IMG/VR virus record: IMGVR_UViG_3300010403_000004
Coordinates: 142-64,141 of that record
Strand: one strand, 5' to 3'
DNA: 64,000 nucleotides
From: a virus
Lineage: Duplodnaviria > Caudoviricetes
In this document: piece by piece, positions 1 through 64,000 of the stretch
How positions within the stretch are numbered: position 1 is the stretch's first letter
How the letters are laid out: each line of letters starts with the position of its first letter
Notes under the pieces: model-generated
The model's input: the letters and a program-made list of their open reading frames with translations, nothing else
Databases searched by the model: none
What the model was told of the DNA's origin: nothing
Position numbers and translations under genes: made by a program

Positions 1-183
1 ATCATCGCCCATCAGCAGACTCCGCTTGGCGAAGCAGCCCGCTTCATCAAGAACGAGCGCGTCCGCTACGCCGAGGTGCAGGCCGCGAACCCCGAAGAGA
101 ATGACCAGATCGCGGCGATGCGCGGGTCGGTCATACCATGGTTCGACACGCCCGAAGCGTTCAAGGCGCTGGCGGCGTTCTGA
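1..183 (+). CDS. partial hypothetical protein (3' end)
   Basis: Frame 1 is open from the window edge (IIAHQQTPLGEAARF...KALAAF*); its TGA overlaps the next ATG (TGATG). Confidence 0.55.
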   Translation: MIAHQQTPLGEAARFIKNERVRYAEVQAANPEENDQIAAMRGSVIPWFDTPEAFKALAAF

Positions 184-371
184 TGGATTTCATGGAGTCC
201 GACTTGTCTCTGCCGATGTATGCACCTTGGCTATGCTTCTGCGCATGCACCACAGTTATGGAAGTGGACGGCGGTATTCGATTCGTGGCCAAGTCGGACT
301 GTCCTCTGTGCAAGGGGGTCGTGCAATCTCAACTACGCATCCCCAGCCGCCCCAAGTGCGACCGTAGCTGA
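183..371 (+). CDS. small Cys-rich hypothetical protein
   Basis: MDFMESD...CFCAC...CPLCKG; coupled to the upstream stop; converges on the virion module. Confidence 0.5.
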   Translation: MDFMESDLSLPMYAPWLCFCACTTVMEVDGGIRFVAKSDCPLCKGVVQSQLRIPSRPKCDRS

Positions 372-1330
372 TGTTGCCCATCCGGCGTCACGCTAGACAG
401 GTTGCCGAACGTTCGCTGCACCGCTGGCATCAACTCCGCTCTCTTCGCGGGGCTGGCCGCAGTCGCCGCGTTCAGCAACTCATCAGGGCTTAGACTGTCC
501 GCGTCCTGCCCTCCCGGTAGTGCCTCGTCAATCGCGGCCGATATCTCATCGTCTGACAGGTGCCCAGCCGCCGCCTTTGCCGCCTCACGTGCTGAGTGGT
601 AGTCTCCGCTCCGGATGTGAGCGATGATCTGCGCCCGCGCCGACTGGCCGGCGGTGGCAGTCTTGGCCTGCACTCCGTCCGTCTCCCCGTGGCGCATAAA
701 GTATAGCCCAGGCTGAAAATCTACGGCAGTCTTGGGTGAGAACGGGGTAACTTCCCACTGTCCGGACGGTCCTGGGAAAAACCGGTCGATCTCACCAAGC
801 TTGCCAGCGTCCTCGCGAACCATCTCCTGGGTGGACACAGAGAAGTCATCAGGACACCCTTCCTTCGACCATGCCTTGAGGAGTCGGATCACCTGGCTCG
901 ACGTTGGAACCAAAATCTTCGATGTGGGAGCGTTGGCGAGCTTCTGCATGAGCCCGTGGGCCGCGCCGAGGACCCGCTGCTTGAACGTGTTGAACGACTC
1001 CCCTACCCCCTGTCCCGGAATCCTGTAGTTCGGCTGCTTGCGGATGGTGTCGGCGATGAATCGCTTCACGTCGGAGCCGATGGGTGCCGACTGGCCGGCG
1101 GCGGGCGGCTGCGATACGTCGCCAAGCGCCGACGCACCATCCATCCCGGCAGTAGGCATCCCGCCGTCCATCTCTCCGCTTGCCTGTGGCATTGGCGGGG
1201 CCGTGATGTCCTCATGCGGGATCGGACTGGGCGGGAGGTTCCCTGCGTCCGCGGTTCCGGGAAATGGCTGCTGCGCGGTTCTGGCCAGCCTACGGAGGCG
1301 GCGTTCGGTTACGGTTCGCTTGATGGGCAT
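329..1330 (-). CDS. hypothetical protein with histidine-phosphatase-like motifs; last gene of ejection-protein cluster
   Basis: Contains GESFNTFKQRV...KILVPTSSQVIRLL and LYFMRHGETD. Confidence 0.6.
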   Translation of the reverse strand: MPIKRTVTERRLRRLARTAQQPFPGTADAGNLPPSPIPHEDITAPPMPQASGEMDGGMPTAGMDGASALGDVSQPPAAGQSAPIGSDVKRFIADTIRKQPNYRIPGQGVGESFNTFKQRVLGAAHGLMQKLANAPTSKILVPTSSQVIRLLKAWSKEGCPDDFSVSTQEMVREDAGKLGEIDRFFPGPSGQWEVTPFSPKTAVDFQPGLYFMRHGETDGVQAKTATAGQSARAQIIAHIRSGDYHSAREAAKAAAGHLSDDEISAAIDEALPGGQDADSLSPDELLNAATAASPAKRAELMPAVQRTFGNLSSVTPDGQHQLRSHLGRLGMRS

Positions 1331-1333
1331 GGG

Positions 1334-2800
1334 TTATTTTACCCCCGGCGTGCCCTGTTGCGGTTGAGCGTTCCAGATCGCCTGCCCCATACGGATAGAC
1401 ATCGGAAGCGTAGTCGATGGCTTGAGTTTTTGCGCCGCGCGACCAAGCGGAGACGCCCCGGCCCGCGCGAGCGCTATTGCAAGTTTCCCCTTGATCGCCG
1501 GATCATCTAGCGCATTGAGGGCCAGCCCCAACATACCCACCCCGATCCCTGTTTCCGTGTGCCCGCTGGCCAGCCCAGCCGCAGCCGCTCCGCCGAGTAC
1601 CACCGACCGCAATCCGATGCCGCTGCGGTTGCGCTCTCTGCCGACAAACTGACGAAGCGAATCTTCCAGGTCGATCAACGCCCCGTCTCGTTCTCCGAGT
1701 TCCTTCAACTCTGGGTATATCGCTATCAGGTGATCCTTCGCGCCACGGGCCAGCGCCTTTTCCGCCGCATCAGTGGCGGCTCCCACAGTGGCTCCGCCCT
1801 TTTGCGCGGCTTCGTATTTTTGACGATTGACCTGATACGTCGCCTGCTTCTCCTCCATCGTTTCCACTGGGGTCATCATCTTCGGCGGCGTGACCATATT
1901 GCCGGAAGAATCGTAAACCGCACCGTGCTTCTGAAGGTACTGGGTACGCGCAGTTCTCAACGCGCTTAGATCCCCTTCGTTCAGCGCCTGTTTCGCCCAA
2001 GGGCTATCGATTCCCAACTGCTGGAGTCTGTCGGCGATATCAACCGGATTGACCATGGCATTATGCGCCTGAGGGGAATTGCGGACGATGTCCTCCATCG
2101 CCCGAGACACTTCATGCGCCCGCTGGCCAACTTGCTCATACCCTTCCACAGAGGGAGCAATATTCTCCCGTATTCCAGTGGCGATTCGCGCATTAGCCTC
2201 GCTTGGCTTCAGGGACGTGGACGGCTTGAGTTCCCTGCCATACATGGCGGCTGGCGACAAATACTTAGCCGCCAGTTTCTCGATGGGCCATGCGACGGCA
2301 CGCCCGCCGAGTTCCATCGCGCCTTGAATCGCAGCGCTTTTACCAACGTTAACTGCCGCATCGCCAAAGGATTTGGGGGCTTCGGGGTCGCCACCGGCGG
2401 CCAATGCTCCTTGGCGCACAGCCTCTCCTACACCTCCTCCAAGGGCGGCGTATCCCATAGCTGGCAAGACCGCCTCTGGCGCGAATAGCGCTCCAGCGGT
2501 CGCGGCGACAGCAGGCACGTAGTCCAGCGCGGTTCTACCAAGAGAGCGGAATGACGCGTCTGTTTGCTCTTGAGTGGGGTGTCCTCCCGCGCCACTCGGA
2601 AATGATGGGCCGAATGGGCCGAATGCTTGAGAATCGCGTAGGCTGTAGCCCTTGGGCGGTGGAGGAAGGTTTGGCTGCGCGGACTGTGACGCTGTGGGTT
2701 GCTGCTGTGGCGTCGGAGCGCGAACCGTGTATCCCTGTGGAGGTGGCGGCAACTGCGCGGGTTGAGGTTCGGCGGGGTCAACGGGATCGTAATCCATCAC
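1334..2800 (-). CDS. putative internal virion/DNA ejection protein
   Basis: 488 aa, Ala/Gly-rich; PPPPQGY N-terminal repeats; glycine-zipper-like hydrophobic segments; located after tail genes. Confidence 0.6.
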   Translation of the reverse strand: MMDYDPVDPAEPQPAQLPPPPQGYTVRAPTPQQQPTASQSAQPNLPPPPKGYSLRDSQAFGPFGPSFPSGAGGHPTQEQTDASFRSLGRTALDYVPAVAATAGALFAPEAVLPAMGYAALGGGVGEAVRQGALAAGGDPEAPKSFGDAAVNVGKSAAIQGAMELGGRAVAWPIEKLAAKYLSPAAMYGRELKPSTSLKPSEANARIATGIRENIAPSVEGYEQVGQRAHEVSRAMEDIVRNSPQAHNAMVNPVDIADRLQQLGIDSPWAKQALNEGDLSALRTARTQYLQKHGAVYDSSGNMVTPPKMMTPVETMEEKQATYQVNRQKYEAAQKGGATVGAATDAAEKALARGAKDHLIAIYPELKELGERDGALIDLEDSLRQFVGRERNRSGIGLRSVVLGGAAAAGLASGHTETGIGVGMLGLALNALDDPAIKGKLAIALARAGASPLGRAAQKLKPSTTLPMSIRMGQAIWNAQPQQGTPGVK

Positions 2801-4866
2801 TGCACCTTCTGGCCAGTTTGAATGTCATACCATCCGCCGTCAGGCTTCTGCCCTATTTGGTGCCCATTGGGACCGTCCGCTAGGCGAAGAAACCCGTTGG
2901 GAACTGGTGGCGCACTCGCACCGTACCGCGCACCGGGAGCGAGGTCGCTTGCATCCACCCCATGCTTCTGGAACCGTTGGGCTACTTCGGGAGTGAGCAT
3001 GTGGAAATCCGCTGGCCTGCCCATGCTGGTTTCGTATTGAGATTTCATCGCTGACAGCTTTCCTGCGATGAGGGAGTAAATTTCCTGAATTGCCCCTTGC
3101 TGCGCGGCCGGGGATAGATTGGCCGACAGCTTCGCTTGCCAACTCTTGATCTCGCTATCGGAAGCGCCGACCTGTCGCCACACCCGCATCAATTCATTCC
3201 CGACCGCCTCCTGGTCAAGCTGGAATTTGTTAATCCGCCGCTGAAGATCCGAACCTACGGTTGAGCCCACGGCATTCGCCACCGGGTTGACGATTCCCGG
3301 CATGAAGTTGCTGTTATTGAGATGCGCCCAGTTTTGCTCCAATTGGTCAACGTGTTGTGCGACGGTATTCAGTGAGTTTATGGCCTGCGCTGACTTGCCA
3401 CTTCCGAAGTCGCTTTGCACCTTCTGCCTGACTGAATACTGGCTCGCGTCGAAACTTGGGTCATACTGCGCGGCCGCTCCGAGAATCGTTTGCCAATACG
3501 GCTTGCTCAGAGCCATGCCCGTTGGCAGAGGGTACTTGTAGTCCACGAGTTGCTTGATGACGGCGGCGGTGTTGGGGTCCATCCCGTGCAAGACATTCTC
3601 GTCGCGTGCGTTGGGTGGCAGCGTCGGGTTGCGAGGGGGGAGGGAAATAGCGCCGGCCCCAGCATTGGGGTCGCGGTGCTCCTGATTGAACATCTGCTGC
3701 GCCCTGGCGACGGTGGCTGCATCATAAGCGCTTGGATTCAGCAACACCTGCGCTGGATTACTGACCTCTTTGGGCTCGGGCGGCGGCTTGGCCGTGTTCT
3801 GCTTCTCGATCTCCAACTGGTACATCTTCGTGGCATTGACGAAACGGGGATCGTCCCTATGGACCTGATCGCCTTCCTGGTTCCCTGGCATGTACTGCAA
3901 CAATTCCTTGGGAACCGTGGCCAATTGCGATGGAGTATAAGCAGTGAAGCCTGTAGGTAGCGCCGGGTTCTCCATGGGAACCGGCTCCCACCCCTGCGGT
4001 CCCGGCTGTCCGGTTGGGCGGTAAATCGGATTTCGTCCGCCTACGAGCGAAGTGAACGCCTTTTGCTGGCGGTCCATCTCGTGTTGCTCTGCGGCGGTCC
4101 TGGCTGCATCTCGCCTACCTTCCGCGCTGATGCGCCGTTCCTCTTGCCGTCCGCCTTCCAGCCCTTCGTAGTAAGTCCCCCTCTTTTCTTCCGCATTCCC
4201 GCGCTGCTGCGCCTCTTGCGCTCCAACCAATCCTGTCAGTTCCTTCTCTGTCGCGCCACGTGACGCCATTTCCTGCGACCACTTGGGGTGGATAATCTGC
4301 TGTGCGTACGGTGCGAGCTTGGTTGCCGACAATACGGCCATGCCGAGGCGCTGCGCCCAGCTATTGCCGGGTTGGGGTGCGGGCCGCGCGAGAGTCTCGG
4401 TGTCGCGCTTAATTGCTCGCTGGATTGGCGTAGGTTCTGTGGGAGCAACTCCCACCGGGGGCGGTACCCGTTGCGCCAATGGCGGGGGTGGGGCAGCAAC
4501 ATCGGGGCTTGCTTGCGGAGACGGTGAGGACTGCGACAACGCAACGGGTACCGGTGGAGGTGGTTCCTTGGCTCCGTTCATCAACTCGCCAGCGGCGGCG
4601 GACGGACCTTGCATGCGGGTGCTGGATTCCGGCTGGGAACTGTTGCCCATGCCAGAGGAGCCAGAAGATGTGACTTGCGGGTTGAACGCCGCGTCAGGCA
4701 GTGGCTGAGTCCACCACTGACCGTAGGATGTATCCTGTCCCGGATGGAACCCGCCATAGTCGGCAGCACCGGGCATGGTGGCGGTGGGGACGCTGGGACT
4801 CAACGGACGCCGCTGCTGAAGGAATGGATCGTTCCAGTCCTCAACGCCTTGGTCTAGGACACTCAC
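2797..4866 (-). CDS. putative internal virion/DNA ejection protein
   Basis: 689 aa, Pro/Gln-rich with helical C-terminus; 4-nt overlaps with both neighbours. Confidence 0.6.
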   Translation of the reverse strand: MSVLDQGVEDWNDPFLQQRRPLSPSVPTATMPGAADYGGFHPGQDTSYGQWWTQPLPDAAFNPQVTSSGSSGMGNSSQPESSTRMQGPSAAAGELMNGAKEPPPPVPVALSQSSPSPQASPDVAAPPPPLAQRVPPPVGVAPTEPTPIQRAIKRDTETLARPAPQPGNSWAQRLGMAVLSATKLAPYAQQIIHPKWSQEMASRGATEKELTGLVGAQEAQQRGNAEEKRGTYYEGLEGGRQEERRISAEGRRDAARTAAEQHEMDRQQKAFTSLVGGRNPIYRPTGQPGPQGWEPVPMENPALPTGFTAYTPSQLATVPKELLQYMPGNQEGDQVHRDDPRFVNATKMYQLEIEKQNTAKPPPEPKEVSNPAQVLLNPSAYDAATVARAQQMFNQEHRDPNAGAGAISLPPRNPTLPPNARDENVLHGMDPNTAAVIKQLVDYKYPLPTGMALSKPYWQTILGAAAQYDPSFDASQYSVRQKVQSDFGSGKSAQAINSLNTVAQHVDQLEQNWAHLNNSNFMPGIVNPVANAVGSTVGSDLQRRINKFQLDQEAVGNELMRVWRQVGASDSEIKSWQAKLSANLSPAAQQGAIQEIYSLIAGKLSAMKSQYETSMGRPADFHMLTPEVAQRFQKHGVDASDLAPGARYGASAPPVPNGFLRLADGPNGHQIGQKPDGGWYDIQTGQKVQ

Positions 4867-5141
4867 GCGCTGACCTCGACAGGATTGCCAACAATTGGAC
4901 GTGGTTCAGCGCGACGGCGCACGCCGATCCTGTAGCCGGTCGATACGTATCCGTCCTTTCCCCTGGTAAATACGCGACGACCCTCGTCTTCGAAAAATTC
5001 AACCCATTCTGGACCGCCATATTTTTCGACGAATGGGCGCAAAACGGACGCCATGGCATCGACAACTGTTTGCTTCGATGAGGTATGGTGCAACGGCAGA
5101 TCAATCCACTCCCATTCATCCGTCTGGACTGGCCCCATCAT
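4863..5141 (-). CDS. hypothetical protein
   Basis: 92 aa; overlaps both flanking genes by 4 nt. Confidence 0.55.
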   Translation of the reverse strand: MMGPVQTDEWEWIDLPLHHTSSKQTVVDAMASVLRPFVEKYGGPEWVEFFEDEGRRVFTRGKDGYVSTGYRIGVRRRAEPRPIVGNPVEVSA

Positions 5142-5800
5142 CGCCCTCCCATCCGGTTATACGACCGATACCGCGAGTACCTCATCCCCGGCACGTGCGG
5201 CGGGTTTATGTGCCCTTCCAGCATATCCGGCTGCAACCGGTTCCCCGGTCGCGGAGTCAACGGTACCACGGCTTCCGGTTGCCCATGCTCTGCCAGCTTG
5301 ACAAGGGTGGGCTGAGTGACGACGCCCCCGCGCTCCATGAACATCGGCGCAATGCCGCCCATTTGCTCAATCAGCGATGGGGCGATATTCTCCGCCGCTG
5401 CTCCTGCCGTAGCGTCACCAAGCGCGGCCCCTGCTTCGGGACTCGCCCCCATCCCACTTGCCGCTGCGCCTGCCCCAGGATCGGCAAGGTTGCTCTGATG
5501 TCCGAGACCCTTGCTCAGCAACTGCGACGTGAGTTTGCTCTTGGGTGCAGAGGCGCCCCACGAAGAGCTAACCCCGCTGTCATCCACGGGTGGCGCGGGA
5601 GGGGCAGCCGCAACGGGCGGAGGGATAGCCGATGGAGAGTTGTAGCGCTGGTACGGCCCCGAAGGCGGCGGCGTGGGCTCCTTGAACGCGTTATAGACGG
5701 CATTGCCGAGCGGGTTAGCTTGGAGCATGCCTGTGCCGAGCCGCTGCATGAACCCCGGCTGCTGAACGGCGTTGGGATCGTCAGGTGGTGTTGGTGCCAT
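5138..5800 (-). CDS. putative ejection/virion protein with GGxVxxPTL...E.G.PEAVVPL motif
   Basis: ERGGVVTQPTLVKLAEHGQPEAVVPL near the C-terminus. Confidence 0.6.
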   Translation of the reverse strand: MAPTPPDDPNAVQQPGFMQRLGTGMLQANPLGNAVYNAFKEPTPPPSGPYQRYNSPSAIPPPVAAAPPAPPVDDSGVSSSWGASAPKSKLTSQLLSKGLGHQSNLADPGAGAAASGMGASPEAGAALGDATAGAAAENIAPSLIEQMGGIAPMFMERGGVVTQPTLVKLAEHGQPEAVVPLTPRPGNRLQPDMLEGHINPPHVPGMRYSRYRSYNRMGGR

Positions 5801-7534
5801 TTACGCCGCCCTCCGCATCGACCGATACCGCGGCATCTGCATCACCTTCTCGCGCTCGGTCGGGATTGGCCCAACATACTCCGGCCCGTGCTCCCCGACA
5901 ACGGCCAACGTAGGCTCAAACGCCACGCCGCCCTTCTCAAACAAACCCGCCAGCGACTTACCCAACTGATCCCCGAGCGACGGCTTGCCCACCTCGAAGT
6001 TACCCTGCGCCGATGCCGCCTGGTTCACGCCCGAGGTTTGAGTGCCGTATGCCCCGAGTTGCGTCTGCTGAGCGGCCTGGCCGCCCTGCTGCGCCATGCC
6101 TTGCTGTTGCGCCACACCCGACCGGTAGGCTCCTTCCCCAGCAATCCGGGCATCGCCAACAGTCTTCGCCCCGGCAGAGGTTGCCTGCTGGCTTCCCACG
6201 CCCTGCTCGTATCGTGACTTCGCTTCCGCCGCGGCACGCTGTGCGGCAATCTGCTCCGCCGTGGCTTGGGCGTTGTACTGCTGTCCCGTCATGGTGTTTT
6301 CCTGCCCGACGGAAAACTGGCCGTAGTTGTTCACGGCGTCTAGGTTCGCATGCCCCATCTTGTCAGCGGCGTTGATTCGCTGCGCTCCAGCGTTCGTCGC
6401 AACGCCAATGCCCGCTTCCCCGAGCCGTTGACGCGCCGCGATGTCCGACGTCCCCGCCAGTCCAGCTGCCTCCTGTGCCGCCGCCTCTTCCCGCGCCGCT
6501 GCGTTGGCCTGGAATCCCGTCTGGGTGCCCACCGCGCCCTCTCGCTGGCCTTCGATGCCGGCCGCACGCTGGTATTGCGCCTGAAGCGCCGCGATGCGCG
6601 CATTGGTCATCGTATCGCCCGCCGTTGCCCCTTCCTGCGTGACGAGTTGCTGACGCAGAGCAGCGAGCGCCGCCGGCGAGGTGTTTCCTTGTGCGGCGGC
6701 CTGACGCTCCAACGTGTCTTCGGCGGTACGGAATTGGTTTCCCGTGCTGGTGCCAGCAGATGTCACGAGGTCCTGAACGTCGGCATCCGTCATCTGCTTT
6801 TCGGTGCCGTTCGGGTCGAAGCCAAGTGCTGGATTATTGACAGCCGCATCGAGGCCGGAGAAGCGTTGCTGCGCGTCGGATAGGCCGCCGTAGAGCCTGC
6901 CCACAGCGGACCCAACGTCCCCGCCGGCGAAGTTAAGTGCCTCTTGGGTGCTGTTTCCGAACTGGTCTACAGCCGCTCCGAGGTTTCCTGAGTACGCGTC
7001 CAACTGGGAACCCAACCCCTCTTGGTACTGGTTGAGCATCGCACCTTCGTTCTGGACGCCCTCGTTGACGGTGTTGACGGGCGCGTTCGGATCGCCCATC
7101 ATCTTGCCGTACTGATCGTCGCCGGTGTTGAATCGCGAGTAGTCGGTGTTTATCTGTCCCGACTCGCCCGGAGTGAAGCCGGGGGTCGCGTGGAGGTCGT
7201 TCAGCGCCTGCCCTTGCGCACCGGTATACGCCTGCTGAAGCGGCCCGTAGTAGTTGAGCTGGTGGCCTGCCTGTTGCCCGATCAGGTTTCCCGTGGTAGA
7301 GATTTGGTTGCGATTCGCGGCAAAGATGTCCTCCATCGGGGCGTTCGGATCGACATCCTGGCCAGCGTTACCGAGCGCCACGCCGAAGTTTTGGCTGGAG
7401 TTGGCTACTCCTGACTGGCTATAGGGCGAAAAGCCGCCAAAACCCTGATATCCGTAGAGGGCATAGGGATTTATGGCATTCGGGTCGTTCGGGTCTTGCG
7501 ATGTTTGGGTCGGGAGTTCGTAGGCCGATGGCAT
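5801..7534 (-). CDS. putative DNA ejection/pilot protein
   Basis: 577 aa, Ala/Gly/Gln-rich helical; C-terminal EKGGVAFEPTLAVVGEHGPEYV. Confidence 0.6.
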   Translation of the reverse strand: MPSAYELPTQTSQDPNDPNAINPYALYGYQGFGGFSPYSQSGVANSSQNFGVALGNAGQDVDPNAPMEDIFAANRNQISTTGNLIGQQAGHQLNYYGPLQQAYTGAQGQALNDLHATPGFTPGESGQINTDYSRFNTGDDQYGKMMGDPNAPVNTVNEGVQNEGAMLNQYQEGLGSQLDAYSGNLGAAVDQFGNSTQEALNFAGGDVGSAVGRLYGGLSDAQQRFSGLDAAVNNPALGFDPNGTEKQMTDADVQDLVTSAGTSTGNQFRTAEDTLERQAAAQGNTSPAALAALRQQLVTQEGATAGDTMTNARIAALQAQYQRAAGIEGQREGAVGTQTGFQANAAAREEAAAQEAAGLAGTSDIAARQRLGEAGIGVATNAGAQRINAADKMGHANLDAVNNYGQFSVGQENTMTGQQYNAQATAEQIAAQRAAAEAKSRYEQGVGSQQATSAGAKTVGDARIAGEGAYRSGVAQQQGMAQQGGQAAQQTQLGAYGTQTSGVNQAASAQGNFEVGKPSLGDQLGKSLAGLFEKGGVAFEPTLAVVGEHGPEYVGPIPTEREKVMQMPRYRSMRRAA

Positions 7535-7543
7535 CGTACCCCC

Positions 7544-7972
7544 TTAAAATGTTTGCTGGTCCTGCTGTTCCTTCGGCTGCACCGACTGTGGCGCGCCCGG
7601 TTGCTGCGGCCCAGACATCTGCGTCCGCTGTCCCGGACCTGGAGCTCCCTGATACATCGGACGCGGCGTCGATCCGCCAGGACCTTGCGGCTGAGGTGCA
7701 GGTTGCGCCCACGGTGCGGGCATGCGTGGAGGAGCCGCACCGGGCTGCTGTCCCATCTGGGGCGCGCCACCGGGTTGCTCCGGCATCCCCGGTTGTGGGC
7801 CAGCCATTCCCATGCCGCCACCGGCAGGCATCGGCGGTCCACCGATCTGTTGCGGCCCTCCGGGAGGCATCGCCCCTTGCGGCGGCATTCCACCCCCACC
7901 GCGCCGGTACCGCGCCATCATCGCCGCACGGGGATCTCCGCCCTGATCGCCACCCATTCCACCTGGAGCCAT
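7544..7972 (-). CDS. Pro/Gly/Gln/Met-rich low-complexity protein
   Basis: AGGAGG RBS upstream of MAPGGMGGDQGG; start moved from the ORF track. Confidence 0.6.
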   Translation of the reverse strand: MAPGGMGGDQGGDPRAAMMARYRRGGGGMPPQGAMPPGGPQQIGGPPMPAGGGMGMAGPQPGMPEQPGGAPQMGQQPGAAPPRMPAPWAQPAPQPQGPGGSTPRPMYQGAPGPGQRTQMSGPQQPGAPQSVQPKEQQDQQTF

Positions 7973-8010
7973 AGTCAAGTTCCTCCTGAAGGGATTATAA
8001 CCTAAGCGCG

Positions 8011-9912
8011 CTACGTCAGCGTCAATTGTTCCAACGTGACCCTCAGAGAATACTGCGGCGTGCCGGTCGCGCCTGTCCTTGTCGTGGCGTACGTGATGTC
8101 GTTCGCTCCGTCCGCCTCTATGGGCACCTGCCCGCTTCCGAACCCGCCTGCACCTGTGGTGCTGAGTTGGATGGTCACAGTGGTGGTGCGGGCTGCCACC
8201 CCGTCGTTCCACCCGATAGTGACCGTCAGCGTGTCGGCCCCGCTGGCCGTGGTGGTCTTGACGTAGACGGTAACGCGGTAGAGCCCAGCGGGAGCCACGG
8301 CGCCACCGACGCGAAGGTTGGTCGTTCCAATGGAGGTGGTCTGCGCGGTGAGCCGGACTGCGGCGTAAACTGGCACGAGTCCAACCCCGGCGGTTGCCTT
8401 AGTGTTGTAAGTGGACGCTACGCCTTCACTTAACTCAAGCGCCGATACAGGGGACGCGTTTCCGATTTGCGTGATCTCGAAAACCAGTTTCGCCCCATGC
8501 GCGGCAACGGCGTGGTTCTCGGTTGCCACTGCGCGGACACCCGCCGCGTACTCGCTCTCCCCCGTCCCGTCAAACCCCCAGGCAATCAGCCCGCCCAGCG
8601 TGTCGCCAGACTGTGAAGCCGTCGCCGCGGATGGAGTGCCGCGGTACTGCGTCATGGACACCAGCGGCCCGTACTGAGTCGCCCCGGTGTACCCCGAGAG
8701 GTTCACCATGATCGATGAGGCCAGCGCGGCGATGGCGTCGTGGAATGCGGTGTAGACGCCACCGAGGATCTCAATGTCGTTATCGACGCCGCTACCATCC
8801 GCGATGGTGATGCCGTCCTGGATGGTGACCACGGTCCCGGCGGCGGCGGTGGACGTTACGGTGATCCGCCCTTGCACGGGGTCGATGTCGATGATGCCGC
8901 CGGAGCCGGTGATGTGAATGTGGGCGTCGGTGATCAGCAGCGATCCGTCGCCTTGAGCGAGAAACTTGGCCGTTGGCCAGTTGATCGAGATCCCGCCTGA
9001 CACGTACGCGCCGGAGAACGTGGACCCCTGAAGGTCTACCGTGTTCGCGTTGATGACGGTGACCAGAAACGTTCCGTTCGCTCCTGTCACGCCTACTACG
9101 TTTGTCGTGGTTACCGCATACCCCGTCGAGTAGCCATGGGCGGTGATGGTGAGTCTTACGAGTCCAGAACCGTTGTTCACGGCGTTCGTGATCCGCTTGC
9201 CCGCCGCGACTGCGATTGTCTCAAATGCGCCCCCAGCAAAGAACCGCCCGACTGTGCCGCCGGATGTGTAGGCTCCCGCGAACGTGGACCCCACCAGAGT
9301 GATGTGGTTCGCGTCCACGACGGTGATGACCCATTGCCCTGTTGCGTTCGGGACCCCGCCAACGCTGGCCGCGTTCACCCAATCGCCGTCGCGGTACCCG
9401 TGGCCAGTGACGGTGAGCTCGATCTGCCCTGCGTCACTCACCGCGCCGGTTACGGCCTTCGTCGCTTCCGATTGCGTGCCAATCCACGCGCCAACGTTCG
9501 CGTACGGGTCCAGAACGTAGACCTGCCCGTTCTGTCCGATCACCACTCGCGTGCCATTCGAGTAGAACGGGGCTGACGCAGGGCCGCCCCCACCGATGAA
9601 GAGATTGTTCCCCCAAATGCCAGAGTAGGACGTGTTCGTATTCGGGTCGATGATGGAGCCGATGACCGCAATAAGTGAGCCATCGGCGGCGGTTATCTGG
9701 AGTGGGTTCGGGAAAGGAAGCGGGGACTGGAGCGCGGAGAACGCGTGGTCGGCTTGCCGCTGAAGGTTGCCCAGTGCATCGCCGACCGCTGCCCACAGCG
9801 AAGCGTCCTTGCCGGTGACCTTGCGCAGTTGCGATGCGATGACCTTGACGTTGCCGGGGTTGGCTTGTCCGGGAGGGATGATGCTGACGGACTGGGGCGG
9901 GGTGATGGGCAT
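8011..9912 (-). CDS. tail fibre/spike-like protein with two FCCH-like beta-barrel repeats
   Basis: LTVTGHGYRDGDWV...VVDANHITL and LTITAHGYSTGYAV...VINANTVDL; Thr/Gly-rich beta composition. Confidence 0.65.
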   Translation of the reverse strand: MPITPPQSVSIIPPGQANPGNVKVIASQLRKVTGKDASLWAAVGDALGNLQRQADHAFSALQSPLPFPNPLQITAADGSLIAVIGSIIDPNTNTSYSGIWGNNLFIGGGGPASAPFYSNGTRVVIGQNGQVYVLDPYANVGAWIGTQSEATKAVTGAVSDAGQIELTVTGHGYRDGDWVNAASVGGVPNATGQWVITVVDANHITLVGSTFAGAYTSGGTVGRFFAGGAFETIAVAAGKRITNAVNNGSGLVRLTITAHGYSTGYAVTTTNVVGVTGANGTFLVTVINANTVDLQGSTFSGAYVSGGISINWPTAKFLAQGDGSLLITDAHIHITGSGGIIDIDPVQGRITVTSTAAAGTVVTIQDGITIADGSGVDNDIEILGGVYTAFHDAIAALASSIMVNLSGYTGATQYGPLVSMTQYRGTPSAATASQSGDTLGGLIAWGFDGTGESEYAAGVRAVATENHAVAAHGAKLVFEITQIGNASPVSALELSEGVASTYNTKATAGVGLVPVYAAVRLTAQTTSIGTTNLRVGGAVAPAGLYRVTVYVKTTTASGADTLTVTIGWNDGVAARTTTVTIQLSTTGAGGFGSGQVPIEADGANDITYATTRTGATGTPQYSLRVTLEQLTLT

Positions 9913-10005
9913 CTACGGCCCTACGCCAAAACCACCTTGGAGAATCCGCATTCCGTCGTGCATGCCACCCGTTTCATGCAGATTGGGCCTTCCGTCTCCA
10001 TAAAC

Positions 10006-12225
10006 TCACCTCACCGGCAACGAATTCTTATAATACGCCCGGATCAAGCTCAGAATGAAAAACTGATCCACAGACCCAGAGAAAACCTGAATACTCTGCT
10101 GCTCCGAGCGCAAGGCCCATTTTACCAGTATTTCCTTCCCCGGCGATGCGGATAAGGTGATAGGCGATGCCGCCGGGACTACGCTTCTGACGTGATCCAA
10201 CCCGAACGCGGTGATCTGCACGGTGCCGACCCCGTGAATGCGGAAGTGTGCCCCATCGTAGTCGTGGAGCGTCGTGGCGATATCCGTGGAGAGCGGCATA
10301 AGGCTCGTCTCGTTATACGTGACAATGCCGCTGGCCGCCCCACTCATATCTACGTCGCGATGGATCAGTGTATCGGACGGGATGGTGCGCCTGATCAAAG
10401 GTCCGGGGTTCGACCGGTTCGGCGCGTACCAGACCTCATCGAAACCGGTTGAGATATTGCGGATAACTCCGCTCGCCCCTGCGCGGTAGATAGCAAACGC
10501 GTTCATCGAGTACATCAACTCCCCGACTTGCTCGCCCATCGAGTAGTTCCACGACATCTCCACATTCGGCGCGTTCGGAGCGACTACGCCTCCGCCGGTA
10601 TAGGTGCCATTCCCGGCGACCGGGATGGTGAACGTATTGCTTCCGGTGACGGTGATCACTTGCGTCGTGTTTGCGTTCGTGTTGCCGCCAACGCCGGTGA
10701 TCGTGACGCTCAACCCGTTCTGCATCAAATGCGGCTGCGCGACCACCTGCCCGCTGACGAGCACTCCAGTGGTGATCGTGATTGGGTTCGTATTCGACGC
10801 CGCCGTGACGAGGACCTTGAGCGGCGCGGTGACCCGCACCACGCGATCAAGCGCGTCGTCAACGATCTGTATCTGCGTGGGGTTCGCCCAGTTGATTCGG
10901 TTCCAATCGGGAGCCTGCCAGTACGACAGCGGAACGGACGGGAACGGCCCGCTCTTGTAGGCGAACAGTCCCTTTTCCGATGCCAGCAGAATTCTTCCGT
11001 TGCTGGCGAGAATGCAGGACGGAGCCAAAATGCCCACTGATCCGTCAATGCGGGCCGGAGCGGTCCACGTGGACGGGTAGCCGCCGCTATCGGAGCACGA
11101 GTACAGCCCCGATAGCGTGGCGATGTAGCACACCGCGTCAATCGACACCCCGGCGACCGGAATCTGCTTGCCCTCAATGTAGACTCCGTGGAAGGCCGCG
11201 GTCAAAGACTGGTACGCGTCCTTGTCAGAAAAGTACACGACAGGAAATCCGGCGGAATCGACGGTCACGTACCCCATGCGCGACGAGAACAGGAAGATTG
11301 CCGACGGCTTGAACGGGGCGGTACCGGCCTGGTTCGCCGTGAGCAGGTTCTGGCTCTGCGTGACATCTGTGCCCGCCACGAGGTCCCCGTCAGCGATATT
11401 CACCGTGATCACTACGTTGCCTGGAGTGGTGGGAACGTTGCCGACCGCGCCAGCAACGAGGAAGTACCGCGCCGGATTCGCTACTGAAGACATGACGATC
11501 TGAATGGTTCCGCCAGGGGTGAGGTACGAAGGAATTGACGCGAAGGCGACGGTGACCGACCACGAATGGACGCCATCCGGCGCGGTCACCGTATAGGGTA
11601 CGAAGACGCCCGCCGACGTGACCGGATTCAACGCGCCCGTGTAGCCGTTGCGCGTCGTGAAGACGAACCCGAGGCGGTGCGCTCCTGTGGTAACGACGCC
11701 CGCGCCGGCCGTGGTATTCACCGACATCGATGCGACCGTTGTTTGGAGCGGTTGCGCAAACAACTGATCCGAGTTGGGTCCGGCCAGCCCGTAAACGTAC
11801 GCCGCATTGGTGCCGACGCGCCCGGTGATGTCGCAAAACGCGAGGTAACCACGGATGCCGTCGGGAGCGAACGACAGGTACTTGCCGTTGGTGACCGCAA
11901 CGAGAGAGACAAAGGACGCGGACGCCTGACTCCACGCCTTCGCGCCGACCGCTGGCGCATAATAGACGGCGTAGCAGTCCTGGACGCCCGCAAGGTTAAA
12001 GTACCACGGAGCGAGCGACGTTACCGCGCCGTCGCCGTTGGGGATTTGTGAGACGAGAGAAACGCCGCGCCTGGGGGACACCTGAACGGTGCCCCCAGGC
12101 GAGACGATAAAGTCAATGTTTTGCGAGTAGAGCCCGTGGTCTGGGTCAAGCGCGTAATCGTCACTCGCTTGCGCAGATCCCTTGAATTGAGAAATCTGAA
12201 CCGGAAGCGTATCAAAGTAGGCCAT
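10006..12225 (-). CDS. putative tail nozzle/stabilisation protein (tail tubular B-like)
   Basis: 739 aa beta-rich; N-terminal SQNIDF...PRRG; central VYFSD; synteny upstream of ejection proteins. Confidence 0.6.
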   Translation of the reverse strand: MAYFDTLPVQISQFKGSAQASDDYALDPDHGLYSQNIDFIVSPGGTVQVSPRRGVSLVSQIPNGDGAVTSLAPWYFNLAGVQDCYAVYYAPAVGAKAWSQASASFVSLVAVTNGKYLSFAPDGIRGYLAFCDITGRVGTNAAYVYGLAGPNSDQLFAQPLQTTVASMSVNTTAGAGVVTTGAHRLGFVFTTRNGYTGALNPVTSAGVFVPYTVTAPDGVHSWSVTVAFASIPSYLTPGGTIQIVMSSVANPARYFLVAGAVGNVPTTPGNVVITVNIADGDLVAGTDVTQSQNLLTANQAGTAPFKPSAIFLFSSRMGYVTVDSAGFPVVYFSDKDAYQSLTAAFHGVYIEGKQIPVAGVSIDAVCYIATLSGLYSCSDSGGYPSTWTAPARIDGSVGILAPSCILASNGRILLASEKGLFAYKSGPFPSVPLSYWQAPDWNRINWANPTQIQIVDDALDRVVRVTAPLKVLVTAASNTNPITITTGVLVSGQVVAQPHLMQNGLSVTITGVGGNTNANTTQVITVTGSNTFTIPVAGNGTYTGGGVVAPNAPNVEMSWNYSMGEQVGELMYSMNAFAIYRAGASGVIRNISTGFDEVWYAPNRSNPGPLIRRTIPSDTLIHRDVDMSGAASGIVTYNETSLMPLSTDIATTLHDYDGAHFRIHGVGTVQITAFGLDHVRSVVPAASPITLSASPGKEILVKWALRSEQQSIQVFSGSVDQFFILSLIRAYYKNSLPVR

Positions 12226-12245
12226 TGGTTGACCGGTGCTAGCGC

Positions 12246-13652
12246 TTACGCGGGCGTCAAGCTAACCGTCACTGTCACGCCCGCCAGCGTGGTCAGGGTG
12301 CCAGCAAAGTCCACCGACAGCCGATCACCCGCCATCAGGTAATTGAATTGCGCATTGACGAACGTTCCCACCTGAACGGTGTTCGCGGTACCCTTCATGT
12401 CGAAGCCTGCGTTGGTATTGTTCGACAGCAGATCGGTTCCGGCCCCCGGTGCGTCGGTAGCCTTGTCGCGCGTGACCTGTAAGGTGACTGCGCCGCCGTC
12501 TGTGCCCGCGACCGAGTGGACCTCGGTGATCACATCGATGCGGTAGTTTCGGTCTGCCGTGAAGAACGCCTGATCTGCGAGATTGGCATTCTTGGACAGA
12601 GTGAAAGTCACTTCCTTGCGACGTTCGGTCGCCTGCAAGGTCGCCACTAGAACGACCCCGGCAAGGGCCGTCAGTGTGCCCGCATAGTCTACCGAGAGTC
12701 GATCCCCAGGAGCGAGCCGCAAGCTGGCCGCGGTCGCGGTGAGGGTGCCCGTTTGGACCGTGTTAATGGCCGCCTTGCAGTTGAATCCGGCATTGGTGTT
12801 ATTGGTCAGGAGATCGGTGCCAGCGCCCGGAGCGTTGGTCGATGTGTCCTTGACGAGCTGGAGGTTCACCGCAGAGCCGTTCGTGCCGAGCGTGGAGTGA
12901 ACGTAATAGGACGACGTGACGATGTAGTCCCGGTTGGCCAGAAAAATCGACTGGTCAACGAGGTCACCGTTCGCCTGCATGTTGTAGCAGATCCACTTGG
13001 AGCCATCGAGCGGGGCGAAGGTGATGGTGACCACGACGCCGGCAAGCTCTGTGCCTGCCGTCGAAAACTTGATTCCAAGGCGATCTCCGGCGGCATATTG
13101 CAGGAGCGGGTCGCTGTTGTCGCCTGTGCTGGGTTGGCTGAGGGTGGCAGTCTGAAGCGTGTTCGCCGTGCCCTTCATGTTGAAGGTGCCGCTCATCGCT
13201 GTCGTGCCGCTTCCCGGAGCAGTTGTTCCGGTGAGTTTCTCGATGTAGGCGGTCATCGTCGCAGCGGTGGACTCAGCAGTTGCGTGAATCTCCGTGATGC
13301 CCACCAGTCGAGACGCGGTGGGGACGATGAAAAAGTGCTGACTTACCAGAGACGCGGCGGTCGAGAGGTTGAACTTGCAGTGCTGGTACATCGGAACATA
13401 CTGCTCCTCGGAAAGGAGCACATTGTTCAGACCGTCAACGCTCATGCCTGCGACAACCCCGGTTCCGGCGGCATTTCCCCAGAGTTGCTGGTACGTGTTG
13501 TCGTAAACCCCGATTCCAGACCCTCCGAGAGTTGGTGCATTGGCCAGATTCGCAGCGACACCGCGTCCTCCAGGGTACTGCTTGGAAAACGGAGCGCGAA
13601 TGCGACCTGTCAGTGAATCGACGGCTGCTTGAGCCTGCGATAGAAGTCCCAT
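12246..13652 (-). CDS. virion protein with three tandem beta-sandwich repeats
   Basis: Three ~120-aa repeats, each with APG(S/A)GT...GDRL...LAGV; AGGAG RBS. Confidence 0.65.
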   Translation of the reverse strand: MGLLSQAQAAVDSLTGRIRAPFSKQYPGGRGVAANLANAPTLGGSGIGVYDNTYQQLWGNAAGTGVVAGMSVDGLNNVLLSEEQYVPMYQHCKFNLSTAASLVSQHFFIVPTASRLVGITEIHATAESTAATMTAYIEKLTGTTAPGSGTTAMSGTFNMKGTANTLQTATLSQPSTGDNSDPLLQYAAGDRLGIKFSTAGTELAGVVVTITFAPLDGSKWICYNMQANGDLVDQSIFLANRDYIVTSSYYVHSTLGTNGSAVNLQLVKDTSTNAPGAGTDLLTNNTNAGFNCKAAINTVQTGTLTATAASLRLAPGDRLSVDYAGTLTALAGVVLVATLQATERRKEVTFTLSKNANLADQAFFTADRNYRIDVITEVHSVAGTDGGAVTLQVTRDKATDAPGAGTDLLSNNTNAGFDMKGTANTVQVGTFVNAQFNYLMAGDRLSVDFAGTLTTLAGVTVTVSLTPA

Positions 13653-13835
13653 TGTCTTTTTCTCCTGTTCCGCACTGCGTTCCTGACCTGATGGTCAAGC
13701 GCTCCGTGCGCTCATGGGTTAGTATAGCAATGTGGGGATGGGACCGGGAAAGGAATCATGCGAGTCCAAAGGGCTGTGACACGGCCAGCCACGCACTGAG
13801 TACCGGCGGAGAGCTTCGGCGGCCCGTCCCCGCCA

Positions 13836-14819
13836 TCACCCCAGCAGATAGGCGCCCCACCGAGCACGCTTGTCTCGGAACGCGCCTTGACGCCGCGTCG
13901 GGCCGCGCTGATCCGCCATCACCTGCGACCGATAGAACAGATCGATCAGGCTGTCCTCTTGCGGGTGCATCGGGTCGCCGTACGCCTTGTTCCTGAGCCT
14001 CTCGGCCATGGGGAACCACTGCTTTGCTTGGGCTGCGTTCGCCGCCGTCGCTGTCGATAGGAAATCCCGGCAGTTGTCGATCCAGATCGTGTAGTTCGGG
14101 CTAATCGGAGCCGTCCCCGAAGCGTAGTACGTCATGCGGAGTTGGACGTTGCCAGTCGCGCCGCGAAACGTTAGGCGCCCATTCGCCCACAGGTAGTTCC
14201 CGAGCGTGGCCCCCGGTGCGCCATCCAGCGCGGCCATGAGATCGACAGGGAACACCTCCGTGAACGAAAAGTTCCCGCTGGGGTAGAACGCGCCGCCAGT
14301 CCCGGCGATGCCATCGGATGCCGAGCCGTTGAGGGTGAACGTAGTCGCCCCGGTCACCGTGGCGAACCAGTTCCCCCACGGGGCGGCGGTTCCAAGCACG
14401 CCAGACACTGCGCCCTCGACCATTGATCCGATGGAGTAGCCATGGGGTGCGGATGTCGTCACGACGATAGGGGTTGCGGCGCTGGTGCTTGTGATGGCAA
14501 CCGCGGTCGGAGCCTGTCTCTCCTCAATCTGTTCCGGTTCGGAGAAATCCACAATGCCATACGTTACCGGGATCACGACTGTTGTGTTCGCTGGAAGCGT
14601 GATGTAGACCGAGTTCTGTACGCGCTTCGATGCGCCAGTGATCTTGGAATACATCGTGCGGTATGGCTCGCCGAATAAGGAACCCGACCCCGGCGTACCG
14701 CCAGAGGTTGCACCCGTGAGGAGGAAATTGTTGGTGAAGAGTTCGCCACCAGAAATCTGCGTGTCCGCCAGCATCGTTCGGACATCATCGAAAATCTCTT
14801 GCAGCGTACATTGAGCCAT
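13836..14819 (-). CDS. putative head-tail adaptor (tail tubular A-like) with FCCH-like insert
   Basis: N-terminal TLQEIFDDVRTMLAD helix; helical C-terminus; internal APHGYSIG...VTGATTFTL. Confidence 0.6.
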   Translation of the reverse strand: MAQCTLQEIFDDVRTMLADTQISGGELFTNNFLLTGATSGGTPGSGSLFGEPYRTMYSKITGASKRVQNSVYITLPANTTVVIPVTYGIVDFSEPEQIEERQAPTAVAITSTSAATPIVVTTSAPHGYSIGSMVEGAVSGVLGTAAPWGNWFATVTGATTFTLNGSASDGIAGTGGAFYPSGNFSFTEVFPVDLMAALDGAPGATLGNYLWANGRLTFRGATGNVQLRMTYYASGTAPISPNYTIWIDNCRDFLSTATAANAAQAKQWFPMAERLRNKAYGDPMHPQEDSLIDLFYRSQVMADQRGPTRRQGAFRDKRARWGAYLLG

Positions 14820-14822
14820 GGC

Positions 14823-15173
14823 TTATTGAAGTGTGGGCTTGGGGGCCTTTGGCTGCTTGGGGGCCTTTGGCTGTGGAGTCGGTTCCGGGTCTGACTTGGG
14901 GTCGGCCGCGGCGTCCACATCGACTGTCGGCGGATACGGTTGTACCCCTACATGCTCTGGGAGAGCATCCCGCGCTTGAATCTCGCGCTTCCGGATGTCA
15001 TCCACTCCGATGCGATTGGCGAAACCGGCCGGGAAGTTCACGTGCGACGGATACTCCGCGCCAAGCCGGTATGGATTCACCGCCTCATGGCGCGTGCTAT
15101 CCATGCCGTGCTTCCAGCCGCATGCCTGACAGCCGAGCGCGTTGAGAGTGTGATCGCAATTGGGACACAGCAT
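14823..15173 (-). CDS. hypothetical protein with N-terminal zinc ribbon
   Basis: CPNC...CQAC; PKAPKQ repeats. Confidence 0.55.
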   Translation of the reverse strand: MLCPNCDHTLNALGCQACGWKHGMDSTRHEAVNPYRLGAEYPSHVNFPAGFANRIGVDDIRKREIQARDALPEHVGVQPYPPTVDVDAAADPKSDPEPTPQPKAPKQPKAPKPTLQ

Positions 15174-15182
15174 AACGTCTCC

Positions 15183-15914
15183 TTATACCGACTGTTGAGC
15201 AGCCGCCTTCTCGATCTTGAGCAGATGCGCCGGAGTTTCCTTCACCTGACGATTGCACGACGGGCACACGATAGCCTGGTTGCTGATCATCGTGGTACAC
15301 CACGGGCACGGGCCGCTGTCGCTGGCCATGTCGCGGTGGCTCCACTCGCGCTTGTACCCTAGCCAATCCGCGCCGAGGCGCATTGTGTCGGTGATCTCTT
15401 TCCAGTTATTCTGCTTGTGCAGCCGTTCGCCTTCGGTGAACAGGTACTCGAAGTACATCGACTGCATGGCCATCATGGACCTCAACTCGCTGACGCTGGG
15501 TCCAGGAAGGTCCCCCGTGTCGGCGTACTTCTTCAGTTCGACCTTCATCGGCACGATCTCAATGAGTCCGGGGGATGCCCCCTGCGGGACGTTGAACAGC
15601 CCGCCCGTGTGTTCCTTCAAGATGTCCGCGACAATCGTTTCCACCGCAACCGGCTTCGGAAGGCGCGGCTTCTGCGGGTTCTGGTTGCCCATCGCGGACA
15701 GCGCAGTGATGTCGAGGACACTCTCGAACGAGTCGTAGATCGGCAACACGAACGCCCGCTCGCCACGCGCGACTGGCTCAAAAACAAATGCCGTGGACCG
15801 TTGGGCCGTGGGGCCTTCGCTGTTGCGGCTGGGTCCGTAGTGCCGGCGAATGGTGGGAAGTTGTCCGGGGTAGATCGAGGCGATGAACTTCACGTCGGGG
15901 ATGTATCGGGCCAT
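15183..15914 (-). CDS. hypothetical protein with C-terminal zinc ribbon
   Basis: CPWC...CPSC; AGGAG RBS. Confidence 0.65.
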   Translation of the reverse strand: MARYIPDVKFIASIYPGQLPTIRRHYGPSRNSEGPTAQRSTAFVFEPVARGERAFVLPIYDSFESVLDITALSAMGNQNPQKPRLPKPVAVETIVADILKEHTGGLFNVPQGASPGLIEIVPMKVELKKYADTGDLPGPSVSELRSMMAMQSMYFEYLFTEGERLHKQNNWKEITDTMRLGADWLGYKREWSHRDMASDSGPCPWCTTMISNQAIVCPSCNRQVKETPAHLLKIEKAAAQQSV

Positions 15915-15963
15915 TTAGACTCCTGTGCGGATAATAGCACGGGAAAGGATAGGGTGGGTATAG

Positions 15964-16061
15964 AGTAGCGCGGGAGCGGAGAGTTCTTTTGAAGGATGAT
16001 GACCACTTCCCCCGAAATTTGCCATCCGCCCCTAGGGAACGCTGTTTTCTCCCGCGCTACT
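15964..16061. other. long intergenic stem-loop
   Basis: 13-bp inverted repeat AGTAGCGCGGGAG (15964-15976) / CTCCCGCGCTACT (16049-16061) with inner pairings. Confidence 0.6.
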
Positions 16062-16113
16062 TGGTAAGGAGTTGAAACGTTGGAGGTATCGTATCACAGC
16101 AATAGGGACTTTA

Positions 16114-16806
16114 CTAGACCCGATCCCGCCGCGTCCAAGGAAAGCTGACAAACCCGCCGCGCTTGCCCGGAGTGGGGTTCAAATACGCCCCGAACGCATC
16201 GCGCACGCAATCCTCGATCTCGCGCCGCTTCGCCGCCTCGCGGATGTCCTCGCTCGCCAGCATATCTCCTAGCCGCGCATCGAAGCTCAGTCGAGTCTGC
16301 TCTTTGACAAACGCGATGAACGCCTCGGTGTCGTTGAGGTTGGGCTCCCGGTCGCCACCCGGGGAGCGCGGCAAAAACGCATCAGTCGGGACGCGCCACC
16401 CGCGCGAGGGAAAATCCGCGCCGGGGAACCGCGCGTTCCACATCTCCAGCAGCCGCGCGTCGGTGGGTCCGCGGCCATCTGGCAGCGGGTCACCATGCTT
16501 GCCGATCCACCCCCAGATCAACTCCTCTGCCGTGAGGAGCTTCGTGACATACCACGCGGAGTTGCGCACCTGACGGTTTGCCACGTAGTCTGGCACCACG
16601 AGTTCCTCGGTACAAGACTCAACCCCGCCGCCGATGATCGGCACGTCGAACGTGCGCATCTTTTTCGTGCTCTGTCCGGTCCGGAACGCGGGCCAGAACA
16701 GCTTATCGGAGTGTTTCCACGCAAAGATGGAGTGTCCGTCGCGGCGACCGAGTTCGCGGCCAAGGAGATTGTCGAGTACCGATACCGCTTGGGGGGAAAT
16801 TGCCAT
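16114..16806 (-). CDS. hypothetical protein
   Basis: 230 aa; TATAAT upstream. Confidence 0.65.
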   Translation of the reverse strand: MAISPQAVSVLDNLLGRELGRRDGHSIFAWKHSDKLFWPAFRTGQSTKKMRTFDVPIIGGGVESCTEELVVPDYVANRQVRNSAWYVTKLLTAEELIWGWIGKHGDPLPDGRGPTDARLLEMWNARFPGADFPSRGWRVPTDAFLPRSPGGDREPNLNDTEAFIAFVKEQTRLSFDARLGDMLASEDIREAAKRREIEDCVRDAFGAYLNPTPGKRGGFVSFPWTRRDRV

Positions 16807-16864
16807 AATCAGTTGTGATTATAGTGTGGTGGGGTGGGGATGCGCAATGTGTAACAATGACCTT

Positions 16865-17557
16865 GTGAAATGGTTGTTCGTCGCTGCGCAGGTGATCGCG
16901 CTCGTGCGCCTGTTGTGGGTCCGCTTCCCTTACCCGTGCTTCCTCGCCGCTCTAACGCTCTGGACGGCCCAGGCGCTCAACGTCACGCTCGTAGCCCCGC
17001 TGGCCAGCAACCCCAGCGAATGGACCCGCACGTGGTGGCGATACCCTGAGATCGCGCTCATCATCGCCACCACCGCGGCTGTCATGGAAGCACTCGGGCG
17101 GTCACGGAAGCACGTGGAAGACTACCTGAACAGGCTCCTGCTACTGATATCGGCCGGCGCGCTCGCATTCGTCATCGTCCTGACTGGGATCTGCTTTGTC
17201 GCGCCGTTCCACGGCGATGACCAGGACCGGTTCAATCAACTTAGAGCGTGGTCATGGGCACTCATGGCGCTCTGGATGGTCGCATCGGACCTGCTGCTCA
17301 CGCTGAGAGGCGTGGATCGTCCCACGGACGCCTGCTGGCACGCACGTCTGCTGATGGCGGTGATGATCGGGAAGATGTTGGTAGCGCCGTTGGTAGCCGC
17401 GCCAGACGAGGTGTGGCGTGACGCGCGGGCCGCGTACCGTCCGCTTGTGATTCTCGCTTGCTACTGTTGGGCTACTCGCTTCCCGCGCCGGCCGACCGTA
17501 CCTGATCGGGAGACAGGTCATGGCGAATTGCCACCAGCTCAGACCGCACACCGGTGA
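16865..17557 (+). CDS. multi-pass (6-7 TM) membrane protein, opposite strand to module
   Basis: Series of hydrophobic helices from (M)KWLFVAAQVIAL; exact start uncertain. Confidence 0.65.
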   Translation: MKWLFVAAQVIALVRLLWVRFPYPCFLAALTLWTAQALNVTLVAPLASNPSEWTRTWWRYPEIALIIATTAAVMEALGRSRKHVEDYLNRLLLLISAGALAFVIVLTGICFVAPFHGDDQDRFNQLRAWSWALMALWMVASDLLLTLRGVDRPTDACWHARLLMAVMIGKMLVAPLVAAPDEVWRDARAAYRPLVILACYCWATRFPRRPTVPDRETGHGELPPAQTAHR

Positions 17558-17690
17558 GCGCCGCGCGGATCTCGCGTTGTAGCTCGCGCTGATGCACGCT
17601 TGGACGCCGGAATCCGAGGAATAGCATTCCGCATGCACCGCCCAAGAACCCCACGAGAATAAGACCAACCGCCGCAAGTACGCTAGCCAT
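17472..17690 (-). CDS. small single-TM protein
   Basis: MASVLAAVGLILVGFLGGACGMLFLG. Confidence 0.5.
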   Translation of the reverse strand: MASVLAAVGLILVGFLGGACGMLFLGFRRPSVHQRELQREIRAALTGVRSELVAIRHDLSPDQVRSAGAGSE

Positions 17691-17733
17691 TTAAGGCAAT
17701 TGTACTATGCGTACGGAACCGCACGGGTTAAAT

Positions 17734-17877
17734 TTATTCGGGCGGCGGCGGTGACGTGGGAGGTGGGTCCGTGTCGGGCGGGAGTTGCGGCGGTTTCGGC
17801 TCGTCTGCTGGTTCGTCAGACGCGCTATACGTACGGCGTCGGCGAGTAGCGGCGACTGCGGTTTTATTACGACTCAT
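17734..17877 (-). CDS. 47-aa basic/Pro-rich peptide
   Basis: GAAAGGA RBS; MSRNKTAVAATRRRR...PPPTSPPPPE. Confidence 0.5.
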   Translation of the reverse strand: MSRNKTAVAATRRRRTYSASDEPADEPKPPQLPPDTDPPPTSPPPPE

Positions 17878-17882
17878 GTAGT

Positions 17883-18107
17883 TTATCCTTTCAGAATGAG
17901 TTTGACGATGACTTCGTAGAGCAATACAGCAACGCCGAGTGCGCCGACCGCCCTCCACTTAAACTCTTCGAGCGAGTCTAGGCGCGTGTGGATGCGGGTC
18001 AACTCACCTGGCTGGCCGTTGCCCAGCAGGTAATGGTCCAGACGGTCTAACACCGTCTCGATTTTGGTCAAGCGGCTCTCGATTGCGATGAGTCGGGTTT
18101 CGAGCAT
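17883..18107 (-). CDS. holin/XhlA-like small membrane protein
   Basis: Coiled coil + LGNGQPG + C-terminal TM, a layout common in phage lysis-region proteins. Confidence 0.5.
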   Translation of the reverse strand: MLETRLIAIESRLTKIETVLDRLDHYLLGNGQPGELTRIHTRLDSLEEFKWRAVGALGVAVLLYEVIVKLILKG

Positions 18108-18154
18108 CAGTACTCCCTATCTATGATATTACCCTTGGCGCGGGGCCGCTGGGG

Positions 18155-18481
18155 TCACGATTTCGCTTCGATGATCTTCTGCTCCACCGTGGCAGTCGTA
18201 CCGGGGTCCGTGGCCGGCTGGGGCGGTCCGGTAGTCGCAGACATGCTGAGTGTAGATGTGCCGCCTCCTGGAGAGGGAGGAATCGGCGGCAATCCAGGCG
18301 TGCTCTCGCCGGTCAGGTGGCGCAGCAGCGCACCGACCGCCATCCCGAACGGGACCGACACCGACATAAAGAATGCCCCGTCCGATCGGAACCAGAACTC
18401 GGCACCGAACATGGCCAGGAGCAGGATGATGGACAGGAATAGCAGGATCACCGCTGTCCCGGCGTTGCTGGCTACTTTCAT
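18155..18481 (-). CDS. two-TM membrane protein (holin candidate)
   Basis: Two hydrophobic segments followed by a Pro/Thr-rich tail. Confidence 0.5.
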   Translation of the reverse strand: MKVASNAGTAVILLFLSIILLLAMFGAEFWFRSDGAFFMSVSVPFGMAVGALLRHLTGESTPGLPPIPPSPGGGTSTLSMSATTGPPQPATDPGTTATVEQKIIEAKS

Positions 18482-18747
18482 GTGACTCCTTTGACGGGCC
18501 GTTGTCGCGACTCAATCACAGCCACGCGCTGGATCAGATTATTGATCTTGTCGTCGTGCCTGCCGATCATGTCGCAGGCGATGTCGTACGCCGCGAGCTT
18601 GGACGCCGCATCGTGCCGCCACTTCCGCAGCGCCTCAACCTCGATCTTCATTTCGCTGATCATGTAATTCATCCGACTGAGCAGAGCCACGAACCCGATC
18701 AACTGGGTAAGCAGGACAGCACCGAGCGATACCCATTGAAGGATCAT
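18478..18747 (-). CDS. TM + coiled-coil protein (holin-like)
   Basis: MILQWVSLGAVLLTQLIGFVALL; GGTGGAG RBS. Confidence 0.5.
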   Translation of the reverse strand: MILQWVSLGAVLLTQLIGFVALLSRMNYMISEMKIEVEALRKWRHDAASKLAAYDIACDMIGRHDDKINNLIQRVAVIESRQRPVKGVT

Positions 18748-18758
18748 CTCCACCTTAT

Positions 18759-20927
18759 TTATCGGACCGGTGCGGACATTGGGAAAAGTCGCTTGATCTC
18801 CGCGCCAACTGGGCCGCCGGCGTGACCCGCTGTGAATGTAGTCGGATTGTTCACGCGGAACCCGAGCCTCACCCATTCGTACGCCGCCATGGGCGTGAAC
18901 TTGGGATTGAACCCGGAGTCGTTGTTCACCTTGCCGAACTCTGATACGCACCCGGCCAGCGTCGTCACTGAAGCATCCATCAGCGTGCACCACGTCAGTA
19001 GCTTGCGCGTCGTGTCGGTGAATTGTGGGTTACCGGATTGATCGTGGGTGCCAGGAGGAGACGGGCTCGTGTAGTAGTTTGTGGCACTCACAATAGTGAT
19101 CGTCCCTGAGCACGTCGCCGTTCCGTTTGTCAGCACTGCGGTCGTGGGGCTGGCAGAATATCCGCTGCCGCCCGCTGTGATGGATAGCATGGTCGACGCG
19201 GCGATGGTGTCCGTGCCGGTCAGTGCGATCGTTCCAGCGGCACTGCTGCCGCCGCCGTTGAACGTCCCGACGTTGCAGGTTTGATTCGCGGACCCCGTGA
19301 CGGTCGCGCCGCTCACGTACTTCGCCTGACGCACGACGCCCGACGTGGCGTTCTGGTAGCCCCCGTTCCCGCCACCACCCACGTTGGAGAAGTTGTACGT
19401 CCAGTTGTAGTCGAGGCCGTTGTAGGACCCGTCCTGCACGAACGTGGACCCGGACAGGATGGAGTAGGCCAACGCGCCGGTTGCGCATGTGGTCAGACAG
19501 TAGGCGATGTTGTCGGTCATCGCCGCGAACCCGCCCGCCGTGGTACCAAGGCCGGCTTCCCATCCACCACCACCGCTGCCGCCCGTCGCGTCGGACCCAG
19601 TGTGCCGAGCGAAGTAGGTGTTGTTCTGAACAGTCGATACACTGGACGCGCCGGGTCCAATCTTCAAATGGACGGCGTTCATATACTGCGTCGCCTCGGT
19701 CGGTGGCGGCAGCACCACTCCGTTTTTCTTAAGGTAGGTCCCGCCCAAGTTGGAACTGTCGCCACCCCCGGAAGAGTTTCCCGATCCGGCCACCGATTCC
19801 GTGATGAACCCGTCCAGTATTTGCGCTCCCTGGTACGCCTTGGGGCCGTCGAGAAAATAGGGCTCCTGCCCACCGGTGGTGCAATTTCTGACGCCATAGA
19901 TTCTCGTGACCGACCCCGATTGCAGGCCCGGGAAGTCCATTGACGTTTGGCAGGCGGTGGAGTAGCTGAACATGTTCGACCACTGCTGCGCGTTGAATTG
20001 ACTGGGCGCGATGGTGACAAAGTAGTTCCCCGCCCCCGCCACTTGGGAGTTGAGTATCCAATCGTGGACGTAGAGGTTGACATTGCCCGCCGACAACGTT
20101 TCCAGTGTAATTGGGCCTTCGCTGTAGATATAGTTGATGGTCCACAGCGCCGTTGTCTTGGAGAACGTCAGAATCATCGTGCGCTTGTCCGTGCGCGTCG
20201 GACTGAAGAACGAGGTGTGAGTGATCGAGTAGGTTTGGCTGTTCGCGTCCCCGCGGAGCCACAGCACGCCGGAGCCGGTGAACGAACAGTAGTTGCATGA
20301 CCACGCGTACGTCGATGGGCCGTTGGTGTCGTGCGAGACGCACCGGTTTGCGCGCGACACGGATTCAGTTGCCGCCGTTCCGCACCCAGTAAAGTTGGCG
20401 TACTGAAACTGCATCTGTCCGCCGCCGATAAACCCGCCGTCATCGAATCCGCCGAAGTCCCCGCTCATGGCGAAGTTGGTCTGATTGAAGCGATGGCCGT
20501 TGGTGCTAGTCGATCGCAGCAAAGCGACCGTGTTGTCTTTCGCTCCGATATGCCACACGTAGGCTGGCGTTCCGCTCGCGAGGCTGGAGTCATGGACGAG
20601 CGCGGAGTCGGGCCCGTACGTCCACGTCGCCTCGCACTGCGAGACATCACCTTGGATCTGGAGCGTGCCGTTGACATTGAGGACGCCCGTTCCGCTGGTG
20701 GTTGAGCAGGATATCGCCACGGTACCCGCCGCGCCGGACGTGCCGACTACCGCCGTGGTGCTGGCTGGGATCGTGATCGTGAAACTGTCGGCCAACACTA
20801 CAGTGTCGCCCGCCACGGGCGCGTGGCCGCACGACCAGGTCGCCCCCGTCCAGGTGCCGGTGGATTGCGAGGTGCAGGTAGCGGCGAAGGCGGGGATGGA
20901 GAGGGCGAGTAGTAGTAGGGTTCTCAT
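18759..20927 (-). CDS. secreted beta-helix/fibre-like protein with signal peptide
   Basis: MRTLLLLALSIPAFA|ATC; G8-like start (W...W...P.AGDTV); Thr/Gly/Ser-rich. Confidence 0.7.
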   Translation of the reverse strand: MRTLLLLALSIPAFAATCTSQSTGTWTGATWSCGHAPVAGDTVVLADSFTITIPASTTAVVGTSGAAGTVAISCSTTSGTGVLNVNGTLQIQGDVSQCEATWTYGPDSALVHDSSLASGTPAYVWHIGAKDNTVALLRSTSTNGHRFNQTNFAMSGDFGGFDDGGFIGGGQMQFQYANFTGCGTAATESVSRANRCVSHDTNGPSTYAWSCNYCSFTGSGVLWLRGDANSQTYSITHTSFFSPTRTDKRTMILTFSKTTALWTINYIYSEGPITLETLSAGNVNLYVHDWILNSQVAGAGNYFVTIAPSQFNAQQWSNMFSYSTACQTSMDFPGLQSGSVTRIYGVRNCTTGGQEPYFLDGPKAYQGAQILDGFITESVAGSGNSSGGGDSSNLGGTYLKKNGVVLPPPTEATQYMNAVHLKIGPGASSVSTVQNNTYFARHTGSDATGGSGGGGWEAGLGTTAGGFAAMTDNIAYCLTTCATGALAYSILSGSTFVQDGSYNGLDYNWTYNFSNVGGGGNGGYQNATSGVVRQAKYVSGATVTGSANQTCNVGTFNGGGSSAAGTIALTGTDTIAASTMLSITAGGSGYSASPTTAVLTNGTATCSGTITIVSATNYYTSPSPPGTHDQSGNPQFTDTTRKLLTWCTLMDASVTTLAGCVSEFGKVNNDSGFNPKFTPMAAYEWVRLGFRVNNPTTFTAGHAGGPVGAEIKRLFPMSAPVR

Positions 20928-21634
20928 TGTTGGGGCGTCCTGTGTACGATTTTGGGCAGGGCTGGCTTGAAGGTGGCTATAGAGCAGTTGACCTGGCTAC
21001 CCGTGCTCCAACTCCACGTGGGATTCACGGACGCCGCAGATGTCTGAATATAATACGCCGCCGACTGGCCGAAGTTATTCCCCGCGCTATAGGCGGCGGT
21101 ATTGGTTATTGTCATCGTCGGAGTAGCCACAGCGGTGCCTGTTATTGACGCCGCAAACGCGAGCCCAGAGACAACAAGTTCGTTATCCTGCGATGGCAAT
21201 CCGCTGGCACCAGGCTGAACGCTTGTCCCGTTATTCGTTCCCCCCGTGCTCTGCTGATCGAACGATGACGCCGTAGCCACACCCGAGAAGATCATGACGC
21301 AAATCGCGGGAAACGTAGCCACGCCATTCGGAATTGTGAAGGTCTGTGTCGAACTCACCGTCGCATTCTCAGCGTAGTAAATCGCGTGAAGGGTACTTGA
21401 ATTGGTGACCGTGTTCAACTTGGTGTAGGTATTTGCCGAGGTTGAATCAGTCGGCGTGGCCAAGGTTGTGAAGCGGACCTCAAAAATTACTATGAGGTGG
21501 TTCGTTCCTGCCGTGCCGTCTATCGCGCTGGTGGTTACGGTCGAAGTGCTACCGGAAGCGCACGTGCTTGCCTCCAAGTGGATAGCGGCGTGCGCGGTCG
21601 CGGCAAGGAGAAAAATGGTTAGGGTGCGTAGCAT
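20924..21634 (-). CDS. secreted beta-sandwich protein with signal peptide
   Basis: [16 protein letters not shown]|AI; Thr/Ser-rich. Confidence 0.7.
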   Translation of the reverse strand: MLRTLTIFLLAATAHAAIHLEASTCASGSTSTVTTSAIDGTAGTNHLIVIFEVRFTTLATPTDSTSANTYTKLNTVTNSSTLHAIYYAENATVSSTQTFTIPNGVATFPAICVMIFSGVATASSFDQQSTGGTNNGTSVQPGASGLPSQDNELVVSGLAFAASITGTAVATPTMTITNTAAYSAGNNFGQSAAYYIQTSAASVNPTWSWSTGSQVNCSIATFKPALPKIVHRTPQQ

Positions 21635-22671
21635 CAGTTCACCGTGTAGACAACCATGACCTTGTAGATGACCGGGGTTCCGGCAAGCGTGCTGGTGCTG
21701 GTTTCGATATAATCTCCGGCCCCTAACGCCGTGGTCGATACCGTGATACTGCCGGATGACGTAGTCCCATCAATGCACGTTTGGGACGTCGCCGTTCTAG
21801 CGCAGGCGGGGAACCCGCCGGTGAGAGTCGCCAGCGCTCCGCTCAGCAGATTGGTGTTGGTCCATGCCGTGCAATTCCCACCGGTGATTGTCGAGCAATG
21901 CCGCTTCTGCACCTGGACGCTACTGGTGCCGGCGTCGGCATCAACTGCGATCTCCACTACCGTGGAAGCCGCTGGAACCTTGCACTGCTTCATCTGTGGA
22001 GCGAGGTCCAGAGCCACCAGCGCAGCTCCATTGTTGGCTCCGATCACGATATCGCAGACGCGGGTCGTGTTCCCGACTGGACCCGTGGGTCCTGTTGGCC
22101 CGACCGCGCCGCTACCATTCCCGGAAGAGATCAGAACAACGCCATTGAAGGCCCCGCTGAATGTCACAGTGGCTACGTTGGTGGATGTCGGAACGATATC
22201 AAGTACACTCACAGTGCTCGACAATCCTCCGAGGTCCGCTCCCGCTCCTGCGACGATCCACGGAGCAACACTTGTCCCGGTTGCGAAGTTATGAGTGATA
22301 ACCATACAGGGATTACTGTTGGTCCCACACGTCGGACTGGCCGTGCAACTTCCCCCGCCGCTAGTCGAACATGTCGAACTACCCGTGTTGACCGTAGCCG
22401 TGATGGCCGACGCCAACGTGGGATTCGCGCCCGTCGGACCGGTCGGACCAGTAGGCCCTGTCGGACCCGTTGCGCCTGCCACGCCCGCGCTTCCTGTCGG
22501 TCCAGTGGGACCAGTGGGACCGGCGGGGCCGGTGGGGCCGGTGGGTCCGGTGGGTCCGGTGGGTCCAGTCGCACCGGTTATCGCAGGCGGGACGCTGGTA
22601 CTCTGCGCCGACAGGGATGCCGCGATGATGCCGCAGAGAAATATCGGGAGGATTGCGGCCAGCCGCCTCAT
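21634..22671 (-). CDS. collagen-like fibre protein with signal peptide
   Basis: [22 protein letters not shown]|Q; GPT collagen triplets; ATGA overlap with upstream gene. Confidence 0.75.
22430..22578 (-). repeat. collagen Gly-Pro-Thr repeat
   Basis: [22 protein letters not shown]... Confidence 0.85.
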
Positions 22672-23486
22672 CGGATCACCCCCCTCACAGAGCAGTAGAT
22701 CGACGATGCCGTTCCTGCAAGCCAGGTCGCGCCGCCATCGGCACGCGTGCCTCCAGGCCACGCAATCACGGTGATATTGTTGACTGTGGTGTTCGGAATT
22801 ACGGTAGGCACAATCGGCAGAGCCGCGGACTGCGCGTCCGACACGGTGAAGGAATGGTTTCCGCCGTTATTGTCTGCGCACGAGATGAGGTCGATATCGC
22901 AAGTCCTGTTCGCTTGCAAGTCGATCCCGCCGCTGATCACCCAGTTGCCGGCCGAGACGTTCCACGTGTGGATCTTCAGCGCTCCGAACGGAGGCCCGGA
23001 AGTGCTGACGACGGTCGTACACCCGGAACACGTAATCGTCGCCGTTGGCAGGGGATTGTTGACGTAGATCGTCGGCGTCCCCGGTGCACCAGCGGAACCG
23101 CCCACCACGCCGCCATAGATCGTCACCACGCCAACGTCAGCGGCAGTGCCACCCGACAGGGTAGCCGTCTTCGTAGACGTAATCAGCATGTCCGTGGTGG
23201 GGAAGCGGATGTACTCCGGGACCGTCGCGCTCGCCGAGCCGCCCATTGTCAGGACGGTAGCCGACGTACGCGCCACGTCCAACGTTGACCGCGAGCAGAT
23301 TCGCTGCGACGTAGTGGAGAGCAGTTCCCGGAACTGGAAATGATCCCCGCCGACAGGAGAGGTGGAGAGGTTCGGGTAGGTTTGGGATGGAATGGGATCG
23401 GGAACCAGCGCGTTCGATGGCTGGCCCCATGCGGCAGATGCCGCCACGATGAGAATCAGGAGATATTTCGGCATCATTTTTTCCAT
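22668..23486 (-). CDS. secreted virion-like protein with signal peptide
   Basis: [18 protein letters not shown]|Q; beta-rich. Confidence 0.7.
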
Positions 23487-24124
23487 GTCTGTTCGGTAAC
23501 GAGCATGTGGATCGCTCCCACGCTCATGTTAAACTCTTTGGCCAACTCTTTCAACGTGGCCCCGGTGGCTCGTTTGGCTATAATCGCCACCCGCTGATCT
23601 TGGGTGAGTTGCCGTTTCTGCGGCTCCCTTGGACCGACCACTCGTCGCCAATGCTTGCCTTTGACGAGGGGGATAATGGAGCCTAGCGTAACCCCGTACT
23701 TGGCACTCAGCGCCAGTAGCGTCATTCCCGCGGCGCGATCCACCAACACCTGCCCAGCGAGTTCTTCGGTCAGGACTGCGGTGTGAATGCCGACGCCTCG
23801 CGGACGCCGATCTCGCGCAATCGCGTCGGCGCTGTTTTCCTTGTGCGTCCCTGGAATGCAATGGGCCGGATTGACGCACCACTTGTGGTCGCATGTGTGT
23901 CTCCCTAGGAACTTTCCGAGATCAACCCGGTTAGCAATAAAATACGAGATCCGGTGCGCCTTGAAACTCTCCGGCCCGATCCAGAATGTTCCGTATCCGT
24001 CCCCAGATGCCCCGGCGAACCAAGGCCAGCATTCATCGGACCCACCCTTAATGACCTTGGACCAAAAGCGGTCCAAGTCCTTTTGCGAAAGTCGCGGAAT
24101 AGGTTTAGGCTTGTAGTCAGACAT
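23474..24124 (-). CDS. HNH homing endonuclease with C-terminal HTH domains
   Basis: RFWSKV...ECWPW...AHRISY...HTCDHKWCVNPAH; two HTH segments. Confidence 0.85.
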   Translation of the reverse strand: MSDYKPKPIPRLSQKDLDRFWSKVIKGGSDECWPWFAGASGDGYGTFWIGPESFKAHRISYFIANRVDLGKFLGRHTCDHKWCVNPAHCIPGTHKENSADAIARDRRPRGVGIHTAVLTEELAGQVLVDRAAGMTLLALSAKYGVTLGSIIPLVKGKHWRRVVGPREPQKRQLTQDQRVAIIAKRATGATLKELAKEFNMSVGAIHMLVTEQTWKK

Positions 24125-24226
24125 CTTGTTCTCCTTTCAAGAACAGGAAGTTCAGGGGCCGGGTTCGATTTGCTGTCGAATTCCAGCCCCGTTTTTATTG
24201 TAACCTAAACCATGCGTTGATGTCAA
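24125..24226 (-). promoter_or_regulatory. sigma70-type promoter and RBS-sequestering hairpins for HNH gene
   Basis: - strand TTGACA-N18-TACAAT; hairpins GGGGCTGG..CCGGCCCC and TGTTCTTgaAAGGAGAACA. Confidence 0.65.
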
Positions 24227-24228
24227 GC

Positions 24229-25602
24229 CTACTGACCGGCAGGTACCTGTAAGCTGTAGTAAACAACCGCGCAACCAGGGTCAACGCTATAAAGCTGTCT
24301 CGAGTTGACTAAATAGAACTGGAAGCCCGCTTGGGGGTTGCCGGTGGTGGCCGAGCGTCCGATAAAGATGCGCTGGCCTTCGGGAGTTTGGACGAAGTCG
24401 ATGTCGGCGAGCTGGCACCAGCCGAAGTTGGACGGATTTAGCCAATCGACGCGGGCCTTGCTGGCGTAGCGGCTGACGTAGTGGGTCACATCGCCGGCCA
24501 TAAAGGTGTCGCCGTAGTCGGTGCCCTTGGGGGCGATATCGATCATCTTGTCGGAGGGGCCGCGGAACCAGTTGCTGATCGTGATGCCCTGGAGGTACCA
24601 GGAAACGCGTTGGGCGGGGTGACAGACGCCGATGACGCCACTGTAGGCTTCCTCGTCGCGCCGCTGGATGAGTTGCGACTTGCCGCTGTACAGCAGGGAC
24701 GGAGTGAAGAAGCCGGATTGCCCGTTAACGGACGGAGTGGCCAATTCGTACGCCGTGGTGTAGGAGAGTCCGCCCAGCGAGCCGCTGGTGGACGTGGTGT
24801 TGAACGTATAGATGCCGTTACGCCACGAGCCGGCCGCCGCGGTGTACGCCGTACGAGCTGCGCCGAGGCCCATGTTCGGAAACATGATCTGATCGGTGTT
24901 CACCGGAGTGTAGGTGCTGGTCCCGGACAGGGTTAGCGTATTCGACGCGAAGTTGATGCTCTTAACGCGGGCGCCGACGAATTGCAGCAGGAGGTTCGTG
25001 TCGTAGATGTCCACGAGGGCATTCGCGCCGCGGATGCGGTTGTAGCCGAACGTGGATTCGAGGTTGTACGTGACGTTCGTGCTGGAGATCGTCGGGGAGC
25101 CGGTTCCGTTGGCTTGCGCCAGAGTCCCAGTGGAATCCTGGAAGAGTCCGATCTCGTTGTAGAGCGCCATTTCGGAGATCGCCTTGCCGAGGGTGAACTG
25201 GAGTGCGTTCGTGATAGCCTGTTTCGCGTCCTTCGTGCCGTAGATGGCGCGGAGGGGCAAATTGAAGCCGATATCGTTTTCGAAGGTTCCGAACGCCATG
25301 AACGCACTGTTCATCATGGAGCCGGTGCCGAGATCGCCTCCGTCCAGGGAGATGGCCTGGTAGTCGCCACCGATGGAGAGCAAAACCGGAACGCGCCACG
25401 CGAGAACCGGGCCGCCGGCGGTGTATGTCGGAGATCCGCCCGATGCCGCGTCGGTGAACGCGGAGACTTGGTGTTTTTCCGCCTGCTTGTTGAACAAAGA
25501 GGCAAATTTGGACTGCTTTTGCGCGAGGAAATAGGACAGTTTCGGGCGAACCTGTTCCAACATTGTCGGAATGACGTTCGCCGTCTGAGCCGTGATGCTC
25601 AT
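24229..25602 (-). CDS. major capsid protein (putative)
   Basis: 457 aa; directly downstream of portal and scaffold; size and composition fit. Confidence 0.7.
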   Translation of the reverse strand: MSITAQTANVIPTMLEQVRPKLSYFLAQKQSKFASLFNKQAEKHQVSAFTDAASGGSPTYTAGGPVLAWRVPVLLSIGGDYQAISLDGGDLGTGSMMNSAFMAFGTFENDIGFNLPLRAIYGTKDAKQAITNALQFTLGKAISEMALYNEIGLFQDSTGTLAQANGTGSPTISSTNVTYNLESTFGYNRIRGANALVDIYDTNLLLQFVGARVKSINFASNTLTLSGTSTYTPVNTDQIMFPNMGLGAARTAYTAAAGSWRNGIYTFNTTSTSGSLGGLSYTTAYELATPSVNGQSGFFTPSLLYSGKSQLIQRRDEEAYSGVIGVCHPAQRVSWYLQGITISNWFRGPSDKMIDIAPKGTDYGDTFMAGDVTHYVSRYASKARVDWLNPSNFGWCQLADIDFVQTPEGQRIFIGRSATTGNPQAGFQFYLVNSRQLYSVDPGCAVVYYSLQVPAGQ

Positions 25603-25649
25603 GATGGCCCCCTTAACGGGTGAGATTTATGATGTGGCGGGGCGGAGGT

Positions 25650-26951
25650 CTACTGAAAGACTTTAGCCCACTCCGCGTCGTACTGGTCGCGGCTCAAGCG
25701 AGCAGGCGGCTCACCAGCGCTCGGAGCGGGAGATGGGCGAGGAGTACCGGGCTTGGGGCCGGGTCTCTGCTGGCCGAGTCTCGCTTGAGTGGTGGCGTTA
25801 ACGCGCTTTTGCGCGATTGCCGGTAGCACGCGGGAGACACGTGACAAAAAATCCTGGATGTATGCTTGGACGCGAGGCTGCAAGCCCTGTCCGGGCGAAC
25901 CCTGCTGCCAAGTATGCCGGTAGTCCGACATGAGTTGATCAAAATTCTGTTTATGCTCGGTAAACCATTCCTGCTTCATCATCGTATCGATGACTTCCCG
26001 CTGGATTCCGGCCTTTAGATCGTTGTAAGCGACTTCGTTGAACTTCGCCTTGACTGGCGCGAGCAGAGAGTCGATCCGAGTTCCGAGTTGGGTGAACTTA
26101 GCACCCTCTACTGCGGTTTGGTTGAACGAAACCACGTCGCGCTTGAGCGCGTTCTGCTGGCGAGCCTCGAATGCCTGCTTTTCCTGCTGCCATTGCGCCT
26201 GAGCTTGCGCGGCGGGGTCCTTCTTGGGCAATTCCTTCTGGTAGTTTCCCGTCATGCCCCAATCGACGGACTGCGCGTCGAGGAGGTCCTGCGGGTTGCC
26301 CGTTTGCGCTGCCTTGTCGTAGAGCGACTCCACAACAGACTTGCCCATCGTGGAAACGAACTCGGCGTGAGCTTGCGGATTGACCTGCTTCAGGATCTGC
26401 GGGGCCATCTGCGCCATTTTCGCGAATGATCGCTGGAATTGGGCACGTGTCGCTGGGTCCTGATGGTTCCCCCCGGCCCAATGGTTGAGTACGCCGCGAA
26501 TGCTATCGTCCGTGCCGTACATCCAATCGTTCGTGATCTGCCGTAGATCGGTCGCCTGCAGTGCGGCGGACTGTGCCTCTTGCGGTGTGGCGTAAATCTG
26601 ACTGACCGCTTCCGTGTACTTCAGCGCGTTCTGAACCCTGGGGTATTCCCCCTTCGGCATCATGTACGCCTTGCCATCCGGGGATAACGCCCACGGAGAG
26701 TCGGTCGGTGCGGCGTCGGGAGCGGCGGCTACCGGCGCTTCGCCGGGGGCTGCGTCGGGTGCCTCATCGAACGGCAGTGCGGGTTCTTGTCCACCTTCGG
26801 CGCCGGGTGGAGTATCGCCAATCTCAGGGGACTCGTTCCCTGATGCGGAATCGTACGCATCGCCCAGCAACGCGCCAAGTTCGCCCGTGATGTCGTTACC
26901 GCCAAGAGGGGGACCGCCACTACCGATATCGCCGATGCCTACAGCAGCCAT
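25650..26951 (-). CDS. scaffolding protein (putative)
   Basis: Acidic disordered N-terminus, Gln-rich helices, Pro-rich C-terminus; upstream of capsid. Confidence 0.65.
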   Translation of the reverse strand: MAAVGIGDIGSGGPPLGGNDITGELGALLGDAYDSASGNESPEIGDTPPGAEGGQEPALPFDEAPDAAPGEAPVAAAPDAAPTDSPWALSPDGKAYMMPKGEYPRVQNALKYTEAVSQIYATPQEAQSAALQATDLRQITNDWMYGTDDSIRGVLNHWAGGNHQDPATRAQFQRSFAKMAQMAPQILKQVNPQAHAEFVSTMGKSVVESLYDKAAQTGNPQDLLDAQSVDWGMTGNYQKELPKKDPAAQAQAQWQQEKQAFEARQQNALKRDVVSFNQTAVEGAKFTQLGTRIDSLLAPVKAKFNEVAYNDLKAGIQREVIDTMMKQEWFTEHKQNFDQLMSDYRHTWQQGSPGQGLQPRVQAYIQDFLSRVSRVLPAIAQKRVNATTQARLGQQRPGPKPGTPRPSPAPSAGEPPARLSRDQYDAEWAKVFQ

Positions 26952-26955
26952 ATGT

Positions 26956-27174
26956 TTAGGAGGATAGTACTTCTGAGGGCGGAATGCAAATTGAGTTGCG
27001 GGCCTGTTCCAGGTTCGCGATCAGCAGCAACGCGTATCCGCACCTGCATTCTACGCAATCGCGGAAATGTGTGGCCGTCGGATCGTGGTCTTTTTGGTGG
27101 ACCCCAAGCGCGATAGCGAAGGCGTCTTTGTGCTCTGCGGACTCCCTGATTTCGGCGGTGTCTTCGAGCTTCAT
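26956..27174 (-). CDS. hypothetical protein
   Basis: 72 aa with CVECRC; overlaps upstream stop. Confidence 0.5.
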   Translation of the reverse strand: MKLEDTAEIRESAEHKDAFAIALGVHQKDHDPTATHFRDCVECRCGYALLLIANLEQARNSICIPPSEVLSS

Positions 27175-27485
27175 TCCCGCGTCCTTTCCGCCACGAACCG
27201 GTTGAACTCATCCCTCGCGCCAAGGCACCCGTTCGCCAGCTTCCGCCCCGTCATCGCCGCGATCTGATCCGTGAACGCCGTGCGCGGTCCGGTATACCGA
27301 GCGCTGTACTCGCGATGTGAGGCGGCAACGCACTGCACGTCCATTTCCGCGAGGATCTGGTCCTGCGCTTCGTGGACCAGCGCGACGGGCTCCGGCGTCT
27401 CAGGTGACGCGGATGCGCCACGGAGAGACGGGAGTGCGGAGAGCGCGATGAGGGCCTTCGCGGCGAATCGGCTCAGGATGCTCAT
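27171..27485 (-). CDS. hypothetical protein
   Basis: MSILSRFAAK...; TACAAT 6 nt upstream of ATG. Confidence 0.5.
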   Translation of the reverse strand: MSILSRFAAKALIALSALPSLRGASASPETPEPVALVHEAQDQILAEMDVQCVAASHREYSARYTGPRTAFTDQIAAMTGRKLANGCLGARDEFNRFVAERTRE

Positions 27486-27489
27486 GCGG

Positions 27490-29877
27490 CTATTGTACTG
27501 CACCTGCCGCACCAGCAGGCATCCCCTGAGGTGGCGGCATGGCTCCTGGCTTCAACGGAGGCGGCTGGATCTCCGCTTGCACCCCGGGAGGCTCAATCCC
27601 AGCCTTTTGAAGCGCCTGCGTGATAGCCTCATTTCCAAGATCCGAGCCCTTCAGCGACACCGCCACGCTCGCCTTTGCGGGAGGTACCACAGGCGGCACA
27701 ACAGCCTTGGCCTCGTGCGCCTGACCGTACAACTGCACGTTCTCGTAGCCGTCCGGGTTCGATTCCTTGATATCGAAATTGGTGATCAGGTACGCCTTCG
27801 CCAACTTCCCTAAGAACTCGGAGTCGTCTTCCCAATCCGGCTGTATGCTGGCTTGCGGTGGCCCCGGCTGACCGGTCTGAGGATCTATCGGACCTGGTTG
27901 CGGTTTCTCCTGCAACAGCTTGCCGATGATGTCCATGCCCTTGTCGCGGTCGTCAAGGTGCGGCACGCGCATTCCAGGCATCCCGAGCAGTTCCTTGAAC
28001 TCGTGAATGTTGAGCGGATCATCCAAGCCCCACGCCTTCAGGATTTCGGCTGGCTTGTCCAGCATCCACATCAGCAAGTCGCGCTGCTGGCCCCACGTCA
28101 TGGGGATCGCTTCGTCGGCCTCGAAGTGGAAATTGCCGCCCTTCAGGTCTTCGATGGTGACGGTGATGGAATCGAACTTGCCGTACTCGTTCTCCTTCTG
28201 CTTGGAGAACGCCATCACGCCGTCTTCGTTATCGGCCAGCAGCTTGCAGCCCTTCTCGTAGACGCGCTCCAACGACTTGCCGATCATCACCCAAATCACG
28301 GACAGTTGCCGGATGGCGGCGTTCGTCTTCAACTCGCTCTGACGCGCGGTCGGGTCGGACGTGTCGCCGCCCCAGATGATGTCGAGCAACCCGGAAGTTT
28401 CGCGCGATGTTTCTTCCACCTGGCGGCGGAACGGAGGGATCTGTTCCGAGAACGTCACGGTCGTTTGCTGCGAAATCAGATCGTTCAACGTGCCACCCGG
28501 CGGCCGTACGGCGGGGATCAAATCTCCAGGATTGTCGCGTCGGCGTTGCCACGCGTCGAGATCCACGCGCGTTGGGTCCGCGAACCGGGGATCGTTGGAC
28601 CGTTCAAGCGTCTCGTTGCACTGATTGAGGATATTGTTGAGCAAATCCTGAGTGACGATCCAATCGTCGCCCAGCGGCTCGCACATGATTCGCTTCGTCG
28701 GCTCCGGCTGGCATTCCTGCCAGTGGTTTATCACCTTGCGGTTTTCCAGATCGATGACGTGGCCTTTGACCGCCGTGATACGGATGCCGTCGGGGAAATT
28801 CTCGGCGATCAACTCTCGGATCGCCTTGTCGTCGATCAGCTCGTACTGCGCGGTAGTCCAGTCCTCCAGGATCACGCTCCAGCGGTTCTCGCGCTTGGGG
28901 CGCACGATGCCGATGGGGGACGCCATCGCACTGCGGACGCTCTCGCCGTACTGGAGGGACGCGGACTGGTCATCGAACGCGTTTTCTCCGCCCTTGACGG
29001 CTTCGCGCAAGGTGTCCCCGTACTTTTGGAGCAACTTCGCTTTCGGCTGTTCCATCTCCCGGCGAATCCAGCCGCAATCGTTCACCCCTTTACGTCCGTC
29101 GGCATCCAGCGGGACCGAAACCTCGCTCGCGTCGAGGATGTCGATCTCCAGGCCGCCCTTTGGCATCCGCTTTGGTGGAAGGTCCGCCGGCACGCTGGCT
29201 TGTAGCGGGTCCTGGTACATGCCGCCATCAGTCGGAGCCCCGCACTCTGGGCACTCAGGCCCATCGGACATCGCCCCGCACTGTGGACAAGAGATCCCGC
29301 CGCCGATCTGCGCTTGCTCCTCGGCAAGCTGCGGAACATCCTTCCATCCGTACTTGTCTCCGTCCTCCACCCATTCAATCGTCCAGAATGATGTGCCGAA
29401 GTTGAACAGAGAGAACACAAGCCACAGAACCATGACCTGAAGCTCGCACTGTTCGCGGATGTAGAGCGCGGCGTTATTCGCGGCGCGTGCCGCCCGGATA
29501 TCATTTTCGGCGGACGGATTGTTCGGTACGGCTACCGCATTCGGAATGCGCGTGCCAAGGACTGCTTCCAGTTTCCGGCAATACCCGCGGTAGATGTTCT
29601 GCGTGTAGTCGTAGACGCCGTTGCTCTGACCCGCGCCGCCCATTGAACCACCGTCAATGCCGGTCGCATCTAGAAGCCCCTGGTACAGGGCAGGCGCGAA
29701 GTAGGCAAGATCGCGGTAGTAAAGCGAATGCTTGTGGATTCGGCGGAGAATCCAAACTCTATCGGCCTCTAACTCGTCCGCCATCTCGCTCGCTATAACG
29801 CGCGCAATCGGTTTGGCGAGTTTTGCGATGAGTTCTTGTTTGGATGGGGCGGCCTTCGTCGGTCCTAAGATTTCCAT
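27490..29877 (-). CDS. portal protein
   Basis: ~795 aa; YTQNIYR, DIRAARAAN, GGDTSDPTARQSE; between TerL and scaffold; internal CPQC/CPEC. Confidence 0.8.
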   Translation of the reverse strand: MEILGPTKAAPSKQELIAKLAKPIARVIASEMADELEADRVWILRRIHKHSLYYRDLAYFAPALYQGLLDATGIDGGSMGGAGQSNGVYDYTQNIYRGYCRKLEAVLGTRIPNAVAVPNNPSAENDIRAARAANNAALYIREQCELQVMVLWLVFSLFNFGTSFWTIEWVEDGDKYGWKDVPQLAEEQAQIGGGISCPQCGAMSDGPECPECGAPTDGGMYQDPLQASVPADLPPKRMPKGGLEIDILDASEVSVPLDADGRKGVNDCGWIRREMEQPKAKLLQKYGDTLREAVKGGENAFDDQSASLQYGESVRSAMASPIGIVRPKRENRWSVILEDWTTAQYELIDDKAIRELIAENFPDGIRITAVKGHVIDLENRKVINHWQECQPEPTKRIMCEPLGDDWIVTQDLLNNILNQCNETLERSNDPRFADPTRVDLDAWQRRRDNPGDLIPAVRPPGGTLNDLISQQTTVTFSEQIPPFRRQVEETSRETSGLLDIIWGGDTSDPTARQSELKTNAAIRQLSVIWVMIGKSLERVYEKGCKLLADNEDGVMAFSKQKENEYGKFDSITVTIEDLKGGNFHFEADEAIPMTWGQQRDLLMWMLDKPAEILKAWGLDDPLNIHEFKELLGMPGMRVPHLDDRDKGMDIIGKLLQEKPQPGPIDPQTGQPGPPQASIQPDWEDDSEFLGKLAKAYLITNFDIKESNPDGYENVQLYGQAHEAKAVVPPVVPPAKASVAVSLKGSDLGNEAITQALQKAGIEPPGVQAEIQPPPLKPGAMPPPQGMPAGAAGAVQ

Positions 29878-29878
29878 G

Positions 29879-30544
29879 TTAATATGTAACGAGGTGGAGA
29901 GCGTTGAAGCGCACCCCACCTCTCACCAAATCGCCTATCAAGGAGGCAAGATGGCTAAAGCTAAGTTTAGAACAATTCCAGAACTCTCCGCCCATCAGTC
30001 GAAATCCTTTCACGGTAATATCGACAAGAGAGGCATTGATGAATGCTGGCCATGGACTGGCCGCATTATGAAAAAACAGTCCTGCCAATACGGAACATTC
30101 TGCATCACCAAACCGTTCGGAGAAATTCCTGCGCATCGGTTGTCTTTCAAACTCCATAGCGGAATCGACCCGGCGCATCTGTGGGTGCTCCACCGATGCG
30201 ATAATCCGATCTGCGTCAACCCCTCGCATCTGTTTTTGGGAACGTTCCAAGACAACGTTGACGATATGGTCAGAAAGGGACGCCACATGCACGGAGACGG
30301 GCACTACCTGCGACAGCATCCCCGTTGCGGACAGGCGCACAATCGTGCATCGCTCACAGACGCGGAGGCGCTGGAGATAAAGTCCATTTACCCCGCTGGG
30401 GGGCACACGCAGAAGGCGCTCGGCCAGCGTTACGGTGTTTCGGAGGCTTGCATCCAGAAAATCGTAAGCGGCAAAAATTATAGCCACCTGAAGGTGTGAC
30501 CTTGGCTTCGATGGCGCGGGTTTGGTGGGGCCGAGGATTTCCAT
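29879..30544 (-). other. displaced original portal 5' end reading through the antisense of the HNH gene
   Basis: Starts MEILGPTKPAPSK (cf. portal MEILGPTKAAPSK); open for 221 codons; TAA 1 nt before portal ATG. Confidence 0.6.
29951..30499 (+). CDS. HNH homing endonuclease inserted at portal 5' end
   Basis: ECWPW...AHRLSF...LHRCDNPICVNPSHL...DNVDDM; C-terminal HTH; AGGAGG RBS. Confidence 0.9.
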   Translation: MAKAKFRTIPELSAHQSKSFHGNIDKRGIDECWPWTGRIMKKQSCQYGTFCITKPFGEIPAHRLSFKLHSGIDPAHLWVLHRCDNPICVNPSHLFLGTFQDNVDDMVRKGRHMHGDGHYLRQHPRCGQAHNRASLTDAEALEIKSIYPAGGHTQKALGQRYGVSEACIQKIVSGKNYSHLKV

Positions 30545-30547
30545 GCG

Positions 30548-31048
30548 CTAAACCGGTTCCCCCTGAACCTCGTTCATCACGGCCCCGGCGACTCCTTCCC
30601 CCATATGCTTAGCGACTACAGCGAACCTGGGATGGAGTTTCGCGAGCACCGCCATGTCCACATCCCTGTGCATTTGGCGCACTCGCGAGATGGCGGACCT
30701 AGCCGTTTCCTCGCTGGCCTTGAACTGCCGCATGTCTGGCGGCTTCTCCTCCACCCGCTCCGTCATCAGCTTCACGTTCAACGCGTCGAGGCTTTTCAGC
30801 CGATCCTCGGTAATCCGCTGAAGGTCGCCCCGTACCGCCGCAAGTTCCGCGATCAACCGTTCCACCTCGGAGCGCCGCTCAACAGCCAGCACCTCGGCGG
30901 AGATGCGCGCGGCGCGTTCGCGAGCGAGGTCGGTATTCAGCCGCTCCATGTCGCGCTCGTATTCCGCCTCCATCCGCACGGCGGAATCTAACGCCTGCGT
31001 CAACGCGGAGACGCGCTCGGACTGCCGTAGCCGTCGCCAGAGATTCAC
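30548..31048 (-). CDS. coiled-coil hypothetical protein
   Basis: 166 aa heptad-rich; stop 3 nt before original portal ATG. Confidence 0.6.
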   Translation of the reverse strand: MNLWRRLRQSERVSALTQALDSAVRMEAEYERDMERLNTDLARERAARISAEVLAVERRSEVERLIAELAAVRGDLQRITEDRLKSLDALNVKLMTERVEEKPPDMRQFKASEETARSAISRVRQMHRDVDMAVLAKLHPRFAVVAKHMGEGVAGAVMNEVQGEPV

Positions 31049-31359
31049 TGAGTTGCGTCCTCGGTCGGAGCCTTATCGTCCAGGTCCGGTTGTTCCCCGT
31101 CTTCCGCGACCGGCTCGAAATACTGGATGCACGCATCGTCCGGGTCGAAAACCCCTTCCACCGCAGAGCACGCGCCCGTGTCCGGCGAGTAGTTGGCGCA
31201 GTCAATGCAATGGCGATCTGCCTTGACTACGCCAGCCTCTTCGGGAGACGCCTTTCCTTCCCGCTTGGGCTCTTCCATCCCGGGAGGCGGCATCTTGCCC
31301 TCACGCGGACTCGGACCAGATTCCATAACCGCCAATTCAGGTGGCGGAGACTTTGCCAT
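31045..31359 (-). CDS. small protein with HiPIP-like four-Cys motif
   Basis: HCIDCANY...GACSAVEG.FDPDDAC. Confidence 0.5.
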   Translation of the reverse strand: MAKSPPPELAVMESGPSPREGKMPPPGMEEPKREGKASPEEAGVVKADRHCIDCANYSPDTGACSAVEGVFDPDDACIQYFEPVAEDGEQPDLDDKAPTEDATQ

Positions 31360-31388
31360 GCGGACACCTCGATTAACGCTACCACACC

Positions 31389-31850
31389 CTACGCCAAAGG
31401 CACGCTGAACACTGGCGCGAAGAAAATCCAACTGCTCCCGTTCCACTGCACAGGGAACACGGTAGCCCGCAACGGCCCCGGATCAACCGTCACTCCGATG
31501 TCCGTGATGAGGTTGGTCGGCAACGCCACTGTCCAGCCACCGGTCGCGTTCTGCACCAGGCGAAGCCAGAACCGCTGGCCGGTCGGGATACTCCCTGAAC
31601 CGGCGTACGTGAACGTCATGCTCGCGACGTTCGCCGTCAGCGTCATGCTGATAACGTCAGCCAACGAGGAATCAATCGCGGGTGTCGTGGAGAACGCCAT
31701 CGTAGATTGATTGAGCTGGCTTCCGCTATCCACCGATGCGATGAAGTTGAGGTTGTCGGCCACATTGAACAGGCCGAACGGGATCAGCGCAGCCTTGCGC
31801 GACGATGCCTCAAAGTTTGCGAGTTTTGCGAAGTAGGCGGGCGATCCCAT
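31389..31850 (-). CDS. virion accessory protein (fibre C-terminal-like domain)
   Basis: LRLVQNATGGWTVALP...WNGSSW, resembling tail-fibre-associated domains. Confidence 0.55.
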   Translation of the reverse strand: MGSPAYFAKLANFEASSRKAALIPFGLFNVADNLNFIASVDSGSQLNQSTMAFSTTPAIDSSLADVISMTLTANVASMTFTYAGSGSIPTGQRFWLRLVQNATGGWTVALPTNLITDIGVTVDPGPLRATVFPVQWNGSSWIFFAPVFSVPLA

Positions 31851-31908
31851 ATGCTTCCTACGCCAAATTCTACCACGCCCAAAACAAAAATCACCTAAAA
31901 TGTACAAC

Positions 31909-33705
31909 ATGAAGGCATTCCCGATACTTCTCGCCATCGCGTCCGCGCTCTCCGCCCAGCAGGTGGACTGGGTTTCCCAGGTTCGCAACAAACCGATCAC
32001 CTCTGGCGGATTGACCGATTCCACTCGCCTAATCTGGCAGCAGGCTCCAACCTCTCCCGCCACCCTTACAGCCGCGCTTATGACTGTTACGCTTGCGCCC
32101 TGTCCGATTGGGTTGGCCGGCGCGGATACGAATCACTGGATCTATATCGCTGGCACGGGGACTGCTGAATGGCGGCTGATTTCAGGCGGAACATGCACGT
32201 CGGGGGCGTCCACGGGCACGATCACGTTCACGCCTGACAACAGCCATGGGGCGGGGTACACGGTCGGGAGTCCGAACGGGATCTACGAAGCGGTCGCCTA
32301 CGCGGGAGCCGGGGCGACGATCACCATTCCGGCTGGAGTTACGAACACCTGCAACCTATACATTCAGGCCGGCGTGACACTTACCGGCGCGGGGAGCTTT
32401 GTTGGTTACCCGTCTCTCGGCGTCGGCGCGACCAATCTCAGTTGCGGAATCGCCAGCATTCCAACGCTGGTCACCAACGCTACGGCGGTGACGATTCAGA
32501 ACATGGAGGTGGCGCACTCCATCCTCCCCACTGCTGGCGGGTATGGGGTGAAAATCGCTGGTAACTTTCCCACCATCCGCAATGTGCTGGCGATTAATAA
32601 TTATGCTGGGTACTTCCTTAGCGGCCCTGGCGGAATATTGACCCAAGGCATCATTGCGGATTCGTTCGCTACCCAAAGCGTCGTAGCCGGTTACCTGTGC
32701 GACCCTACCGCCACAGGATTTCAGATTGATATCTATGGGAGTTGGTCCACTGACAACGGCCTGCATGGTCTCGATTGCACCGTGAACGGGGGGCTCGGCA
32801 ACGTCACCGGCCCAAGGCTGACGGGATTCAAGACCTACTCCAACAATGGGAACGGGGCACTGTTTAGTGCTGGTGCTGGCAGCGCGATCAGCAATGTGTC
32901 CATTCAGGATAGCTTCTTCGGCTCAGACAACTCCGACGAAATCAAGATGGACACGCGCGGCGTCCAGAACGTCATTCAGAACACCCGAGTGGAACTCGCT
33001 GGTCAGATCGACAATCCCAACGTCGGCTACAACGCCGCGACGGTTGTCAGTGCGGCACACACTGGATATGGAATCCTCGTCACCGCAAACAACAATCCAA
33101 CGACCGGAGCGCCGCTGCTGATCTCCGGCGTAGTCGCTGGTTCCGCCTCGTACTCCGGGATCGGAGCGGCTGGGCCACGCACTGTCATCGTCGGCGGGAG
33201 CTTCAACCAGAACGGCAAATTTCCCAGCAATAACACGCACAAGGCCGGGATCAGTGTTCAGGACACCGGCATCACGATAGATGGCGCGTGGTTCGGGTCA
33301 CAGAACCAGATTTACGGCATCGAGGTCAATAACGCCAGTCCCATCCCGCTCGCTCCGTTTGGCGTCAACTACTTCGATCCGGGCCTTACCGAACTCATCA
33401 GGTGGGACCAGGCGGTGACCGCATTCGGACCGCAGATCGCTGCCTACGCGCCGCGCCGGTTCGGGTCCTCCTGCACCACGGCTGGCACAGTCGGAGCCGT
33501 CTGCACGTCGGCTTACACGATTACTCCGGCGTTTGTTGACGCTCTATACACGGCCACGTGTACCGTCACGGGCGTAACCTCGGGAGCGCCATCGGCACCC
33601 GTGGCGGTCGCCACCAGCGGGAGCACGCTAACGGTCACGATCATGGCTGGTACAGCGGTCGCGGCGCAGGCGTCTGGCGTGGCCTGCATCATCATGCACG
33701 ACTGA
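31909..33705 (+). CDS. right-handed beta-helix (tailspike/pectate-lyase-like) protein with signal peptide
   Basis: MKAFPILLAIASALSA|QQ; NN..G..I repeats; inverted relative to the packaging operon. Confidence 0.75.
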   Translation: MKAFPILLAIASALSAQQVDWVSQVRNKPITSGGLTDSTRLIWQQAPTSPATLTAALMTVTLAPCPIGLAGADTNHWIYIAGTGTAEWRLISGGTCTSGASTGTITFTPDNSHGAGYTVGSPNGIYEAVAYAGAGATITIPAGVTNTCNLYIQAGVTLTGAGSFVGYPSLGVGATNLSCGIASIPTLVTNATAVTIQNMEVAHSILPTAGGYGVKIAGNFPTIRNVLAINNYAGYFLSGPGGILTQGIIADSFATQSVVAGYLCDPTATGFQIDIYGSWSTDNGLHGLDCTVNGGLGNVTGPRLTGFKTYSNNGNGALFSAGAGSAISNVSIQDSFFGSDNSDEIKMDTRGVQNVIQNTRVELAGQIDNPNVGYNAATVVSAAHTGYGILVTANNNPTTGAPLLISGVVAGSASYSGIGAAGPRTVIVGGSFNQNGKFPSNNTHKAGISVQDTGITIDGAWFGSQNQIYGIEVNNASPIPLAPFGVNYFDPGLTELIRWDQAVTAFGPQIAAYAPRRFGSSCTTAGTVGAVCTSAYTITPAFVDALYTATCTVTGVTSGAPSAPVAVATSGSTLTVTIMAGTAVAAQASGVACIIMHD

Positions 33706-33710
33706 CGCTC

Positions 33711-36700
33711 TTACATCCGCGCGAACCGGTGCCCCATCAGCCGGTCACGCCGCACCTGCGCTCGTCCCACCGGCGGCCACGCCATCTCGCGAACCTCCGG
33801 GACCTCGGGCACCGTCCGCGGCACACAGACCGCCAGCAGCAACGCCTCCACGAACGGGGACACGTCAAGGTCCTTGCGAAATGCTCCCAACTCCGCGATC
33901 AACCCGGCGCACGACGGGTGAATCTTGATCTTCGGCCACTCGCCCGTCACCTGCCCCTCCACCATCCCAAGGTACCGGTGATACTCGCGCAAGTCCGCCT
34001 CGGCCAACGCCATGGCCTTATCCCGCTCGTACGGCAACTGCCGGAAGTCCGGAGGTTGGAATGCCAGCAGCCCGCGCAGCCGATCCAACGCCGCGTCCGA
34101 CTCCTCCTCCACCATCTCGCTTCGGATACGCCCTCCTTGCAGCCGAACCCGCGCCGCGTTACGCGCATCCCATCCGCCATCCTCCGGCTCATACGCCAGC
34201 AACGAAGCCTCCATCATCTCCGCCCACGACCCCACCGGCTCGACCGGCGCGAACGCGTGCTTCGGCAGGAATATCTCGTACCCCGCTCTCCCTGCCCGGA
34301 TCTCCCGCACTCCCAACTCCGGCAATACCCGCCGCGCAATCTCTCTCCCGGCCACCATCGCGTCCACCCCAACCAAACTCAACTCCCCCGTGACCCTCAG
34401 CGCACCCGTCCGCAACTCCGCCATCCACAACGCTGCCCGCCCTGGAATAACCGCGACGAACCGCCGTGCCCCAGCGTCAACCCTCTCCCCAGACACATGC
34501 ACCGCCGACGTTGGCTCCCCCATCCGTGGCGCAACGCGGAACTCCGGCACTCCAGCCCTTGCGCTCGCATCGTACAGCCGCTTCAACGCCTGCGACATCG
34601 CGTCCGTGTCATCGTCATGTTTCGCTCCCTGCCCCGCCGCGAACTCCGCCAGCAACTCCCACACCCACGGGAATAGGTCCGGGTTGGGCAAGTAAACATT
34701 CCCCGCCTCCACGTACCCCGAGATGGCCGCCACTCGGCTCCACTTTCCCCCGGCAGGGTTCACCGCGATCAACCCCGGTATCTCGTTCTTCAACGCATCG
34801 ATCACCGCAGGGCCGTTGGCTTTATCCTCGACCAACTTCTCCGAGCACGGCACCCGCTCGCTCATCCTTCGGACGGCCGCCAGCGTCTCCAGAAACGTTC
34901 GATGCTCCGAGTCCCGCTCCAGCAGGTACGAGTTACTTCCAATTCTCCCCCACGCCTGCCCCGCCACGGTATCGTTCTCATCCGTCCCCTTAAACGCCAT
35001 GTCCCACGACTGCACCACTTGCTCAAACACCGCCGGCAACTCCACCGGCGCAATCTCCGCAAACGTTCCGTCCCCAATCGCCAGCCGCACCGGTCTCGGC
35101 TTTCCCTCCGCGTCCACCACTCCCATGCCGGGAGGATTGTAGAACCGGAACCACTCCCGCTTGAGCCCATTCTTGCCACCAGCAGCCGGTTTCTGGTTAA
35201 ATTGGCCTGAATTTTGGGACGCGAAGCCCCATGCCACATAGTTTCCGGTCGTGGTGGTTAGCCCGTAGACCGGCATATACCCAAGCGGACGCATTGAAAT
35301 CACGTGATGGTTTTTTTTGTCCTTGGATCGATGCACGGGCTCAGAAAGAGATTTCCCAGCCATCCACAGGCTATCGATGATCCTCTGCCGTTTGACCATG
35401 TGGCAGTGAGCTAGTATCTTAATTTTTGACGACCGTCCGCCGTGAATATTATAAATTCCCGACTCGTGCCATTTAGGATTGTCTTGTCTCTTTTTGACGC
35501 GGCCATCTTTGTCGCGTGCGCCACGCCAAACTGAATACTCGAAGCCAAGCCGCGGGATCACCCTCTCCAGTTCGGCTTGAACGTCAGGATTTTTGGCTGA
35601 TTGGCTTATTGATACCAGGTTCTTTTGGCAGCAGCTCCCCTCTCCATCGATCATGCCCCCGAGCCAGTCGTATAGTCTTTGGTCCTCTGCGTTGCAATCT
35701 CCGCTGGGAGTGTATACGGAATGAAGTTTGCTTCTCACCTTTAGCGGCAAATAGGATGCTCGGTTGCGTCCCTTTGCTCTGTACCATTTATGGTCTTTAG
35801 TGCAATGGACCGTGCGCCCACTGGAAAGAGAATATTCGTACACCATCTGTTGCGAAACGCTAATATCGGTGACGCGGCATTTAGTTAACGACGCCTTGAG
35901 TTTGTGCCCGTGGACTTGCCCCACCTGCAACCTGGCATCGTTCTCCGGCTTGACATACCCAACCAACTCATCCCCGACATTCACGTCCTTGATCTGTTTT
36001 TCTGACCAGTCAGCCATCAGTATCGGCGTGTATCCAGGCGTGCAGTAATGCTGTCGCTGTTCTCTTTTCAAAAGATCCGTCTCTTCCGGCCCCAATCGCT
36101 CCGGAAACAGCAACTCCCCATGCCTCGTCCTCGGGTCCGGATACGCCAGCGGCCCAATCGTCCGCGCCCCATCCCACTCGTTCGGAATCACCACCTGCTC
36201 CCAGCCGCCCATTTCCAACAGGTACTCCGTTAGGTCGCCGCCGTACGATGCCCGCTGCTGAATGACTAGCCTACAGTCCGTCTTCGGATCGATATTCCGC
36301 GAAGACATCGAACCCGAGTACCACTCCCGAACCGATTGCGGATACGTCTCCGGCTCCTTGTTCATCCTTTCCAGATCATTCGGATCGTCGATGATGACCA
36401 CCGACCCACCCTCACCAAGGACGCCGCCCTCGACCGACGCGATGATCCGGAACCCGCCCTTGTCGTTCTCAAACCGGCCCTTCTCGTTCTGGTCACCAGA
36501 GAGTTGGAACTTGGAGCCCCAGCGCGACTGGTACCACTGCGAAGCAATCAGGTTTCGACACCGGCGCGAGTCCCTCTTCGCCAGCGTCAAGCCGAACGAC
36601 GCCGCCAAAAACTTCTCCTGCGGCGCCTTCAGCCATCGCCACGCCGGGAACGCCACTGAAACCAGGGAACTTTTCAGCATTCTGGGGGGCACATTAATTA

Positions 36701-36950
36701 TGAGACGGCGAATCTCCCGCCTCGACAACGCCTGCAAATACTCGCAAAGCATACTGATGTGCCAATTTTTCTGGAATGGTACCCCAGGCTGCAACGCCGG
36801 CCAAGACTGCTCCAGAAAGAACTCCAAACTCTCCTCGCAGTACTCCGCATCCGCCTGCAACTCTATCGCCCGGATCGCCTCCTCCGCCACCCGCAACGCC
36901 CTGTCAGACGTGTACTGGCTCGGCGGCCTCTTCCCTGTGGCTCTTGGCAT
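33711..36950 (-). CDS. terL: terminase large subunit with intein
   Basis: RLIINVPPRMLKS (Walker A region), IIDDP (Walker B), SWDMAFK, VEDKANG, HDDDTDAMSQAL. Confidence 0.92.
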   Translation of the reverse strand: MPRATGKRPPSQYTSDRALRVAEEAIRAIELQADAEYCEESLEFFLEQSWPALQPGVPFQKNWHISMLCEYLQALSRREIRRLIINVPPRMLKSSLVSVAFPAWRWLKAPQEKFLAASFGLTLAKRDSRRCRNLIASQWYQSRWGSKFQLSGDQNEKGRFENDKGGFRIIASVEGGVLGEGGSVVIIDDPNDLERMNKEPETYPQSVREWYSGSMSSRNIDPKTDCRLVIQQRASYGGDLTEYLLEMGGWEQVVIPNEWDGARTIGPLAYPDPRTRHGELLFPERLGPEETDLLKREQRQHYCTPGYTPILMADWSEKQIKDVNVGDELVGYVKPENDARLQVGQVHGHKLKASLTKCRVTDISVSQQMVYEYSLSSGRTVHCTKDHKWYRAKGRNRASYLPLKVRSKLHSVYTPSGDCNAEDQRLYDWLGGMIDGEGSCCQKNLVSISQSAKNPDVQAELERVIPRLGFEYSVWRGARDKDGRVKKRQDNPKWHESGIYNIHGGRSSKIKILAHCHMVKRQRIIDSLWMAGKSLSEPVHRSKDKKNHHVISMRPLGYMPVYGLTTTTGNYVAWGFASQNSGQFNQKPAAGGKNGLKREWFRFYNPPGMGVVDAEGKPRPVRLAIGDGTFAEIAPVELPAVFEQVVQSWDMAFKGTDENDTVAGQAWGRIGSNSYLLERDSEHRTFLETLAAVRRMSERVPCSEKLVEDKANGPAVIDALKNEIPGLIAVNPAGGKWSRVAAISGYVEAGNVYLPNPDLFPWVWELLAEFAAGQGAKHDDDTDAMSQALKRLYDASARAGVPEFRVAPRMGEPTSAVHVSGERVDAGARRFVAVIPGRAALWMAELRTGALRVTGELSLVGVDAMVAGREIARRVLPELGVREIRAGRAGYEIFLPKHAFAPVEPVGSWAEMMEASLLAYEPEDGGWDARNAARVRLQGGRIRSEMVEEESDAALDRLRGLLAFQPPDFRQLPYERDKAMALAEADLREYHRYLGMVEGQVTGEWPKIKIHPSCAGLIAELGAFRKDLDVSPFVEALLLAVCVPRTVPEVPEVREMAWPPVGRAQVRRDRLMGHRFARM
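35211..36044 (-). mobile_element. intein with LAGLIDADG endonuclease (278 aa)
   Basis: Y|CTPGYTPILMAD...IKDVNVGD; CTKDHKW; WLGGMIDGEGS; VYGLTTTTGNYVAWGFASQN|S. Confidence 0.9.
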
Positions 36951-37628
36951 GAATCCAGACTACCACTCTGGACGCACTGGCTCCCCCTTGTCGCTCAAGA
37001 GTCCACACTTATCCATGGGATGCTTATGCGCAATCCCTGCCGCTGTGTTCTGCGGAGTTCTCAAAAGCATAAAGGTTTGATCGGTTCTGGTCCGCACCAT
37101 CCCATATTTAGTGCGGCCCGCAGGCTCTTTACCCTGAGACAGCCAGCCTCAGGAGGCCCCGTTACCGGCGATTCGCCGTTGGGTTCCCGATCTCCCCATC
37201 ATGCAACTGGTCGCAACGATAGGCTGGTAACGCTTGGGTGTAGGGTTCGCTGCTCATCGGCCAAGACACCGCCGAAATCCCTTGAATCATTTCGTCTGGA
37301 ATTGTCGCACATAACACGAAAGCCGTCAACAATGGGATATTGACGGCTCTGTGGAAATGAAACACGAGATGTAGCACTCACATCTTATCACAAACCACCA
37401 GTGCCTTGCCACCGGATTTTTGCCCGGAGAATTTTGGGGTCCAATTGTCTAACCCTATTCGCCTTTGCCCGGGCGCGCATCGATTTCCGCACAGGGGCCA
37501 CGGGGTCCTTCGGGCGGCCCCCGTCACCTATGCCGGCTGGTCGCCGCGGCCCGACGAGCTGGCGCCGGCGTGCGGGGCGTGCTTGTCTCTCGCATCACCA
37601 GGTGGCGAAAGATTCCGCAAAATAGTGC

Positions 37629-37657
37629 TTGCAATGCTGATTGATTCGGGTTACCAT
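37629..37657 (+). promoter_or_regulatory. sigma70-type promoter
   Basis: TTGCAA-N17-TACCAT followed by GGTTGAGGAGCC RBS. Confidence 0.55.
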
Positions 37658-37684
37658 TGGTTCATGGTTGAGGAGCCATACAGC

Positions 37685-38098
37685 ATGACGAAGAAGTACA
37701 AGGCAGAGAACTTCGATCAGGTATACCGCGAGCGTGACCTATTCATGCTCGCCTTAAACGATCAGCTTAACGGCGCGGTGTGCTGGTCACATTGGACGAA
37801 AGATCCATACAGTGAAGGCAAGTACCGCGTGGGAGCTTGCCGGTTAGAGTCGGCGAGTGGTGGACTTCTGATCATGACCTTCCGACACCCGCGGCAGATG
37901 GACTACACCACCGTCTGGGCTGCTGATGGATTCGAAGCGGGTAACCCCGCGATTCAGCAGGCTGTGTACGAAGCTCGCACCAGCTACCGCGCGGAATCGG
38001 TCTGCACTGCGGCCGATGGCCACGTGAAGACAATCAGCGCGTCCAACGGTGAAATGCGCTTGGTCGACGCGGGAGTCAGCACGGAGGTGGCGCAATGA
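37685..38098 (+). CDS. hypothetical protein
   Basis: MTKKYKAEN... after GAGGAG RBS. Confidence 0.6.
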   Translation: MTKKYKAENFDQVYRERDLFMLALNDQLNGAVCWSHWTKDPYSEGKYRVGACRLESASGGLLIMTFRHPRQMDYTTVWAADGFEAGNPAIQQAVYEARTSYRAESVCTAADGHVKTISASNGEMRLVDAGVSTEVAQ

Positions 38099-38442
38099 TC
38101 CACATATCGAACATCATCACGATTCAGACCTGCAAGCAGTGCGGCCGGCTTGCCAATGTCCAGATCACCTGCTCACGCTGGGCTTGCCACGCGTGCGGCG
38201 ACCTAGTTCAGTCGGTCGAGTATACTCCGAATGACTTCGAGCGCTTGGTGCGCATCGTCTGCCCGGTAGGCGGAAACCCCGACGATGTAGGCGTTATGCT
38301 GGGTAACGTCGGATTCTGGATCGACGCTGACGGACCGTGGGCCGGTCAGCTGTCTTTCTCGCATCCTACGAACGCATGGGACTTGCCGGCGTTGAAGCGC
38401 GACTTGACGCGGAGATTGCAGGAGGTTACCAATGCCGCGTAA
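38095..38442 (+). CDS. hypothetical zinc-ribbon protein
   Basis: CKQC...CHAC; ATGA overlap. Confidence 0.55.
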   Translation: MIHISNIITIQTCKQCGRLANVQITCSRWACHACGDLVQSVEYTPNDFERLVRIVCPVGGNPDDVGVMLGNVGFWIDADGPWAGQLSFSHPTNAWDLPALKRDLTRRLQEVTNAA

Positions 38443-38641
38443 GCTCACATCCGATCAGGCGCGCGCCATGGGCGCCCAGCGAAAGACTCACGGGGCCGGT
38501 ACCGGCCGGCCCCATTCCACCGACGCCAGGTGCGCATGCGGGAAGTACACGCGCGCCACGGCGCACAAGAGGTACCACGCGTGCGACCCAGACACCGCGA
38601 TTATCGCCCAGCTGGACTCCGACGCGGACAGCCACACCTGA
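38432..38641 (+). CDS. small basic Cys/His protein
   Basis: ARAMGAQRK...GRP...CACG...HAC; AGGAGG RBS. Confidence 0.55.
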   Translation: MPRKLTSDQARAMGAQRKTHGAGTGRPHSTDARCACGKYTRATAHKRYHACDPDTAIIAQLDSDADSHT

Positions 38642-38642
38642 T

Positions 38643-38870
38643 TTAGAGATCCTCGAACGCTACCAAACTACGTTCGGGGATCTCCGCCGGTTCAGGGAGC
38701 CGCGGGCGGGAAGCAAGCCGCTCCGCCCACTGGGCGAGGTTGGGCCGCTGCGGCCTTCCCCCGTTCTTTCCACCGCTCTTGGTCTTTCGTTTTCGGCTGG
38801 CGTACGACTGACGCATCGAGAGTAGTTCAGCGTCGGTGAACGGGTATTTGCAGTGTGGACAGCTAGTCAT
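38643..38870 (-). CDS. small basic protein
   Basis: MTSCPHC...RKRKTKSGGKNGGRP. Confidence 0.5.
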   Translation of the reverse strand: MTSCPHCKYPFTDAELLSMRQSYASRKRKTKSGGKNGGRPQRPNLAQWAERLASRPRLPEPAEIPERSLVAFEDL

Positions 38871-38946
38871 AATCCATCCAGGATACCACAAATCAATCCA
38901 GCCTGGATACAATCCATCCAGGGTACAGATTAATCCAACCGGGGTT
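38871..38946. repeat. imperfect direct repeats AATCCATCCAGG
   Basis: Exact copies at 38871 and 38911; variants at ~38891 and ~38932. Confidence 0.6.
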
Positions 38947-39523
38947 ACTGCTCCGAATCAACCGCCTCAGCAGTCACCGTCACCGTTTTCCCCGCCGCAA
39001 TCGCCTTTGCCTTCTTACGCATTGATCCTACAGCCTTTAGCCTATCCTCGATAGCTCTACGGGCGCCTGGCTCCAACACGTCCAGCGCGCCCGCCAGGTG
39101 CGCAGACAGGTCCTCCGGGCTTATCTGGCTGAGATCCGCCGGCACGCGCTGCGTCTGTTTTCGGTCGATGATCCAGCCGCGCAATTTGGCGTGAGCCATC
39201 AGCGCTTTGATGCGTAAATCAATCGTCGCGCGTTCCTCCGCGTCAATGTCACCCTCAGCTAAACGCCTTCGAATGATCATGATATCGGCATCAATCCCAG
39301 CGCGGACTCGCTCGATTGGGTCAGACGCCAGCGAACGGACGCGATCTTGCATGCGTGGGTCCTGCATGATGTCCCAACCGCTATCGGCCGCGAAACCAGC
39401 GCGTTCAGCGGCTTTGCGGTAGGAGATACCGGCAGCAACGAGGGCCGCCATGACCTCCCGTTGCTCTGACATCAGTAGTAGGCCGTTAACCGGATTGTTC
39501 ACCGAGGTGCGGGCTAGAGCCAT
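38945..39523 (-). CDS. terS: terminase small subunit (putative)
   Basis: HTH-like AGISYRKAAERAGF; IKALMAHAKLRGW; upstream of terL on the same strand. Confidence 0.7.
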   Translation of the reverse strand: MALARTSVNNPVNGLLLMSEQREVMAALVAAGISYRKAAERAGFAADSGWDIMQDPRMQDRVRSLASDPIERVRAGIDADIMIIRRRLAEGDIDAEERATIDLRIKALMAHAKLRGWIIDRKQTQRVPADLSQISPEDLSAHLAGALDVLEPGARRAIEDRLKAVGSMRKKAKAIAAGKTVTVTAEAVDSEQ

Positions 39524-39682
39524 ATAGCGAGAGTTTAGCATGGGTAGGAGCCTTTCGGACAGCGCCTTGTAAGCCTAAGCGCCCTTGGTCCGCTACCGCG
39601 AGGTTCGGCAAATCGGCACCGCCACGCCCCGTATGCGAGGCTTTCCCAATTGACGCGATAACGGTACGTGATAATATGGGCC

Positions 39683-39937
39683 ATGGAGAAAGACCCAGCC
39701 GCGGTGTCCCTGGGGCGCCGCGGCGGCCTAGCGCGTGGCGTGCTGCTTCGGGCTGGCATTGTTGCGCGCAGCGGTCAATCGGTAGCCAAACCCACCAGGT
39801 GCGCACGGTGCGGTGTGGAGTTACCCAGCGCGCGTGCTGCGTGGCGACACTGCCGGCAAACCCGTATTCAGCCGCGCAAGCTCACCGATGCAGAGTTAAC
39901 TGCGTGGCGCATGCTGAATGAGAATGAGATGGAGTAG
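39683..39937 (+). CDS. small basic protein (AAVxLGRRGG motif + CxxC)
   Basis: KDPAAVSLGRRGGLAR...CARCG...HC. Confidence 0.55.
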   Translation: MEKDPAAVSLGRRGGLARGVLLRAGIVARSGQSVAKPTRCARCGVELPSARAAWRHCRQTRIQPRKLTDAELTAWRMLNENEME

Positions 39938-40313
39938 CGAGGTGTCGCGGGTCGGCCGGCCAAAACACGCGGCCCCGAGTATGCCACCAGTCCTCCGGCA
40001 CCAACAAAGAGCGCACGCTTTCGATGTAATCCGTAACCTCTTCTCTCAGCCAAAACCACTCGCATGGATGGCGGAGGGCACCAGGCGGAATGGTGTTTAG
40101 GTGCCTGAACCTATCGTGTGCCTCTTGTTCAGAGATCACGCTCTCCGGCATTACCGCGATGTGCCGAATTCCAGCGCGGTCACAGCTCGGCATGTTGGCG
40201 AATGCCCACGCGCGAATGTTTGTGATTCGGCTGCCGGGGTGACGACTGGAACCAATCTTAACGTACTTGCGGTCGCCAGTGGCCGCGAAATAGACGTAAC
40301 CAAGAGCACTCAT
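39882..40313 (-). CDS. GIY-YIG (T5orf172-like) nuclease-domain protein
   Basis: YVYFA...VKIGSS...R...EQEAHDRF...EWF. Confidence 0.75.
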   Translation of the reverse strand: MSALGYVYFAATGDRKYVKIGSSRHPGSRITNIRAWAFANMPSCDRAGIRHIAVMPESVISEQEAHDRFRHLNTIPPGALRHPCEWFWLREEVTDYIESVRSLLVPEDWWHTRGRVFWPADPRHLATPSHSHSACATQLTLHR

Positions 40314-40360
40314 GTGTTTATGCTACCACAAACAACGTGGTTTATGATATGATCGCAGAT

Positions 40361-40570
40361 ATGAACAAGGAAAACCCGTCTGTGGCTACCCAAGCTGCAC
40401 GTCTGCTCCGGAGTATGCGACAGTCGCGCAAGGCTGGGCCGGGGCGCAAGCGCCGCGTAATGCACACCCCGCAGGCTAAGTACTGCACCTGCATCGAATG
40501 CCGCCGAGATCGCGGCCACTATTCCAGCAAAAACATGCCAGCAAGAAAAGGTTTGACAGAATCAACGTAG
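40361..40570 (+). CDS. small basic Cys protein
   Basis: AARLLRSM...GPGRKR...CTCIEC. Confidence 0.5.
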   Translation: MNKENPSVATQAARLLRSMRQSRKAGPGRKRRVMHTPQAKYCTCIECRRDRGHYSSKNMPARKGLTEST

Positions 40571-40582
40571 ATTGTGTACTAT
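40553..40582 (+). promoter_or_regulatory. sigma70-type promoter
   Basis: TTGACA-N18-TACTAT followed by GGTTGAGGAGCC RBS. Confidence 0.65.
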
Positions 40583-40611
40583 TGTATTACGGTTGAGGAG
40601 CCGTAAAACAA

Positions 40612-41469
40612 ATGACGCAAGTAATGCGCACCCATCGCACCACCCTTCACATTCCCGTGGTTCCGTTGGACTGGAACCACTCCACGGCCAAGCAAGCCCG
40701 CGCAAGCTGGTCCCAATACGTCGCGCTCTGCCAGTCGCTTGCAACCGATGGCTTCGACTGCACCGTCACAGTGAATCGCCTGGGTACCGCGCACGATGGC
40801 CACGACGTTCTACGGCTCACGGTAGAGGGAACCGCGGCGCGGGCCGGTGTGGTGAAGCACAAGCCGCGTAAGCGGGCGTTTACGCTGCCTGCCAAGCTGA
40901 CGGCTGAACAATGCCAGAAACGCGCGATAGTGGCCCAAAAGGGCATCGAGTCCGATCACTACTTCTATGCGCAAACGATCAAGTTCGAAACACCGGCATG
41001 GCGCGCGTTTGACATCGCACTCCGCGCGGCTGTCGATGCCGGCGGCTTGGACGGCGCGTTGCGGTCGGACCTTGCGAACGCATGGCGTGAGCTATCGGAC
41101 CCTGAAATCTATTCGCACGATGGAATCTTGCGCACTATCCTTCATTCGAACCTGCCGGCTATTCTGTGGGAACTCAGCTATACGGCCGATACCCCGTATC
41201 GTTCCATGAAGTGCTCTAACCCTGGCGATCACTTCCGCTACGGGTCGGAAAACGTCAAGGTCGCGGCAAGGTGGTTTGCTCGCGATACGGCCATCGATGA
41301 CGCTAACAGTTCCGCGGCTCATTGCTTCATGGCCCAGTTTTCGGATCTCCGGCAAGCGGAAACCGAGTACTGGCGTGAACTCGAAATGCTTTCAGGTCAG
41401 CGTGAACGCTTTGCCCCTGGCGTGGCCGATACTCTCGACACGTCCGATGAACTGGAGGTAGCAGCATGA
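40612..41469 (+). CDS. hypothetical protein
   Basis: 285 aa with good RBS and promoter. Confidence 0.7.
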   Translation: MTQVMRTHRTTLHIPVVPLDWNHSTAKQARASWSQYVALCQSLATDGFDCTVTVNRLGTAHDGHDVLRLTVEGTAARAGVVKHKPRKRAFTLPAKLTAEQCQKRAIVAQKGIESDHYFYAQTIKFETPAWRAFDIALRAAVDAGGLDGALRSDLANAWRELSDPEIYSHDGILRTILHSNLPAILWELSYTADTPYRSMKCSNPGDHFRYGSENVKVAARWFARDTAIDDANSSAAHCFMAQFSDLRQAETEYWRELEMLSGQRERFAPGVADTLDTSDELEVAA

Positions 41470-43221
41470 TTATCACGGCCACGTACGACCCTGCGGATGA
41501 CAAACTCAGAATCTCCGCGTCCCAGCGCCTAGACGCCGACACCTACGCCAAGGTAAAAGCCGCAGGCTACGGCTGGGCGCCCAAGCAAGGCGTATTCTAT
41601 GCCGTCTGGTCACCCTCGCGTGAGGACTTGGCGCTTGAACTCGCCGGCGAGATAGGCGATGAAGACACGAGCCTAGTAGAGCGCGCCGAAGTGCGGGCGG
41701 AACGGTTCGAAGGGTACCAGGAAAACCGAGCCAAGGACGCAGAGCAGGCGCGGGCGGCGGTCGATCGCATCGCGGATGGTATCCCGATGGGGCAACCCAT
41801 AATTTGCGGCCATCACAGCGAACTCCACGCGCGCAAGGATGCCGAGAAGATTGAGAACGGCATGCGGCGCGCCTGCAAGATGTGGGACACGGCGCAGTAC
41901 TGGCAGTCGCGCGCTAAGGGTGCGTTGATGCACGCGAAGTACTTGGAGCGTCCGGACGTGCGGGCGGCGGCGCATCAAGGGCCTTGAAGCGGAAAAGCGG
42001 TCCCTGATCGCGGACTACACGCCAGCGTACCCCGACATGCCCACGATCATGCAAGAGCGCTGGGACTGGCGTCCTACGGCTGGAGTAGGCATTGAGCAGA
42101 TGGAAGTCGAACGCGCGGCGGCACGGGTACCGCATGTCTACGTGGGACCGAAGGGCCGCGGCGGGCGTTGGGTACCGGTTGAGAGCCTACCGCGTATCGA
42201 GGCGGGGAACCAGCGGAGCATCCGGCATATCGAAAACCGCCTGGAGTACGAGCGCGCCATGTTAGGAGAGGCGGGCGCGCTGTCGCTCCTGGACAAGAAG
42301 CCGCGGCCAACGTTGCCGCCGATCTGCAACTACCGGGCGCCCGAAGGTCTGAGCATCGAGAATAACTACCACCGCGGCGAGTACAGCATTTACGCGCAGG
42401 TCGAAATGACGCAGGCGGAATACGCTGCAATCTATACCGACTACAAGGGGACGCGCGTTATCGAAGGATCTCACCGCGTGCGTACGGCGATGGTGAAACA
42501 CAAGCACGTGTGCGTTTTCCTCACCGATAGCAAGGTCCATGAGAAGCCCGCGGCGGCCGTCAAGGTGGCGACAGTGGTAGCGGAGCGACCCGCGCCTGCG
42601 CCGTACGTCGCGCCTGTGCGTACCGACTTCGACGCCATGAAGGACGCGCTACGCTCCGGCGTGGCGGTTCAGGTGGTGAGTGCGCCTCAGCTATTCCCGA
42701 CGCCCGCGGATCTAGCCCGCAAGATGGTAGACGCGGCCGGCATCATGGGCGGCGAGCGGGTGCTCGAACCCAGCGCGGGAACGGGCAACCTCGTAAAGGC
42801 GATCCAGAACGCGGCCACGGGTGCGGATAACGTCCGGGTGGTTGCAGTCGAGATCAGCGCGGCGTTGGTGCGTGGGCTTGAGAATGCGCGGCGGTTGACC
42901 ATCGGTGCGAACGATGCGACGTACGATATCAGGTGCGCCGATTTTCTCACCTGCAACGGCGATCTGGGCAAGTTCGACGCGGTAATCATGAACCCGCCTT
43001 TCGCTCCGAGCGCGGCGGATATCACCCACATCAAGCACGCGGTCAAGTTCCTACGTCCTGGCGGTCGCCTGGTGGCCATCTGCGCCAACGGGCCACGGCA
43101 ACGTGAGCAGCTTATGCCCATGGTGGAGAACAGCGGCGGCTACTGGGAAGACTTGCCGGCGGGCAGTTTCGAGGCGTCCGGAACGGGCGTCAACACGGCT
43201 ATGGTGGTGATCGAGGGTTAA
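41466..43221 (+). pseudogene. DUF3560 + N6-adenine methyltransferase, split by a +1 frameshift at ~41967
   Basis: GQPIICGHHSE (DUF3560-like); LEPSAGTG and NPPF in 42037-43221; removing one G restores RPDVRARRIKGLEAEKR. Confidence 0.7.
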
Positions 43222-43402
43222 CCGAGCTTCACCCCTCGCCGCGGTTCGTCCCGCGCGAGGGGTCCTACCCTGGGCTGCGCATAGGGGAAGACACGCAGGT
43301 AAAGCCTGAATCGTCCCGCGGCGGGTTGCCTTCCGAGCCACCCGCCGTCTATCGGGATTGTGGTCTAGTCACAATCTCCAATGTACCGAACTGTTGCAAA
43401 AT

Positions 43403-43432
43403 TTGCAATGGTTCGGACGCCAGTGGTATCAT
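43403..43432 (+). promoter_or_regulatory. sigma70-type promoter with -35 inside a palindrome
   Basis: TTGCAA-N18-TATCAT with TG extension; palindrome CCGAAC..TTGCAAAATTTGCAA..GTTCGG. Confidence 0.55.
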
Positions 43433-43437
43433 GGTCC

Positions 43438-43930
43438 TGCATCGTTTCTTGATCGCGCACGGAGCCCGTCAACAAGCCGGCCTTGTAACCCGGCGAACCA
43501 AGTTGACGGGCTTTCCGTTTCTGTGATACAGTCCAATCAACCGCGAATACAGCGCGGCCAGCGCAATCGAATAAACTGATGCAGCCCAAATCAATATCGG
43601 GAACGAAGGCATTCAGCGGATACCTCTGCGCGTCGGTCAGTAGGACGCAGCCGTGCCGTAGGGCGGCGCATTGGGGAATCACGGGTCTGAAAGCCCGCTT
43701 GGCGCCGGACGGAAGTTAACGGAGCCGGTCAAGCCACCGAGGCGTAAGCGTTCGCGGGGATCGTAGTACAGGTGCAACTCCAGCCCGCGAGAAAAGGAAC
43801 AGGCAGGCGCACGCCAGGATCAAGTTGCGCCCGTCGAAGCGAAGCCGTGGCTCCATACCGCAGAATTTCGTTCGATGTCACGAAATCGAGGAGTAGGGTT
43901 TCGTGCGTCTCGCTTCGCGTTCACCACCCG
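43438..43930 (+). ncRNA. candidate structured non-coding RNA
   Basis: No convincing ORF; many stem-loops; upstream promoter; boundaries approximate. Confidence 0.4.
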
Positions 43931-43963
43931 CAGTCTGTCACGTCAACATGCAGCAACCAAGGC

Positions 43964-44179
43964 TTACCAGGGACGCGCAAGCCCCAACCGTTGCAAGGTT
44001 TGCGATGGCGCGACCCACGCGGGCTCCGGTTCGACCCTACCATCCCGCTGCGCCATGACCAGCGCGTACCCCTCGATCAACGGCACGCCGGCCGCCGCGG
44101 CTGCCTTCTTCGCGGCCTGGTCCAGCTCGATTGTGATGGCGCGCGCCGCCAGCTTCGATTGGGATTTGGTGTCCTTCAT
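43964..44179 (-). CDS. hypothetical protein
   Basis: 71 aa downstream of the RHH gene. Confidence 0.5.
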   Translation of the reverse strand: MKDTKSQSKLAARAITIELDQAAKKAAAAAGVPLIEGYALVMAQRDGRVEPEPAWVAPSQTLQRLGLARPW

Positions 44180-44374
44180 GGCTCTATTCCGTCCATCGGG
44201 CCAACTCCCACCCGACCTGGCCCCATCGCCACGAAGCCAACCAGGATCGAAACGGGCCGTGCTCCATAAATGGCAGCACTCGCCGATGAGAGTAGTTTCC
44301 CTGACGGAAACGCAGGATCTTGCTTCCGAGCCGGATCTTGATTATCAGACGACCGTCGCGCATCCTGCTGATTT

Positions 44375-44557
44375 TCATGCGCTCCCCCCGCGCTTGACGG
44401 CCCGCGCTACCAGATCCCTGATCCACCTGGCGAGCGACTGGCCATCAACCTTGGCGCGGTGCCGAGCAGCCGCGTGCAACTCAGGCTCTAGCGGTATGTC
44501 GGCGCGGGTCACTGCCACGTTATAGCGCGGCGCACGCGTAGTCTTTGGTTTTGCCAT
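44375..44557 (-). CDS. ribbon-helix-helix (Arc/CopG-like) regulator
   Basis: IPLEPELHAAARHRAKVDGQSLARWIRDLV. Confidence 0.7.
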   Translation of the reverse strand: MAKPKTTRAPRYNVAVTRADIPLEPELHAAARHRAKVDGQSLARWIRDLVARAVKRGGSA

Positions 44558-44625
44558 CGCCCCATCGTAGCACAAGGGTCCCGTGACGCCAAACAAAAAT
44601 AAATCGAATTATTTGCAGATTTCTC

Positions 44626-44654
44626 TTGCGTGAGTCACGTGACTCGTGTATGAT
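44626..44654 (+). promoter_or_regulatory. promoter with palindromic operator
   Basis: TTGCGT-N17-TATGAT; spacer holds the perfect palindrome GAGTCACGTGACTC (44632-44645). Confidence 0.7.
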
Positions 44655-44693
44655 TATTTCAGTGGCCGACACCATCGGCCTGGAGAAAAGAAG

Positions 44694-44951
44694 ATGAAAA
44701 ACACCGCAATCAACTGGAATCTAATCAAGCGCCTACCAGAAGACGGAATAATCTACGAAGGTGGCCCGGACTATGGCTGCTTCCGCGTCGCGCACTTGCC
44801 CGCCACACGAAAGCAGGCGGAATTGTTACTGGCCGAGTCCGGTCACGGGCTATATCGACGAACCAGGATTTTCCCTCCCAATGCTCCAAAGGGTTGGTCT
44901 GCGGTGCAATTCATTGCCGGCTCTATCTCCGAGTTTGCGGAGGTCAAGTAG
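44694..44951 (+). CDS. hypothetical protein
   Basis: GGAG RBS; first gene after the promoter. Confidence 0.55.
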   Translation: MKNTAINWNLIKRLPEDGIIYEGGPDYGCFRVAHLPATRKQAELLLAESGHGLYRRTRIFPPNAPKGWSAVQFIAGSISEFAEVK

Positions 44952-45200
44952 ATGACACCCCTACCCAACAGAGCCAGCGACGCGGGGGATGTTTCCACAC
45001 CGGAAGAGCCGATGACATGGGATGAACTCGCGTACACGGCTGAGGACTACCTGCGCGATGCGCGGCGCATGTATCGCGACGATATCGCCCAGCAACGACG
45101 GATGCGGATCGAACACCTGGAGCGCGCCGCGCATCTGATCCGGCAGGCGATAGCGGCGCTTGAGATGCCAGCGCGGGTCGAAACGGGAGCAAAGGTATGA
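44952..45200 (+). CDS. hypothetical protein
   Basis: Coupled ORF. Confidence 0.55.
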   Translation: MTPLPNRASDAGDVSTPEEPMTWDELAYTAEDYLRDARRMYRDDIAQQRRMRIEHLERAAHLIRQAIAALEMPARVETGAKV

Positions 45201-45706
45201 ATCGCAAATTGATTTCTCCTGGAAGCGCATTTGGGAGATTGACGGTGATCCGATTGGCCGGAACCAAGCGCGCCTGCCTAACCTACGAATGCGTCTGCTC
45301 GTGCGGCGTCACGCGGGAAGTTCTCGGGACTACCCTGCGATCTGGTGACAGCACCTCGTGTGGGTGTTCGCGAAAGGGGAATTGCGGCGTTAAGCCGATT
45401 CACGGTCACGGGAAGCCGGGGGATCGCACGTACGCGATTTCGAGGGCCGCCAAAGTCACCCGGCTCATCGACGCGATGGACCGCGTACTCGGGCGCCGGA
45501 CGACTGCGGATGATCCAGCAAAGCTCAGCCGCGCACAGATGACGGCGGTACTCGCGCTGGCCGACCTGGCGCACCCTCCAAGCCATCTGACGATCGATGC
45601 AGTAGCGGAGCGGCTGATTGAGCGGGACGCGGAGCACCTCAAGCGCAACAATACCGCGGCCCCACAAGAGACAGAAGAGTCCGATCTCGAAAGGCGGAGA
45701 CGATAA
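45197..45706 (+). CDS. chimeric protein: HNH-family N-terminal Cys domain + unrelated C-terminus
   Basis: FGRLTVI...CVCSCG...LRSGDSTSCGC...HGH, with no nuclease core after it. Confidence 0.6.
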   Translation: MNRKLISPGSAFGRLTVIRLAGTKRACLTYECVCSCGVTREVLGTTLRSGDSTSCGCSRKGNCGVKPIHGHGKPGDRTYAISRAAKVTRLIDAMDRVLGRRTTADDPAKLSRAQMTAVLALADLAHPPSHLTIDAVAERLIERDAEHLKRNNTAAPQETEESDLERRRR

Positions 45707-45990
45707 TGGAAAATCACCAAATTGAAGAGCCGGAGCGCTACGAGGAGCCGCCGAGCTTCTGCCCGTGCGGATGCGGCGAGACGTGGCCTGATCCATGTTC
45801 TGGCGAGCCGCTGAAGGCTACCTCTATACGGATGCGTTTAGAGGTAGCTATTGAACTTGCCGAGCAAATGCGCGATGCGCGATGGGGTTCGACAAACTAT
45901 TTCTACGGGCTGGCCGATAAGCTGGTTAAGCACTTGACGGCATTCCATCCGGAGGATGTCAACCGGGATGTGGACGGAGCGCAGTCATGA
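45706..45990 (+). CDS. hypothetical protein
   Basis: CPCGCG motif; coupled. Confidence 0.55.
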   Translation: MENHQIEEPERYEEPPSFCPCGCGETWPDPCSGEPLKATSIRMRLEVAIELAEQMRDARWGSTNYFYGLADKLVKHLTAFHPEDVNRDVDGAQS

Positions 45991-46790
45991 AAGAAAGGGT
46001 AAATTCGATGATCAACCTAGACGAGATTGTATTACAGTCGGGCGCGCATGAATCGGCTGAAGCCGGCATGTGCGTGATGGAGATGGTGTCTTACATGGAG
46101 GACGAGCCATGGAGCGACCATCCGGCGTGTGTGTCGCCAGTGCTAGGAGCGTTCCTGCGCTCCTGGAACGATGGATTGGATGAGGAGACGCGCCAGCGGC
46201 TGAAGCCTTACGCGGCTCGCGTGATCGGGACCGCCAACGATGGCAAGGATGAGGCGCGGGCGTGGATGGCTACAGACTGGCTATGCCGCAGTCAACTACC
46301 CGCTTGGCTGGATCTGGCGGGATTGACGGAGCACGCCGCCGCAGTCCGGGCATTAGGCGCTATCGCCTCGACGGATAGCGCGCAGGTCGGCCAAACAACA
46401 CTAGCCGCCGCCGGGGCCGCCGCCAGGGACGCCGCCAGGGCCGCCGCCGGGGCCGCCGCCTGGGACGCCGCCAGGGCCGCCGCCGGGGCCGCCGCCGGGG
46501 CCGCCGCCTGGGACGCCGCCAGGGCCGCCGCCGGGGACGCCGCCGGGGCCGCCGCCTGGGACGCCGCCAGGGCCGCCGCCTGGGACGCCGCCGGGGCCGC
46601 CGCCGGGGCCGCCGCCTGGGCCGCCGCCGGGGACGCCGCCAGGGACGCCGCCGGGGCCGCCGCCTGGGCCGCCGCCTGGGACGCCGCCAGGGCCGCCGCC
46701 GGGGCCGCCGCCTGGGACGCCCTGAAGCCTACGGCGACCGCGCTCCAAGCGTCGGCTTTTGATCTGCTCGACCGAATGATAGCGCCTTGA
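45987..46790 (+). CDS. Ala-rich repeat protein (AAWDAARA type)
   Basis: CVME...WSDHPACVSPVL...WND followed by Ala/Trp repeats. Confidence 0.75.
   Translation: MKERVNSMINLDEIVLQSGAHESAEAGMCVMEMVSYMEDEPWSDHPACVSPVLGAFLRSWNDGLDEETRQRLKPYAARVIGTANDGKDEARAWMATDWLCRSQLPAWLDLAGLTEHAAAVRALGAIASTDSAQVGQTTLAAAGAAARDAARAAAGAAAWDAARAAAGAAAGAAAWDAARAAAGDAAGAAAWDAARAAAWDAAGAAAGAAAWAAAGDAARDAAGAAAWAAAWDAARAAAGAAAWDALKPTATALQASAFDLLDRMIAP
46404..46721 (+). repeat. 12-nt tandem repeat GCCGCC(G/A/T)GGG(A/C)C
   Basis: Directly visible, about 26 units. Confidence 0.9.
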
Positions 46791-46905
46791 CCTTTGCGCT
46801 CCCCTCGCCTTCATCGGCCTCCAGGAGCGCTTAGCCCTCGCTTGGGGTGGTGCCCTCGCGCATGTGGGAGTGGGTAAGCTCCCACCGATCTTAGAAGGAG
46901 GAGTC

Positions 46906-47208
46906 ATGGACGACGCCGCGTACATTATCAAGCTACCGGCCCGCATCACAGGACGAACAAAGATAGTTCGATCCTTCAGCTACAAGCTCAACGTCGGCAA
47001 GTACGAGAGCCGCGACTTCTTCTGTTCTCAGTCGGCCGATTGTGACATTGAGGACGCCGAAGAGATCGGCGATCTGGTGTACCAGTTCTGCAAGCGTCAG
47101 GTGTTCGCGTCGGTGAAGGAATACAAGCGGCAGGCCGTGGCCGCCGGGGATGGTAACGCGGCTGCGTTCGAGCATTGGAAAGAGAATCGAGAAAGGATCG
47201 CATCGTGA
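46906..47208 (+). CDS. hypothetical protein
   Basis: RSFSYKLNVGKYESRDFFCS; AGGAGG RBS. Confidence 0.65.
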   Translation: MDDAAYIIKLPARITGRTKIVRSFSYKLNVGKYESRDFFCSQSADCDIEDAEEIGDLVYQFCKRQVFASVKEYKRQAVAAGDGNAAAFEHWKENRERIAS

Positions 47209-47660
47209 GACTGAACGGATTCGAAACCTTACGGAAACACCCGTCCTATAGTGTCTGGCGGGGGATGTGGGATCGCTGCCTTAATTCGAATATCCCCAAC
47301 TATAGGTATTACGGTGGCCGAGGAATTAGTGTCTGCCCTGCATGGCGTTCATTTGTCCAATTCGTTTTTGACGTTGGGGAGCGCCCTTCGACTGCGCATT
47401 CCATAGAGCGCATTGACAATAACGGGAACTATGAGCCGTCCAATGTTCGATGGGCAACAGACAAGGAGCAGGCCAATAATCGCCGCAACTCTCGCTACGT
47501 GACACTCAACGGAGAGCGAGTCACGGTTTCTCAATTTGCAGAACGGTGCGGACTATCCCGCTACACCGTTGCCACCAGAATGAACCTTGGATGGCCGGAG
47601 GCGAACCTTGGTAAACCCCGCGATACAAAGAAAAGGAATGGTAACGCCAAATGCGTCTAA
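47205..47660 (+). CDS. HNH endonuclease
   Basis: YSVWRGMWDRC...YYGGRGISVC...SIERIDNNGNYEPSNVRWAT. Confidence 0.85.
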   Translation: MRLNGFETLRKHPSYSVWRGMWDRCLNSNIPNYRYYGGRGISVCPAWRSFVQFVFDVGERPSTAHSIERIDNNGNYEPSNVRWATDKEQANNRRNSRYVTLNGERVTVSQFAERCGLSRYTVATRMNLGWPEANLGKPRDTKKRNGNAKCV

Positions 47661-48190
47661 ACTACAATTCGCAAGATGGCCGGATGCACATCGAGTTATC
47701 CGGCGAAAGCGTCAAGGATCTGTTTGAGAGCCTGTCATCGTTCCAGGAGGTCTTCGAAGCCGACACCGCGTGCGGCGTTTGCAACTCGCCGGCGATCCGC
47801 TTCCTGGCGCGGACGGTGGAGGATTTCAAATTCTACGAGCTGAGCTGCACTGCCTGTACGGCGCGAATGTCATTCGGACAAGCTAAGAAGGGCGGCGGAC
47901 TCTTCCCGAAACGTCGCGACGAAGACGGAAGGCCGCTCGACAATCGCGGGTGGTCCAAGTTCGTGCCGAAGTCGGACGGCGTCGGCAACGCGTCGGCACC
48001 AGCAGCACGGCCCAGCGCGCCCGCCGCTGACATCCCGCGAGATGCTGGCGTAGCGGTGTTCGCCGACTGGGACGCCGCGGAGAAGAGCAAAGCCTGGGGC
48101 GATCCATGGGTTAAGGTCGCAGGCACCATGTACAAGCTGGTGGATGGAAACTATCAGGCTCCAGCACCGGCGAAAGGAGCAACCCGATGA
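47651..48190 (+). CDS. hypothetical zinc-binding protein
   Basis: CGVC...CTAC...FGQAKKGGGLFPKR. Confidence 0.65.
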   Translation: MRLNYNSQDGRMHIELSGESVKDLFESLSSFQEVFEADTACGVCNSPAIRFLARTVEDFKFYELSCTACTARMSFGQAKKGGGLFPKRRDEDGRPLDNRGWSKFVPKSDGVGNASAPAARPSAPAADIPRDAGVAVFADWDAAEKSKAWGDPWVKVAGTMYKLVDGNYQAPAPAKGATR

Positions 48191-48420
48191 GAAAACCACG
48201 AACACCCAACCGCACCGACGCGCAGAAGATGGAGGACACATTCGCCGATTTGACGCTTACCGAGCAGGCGCAAATGCTGGCGAGCCTGCAATCCCTCAAC
48301 CGCTGGTGCATCCGCGAGCGTTCGCGGGCGCCGCAGACCGGCAACGAAGCGGAAGCCGCTGGTCGCGCGGATCACGCGAAGGCCGCTAACGGGGCGCTGC
48401 CCCTGGAGCATGAGTCATGA
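48187..48420 (+). CDS. hypothetical protein
   Basis: Coupled ORF with RBS. Confidence 0.55.
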   Translation: MRKPRTPNRTDAQKMEDTFADLTLTEQAQMLASLQSLNRWCIRERSRAPQTGNEAEAAGRADHAKAANGALPLEHES

Positions 48421-48611
48421 AGGCTACTGCGAAGCAACTCAGGGAAGAGGTCGCCGCGCTGCGCTCTGTTGGCAGTCTGATGTCCAACGTGTGCTTCAAC
48501 ATAAGCCAAGGGGCTGGGCGACTCGCCGATACCGAACGGCAGCGCGAAATGTTGGCCGAACTAGCAAGGCAGTGGGACGCCATCAAAAGGAGCGAGACAT
48601 GCAAGAGCTGA
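48417..48611 (+). CDS. hypothetical protein
   Basis: ATGA overlap. Confidence 0.5.
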   Translation: MKATAKQLREEVAALRSVGSLMSNVCFNISQGAGRLADTERQREMLAELARQWDAIKRSETCKS

Positions 48612-49381
48612 GCCTCTGGAAACTGGACCACGAGCTTGAAGCGCTGGTCAACGTCCAGGCCGAGCGCATGGGCGATACCGACGATCCACCCTCTGCCGAG
48701 GAGCTGGCAGCCATGCAAGCGGAGATCGCCAAGTACCTGGAAGCCTTGCCCCGCAAGGTGGACGGCGTGGCGGGGTGGTTCCGGGCGAAGGAATCGCAGC
48801 TCACGGCGATCCTGGGGCCGAAGTCCGCCACGGGCACGCGCAAGGGAGGCGAGGTTGACCGGTTGCGCGCAATCGCGGCGGACATCGAGGGCCAGGTGGC
48901 GCGGCTCAAAGGCATCGTCGCGGAGGTCCTAGAGCGGCAGCCGGCGCCGGCGAAGGGCAGCCGGAAGCTGGTAGGCGCGACGGGATCGCAACTGATCCTG
49001 AAGGGCAACGGGGGCGTTGAGCCGCTGGTGATTTCGCAGCCGGAACTGGTGCCCGATGATCTCAGTTATTTCGAGGGCCGAGTGTCGCATGAGCTCTATT
49101 GCGAGCTGATGAAGGTTGGGCTATCCACGCCTGAACTGGCACATGAAGTCGCTACGGCATTCAAGCGGGTTCCGTCTCCATCACTCATCCGAGAGGCGCT
49201 AATCCAGCCGTGCGACCTATGCGACGGGAAAGGCGATTCAGAGGAGGCTACCACGTGCAGGAGCGATGGTGCACCCTGCAAATGTCCAGCGCAGCATTGC
49301 CCCTCATGCGGCGGTACCGGGCGGCGTGGCGTTCCTGGGGCACATCTGGGCGAGAGGTTAAATCATGTCGAAATCCGTTAG
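48599..49381 (+). CDS. Siphovirus Gp157/Gam-like protein with zinc-finger insert
   Basis: LSLWKL...KVDGVAGW...GVPGAHL; CDLCDGKG and CPSCGGTG. Confidence 0.65.
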   Translation: MQELSLWKLDHELEALVNVQAERMGDTDDPPSAEELAAMQAEIAKYLEALPRKVDGVAGWFRAKESQLTAILGPKSATGTRKGGEVDRLRAIAADIEGQVARLKGIVAEVLERQPAPAKGSRKLVGATGSQLILKGNGGVEPLVISQPELVPDDLSYFEGRVSHELYCELMKVGLSTPELAHEVATAFKRVPSPSLIREALIQPCDLCDGKGDSEEATTCRSDGAPCKCPAQHCPSCGGTGRRGVPGAHLGERLNHVEIR

Positions 49382-49706
49382 GCCGTGGACGCCGGGGCCG
49401 TGGTATGCCGAACAGCCGGGTATGGGATTCACCACCCTCAGGCAAGTTGGGACCGACAGAATCGTATTTGCTCTGGCTCACCCCAATCCTAAATGTGGCG
49501 ATCCTGACGTTCCTGATGAGGAAAAGTACGCGAATCTTGCGTTGCTGGAACACGCGCCGGATCTTTACGATGCGCTCAAGGACGCAGAAGGATGGGTAGA
49601 ATTTCTCCGTATTAACGGATGCGATGGGGGAGCCGTGGTGAAATCTCTCTCAAAAATCCGGGCCGCCCTCGATAAAGCGAATCCCCACAGGAACGAGGTG
49701 CTCTGA
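49365..49706 (+). CDS. hypothetical phage protein
   Basis: WTPGPW...ANLALLEHAPDLYDAL pattern. Confidence 0.65.
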   Translation: MSKSVRPWTPGPWYAEQPGMGFTTLRQVGTDRIVFALAHPNPKCGDPDVPDEEKYANLALLEHAPDLYDALKDAEGWVEFLRINGCDGGAVVKSLSKIRAALDKANPHRNEVL

Positions 49707-49936
49707 TGGCGGAAACCACAGCCTACACCTGCGACGAATGCGGGCGCACGAAGGGGGCGAGCAACCATTGGTACCGCGCCGCCCGCCTCACTACAGCAGC
49801 GCCGCAGTACCCCAGGCTCATCTGCGCGACGTGGGAGCAAGGCCCTCTGATGCTGGCCGATGGCGACACCGAGCTTCACCTGTGCGGCATGGACTGCCTC
49901 ACCAAGTGCATGAGCAAGGCGATGCAGAATGAATAA
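49706..49936 (+). CDS. hypothetical zinc-binding protein
   Basis: YTCDECG...NHW...HLCGMDC. Confidence 0.6.
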   Translation: MAETTAYTCDECGRTKGASNHWYRAARLTTAAPQYPRLICATWEQGPLMLADGDTELHLCGMDCLTKCMSKAMQNE

Positions 49937-50068
49937 GATTAAGCCTGGGTATGATCCGAAATGTGAGGATTTGGCTCGCCATTTCCTGCCTTACGCGGAC
50001 GATGCAGAAGTGGCAGATATGGCGCAGGTGATTCAAGACGCCATCGAAGACCAACTGGAAGATCCGAG

Positions 50069-50491
50069 ATGAACTGGACAACCTCACAGGCCGCCGCGGT
50101 CTTCGCGCGACTTGGAATCATTAACCCGCTGGGTGCCGCGTGCGGACAGCCGCCCCGCCGCTCCAAGTACAACGCCGTGCCTACGGTGGTGGACGGTATC
50201 CGCTTCGCATCGAAGGCCGAGGCCCAAGCCTTCCAGACGCTCAAGATCGCGGAATCCAAGGGCCTGGTGACGGATCTCCGCTTGCAGCCGCGGTACGAGT
50301 TGCAAGCCAAGTTCACGGACGGCCAGGGAGTCAAACACCGGGCCGTTTTTTACGTGGGAGATTTTGAGTTCGTCCGTGATGGCCGGCGGATCTGCGCGGA
50401 CGTGAAGGGCGTAGAGGCTCCGGGATTCCGAGCCAAATGGAAGCTGGCCATCGCCCGGTACCCGGATATCGTGTTCGAGTTGTGGAAATGA
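50069..50491 (+). CDS. DUF1064 family nuclease-like protein
   Basis: SKYNAVPTVVDGIRFASKAEA...LQPRYEL...YVGDF...DVKG. Confidence 0.85.
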   Translation: MNWTTSQAAAVFARLGIINPLGAACGQPPRRSKYNAVPTVVDGIRFASKAEAQAFQTLKIAESKGLVTDLRLQPRYELQAKFTDGQGVKHRAVFYVGDFEFVRDGRRICADVKGVEAPGFRAKWKLAIARYPDIVFELWK

Positions 50492-50498
50492 GGAAACG

Positions 50499-50906
50499 GT
50501 GAGCAGAATCAGCTATTGCGATGAGGAAGACTTCCCCGGCCAGTTCGATTTGTGGCAAGGGAACTGCGAGCGGTCGCTACGCGGAAAGAAAGGGCAGGAG
50601 GAGCTTGGCGAGCTTCGCGCGGCGCTTCTTGATCTGCCGGACAAACGGCTACTCCACAAGGCGCTTGAGGACGAAGAGGGCGGCGTGTGCGCCATCGGAG
50701 CCTACGGCAAACGCAAGGGGGTGGACCTATCCAAGTTCGATTTGGACACCGATACCGATGAGGTGGGTATCGTAGGCGGAATGCCGCGCTTGGTCGCGTG
50801 GAAGGTGGTAGAGATGAATGACTTCCAATTCGACCGACACTTTACTCCGGAGCAGCGCTACGAAAAGATGCTCGCGTGGATTGACAGCAAATTGCAAGCA
50901 AAATGA
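50499..50906 (+). CDS. hypothetical protein
   Basis: 135 aa with GAGGA RBS. Confidence 0.65.
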   Translation: MSRISYCDEEDFPGQFDLWQGNCERSLRGKKGQEELGELRAALLDLPDKRLLHKALEDEEGGVCAIGAYGKRKGVDLSKFDLDTDTDEVGIVGGMPRLVAWKVVEMNDFQFDRHFTPEQRYEKMLAWIDSKLQAK

Positions 50907-51001
50907 GTTTACGGGGGGTAATACACAGCGCGGGGCCGGGGAGGTGTCCACGACTCCGCGCTGATCCCCCACCAGTTTAAAAATGAAAGGTAGGTAACGA
51001 C

Positions 51002-51430
51002 ATGGACGAACAGAAGCAAGCGCAATTCAACGGTTGGGCTAAGGTGGAAGTGATGGGCCACCAGAGCCACATAGGATATGTCACCACCGAAGCATACGGC
51101 GGCGCGGTGTTATTCCGCATCGATCAACCGGAGGTTCCAGCCAGCGAAGAGATTCTCGACGTTTCCGACTGGGTGGGAAACCAGCGATGCCCCGCCGGGA
51201 CCGTCGTCAAGCGGGCCGCGATTCAGGCCGTTTCCGTGCTGGTCGGGTCGGGCAGCATTTACCGGATCATTCCATGCACGGAGGATGCGGCGATGAAGGC
51301 TATCCGCTCAAACGAGCGTCGGCCACTGTCTGTGGTGCGGCTCCCCGAGGCGATGGCTATCGAAGCGCCGGATCGGGAAGCGGACGACGACGACGAAGAC
51401 CCCGATCCACACGGAGACGGCGATTTCTGA
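51002..51430 (+). CDS. hypothetical phage protein
   Basis: WAKVEVMGH...FRIDQP...SIYRIIPCTE. Confidence 0.7.
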   Translation: MDEQKQAQFNGWAKVEVMGHQSHIGYVTTEAYGGAVLFRIDQPEVPASEEILDVSDWVGNQRCPAGTVVKRAAIQAVSVLVGSGSIYRIIPCTEDAAMKAIRSNERRPLSVVRLPEAMAIEAPDREADDDDEDPDPHGDGDF

Positions 51431-51431
51431 T

Positions 51432-51555
51432 TTGACATTACGCCCGATGTGGCGTAGACTTTCCGTGTCGGGTAGCTCCCGACATGGATTTGCGGATACC
51501 CACGGGCTCGGGTCCTTAGCCCGAGCCTACCGCGCCACCCACTAAGGAGGGTGAT
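51432..51555 (+). promoter_or_regulatory. promoter plus structured leader
   Basis: TTGACA-N17-TAGACT; hairpins TGTCGGG-TAGCT-CCCGACA and GGCTCGGG-TCCTTAG-CCCGAGCC. Confidence 0.65.
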
Positions 51556-51843
51556 TTGATTCGACCGACAATCATCAACATCAAGAACAAAGGCGACGAG
51601 CCGTATCAGTATATCGGGCGGCCGTCAAAATGGGGTAACCCGTTCTTCATTGGTAAGGACGGCGACCGTGACGCGGTTTGCGAAAAGTACCGCACCTGGA
51701 TCGTCACTCAGCCGAAACTGATGGCGGCGCTACCTTCGCTGGCCGGTAAGCGACTCGCCTGTTTCTGCGCACCGAAGCGATGCCACGGCGAGGTTTTAGC
51801 GGATCTGGTTGAGGCGCTTCCGGAGGTTGGGGACCGTGCCTAA
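51556..51843 (+). CDS. DUF4326 domain protein
   Basis: YIGRPSKWGNPF...LAGKRLACFCAPKRCHGEVL. Confidence 0.85.
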   Translation: MIRPTIINIKNKGDEPYQYIGRPSKWGNPFFIGKDGDRDAVCEKYRTWIVTQPKLMAALPSLAGKRLACFCAPKRCHGEVLADLVEALPEVGDRA

Positions 51844-52582
51844 TCGCATACTCCGAGAGGGCATCAACAGCAGCGCCAGAGTCAACCGGCTTTCGTTGGG
51901 GGCCGAGGTCCTGTATCGCCGCCTGATCTCGGTCGCAGACGACTATGGGCGGTATTACGCCAACCTCACGACCGTGCGCGGCGGGTGCTGGCCGACGCAT
52001 TCGACCCCACCTTGCGAACAAGATGTCAGCAGATGGATAGCAGAGTGTCGGCAAGGTGACCGCCCTTTGCTGACAATCTACATAGTGGACGGTTGCAATT
52101 ACCTTCAAATCAATGATTTTAATCAGAAAGTACGCTCTAAAAGCAAGTTTCCTGACCCTGCTATCGGATTGCTGGCAAGTTGCGAGCAAGTTGTTGACAA
52201 AATGCCTGCACTAGACGTAGTCGAAGACGGAGTCGTATTGCGTAATGCGGAGTCGTATCCGCAGTCGGAGCGGGCGGCGGCAAATGGCACCCCAAAACCA
52301 ATTCCGCTGCCATCACAGACCGAGTGGCCGCTCACCATCGCGGAGATCCGCAAGCACGATCCAGCGGTCGATGACATTTTTGTGCTCAGGCTGGCGCAAG
52401 CGTGCATCCAGGGGTGCCTGAGCTCTAAGACCTTCCCGCAGGAAAAGATTGATCTGGTCACCGACAAGGTGATTGCGAAGGCGTGCGCTGAGAGCTTCGC
52501 GACCGGGCCGCCGAACCACCGCGCGGGGCTGCTGCTGAACCGAGTGCCACCGATTCTGATTTCATGGAGTGTGACGGAATGA
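51836..52582 (+). CDS. phage replication initiator/replisome organizer
   Basis: PNRILREGI...LYRRLISVADDYGR...YLQINDFNQ. Confidence 0.7.
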   Translation: MPNRILREGINSSARVNRLSLGAEVLYRRLISVADDYGRYYANLTTVRGGCWPTHSTPPCEQDVSRWIAECRQGDRPLLTIYIVDGCNYLQINDFNQKVRSKSKFPDPAIGLLASCEQVVDKMPALDVVEDGVVLRNAESYPQSERAAANGTPKPIPLPSQTEWPLTIAEIRKHDPAVDDIFVLRLAQACIQGCLSSKTFPQEKIDLVTDKVIAKACAESFATGPPNHRAGLLLNRVPPILISWSVTE

Positions 52583-53460
52583 CGGAAATTGTCAATTACT
52601 GCGGACTGAGCGGCGGCAAGGATTCCAGCGCTACCATGCTCTGGCTGATCCACGAAAGCGGCTTGCCGCGAGAGTCACTCCGGTTCACGTTCTGCAACAC
52701 GCACAATGAACACCAGTACACGTATGACCATGTGGCGCTGTTATCCCGGTACGTTCAGGAGTGGGGCTGTGCGCCGGTCGTGACGCTGGAACCGGAACGC
52801 GGGTTCTTCGATCTTGCGAAATGGAAGAAGCGTTTCCCGAGCCGCAAGGCGCGATTCTGCACCCAATTCCTGAAGGTCATTCCGTCGCGCGAGGATGTCA
52901 CGGCGCTGATCCGCGCTGGTCATGAAGTGATAGTTCATTCCGGGGTCCGGGCTGGGGAATCGGATTTGCGGTCGAAACTGGTAGAACGAGAATTTAGCGA
53001 CATGTTCGGGTGCGTCATCAACCGCCCGCTACTCCGATGGACCTTGGCGGACGTGCTGGCCTATCACAAGCGCTTTGATCTGCCCCTCAATCGGCTGTAC
53101 GGTTACGGCTTCTCACGCGTCGGATGCTTCCCCTGTATCAATAGCAACAAGGCCGAGGTCAAGCTGATTTCGATCCACTTCCCCGAGCGGATAGATGGGA
53201 TTCGAGCGCAAGAGCAAGCGGGCTTCGGGCCGGGCGGAAGATATCAGTCTTTCTTTCACGCCAAAACGACACCGCCGCGTTTTCATAGCGAAACGTACGT
53301 CAACCGGAAGGGCCTCAAGTATTCGGTCGCCACGATAGACGATGTAGTCCGCTGGTCGCACACTGGGAAACGCGCGAAGGAACCCGGACCATACCTGACC
53401 GATGATTTCAATGATGACGCTTCGCTCGTATGCCCGAGCGGGGGAGGGATGTGCGAATGA
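52579..53460 (+). CDS. PAPS reductase family protein
   Basis: SGGKDS, RFCTQFLK, GVRAGES, RVGCFPC. Confidence 0.9.
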   Translation: MTEIVNYCGLSGGKDSSATMLWLIHESGLPRESLRFTFCNTHNEHQYTYDHVALLSRYVQEWGCAPVVTLEPERGFFDLAKWKKRFPSRKARFCTQFLKVIPSREDVTALIRAGHEVIVHSGVRAGESDLRSKLVEREFSDMFGCVINRPLLRWTLADVLAYHKRFDLPLNRLYGYGFSRVGCFPCINSNKAEVKLISIHFPERIDGIRAQEQAGFGPGGRYQSFFHAKTTPPRFHSETYVNRKGLKYSVATIDDVVRWSHTGKRAKEPGPYLTDDFNDDASLVCPSGGGMCE

Positions 53461-53975
53461 GACTCGATAAAACCGCGAAAGACGAACCCGATCAAGAGAA
53501 TCCCGAGGAGATGGTCCGGCGCGCGTTCTCACGCTGCTCGAATTTCCCCGATGACAAATTCGGGGTACTTGGACTCGCCCAGGGGCTCAAGCGGGCGTCC
53601 AGCCGCACGGGAGTGCCGATGGAGCGCATTGTAGCGGAGTGCGCCGACACCTCCGTGTACTGCCCGACCGATGCGGACTTGCTGACGGTAGCGCGGGGGA
53701 TTCGGGACGCCAGCAAGCGGGCGGTCCAGCGCGATCCCTGGGAGGATTGGAAGCGCGAGCCGAGCGCGCCGTTCGACATGCACGGCTATGACCACGCTCA
53801 GGCGGCACAGAGGCATCGTGAGCGCGATGCTTTGTGGACGGCGGCCAAGGGGCTTGGAATGTTCCGAAACGGCGACTGGGCACCCTACGGCGTCATCTGC
53901 GCGGCATTGCGCGAGGCGGGGTACCCGAAGACGCCATACCAGGGCGAAATGCTCACAGCCTGGGAGAAATGCTGA
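53457..53975 (+). CDS. hypothetical protein
   Basis: Coupled ORF. Confidence 0.55.
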   Translation: MRLDKTAKDEPDQENPEEMVRRAFSRCSNFPDDKFGVLGLAQGLKRASSRTGVPMERIVAECADTSVYCPTDADLLTVARGIRDASKRAVQRDPWEDWKREPSAPFDMHGYDHAQAAQRHRERDALWTAAKGLGMFRNGDWAPYGVICAALREAGYPKTPYQGEMLTAWEKC

Positions 53976-54148
53976 TGCAACACGTGACAATCACAGCGGC
54001 CGGCACGTACGCCGCCAGCACCATCAAGCCCGAGTTGGTTGAATCGCTTCGCGCCAGCATCGAGCAACACATGAAGGCGTATGGCCTGAAAGAGATCGAG
54101 ATTACCGCGCGGGTGTGCGGATGTCGGAAGAAAGCTGAGGTTGCCTGA
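53975..54148 (+). CDS. small hypothetical protein
   Basis: TGATG coupling. Confidence 0.45.
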   Translation: MQHVTITAAGTYAASTIKPELVESLRASIEQHMKAYGLKEIEITARVCGCRKKAEVA

Positions 54149-54149
54149 A

Positions 54150-54938
54150 ATGGGACAGACGACAGAGATTTCCTGGACTGACCACACATTCAACCCTTGG
54201 GCCGGATGCGTGAAGGTGTCGCCAGAATGCGATAACTGCTACGCCGAAAAGGACACCAACCGGCGCGGGTTCGTGAAGTGGGGGAAGGACGCGCCCCGGC
54301 GGCGTACGGTGCCGAGTTATTGGAATCAATTGGAAAAATGGAATCGCCACGCGTGCTCGACTGGCGTACGCGAGCGCGTGTTCATCGGCTCCTGGTGTGA
54401 CATCATGGAGGAAAACCCGCAATTGACGCCGATTCGGTGTGATCTGTGGCCACGGCTGGAACAGAGCGCGTATCTCGATAAGCTGCTGTTGACGAAGCGC
54501 CCGCAGAACTTCCGGAGATTCCTGCCGCGTTGGTGGATCGAGAACCCACGTACCGACGTGTGGGGTATGACCACGGCGGGAATGGCTTCCTCGAAATGGC
54601 GGATAGACGCTCTACGCGATACGCCTTTCGTGGTGCGCGGGCTCAGTATGGAGCCGCTGTTGGGTCCTATGGGCACACTCGACCTCCGTGGCATTCACTG
54701 GGTCATTGTGGGCGGGGAGAGTCAGCACGGCGCGCGTGCGATGCGGCCGGAGTGGGCGCGCGAGATTCGCGATCAGTGCGTAGCTGCTGGCGTGGCGTTC
54801 CATTTCAAGCAATTTGGCGAACACAATTCAGAACTGATTCACGTGGGCAAAAAAGCGGCTGGAAGACTCCTAGACGGCAGGGAATGGAATCAGTTCCCTG
54901 CGCTTCGCGACGGAAAGGTGGTGACGGTTGGCGAATAG
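54150..54938 (+). CDS. DUF5131 (Gp37Gp68, radical-SAM-like) protein
   Basis: TEISWTDHTFNPWAGCVKVSPECDNCYA, LLTKRP, SMEPLLG, WVIVGGES. Confidence 0.9.
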   Translation: MGQTTEISWTDHTFNPWAGCVKVSPECDNCYAEKDTNRRGFVKWGKDAPRRRTVPSYWNQLEKWNRHACSTGVRERVFIGSWCDIMEENPQLTPIRCDLWPRLEQSAYLDKLLLTKRPQNFRRFLPRWWIENPRTDVWGMTTAGMASSKWRIDALRDTPFVVRGLSMEPLLGPMGTLDLRGIHWVIVGGESQHGARAMRPEWAREIRDQCVAAGVAFHFKQFGEHNSELIHVGKKAAGRLLDGREWNQFPALRDGKVVTVGE

Positions 54939-55308
54939 CACTGAAGCAGTGCGCCGATGGCGCACAAAGCAAAGATCATTGGGATTGTCAGTACATGGGC
55001 CCGTTCGTCTCGCCAAACAGGCCGCATGGCTGAAGTCCACCTATTACGATCTGCGGTCAAGGCTCTACGATATTGTCGGTCGAGAATGTGTGTGGTGTGG
55101 GCACGACGATGTACGCGTATTGGAGTTTGACCACATCGCGGATGACGGAGCGAACGACCGCAGAGAGTTTCAAGGAGCGAGATCTATGCTGGATTATTAT
55201 GTGACACGGCCTGATGAGGCCAAGGCGCGGCTTCAATCGCTCTGCCGAAATTGTAATTGGCTGAAGCGTAAAGGATTCACGCGCGAACAGAAGCGAGGCG
55301 CGGCATGA
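54928..55308 (+). CDS. HNH endonuclease
   Basis: CVWCG...LEFDHI...QSLCRNCN. Confidence 0.75.
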   Translation: MANSTEAVRRWRTKQRSLGLSVHGPVRLAKQAAWLKSTYYDLRSRLYDIVGRECVWCGHDDVRVLEFDHIADDGANDRREFQGARSMLDYYVTRPDEAKARLQSLCRNCNWLKRKGFTREQKRGAA

Positions 55309-55409
55309 AATGGGGAGAACACGATAGCGGCCTGGTCCACATCGGCAAGAAGAAGGCAGGTCGGTTACTTGACGGGCGGGAGTGGAACGAATTCCCGAGG
55401 GTAGCCTGA
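55305..55409 (+). pseudogene. displaced duplicate C-terminus of the DUF5131 gene
   Basis: MKWGEHDSGLVHIGKKKAGRLLDGREWNEFP vs QFGEHNSELIHVGKKAAGRLLDGREWNQFP. Confidence 0.8.
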
Positions 55410-55801
55410 TGGCCGGCACTCGCATGGGGTACCTCACCCGAGTCATCCGCTACGGGCCGCAGAAGCAGCCGGCGCCGCGTGTCGCCGTGCTGGTCCACGG
55501 AACCACCAACGGGTACACCACGCACGCCTGCCGGTGCGAGGGATGCCGCAAGGCCCACGCGGATGCGATGCGGGCGTATCGCCACAGGCCGAAGACGTGG
55601 CCGGATTGGGCGCACGGTCGAAACGGGACCTACCTCAACGGTTGCCGCTGCGCGAAGTGCAGGAAGGCGCACACGGCGTACCGGCGACGATGGGCGGCAA
55701 CGCGGCGCCAGCCCGGGGAGTCGCCGCTTGATCGGCGGAGAGTTGAGCGGCTGGAGTATTTCCGCAAGCGACACCAGGAGAAGAAAGGAAAGGCAGCATG
55801 A
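55409..55801 (+). CDS. protein with two HG..Y..CRC..C repeats
   Basis: HGTTNGYTTHACRCEGC and HGRNGTYLNGCRCAKC. Confidence 0.7.
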   Translation: MAGTRMGYLTRVIRYGPQKQPAPRVAVLVHGTTNGYTTHACRCEGCRKAHADAMRAYRHRPKTWPDWAHGRNGTYLNGCRCAKCRKAHTAYRRRWAATRRQPGESPLDRRRVERLEYFRKRHQEKKGKAA

Positions 55802-56079
55802 AAGACGCAGATAGGTACCGTATTCAGGCGCACGCAATGCAGTCCGGCGTGGCGGCAAAGATGAACATCGACCCGTCCGATACATCGCCTAAGCATTTGC
55901 GGGTTGGCATCAATTCAGCCATGAGCGATGTGGGCGGATTGGCTGGACTGCTGATCAAGAAGGGCGTATTCACCATGGAAGAGTACACCGAGGCAATCGC
56001 GGACTCCATGGAACGTGAGGCTGATTCCTATCGGCAATACCTCAGCGATCATTTTGGCAGAAAGGTTGATCTGGCATGA
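55798..56079 (+). CDS. hypothetical protein
   Basis: HAMQSGVA...PKHLRVGIN; coupled. Confidence 0.7.
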   Translation: MKDADRYRIQAHAMQSGVAAKMNIDPSDTSPKHLRVGINSAMSDVGGLAGLLIKKGVFTMEEYTEAIADSMEREADSYRQYLSDHFGRKVDLA

Positions 56080-56261
56080 AACCAGGACACCTACTCGTGA
56101 TCCGCGCGATAATCGCGGACCTCGAATCCACTTACGGGCAGGACCCGGCGTGGGGGCCGACCGCCGCACTGATAATTGCCGAGGAGGAGTTGCGCGTGTT
56201 CTACCAGCGGCAGGCAGCGAAAGGAAAGGCGAAGGCAACGGAGGCAGCATGCCAGTCATAG
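56076..56261 (+). CDS. hypothetical protein
   Basis: ATGA overlap. Confidence 0.5.
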   Translation: MKPGHLLVIRAIIADLESTYGQDPAWGPTAALIIAEEELRVFYQRQAAKGKAKATEAACQS

Positions 56262-56560
56262 AGACGCCTAAGGTGTGGCCCAGTTTTGTGCGAAGGAAAA
56301 GCGACGGCTTCGTTAAACCGGTGGACATCACCGGCGAGAACTCGCGCAGTTGGCTGGAGGGTCCGGCATGGCTGGAAGGCCAAAGAAGGCGGGTAGTTAA
56401 GTCCGAATACGTTCCAGCCACAACCGAAGAGTACGAGCGACAGAACTGGCGCGACCGAAACCAGTACCGCATTGGGCAACTGGTCGCCAATCGTCAACCG
56501 CCCGAAGTGCTGCGAAAGATAGCAGAACTGATCGGATATCAGGAGGAAGAGAAGCCGTGA
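56249..56560 (+). CDS. hypothetical protein
   Basis: GGAGG RBS; MPVIETPKVW. Confidence 0.55.
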   Translation: MPVIETPKVWPSFVRRKSDGFVKPVDITGENSRSWLEGPAWLEGQRRRVVKSEYVPATTEEYERQNWRDRNQYRIGQLVANRQPPEVLRKIAELIGYQEEEKP

Positions 56561-57489
56561 CAAACACAGAGCACATGGACCGGATTAAGGCCACGGTCAG
56601 CAACAATTGCGATATGCGGCCATCCGATGAGGAAGCGATTCTGGAATCCCTCGCCGCCCTTCGGGCCTGTATCGCAGAGATGGAGCGCGTGCTGGTAACT
56701 CGCGGCATCGCGGCGTGCATGAGATTGAACGCCAAACAGGCCGAGCGCATCGCCGCGCTCGAAGCGGCCCTCCGGGAGATTCAGGAGCAGCGCGGCTGCG
56801 ACACCGACGACGGGCAGTGTCCAGCTTATGCTCGTTGCACGTACTGCATTGCCGCCGCCGCCCTCACTCCGCAACCGGCCACCGTCGCCCCGTCCGAATG
56901 CGAATGCGCTGGAGATCCTGACCTCGACGCGCTCTACCGCGAGGGCGAAACCGTTGCAAAATCTGCAACATTTCAACCTCTCGAAGATCGCGTAGCTGAA
57001 TGGGTGCGCACCAGGATTGGCGCTGACCACATGAACAGCCGCGAGCGATCAATGCGCCTACTCGAAGAGGCAGTAGAACTTGCCCAGGCCGAGGGGATCA
57101 GTTGGGGTCTGGCCGCTAAACAGGTTGCGCACGTCTACGATCGTGAACCCGGCGAGCCATCGCAGGAAGCTGCTGGCGTGGCGATTTGTCTACTCGGATG
57201 GTGCGCATCCACCAGCCATACGTTCGAGGATCTTGCTACAAAGGAACTCGCACGCATCGAAGCCAAGCCGCTGGACCAGATACGCGGAAGTCTTGCACGC
57301 AAGGCCGATGCCGATCTGGTCACGATGCCGACTCCTGGACCTGCCGCGCCACGCCAATCGCCACGCTACTGCGAACCATGCGGCAGGCCCGCAACTAAGT
57401 TCGACGCCAACGGTACGGCGCTGTGCGACTCCTGCCACGCGGATATCGAGAGACAGCGGAAGACGCTGGCAGAGAAAGGCGGCAAGTGA
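56557..57489 (+). CDS. hypothetical protein with MazG-like domain
   Basis: ERSMRLLEEAVELAQAEG...QEAAGV. Confidence 0.55.
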   Translation: MTNTEHMDRIKATVSNNCDMRPSDEEAILESLAALRACIAEMERVLVTRGIAACMRLNAKQAERIAALEAALREIQEQRGCDTDDGQCPAYARCTYCIAAAALTPQPATVAPSECECAGDPDLDALYREGETVAKSATFQPLEDRVAEWVRTRIGADHMNSRERSMRLLEEAVELAQAEGISWGLAAKQVAHVYDREPGEPSQEAAGVAICLLGWCASTSHTFEDLATKELARIEAKPLDQIRGSLARKADADLVTMPTPGPAAPRQSPRYCEPCGRPATKFDANGTALCDSCHADIERQRKTLAEKGGK

Positions 57490-57788
57490 TGGCCAAAATA
57501 GTCGTGCGCCAATTGGAATGGAACAACGATGGCTACGTGTTCTACGCCCTGGGCCATCTTCCGCCCTCTGATTTTCTCCAGTCGGCCATGCCAATCATGC
57601 GGGCCGAAATCGGCGAAACGTTGGACGATTGCGCCCCGACCGCCGAAGACGTACGACACGTCTGGTATCGCCACGCATCCCCCTACGAATGCAAGACGCA
57701 TGGATGGGACAGCGGGTACTTCGAAACCGAGGCTCCCATCAAAACCGGCAGAGGCCAACCGTTCAAAGTAACGAGCGTGGAATTATGA
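57489..57788 (+). CDS. hypothetical protein
   Basis: TGATG coupling. Confidence 0.55.
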   Translation: MAKIVVRQLEWNNDGYVFYALGHLPPSDFLQSAMPIMRAEIGETLDDCAPTAEDVRHVWYRHASPYECKTHGWDSGYFETEAPIKTGRGQPFKVTSVEL

Positions 57789-58138
57789 CACCGAACCTGA
57801 GTGACGCTGAGGTGATCTGTAAGTTCATGGAACCGCGACCGCTGGCCACTATAGAGTCCTTAGTAAATTACCCCGGTACGTGGTGGCACGTCGATATGGA
57901 CGCCGCGTTAGCCGGAGAAAAGCGATGGAAGCCTCGCACCCTCACCCTCAACGAATGCCACGAAGTCGAAGCGCGGCTGAACGATGAGCAGTGGACGAGG
58001 TATTCGCGCGTTGTGATGGACGATGCTAGACGCGCTGGCTTGGACCTGAAGTCCTCGCACGCTCAAATCTGGCTCCACGCCACAGCCGAGCAGAAAACCC
58101 GCGCGCTTTCGGCTGCACTGAGGGAACCATGCCGGTGA
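57785..58138 (+). CDS. hypothetical protein
   Basis: LNECHEVEARL...HATAEQK. Confidence 0.55.
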   Translation: MTPNLSDAEVICKFMEPRPLATIESLVNYPGTWWHVDMDAALAGEKRWKPRTLTLNECHEVEARLNDEQWTRYSRVVMDDARRAGLDLKSSHAQIWLHATAEQKTRALSAALREPCR

Positions 58139-58347
58139 ACATGCTTCCCCAACCGGACGCCCACGCCGGCAGAATGGCTGAGCTTGACGCCCTGTTGGCC
58201 CGTGTGCGAGCGCGGGTGGCCAAGAGGACATCTTGTGCCATCTGCTCCGCGCCGCTCGTAGGAAAGCAGAAGTCATGCTGTGGAGCCCGCCGATGCCAAA
58301 AAGAGGCGATGCGGCGGCGCACGGCGGCACTCAGGGAGCAGGGATGA
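58129..58347 (+). CDS. small zinc-finger protein
   Basis: CAIC...CCGARRC. Confidence 0.5.
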   Translation: MPVNMLPQPDAHAGRMAELDALLARVRARVAKRTSCAICSAPLVGKQKSCCGARRCQKEAMRRRTAALREQG

Positions 58348-59480
58348 GCGCAATGCCCTGTGAAATGAAGGCGGTAACCCACTCTGTGCGCGTCCCCCGG
58401 AAGCCTTTGGTGATTGAACTATTCGCGGGTCGATTTGGCTGGGGCCGCGGTTTCGTGGCCGCCGGATACCGATCAGTGGGATTTGACATCGTGCATGAGC
58501 CCTACCACGGTGCCGTGCCGGAAGGGTGCCAGTTGGTATTGCGGGACGTTCTCACGATCCACGGCTCTGAACTCAAAGACGCCGCCGTGATAGTTGCGAG
58601 CCCGCCATGCACCGAATATTCGTACATGGCAATGCCTTGGAAGCGGGGGAAGCAGATCGCGGCGGCGTTACGCGGGGAGCGCCGGGAGCGGACAAGTGCA
58701 GATGTGCTGCGCGGGGTTCCGGGCGAACCCATTCCATTTCCCGAGGGGTACACTGGATCGCGGACGGTCGCGGAGCTGACGGCGCTGTTTGACGCGTGCT
58801 TTCGATTGCAGCGTGAAGCGTCGGAAGCCGCGGGCCGTCGCATTCCAATGGTCGTTGAGAACGTGAAGGGCGCTCAACCGTGGGTAGGAAAAGCAAAGGC
58901 GCACTTCGGGTCTTTCTACCTGTGGGGCGACGTGAAATCAGTTGGGGGACGGATCACGATAGGCGGCAAGTTCGGATGCACGCTGAAGCCAGCGGGCCGG
59001 TCGCAGAAGTTTAACCCGGATGGGACGGCGCACGGCCAAGGGTCATGGTTCAAGATCGCGGATTCAGCGAATCGCGGAGCTCAGACCAAGAACGGTGGCG
59101 GGTCCTGGTTCAACGTGGCGCACAATACCGAAAGCGGGGTAGGGCAGAATCCAGTGAACGGGGTGAAGGCCGAGGGTATCAACTGGAGCGGGCACGGCAC
59201 GCCGGGATACAAGCCACAAGGGTTCAATGTGACGGCAGCGCAACGGTACCGCGAGGAGCGCGGCGTCAAGCAAGAAGGCAGCGGGCCGGAATGGTTCGAC
59301 AAGGGAATATGCAAGCACTCATCCCGGAGTGACAGCCGTAAAGCAGCCTCGGCCATGATAGCGGAGATCCCTCTTGATTTGGCGCGTTGGATCGCTGAAT
59401 CGTTCAAGCCCGATGCCGATTTGCTGAAGCGCGGGGAAGACGCCACGGGCGCGAAGGCTTACCAGAAAGGAACCCGATGA
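58344..59480 (+). CDS. DNA cytosine-C5 methyltransferase-like protein
   Basis: ELFAG..GWG (motif I), ASPPC (IV), VVENV (VI). Confidence 0.75.
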   Translation: MSAMPCEMKAVTHSVRVPRKPLVIELFAGRFGWGRGFVAAGYRSVGFDIVHEPYHGAVPEGCQLVLRDVLTIHGSELKDAAVIVASPPCTEYSYMAMPWKRGKQIAAALRGERRERTSADVLRGVPGEPIPFPEGYTGSRTVAELTALFDACFRLQREASEAAGRRIPMVVENVKGAQPWVGKAKAHFGSFYLWGDVKSVGGRITIGGKFGCTLKPAGRSQKFNPDGTAHGQGSWFKIADSANRGAQTKNGGGSWFNVAHNTESGVGQNPVNGVKAEGINWSGHGTPGYKPQGFNVTAAQRYREERGVKQEGSGPEWFDKGICKHSSRSDSRKAASAMIAEIPLDLARWIAESFKPDADLLKRGEDATGAKAYQKGTR

Positions 59481-59746
59481 AACTCAAACCAGAACAGCGC
59501 GTAGACTTGCCGACCGCCCGCACCCGTGCGTTGAAGTATCTCGCAGAGTGCCACCGCACGGAGTTGGCCGCCGCGAACTGCATCGCCCTTGTGATTTGGC
59601 CGGATCACCAAATGACCTCGCAAGGGGCTGGTGCCGCCGCTTCACGCGTGCTCAAAACGTTGGCTAAAGACGGCCTGGTGGAGTGGACCAGCAACGATTA
59701 CAACTGGGGGTGGCGGAGCACGCCCAAGGGACGGGCGCAGGCGTGA
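59477..59746 (+). CDS. winged-helix-like hypothetical protein
   Basis: ASRVLKTLAKDGLV...TPKGR. Confidence 0.5.
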   Translation: MKLKPEQRVDLPTARTRALKYLAECHRTELAAANCIALVIWPDHQMTSQGAGAAASRVLKTLAKDGLVEWTSNDYNWGWRSTPKGRAQA

Positions 59747-60135
59747 GCACCCGCATATTCCGCGGCCAGGTCCAAGCCGGCCGTTTCGTCCTGGAGGATC
59801 GCGCCGCCTTCGCGACACTCAAGGCCAGCTTGGAGGGGAAGCCGATCGAGTTGACGCTCCGGCGCTTGCGAATGACGCGCAGCGGACGCCAGAATCGATA
59901 TCTTCACGGTGTGGTCTTCGCAATGATTGCGGAGGCCGCGGGCTATACCCTGGAAGAGGCAAAGGACGCCCTGAAGTGGGAGTTCCTACGGGTACACAGT
60001 GACACCGCGCTGCCAACGGTTCGCGGAACGTCCACGCTCGACACGGCGGAAATGACCGAATTTATCGAGCAGTGCCGCATCCTTGCAGCCTCGATGTACG
60101 GCATAAATATACCTGATCCTAATGAAGTGGAATGA
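59743..60135 (+). CDS. NinB-like protein
   Basis: RSGRQNRYLHGV...TSTLDTAEMTEFIE...IPDP. Confidence 0.7.
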   Translation: MSTRIFRGQVQAGRFVLEDRAAFATLKASLEGKPIELTLRRLRMTRSGRQNRYLHGVVFAMIAEAAGYTLEEAKDALKWEFLRVHSDTALPTVRGTSTLDTAEMTEFIEQCRILAASMYGINIPDPNEVE

Positions 60136-60224
60136 CCAACGTGCATGGTATTATGATGTTCGAGCCGCAAGGATGCGTCAACATCCCGGTGGCTCTAACC
60201 TTACGCACTGAGGAGACAGCACGC

Positions 60225-61766
60225 ATGGCTGAAAACGATTCTACCATTGATCTTGAACGTTGTGACGCAGAAATAGCGCAAGCGGAAAAAGCGCTTCGCG
60301 CTGGCCATCCGCATGAGCATGAGCTATTGATTTGGAATAGCGACTGGCACCAGGAGAAGCGAATGATCCAGCGCGAGGCGGTTAGTCGGTTCTTAGCGAG
60401 CAAGGCTCAGGATGGAACCTTCACCGGTTTCGATCCGGTGTGGATGCCGTCGTTCCCGTTCGACTTCCAGCAATATCTGATCGACTACCACACGCGCAAG
60501 GGAAAGTCGTTCCTGGGAGGCGATTGCGGTCTTGGCAAGACCATAATTCAACTCGTATTCGGAGAGAACGTAGTCCGCAAAATGAATAGGCCGGTGTTGA
60601 TTGTGACGCCGCTTGCCGTGGCGCAACAGACCGTACGCGAGGCTGAGAAGTTCGGCATCGAAGCCCATCGCTCGCGAGAGGGCAAAGTGTTCAGTGGGAT
60701 CAACGTCACCAACTACGAGCGGCTGCACTACTTCAACCCAGCAGACTTCGCGGGGGTGGTGTGCGACGAATCCAGCGCGATCAAGAGCTTCAACGGAAAG
60801 CGCCGCGCAGTGGTGACGGAGTTTCTTCGCACGGTCCCATATCGCCTGTTGGCCACGGCAACTCCGGCACCCAACGACTACATCGAATTGGGCACGACCG
60901 CTGAGGCCCTGGGCGTCATGGGTCAGATCGAAATGTTGAATCGGTTTTTCAAGAACGATCAGAACACGTCCGACACCAAGAGCCGATGGACTGGATACGC
61001 CGCACCGCGAGAGTTGGACACTCCGGGATGGAGATTCAAGGGACACGCGGAAATCCCGTTCTTTCGGTGGGTATGCTCTTGGGCTCGCGGTGGCCGCCGA
61101 CCTTCCGATTTTGGGCCATTCTCCGATGAGAAATTCGTGCTTCCGAAACTGATAGAGCGAGAGCACATAGTGGAAACGCGCACGATGGCCGAGGGATTCC
61201 TGTTTCCAACGGTCGCCACCAACATGCAAGAGGAGCGCGAAGAGAGCCGCCGCACGATGCAAGAGCGCTGCGAAATGGCTGCTGAGTTGACAGCCCACAC
61301 CGGCAAGCCGTTTGTCATGTGGTGCCAACTGAACCCCGAGGGAGATCTACTCGAAAAGCTGATGCCCGACGCGATACAGGTGGCCGGGGCGGACAGCGAC
61401 GAAGCGAAAGAGGAAGCGTACGAGGCCTTCGTTTCCGGGCAGTCGCGCGGGCTCATCACGAAGCAGAAAATCGGAGGGTGGGGATTAAACTGGCAACACT
61501 GCGCACACGTGCTGGAGTTCGCTTCCCACTCGTTCGAGCAGCACTACCAGGGCGTACGGCGGTGTTGGAGGTTCGGGCAAAAGCAGGACGTGATAAACGA
61601 TCTGATCGCGACGGAGGGCCAGCGCGGGGCTGTGGAGAATAACCGTCGCAAGTCAGTCGCGGCGGATAGAATGTTCAGCGCCTTGGTTCAGCATATGCAC
61701 GAAGCCCTACAAATCGAAGCGGGCTACAAATTCACGAAAGAGGTCGAGGTCCCGGTCTGGTTATAA
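60225..61766 (+). CDS. SNF2-like helicase
   Basis: DCGLGKT, CDESS, ATATPAPND, GLNWQ, RCWRFGQ. Confidence 0.85.
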   Translation: MAENDSTIDLERCDAEIAQAEKALRAGHPHEHELLIWNSDWHQEKRMIQREAVSRFLASKAQDGTFTGFDPVWMPSFPFDFQQYLIDYHTRKGKSFLGGDCGLGKTIIQLVFGENVVRKMNRPVLIVTPLAVAQQTVREAEKFGIEAHRSREGKVFSGINVTNYERLHYFNPADFAGVVCDESSAIKSFNGKRRAVVTEFLRTVPYRLLATATPAPNDYIELGTTAEALGVMGQIEMLNRFFKNDQNTSDTKSRWTGYAAPRELDTPGWRFKGHAEIPFFRWVCSWARGGRRPSDFGPFSDEKFVLPKLIEREHIVETRTMAEGFLFPTVATNMQEEREESRRTMQERCEMAAELTAHTGKPFVMWCQLNPEGDLLEKLMPDAIQVAGADSDEAKEEAYEAFVSGQSRGLITKQKIGGWGLNWQHCAHVLEFASHSFEQHYQGVRRCWRFGQKQDVINDLIATEGQRGAVENNRRKSVAADRMFSALVQHMHEALQIEAGYKFTKEVEVPVWL

Positions 61767-61778
61767 AGGATAAAAGGC

Positions 61779-62792
61779 ATGGCTATAATTGATCAACTCA
61801 TCACACCAAACTACGCGATCTACAATGGCGACGGGCTTGAATTTCTACCAACGCTCCCCGACCGTTCTATTGATCTGTCTGTTCATTCCCCGCCGTTCGC
61901 GACGGACTCGGGCGGTTGCCTGTATCACTACAGTAGCTCCGACCGGGACCTGTCCAACTGCCGGACGTATGCCGAGTTCTTCGAGCATTACGGCTTCTTC
62001 GCGGCGGAAATCTCGCGGGTCACCAAACCGGGCCGGATGGCCGTGGTCCACTGCATGGACGTTCCATCAGGGAACAGCGGGACGGATTACTACGTGGACT
62101 TCCCCGGCGACATCATTCGCCTATACCAGCAGCACGGTTTCAAGATGGCGTCACCACGCATCACGATATGGAAGGAGCCGCTGATGGTCCGCAACCGCAC
62201 TCTGACCAAAGCGTTGGCCCACAAGAGCATCGTGGACGATTCCTGCGATTGCGTCGTGGCTGGCGCGGACTACCTCCTGATCTTCCGGCGCGACGGCAAT
62301 AACGCGGTACCGGTGACGCACGAGCGCGGTCTGATGCGCTACTACGGGGAGCGTAAAATCCCGCACGAGTTACACCGATACCGCGGCTGGAAAGGATCGC
62401 AGATCGAGAACCGTTTCTCACATTGGATCTGGCGTCAGTACGCCTCCTGCGTCTGGGACGACATCCGCGGGAATACCGGGACCAAAGCGGAAGGAGTCCT
62501 GCAATTCAAGGACGCTCGCGAGGAAGACGACGAGAAGCACGTACACCCACTGCAACTCGACGTAATTTCCCGCTGTGTGGAACTGTGGAGCAACCCCGGT
62601 GAAAAGGTGCTGACGCCGTTCATGGGAGTGGGCAGTGAAGTCTACGCGGCGGTGCGTGCCGGCCGCAAGGGTATCGGCGTCGAGCTGAAGCCGTCCTACT
62701 ACCGGCAGGCCATCGAAAACCTCGCTACGGTACACCTGGATACCGAGGACACGGACCAGGCCGTCATGCAGTTCGAAGCGGTACCTGCATGA
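61779..62792 (+). CDS. DNA N4/N6 methyltransferase
   Basis: SPPF catalytic motif; HVHPLQLD; PFMGVGS. Confidence 0.88.
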   Translation: MAIIDQLITPNYAIYNGDGLEFLPTLPDRSIDLSVHSPPFATDSGGCLYHYSSSDRDLSNCRTYAEFFEHYGFFAAEISRVTKPGRMAVVHCMDVPSGNSGTDYYVDFPGDIIRLYQQHGFKMASPRITIWKEPLMVRNRTLTKALAHKSIVDDSCDCVVAGADYLLIFRRDGNNAVPVTHERGLMRYYGERKIPHELHRYRGWKGSQIENRFSHWIWRQYASCVWDDIRGNTGTKAEGVLQFKDAREEDDEKHVHPLQLDVISRCVELWSNPGEKVLTPFMGVGSEVYAAVRAGRKGIGVELKPSYYRQAIENLATVHLDTEDTDQAVMQFEAVPA

Positions 62793-63175
62793 TCACCAAA
62801 CGCAGAAGCAAGCCCCGGCGCCGCCCGGTTCCGGTGGATGATCCAGCGCGGCTGGAGTGGATACGCTCGCTCCCTTGCCTGGTTTGCTATCGCGAGTTGT
62901 ACCGCTGGCTTCCGATGGCGGACTTCGCGGAATTCGCCGCGCGATCTCAAGCCCGTTTCGGGGCGCAGAAGTCACGCACCGAAGCCGCGCACGTTGGCGA
63001 CCGTGGACTTGGGCAGAAGGCCCCCGACAGCGAAACCGCGCCGCTTTGCGTCGGGCACCATCGAACCGGCAAGGACTCACACCATGTTCTTGGTAAAGGG
63101 TTTTGGGCAAAACATGGGCTAGACCGCGATGCGATCTTGAAGCAGTTGCAGGAAGCGTACGAAAGCAGGGGATGA
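62789..63175 (+). CDS. DUF968-like HNH-type nuclease
   Basis: WIRSLPCLVC...EAAHV...PLCVGHH. Confidence 0.7.
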   Translation: MITKRRSKPRRRPVPVDDPARLEWIRSLPCLVCYRELYRWLPMADFAEFAARSQARFGAQKSRTEAAHVGDRGLGQKAPDSETAPLCVGHHRTGKDSHHVLGKGFWAKHGLDRDAILKQLQEAYESRG

Positions 63176-63387
63176 CAATGAACTCCCGCGACAGAGATCG
63201 AAAACTGGCAGCCATTCGCACACTTGCAGAACGCCCCGGAACGGAGGCTGAAGGCATCGCCGCCCGCGCCGCGCTGGAGCGCCTTGGGGCGACGGCTGAA
63301 GATGTGAGCGACCCGTGGGAATTGTTCCGAGAGTTCTTGCGGACTGGCGACATGGAGACGCTTTGGATGGCCACAAAGGGGCACAGC

Positions 63388-63546
63388 TTACGGGAGAATC
63401 TTGATGAGGTCCCCGCTACGCAACAAAAAGGCCAAGATGCCAGCGAAGAACATGATGCGCCCGATCTCCGACAGTTTCCCGTTCACACACAAGGCGTACA
63501 TGAGCAGGCCGACCAGGGCAAAGAGTACCGGAAGCAGGATCACCAT
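63388..63546 (-). CDS. small two-TM membrane protein
   Basis: MVILLPVLFALVGLLMYALC...; TATACT 6 nt upstream of ATG. Confidence 0.55.
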   Translation of the reverse strand: MVILLPVLFALVGLLMYALCVNGKLSEIGRIMFFAGILAFLLRSGDLIKILP

Positions 63547-63640
63547 GCCTTCAGTATATACCCCAACACCTATCGGGCGCGTCTGTGCGCGTCGGTACTT
63601 GGTATAATTCAGCATGTCCCACAAACGAAAGGAAAAGACA

Positions 63641-64000
63641 ATGAAACCTACACACACCGCTGAATCGGCGGACAACTTTCTCAGCCATCACGGAAACATC
63701 GGAAGCGGCATCGACTACTCGGGCCGCGGGCTGAAGGGTACTGCGGTCGAGATCGTGGAGCACCTGAAGACGCTCGCATTGGCGAGTCAATCCGAACCGT
63801 ACACTACGGAAGGATTCCACGCCGTAACAGGCAATCCGATTGACAATCCGAACGCCAACAGTCTGGAATGGACCAACAAGCGCCGGGACGCGCAGAAGGC
63901 CTACGAGGACGTTTTGGCAACAGGGGACGTGAAGAAAGTTCACGCCGCTGTGGACAAGCTCAATAAGATCCAAGCCATCATGGGCGGCAAAGCGGCGGTC
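63641..64000 (+). CDS. partial hypothetical protein (5' end)
   Basis: TATAAT and GAAAGGA upstream; MKPTHTAES... open to the window end. Confidence 0.6.
   Translation, partial: MKPTHTAESADNFLSHHGNIGSGIDYSGRGLKGTAVEIVEHLKTLALASQSEPYTTEGFHAVTGNPIDNPNANSLEWTNKRRDAQKAYEDVLATGDVKKVHAAVDKLNKIQAIMGGKAAV

What the first reader, a model, noticed from the sequence alone, without database searches (positions are those of the whole stretch)
29838..30544. HNH insertion regenerates the portal start; an antisense ORF may deliver ribosomes to it
Seen: the portal N-terminus occurs twice, MEILGPTKPAPSK at 30544 and MEILGPTKAAPSK at 29877, with mostly different synonymous codons. The copies flank an oppositely oriented HNH gene. 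The upstream copy stays open for 221 codons through the HNH antisense strand and ends TAA-C-ATG, 1 nt before the new portal start, which has no Shine-Dalgarno. The same bases read TGTTAATAT (extended -10) on the + strand. Inference: an intron-less homing element rescues an essential gene by recoding its start and by translational coupling.
Basis: partly seen in the sequence, partly recalled or inferred. Interest (0 to 1): 0.78.

Follow-up and report, generated by a model that had tools for sequence, protein, structure and literature searches.

The report
Backward endonuclease gene replacing portal start
A selfish DNA-cutting gene has landed backwards inside the first codons of a soil phage's portal gene, bringing a re-spelled copy of those codons so the portal stays whole, and the old start now opens a stop-free frame that may carry ribosomes across the insert to the new start.

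Summary
The window is a complete 64-kb phage genome. A 625-bp cassette (29878-30502) carries an HNH homing-endonuclease gene on the + strand. It sits after codon 13-14 of the portal gene, which lies on the - strand and has a portal fold.

HNH-free relatives show the empty site, where the upstream gene's stop lies within -1 to +11 nt of the portal ATG. The old 5' end (30503-30544) resembles those relatives: 4-9 of 39 nt differ. The working copy (29839-29877) differs at 12-13 of 39 nt, almost all synonymous. This is the gene-end replacement known from fungal mitochondrial endonuclease ORFs, here at a 5' end, in a phage, with the endonuclease reversed.

The 221-codon antisense ORF is real, and its junctions (TAG-CGC-ATG and TAA-C-ATG) rebuild the family's stop-start chain. 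Chance gives this geometry about 0.5% of the time. In 162 independent HNH loci, spanning antisense frames occur in 3 of 10 tightly embedded backward genes against 6 of 152 others (p = 0.012). However, 7 of 10 lack one, Shine-Dalgarno-less starts are common here, and there are no RNA data. The relay is therefore probable, not shown. Earlier notes of this scan report similar bridges on other DNA.

The parts
30548..31048 (-). Upstream gene 'up166' (166 aa, function unknown). Its stop TAG (30550-30548) lies 3 nt before the old portal ATG.
   Evidence: ORF. Homologues stand directly upstream of the portal in L001-L005 and L242. No Pfam or PHROG hit.
30503..30544 (-). Relic of the resident portal 5' end (ATG plus 13 codons), now the start of the bridging ORF.
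   Evidence: It aligns to L001 4001-4042 as the continuation of up166. It differs from L001, L002 and L003 at 5, 4 and 9 of 39 nt. The HNH-free contig of run X2 aligns here and not to the working copy.
29879..30544 (-). 221-codon ORF in the codon-aligned frame antisense to HNH, running from the old portal ATG to a TAA 1 nt before the new portal ATG. It is the candidate translational bridge.
   Evidence: The HNH gene has no TTA, CTA or TCA codon among its 12 Leu and 12 Ser codons. No protein family hit.
29951..30499 (+). HNH homing-endonuclease gene (182 aa): an HNH_3 nuclease domain followed by a C-terminal helix-turn-helix-like DNA-binding part.
   Evidence: Pfam HNH_3 at 1.4e-6, phrog_59 at 9e-25, and phrog_517 HTH at 3.5e-5 over residues 122-174. 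It has 865 homologues at E <= 1e-10, the nearest non-self one at 64% identity. It is absent from this site in the relatives.
29940..29946 (+). Shine-Dalgarno AAGGAGG of the HNH gene, inside a small hairpin.
   Evidence: The leader motif ATCGCCTnTnAAGGAGG is shared only with the L007 cassette: the window's own locus L011, plus L007 and its metagenome copy L093, match among 241 loci.
29891..29922 (.). Stable hairpin (9 + 3 bp) of the cassette leader, 13 nt upstream of the portal ATG on the - strand. On the + strand it lies at the predicted 5' end of the HNH transcript.
   Evidence: Fold of 111 nt gives -38.8 kcal/mol, z -2.9. The L007 cassette has a hairpin at the same place with different stem letters.
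29877..29885 (+). TGTTAATAT, an extended -10-like motif that could drive HNH. It overlaps the complement of the portal start codon.
   Evidence: Only match in the window. The L007 cassette has its locus's only TGNTAANAT match (TGGTAAGAT) at the matching place. The consensus promoter scan does not call it.
29839..29877 (-). Working, re-spelled copy of the first 13 portal codons.
   Evidence: It differs at 10 of 39 nt from the relic and at 12, 13 and 12 of 39 nt from L001, L002 and L003. GC at -20..+20 is 0.42 against 0.62 at the relic.
27490..29877 (-). Portal gene (795 aa).
   Evidence: Fold matches to the N4, SU10, T7 and P22 portals. Atlas feature score of 0.97 to P22_portal clusters. 985 relatives at E <= 0.001.

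Best explanation
A free-standing HNH homing-endonuclease cassette of about 625 bp is inserted, in reverse orientation, after codon 13-14 of the portal gene of a podovirus-like soil phage. The cassette holds the endonuclease gene, its own leader with two hairpins, and a likely extended -10 promoter. It is followed by a second copy of the first 13 portal codons that is spelled differently. The portal protein therefore stays intact, while the DNA that the endonuclease presumably recognises is broken in the relic and changed in the working copy. These structural points are shown by comparison. The following steps are inferred. The operon transcript must read through the insert. The relic keeps the ancestral initiation context (up166 stop, 3 nt, ATG), so ribosomes that used to start the portal now start a 221-codon frame antisense to HNH. 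That frame is stop-free because the HNH gene uses no TTA, CTA or TCA codon. The ribosomes terminate at TAA one base before the new portal ATG, where they can re-initiate. Their passage would also keep this stretch of mRNA translated, which avoids polarity, and would melt the hairpin just upstream of the start. The AU-rich leader, which doubles as the HNH promoter on the other strand, may add some independent initiation.
For: Insertion and empty site. L001 (90% aa identity), L002, L003 and L242 have up166 abutting the portal with no HNH between them. A 9185-nt contig of run X2 skips the insert.

Gene-start replacement. The relic differs from L001, L002 and L003 at 5, 4 and 9 of 39 nt, and the working copy at 12, 13 and 12 of 39 nt. 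Nine of the 10 differences between the two copies are synonymous. Against L001, synonymous divergence is raised in codons 1-30 (16 of 25 codons) compared with 40-43% in the bins after codon 80.

Identity of the mobile gene. HNH_3 and phrog_59 hits. No intron model matches.

Coupling is the family habit. In 11 of 12 loci examined (two of them duplicates of others), a co-oriented ORF of at least 139 codons stops within -1 to +11 nt of the portal start. L242 does the same. In L004 an extra 117-aa gene is stitched in at both ends.

Geometry. In 20,000 null draws, only 0.54% put the first stop within 12 nt of the ATG, and 91.6% stop inside the HNH gene.

Independent loci. Of 162 de-duplicated HNH loci, 3 of the 10 tightly embedded backward genes have a spanning stop-free antisense frame, against 6 of 152 others (Fisher p = 0.012). 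L015 (TAA-5 nt-ATG ... TAA|ATG, HNH GC 0.37) and L019 abut both neighbours. Among the 69 low-GC HNH genes, the only open one is the backward L015.
Against: The HNH body would lack antisense stops by chance at a rate of 0.08 from codon usage. Empirically, 13% of 182-codon windows in this phage's genes are open, and the portal itself carries a 450-codon ORF in the same mirror frame. 5 of 80 HNH homologues are open whatever their orientation. 7 of the 10 backward embedded HNH genes have no bridge. These include L007, whose cassette shares this leader and keeps only a 76-codon ORF ending 6 nt before the host ATG. Only 18 of 52 crude starts have a Shine-Dalgarno core, so a start without one is not unusual here. 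The new start region has GC 0.42 and a fold of only -2.5 kcal/mol, which would allow stand-alone initiation. A weak terminator-like hairpin lies on the - strand at 30501-30482, but such sites are as frequent in shuffles. Flank orientation in the census rests on a longest-ORF heuristic. There are no expression data.
Confidence: 0.55

Rival explanations
1. The insertion and gene-start replacement are the same, but the 221-codon ORF is a by-product of GC-biased codon usage. The portal is translated by independent initiation on the AU-rich, unstructured leader that came with the cassette, possibly from a transcript that starts in or near the cassette.
For: The open mirror frame is expected in 8-13% of cases, and the portal has a 450-codon one. 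The new start region has GC 0.42 and a fold of -2.5 kcal/mol, against 0.62 and -9.5 at the relic and 0.57-0.65 in the close relatives L001-L004. Starts without a Shine-Dalgarno sequence are common: 34 of 52 crude starts. L007 has the same hairpin, AU-rich leader and ATG design without a full bridge. 7 of 10 backward HNH genes are unbridged.
Against: The joint geometry (open to within 12 nt of the ATG) occurs in 0.54% of null draws. Spanning frames are enriched in backward embedded genes (p = 0.012). The relic keeps the full ancestral coupling context, so the frame is very likely entered by ribosomes anyway. No sigma-70-like promoter is called on either strand of 29400-31600.
Confidence: 0.35
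2. The region between the two copies is a self-splicing intron (or other spliced or bypassed element) that carries an antisense endonuclease gene, and the mature message joins the 30544 copy to the portal body.
For: Endonuclease genes often live in group I introns of phage structural genes (general knowledge). The upstream copy keeps an intact start.
Against: No intron family matches 29400-31000 at E <= 1. The only hits are two sub-threshold, unrelated families. A complete second start with its own ATG directly precedes the portal body, and both copies align to the same 42 nt of the empty site. A spliced product would not need this.
Confidence: 0.03
3. The HNH protein is a packaging accessory of the terminase-portal machine (HK97 gp74 type), not a mobile element, and the duplication is incidental.
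For: It lies in the packaging module, three genes downstream of the large terminase gene. HNH genes next to terminase genes are described in the abstract of PMC3592412 (listing only).
Against: It is absent from the same place in L001-L003, L242 and the X2 contig. It is of the HNH_3 plus HTH homing type. It is inserted inside the coding sequence with a target duplication. Its nearest non-self homologue has 64% identity, and the others are scattered over unrelated phage contexts.
Confidence: 0.02

Closest known systems
Mobile endonuclease ORFs (mORFs) with duplicated gene ends in fungal mitochondria (Allomyces macrogynus atp6; Glomus atp6, atp9, cox2, nad3; PMC3630166, passages read)
   Same: An endonuclease ORF sits in the terminal part of a host gene and brings a foreign or diverged copy of that gene end. 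The native end remains as an orphan. The orphan is closer to the near relatives than the working copy is: 91-98% against 64-81% in the paper, and 4-9 against 12-13 differences in 39 nt here.
   Different: There it is the 3' end, in mitochondria, with LAGLIDADG or GIY-YIG ORFs co-oriented and often in phase. Here it is the 5' end of a phage portal gene, the endonuclease is HNH and reversed, and the orphan is a start codon that opens a long antisense frame.
Free-standing homing endonucleases of T4-type phages (seg and mob genes), especially the backward segD between genes 23 and 24 (PMC2988022, passages read)
   Same: An intron-less endonuclease gene lies between or within essential late genes. 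Hairpins around its ribosome-binding site and promoter choice limit its expression. The review raises the concern that an insert must not disturb its neighbours' expression.
   Different: T4 elements sit between genes. The passages read mention no duplicated gene end and no stop-free antisense frame for segD. Cleavage and homing are shown for several T4 enzymes, and none is shown here.
ShiLan-type hidden HNH in actinophage DNA methylase genes (PMC11855218, abstract and passages read)
   Same: An HNH gene overlaps a host-strand frame that has no stops across the whole insert, so host translation can continue through a selfish insert.
   Different: ShiLan's HNH is on the same strand, out of frame, and the read-through adds a loop to the methylase. 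Here the HNH is on the opposite strand, and the read-through frame is a separate ORF that ends before the host gene restarts.
Termination-reinitiation coupling of overlapping or abutting genes (PMC6728339, title and abstract start seen in a listing only)
   Same: Stop and start lie within a few nucleotides of each other at both junctions (TAG-CGC-ATG and TAA-C-ATG).
   Different: The middle cistron here seems to have no protein function of its own and is antisense to another gene.
T4 mobA with the gene 60 bypass element, and the mobE-split nrdA of phage Aeh1
   Same: Endonuclease cassettes that interrupt an essential gene together with a translational or structural fix that keeps the gene working and spoils the target site.
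   Different: Those fixes are ribosomal bypassing or a split protein. Here the fix is a replaced gene start plus a possible relay ORF.

Membership tests
Free-standing HNH homing endonuclease | HNH nuclease domain of the homing type | tested here: met
   Pfam HNH_3 at 28.2 bits against a cut-off of 24.8. phrog_59 at 9e-25. The motif block CDNPICVN was used as a search pattern and is shared with homologues.
Free-standing HNH homing endonuclease | Presence/absence polymorphism at one conserved site among close relatives | tested here: met
   Absent from L001, L002, L003 and L242, which have an uninterrupted up166-portal junction. The X2 contig skips it.
Free-standing HNH homing endonuclease | Not carried by an intron or intein | tested here: met
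   No intron model at E <= 1. The gene is on the strand opposite to the host gene, so it cannot be an intein.
Free-standing HNH homing endonuclease | Cuts the insert-free allele and is copied into it (homing) | not testable with these tools
   This needs purified enzyme acting on L001-type and re-spelled sites, or mixed infections.
Gene-end replacement by a mobile endonuclease ORF (Allomyces atp6 type) | Duplicated terminal coding segment, with one copy continuous with the gene and one orphan | tested here: met
   Both copies align to L001 4001-4042. 12 of 13 residues are shared.
Gene-end replacement by a mobile endonuclease ORF (Allomyces atp6 type) | Orphan copy closer to near relatives than the working copy | tested here: met
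   5, 4 and 9 against 12, 13 and 12 differences in 39 nt to L001, L002 and L003.
Gene-end replacement by a mobile endonuclease ORF (Allomyces atp6 type) | 3' (C-terminal) end replaced, endonuclease co-oriented | tested here: not met
   Here the 5' end is replaced and the endonuclease gene is on the opposite strand.
Translational coupling by termination-reinitiation | Upstream stop within a few nt of the downstream start | tested here: met
   TAG-CGC-ATG at 30550-30542 and TAA-C-ATG at 29881-29875.
Translational coupling by termination-reinitiation | Downstream translation depends on upstream translation | not testable with these tools
   No RNA or ribosome data. The support is only statistical.
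Group I intron with endonuclease ORF | Intron RNA core fold | tested here: not met
   An Rfam scan of 29400-31000 on both strands finds none.
Packaging-associated HNH (next to terminase) | Conserved presence in the packaging module of relatives | tested here: not met
   Absent at this site in the relatives.
Phage portal protein (P22/SU10/N4-like) | Portal fold | tested here: met
   Model pLDDT 88.6. Best PDB matches are portals, with E down to 1.7e-15.
Phage portal protein (P22/SU10/N4-like) | Pfam P22_portal at the gathering score | tested here: not met
   No hit for the window protein or 7 relatives. 1 of 10 remote relatives scores 18.6 bits against a cut-off of 26.1.

The most novel reading that the evidence does not exclude
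Homing endonuclease genes that settle backwards inside tightly coupled phage operons are selected to avoid the three codons (TTA, CTA, TCA) that read as stops on the other strand. A functionless 'mirror' cistron then keeps ribosomes on the operon mRNA and hands them to the next gene. In this phage the mirror cistron is launched by the orphaned start of the very gene the element invaded, and the element supplies a re-spelled, cleavage-immune gene start. The result is a compact three-part rescue: replaced start, relay ORF, and a leader shared with the promoter on the other strand.
Probability: 0.45. Interest if true: 0.78.

Novelty: new variant of a known kind. Interest (0 to 1): 0.62.

Why it matters
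Homing endonucleases are thought to survive by doing little harm to their hosts. This locus shows two harm-limiting devices at once.

The first is shown by comparison. Gene-end replacement was known from fungal mitochondria for 3' ends. It also works at the 5' end of an essential phage structural gene, and it leaves a dated 'before and after' pair of target sequences in one genome. That pair gives a direct guess at the enzyme's recognition site.

The second would be a new kind of constraint if it holds. In that case a selfish gene's codon choice would be shaped by the need to keep the opposite strand translatable. Genome annotators discard such antisense ORFs as artefacts. If the ORFs are functional relays, that practice hides a layer of phage operon design. 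It would also matter for engineering phages and for reading selection on synonymous sites.

Tried and rejected
- No RNA holder is listed for 29400-31100. The three runs that were laid are DNA contigs only, so nothing can be said about expression, splicing or transcript ends.
- The first structure prediction, on 8 sequences, gave pLDDT 37.7 and was discarded.
- The profile search of PDB sequences gave only chance zinc-ribbon matches.
- tblastn of the portal against GenBank phages gave no match.
- The genome-contig scan gave one HNH-free contig, binned with an Acidobacteriaceae MAG. This is only a weak host hint.
- The sigma-70 scan found no promoter-like site and only chance-level terminator-like sites.
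- The Rfam hit to RF00043 (28.4 bits against a gathering score of 55) was judged a chance match to a hairpin plus a Shine-Dalgarno sequence.
- The idea that the open frame is a property of the HNH family was rejected: 5 of 80 homologues are open, and 1 of 11 in the same GC class.
- My first guess, that an open frame in the low-GC L015 is astronomically unlikely, was wrong. With flank codon usage and only 7 Leu and 10 Ser codons it is 0.069. The empirical background is 0 open among the 66 low-GC HNH genes outside the tightly embedded backward class.
- I could not decide whether the working copy was imported from a distant donor or re-spelled in place. It is about equally far from all relatives, which favours import. 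It shares the lineage-specific Lys8 with the relic, which favours in-place change.
- Literature searches found no description of a stop-free antisense relay over an endonuclease gene, nor of a 5' gene-end replacement in a phage. These searches cover only the held open-access library. Supplements were not opened.
Full report
**What the window is.** The window is nearly all of a 64,141-bp virus record with direct terminal repeats, rated complete. GC is about 0.60. Genes from about 300 to 31,450 run mostly on the - strand. The large terminase gene is at 33711-36950 (phrog_38, 4.6e-71).

**The observation.**
- On the - strand, ATG 30544 opens MEILGPTKPAPSK and ATG 29877 opens MEILGPTKAAPSK.
- The second ATG begins a 795-aa protein. 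With an alignment of 96 relatives its model reaches pLDDT 88.6. Its best solved look-alikes are the portals of N4, Pa223, SU10, T7 and P22, with E down to 1.7e-15. So 'portal' is right, although Pfam and PHROGs miss it.
- Residues 1-12 are a tail before the first helix.
- Between the two copies, on the + strand, lies a 182-aa HNH_3 endonuclease gene with an HTH-like C-terminal part and a strong AAGGAGG.
- The ORF from 30544 runs 221 codons and ends TAA-C-ATG.

**Empty sites.** Ten viral contigs encode the same portal at 45-90% identity. In L001, L002 and L003 the homologue of the upstream gene (up166) ends 0-3 nt before the portal ATG with no HNH between. The same holds for a contig binned with an Acidobacteriaceae MAG. 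blastn places window 31374-30503 on L001 3158-4042 and window 29877-27400 on L001 4001-6477. So 42 nt of L001 are present twice in the window, and 625 bp (29878-30502) are extra. A 9185-nt contig from another soil run skips the insert, and its portal start aligns with the upstream copy. The likely source run shows only the HNH-bearing form.

**Which copy is old.**
- The upstream copy differs from L001, L002 and L003 at 5, 4 and 9 of 39 nt. Its first 21 nt are identical to L001.
- The working copy differs at 12, 13 and 12 of 39 nt, and at 10 of 39 from the upstream copy. Nine of those ten changes are synonymous.
- Against L001, synonymous differences are 16 of 25 comparable codons in codons 1-30, against 40-43% in the bins after codon 80. 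The foreign or re-spelled tract may therefore reach about 90 nt into the gene.
- This is the signature reported for mitochondrial mobile endonuclease ORFs, where the native gene end is 91-98% identical to the sister species and the inserted end only 64-81% (PMC3630166, passages).
- Here the working copy is continuous with the gene and would otherwise rebuild the full target. Its re-spelling is what one expects if it protects the carrier from its own enzyme. That step is inference.
- I could not tell whether the copy was imported or re-spelled in place. Both copies share Lys8, which varies among the relatives.

**The cassette leader.**
- The 73 nt between the HNH ATG and the portal ATG fold into two hairpins.
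- A 34%-identical HNH cassette in L007 sits elsewhere in the same operon. It has the same two-hairpin layout with different stem letters, the same ATCGCCTnTnAAGGAGGCAA block, and the locus's only TGNTAANAT match at the matching place.
- In L007 the first ~19 codons of the host gene next to the cassette are also re-spelled relative to L006, and 95% identity resumes at 3555. Carrying a host gene start thus seems to be a habit of this cassette type.

**The relay: evidence for.**
- In 11 of 12 related loci examined (two are duplicates), a co-oriented ORF of at least 139 codons stops within -1 to +11 nt of the portal start. L242 does so too.
- In L004 an extra 117-aa gene is joined by overlap on one side and by TAG-C-ATG on the other. 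Stop-start chaining is the local rule.
- The relic keeps the whole ancestral context (TAG-CGC-ATG), so it should still receive ribosomes.
- The frame is the codon-aligned mirror frame, in which stops correspond to sense TTA, CTA and TCA. The HNH gene has none among its 12 Leu and 12 Ser codons.
- In 20,000 draws with resampled synonymous codons and a shuffled spacer, 91.6% stop inside HNH, 4.6% stop in the spacer more than 12 nt early, 3.25% run on past the start, and 0.54% stop within 12 nt of the ATG.

**Independent loci.**
- From three HNH queries I collected 219 loci. These formed 168 clusters at 80% identity, and 162 representatives had at least 120 codons.
- Neighbours were called with a crude longest-ORF rule. 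Ten HNH genes are backward to both flanks with gaps of at most 150 nt. Three of them (L015/L100, L019, L221) have a stop-free antisense frame across the whole gene, against 6 of 152 in all other layouts and 2 of 67 co-oriented. Fisher p is 0.012 and 0.014.
- L015 reads TAA-5 nt-ATG, then 198 codons, then TAA|ATG. L019's frame overlaps the end of the gene before it by 14 nt, and its TGA overlaps the next gene's ATG.
- Of the 69 HNH genes with GC below 0.45, only L015 is open.
- Earlier notes of this scan describe similar bridges on other DNA. I found L015 and L019 before reading those notes and did not check them.

**The relay: evidence against.**
- Chance openness of the HNH body is 0.08 by codon usage. 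13% of 182-codon windows in this phage's genes are open, and the portal has a 450-codon mirror ORF.
- Seven of the ten backward genes have no bridge. L007 keeps only a 76-codon frame ending 6 nt before the host ATG.
- Only 18 of 52 crude starts have a Shine-Dalgarno core.
- The new start region has GC 0.42 and folds at -2.5 kcal/mol, against 0.62 and -9.5 for the relic. It could load ribosomes unaided.
- There are no RNA data.

**Verdict.** The insertion and the gene-start replacement are well supported. I put the relay at about even odds or somewhat better, and stand-alone initiation at about one in three. The two can coexist. Introns and a packaging role are very unlikely.

**Literature.** My searches found the following near relatives of this arrangement:
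- The T4 review, which names segD as the only backward endonuclease gene of T4. The passages read say nothing of a mirror frame (PMC2988022, passages).
- The same-strand 'hidden HNH' of actinophage methylases (PMC11855218, abstract and passages).
- The mitochondrial gene-end swaps (PMC3630166, passages).

None describes a 5' swap in a phage or an antisense relay. The library searched is limited to open-access papers and preprints.

Noticed in passing
L015 1921-2526; L019 2899-3606; L221 948-1520: Three other phage contigs carry backward HNH genes whose antisense strand is a stop-free ORF reaching from the gene before to the gene after. L015 reads TAA-5 nt-ATG ... TAA|ATG with an HNH GC of 0.37.
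   Followed up: partly
L007 2876-3560 (and L006 2582-3554): A 34%-identical HNH cassette lies backwards between the up133 and up166 homologues. It has the same two-hairpin leader and an extended -10-like motif. The first ~19 codons of the downstream host gene are re-spelled relative to L006, which has a 192-aa gene there instead.
   Followed up: partly
window 23474-24124 (-): A second HNH paralogue (36% identity to the first) is co-oriented with the structural genes. It has its own AGGAG and a sigma-70 region 4-like HTH at its C-terminus.
   Followed up: partly
window 54141-55308 (+): A DUF5131 gene (Pfam 2.8e-68) is followed by a 126-aa ORF that by eye has a classic HNH motif but no Pfam hit at E <= 0.001. 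I did not check that.
   Followed up: no
window 33711-36950 (-): The large terminase is unusually long (1079 aa). Family matches cover about residues 27-248 and 581-802, leaving about 330 unassigned residues between them and about 280 at the C-terminus. GC dips to 0.53 in 35001-36000.
   Followed up: no
window 29236-29289 (-), portal residues 197-212: The portal carries a four-cysteine zinc-ribbon-like insert. C197, C200, C209 and C212 are nearly invariant in 96 relatives. The Zn-ribbon Pfam hits are weak.
   Followed up: no
L004 3646-3999: A relative has an extra 117-aa gene between up166 and the portal. It overlaps the up166 stop by one base and ends TAG-C-ATG at the portal start.
   Followed up: partly
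window 29890-29958 (+): A sub-threshold Rfam match to the R1162-like plasmid antisense RNA (28.4 bits, gathering score 55) covers the leader hairpin and the HNH Shine-Dalgarno sequence. It is probably chance.
   Followed up: no
window 30482-30501 (-): A weak terminator-like hairpin with a T-run lies just after the relic codons on the operon strand. Such sites are as common in shuffled sequence.
   Followed up: no
L242 871-3160: In the Acidobacteriaceae-binned contig the portal matches in three pieces that overlap in the query, as if the gene were frameshifted or misassembled.
   Followed up: no
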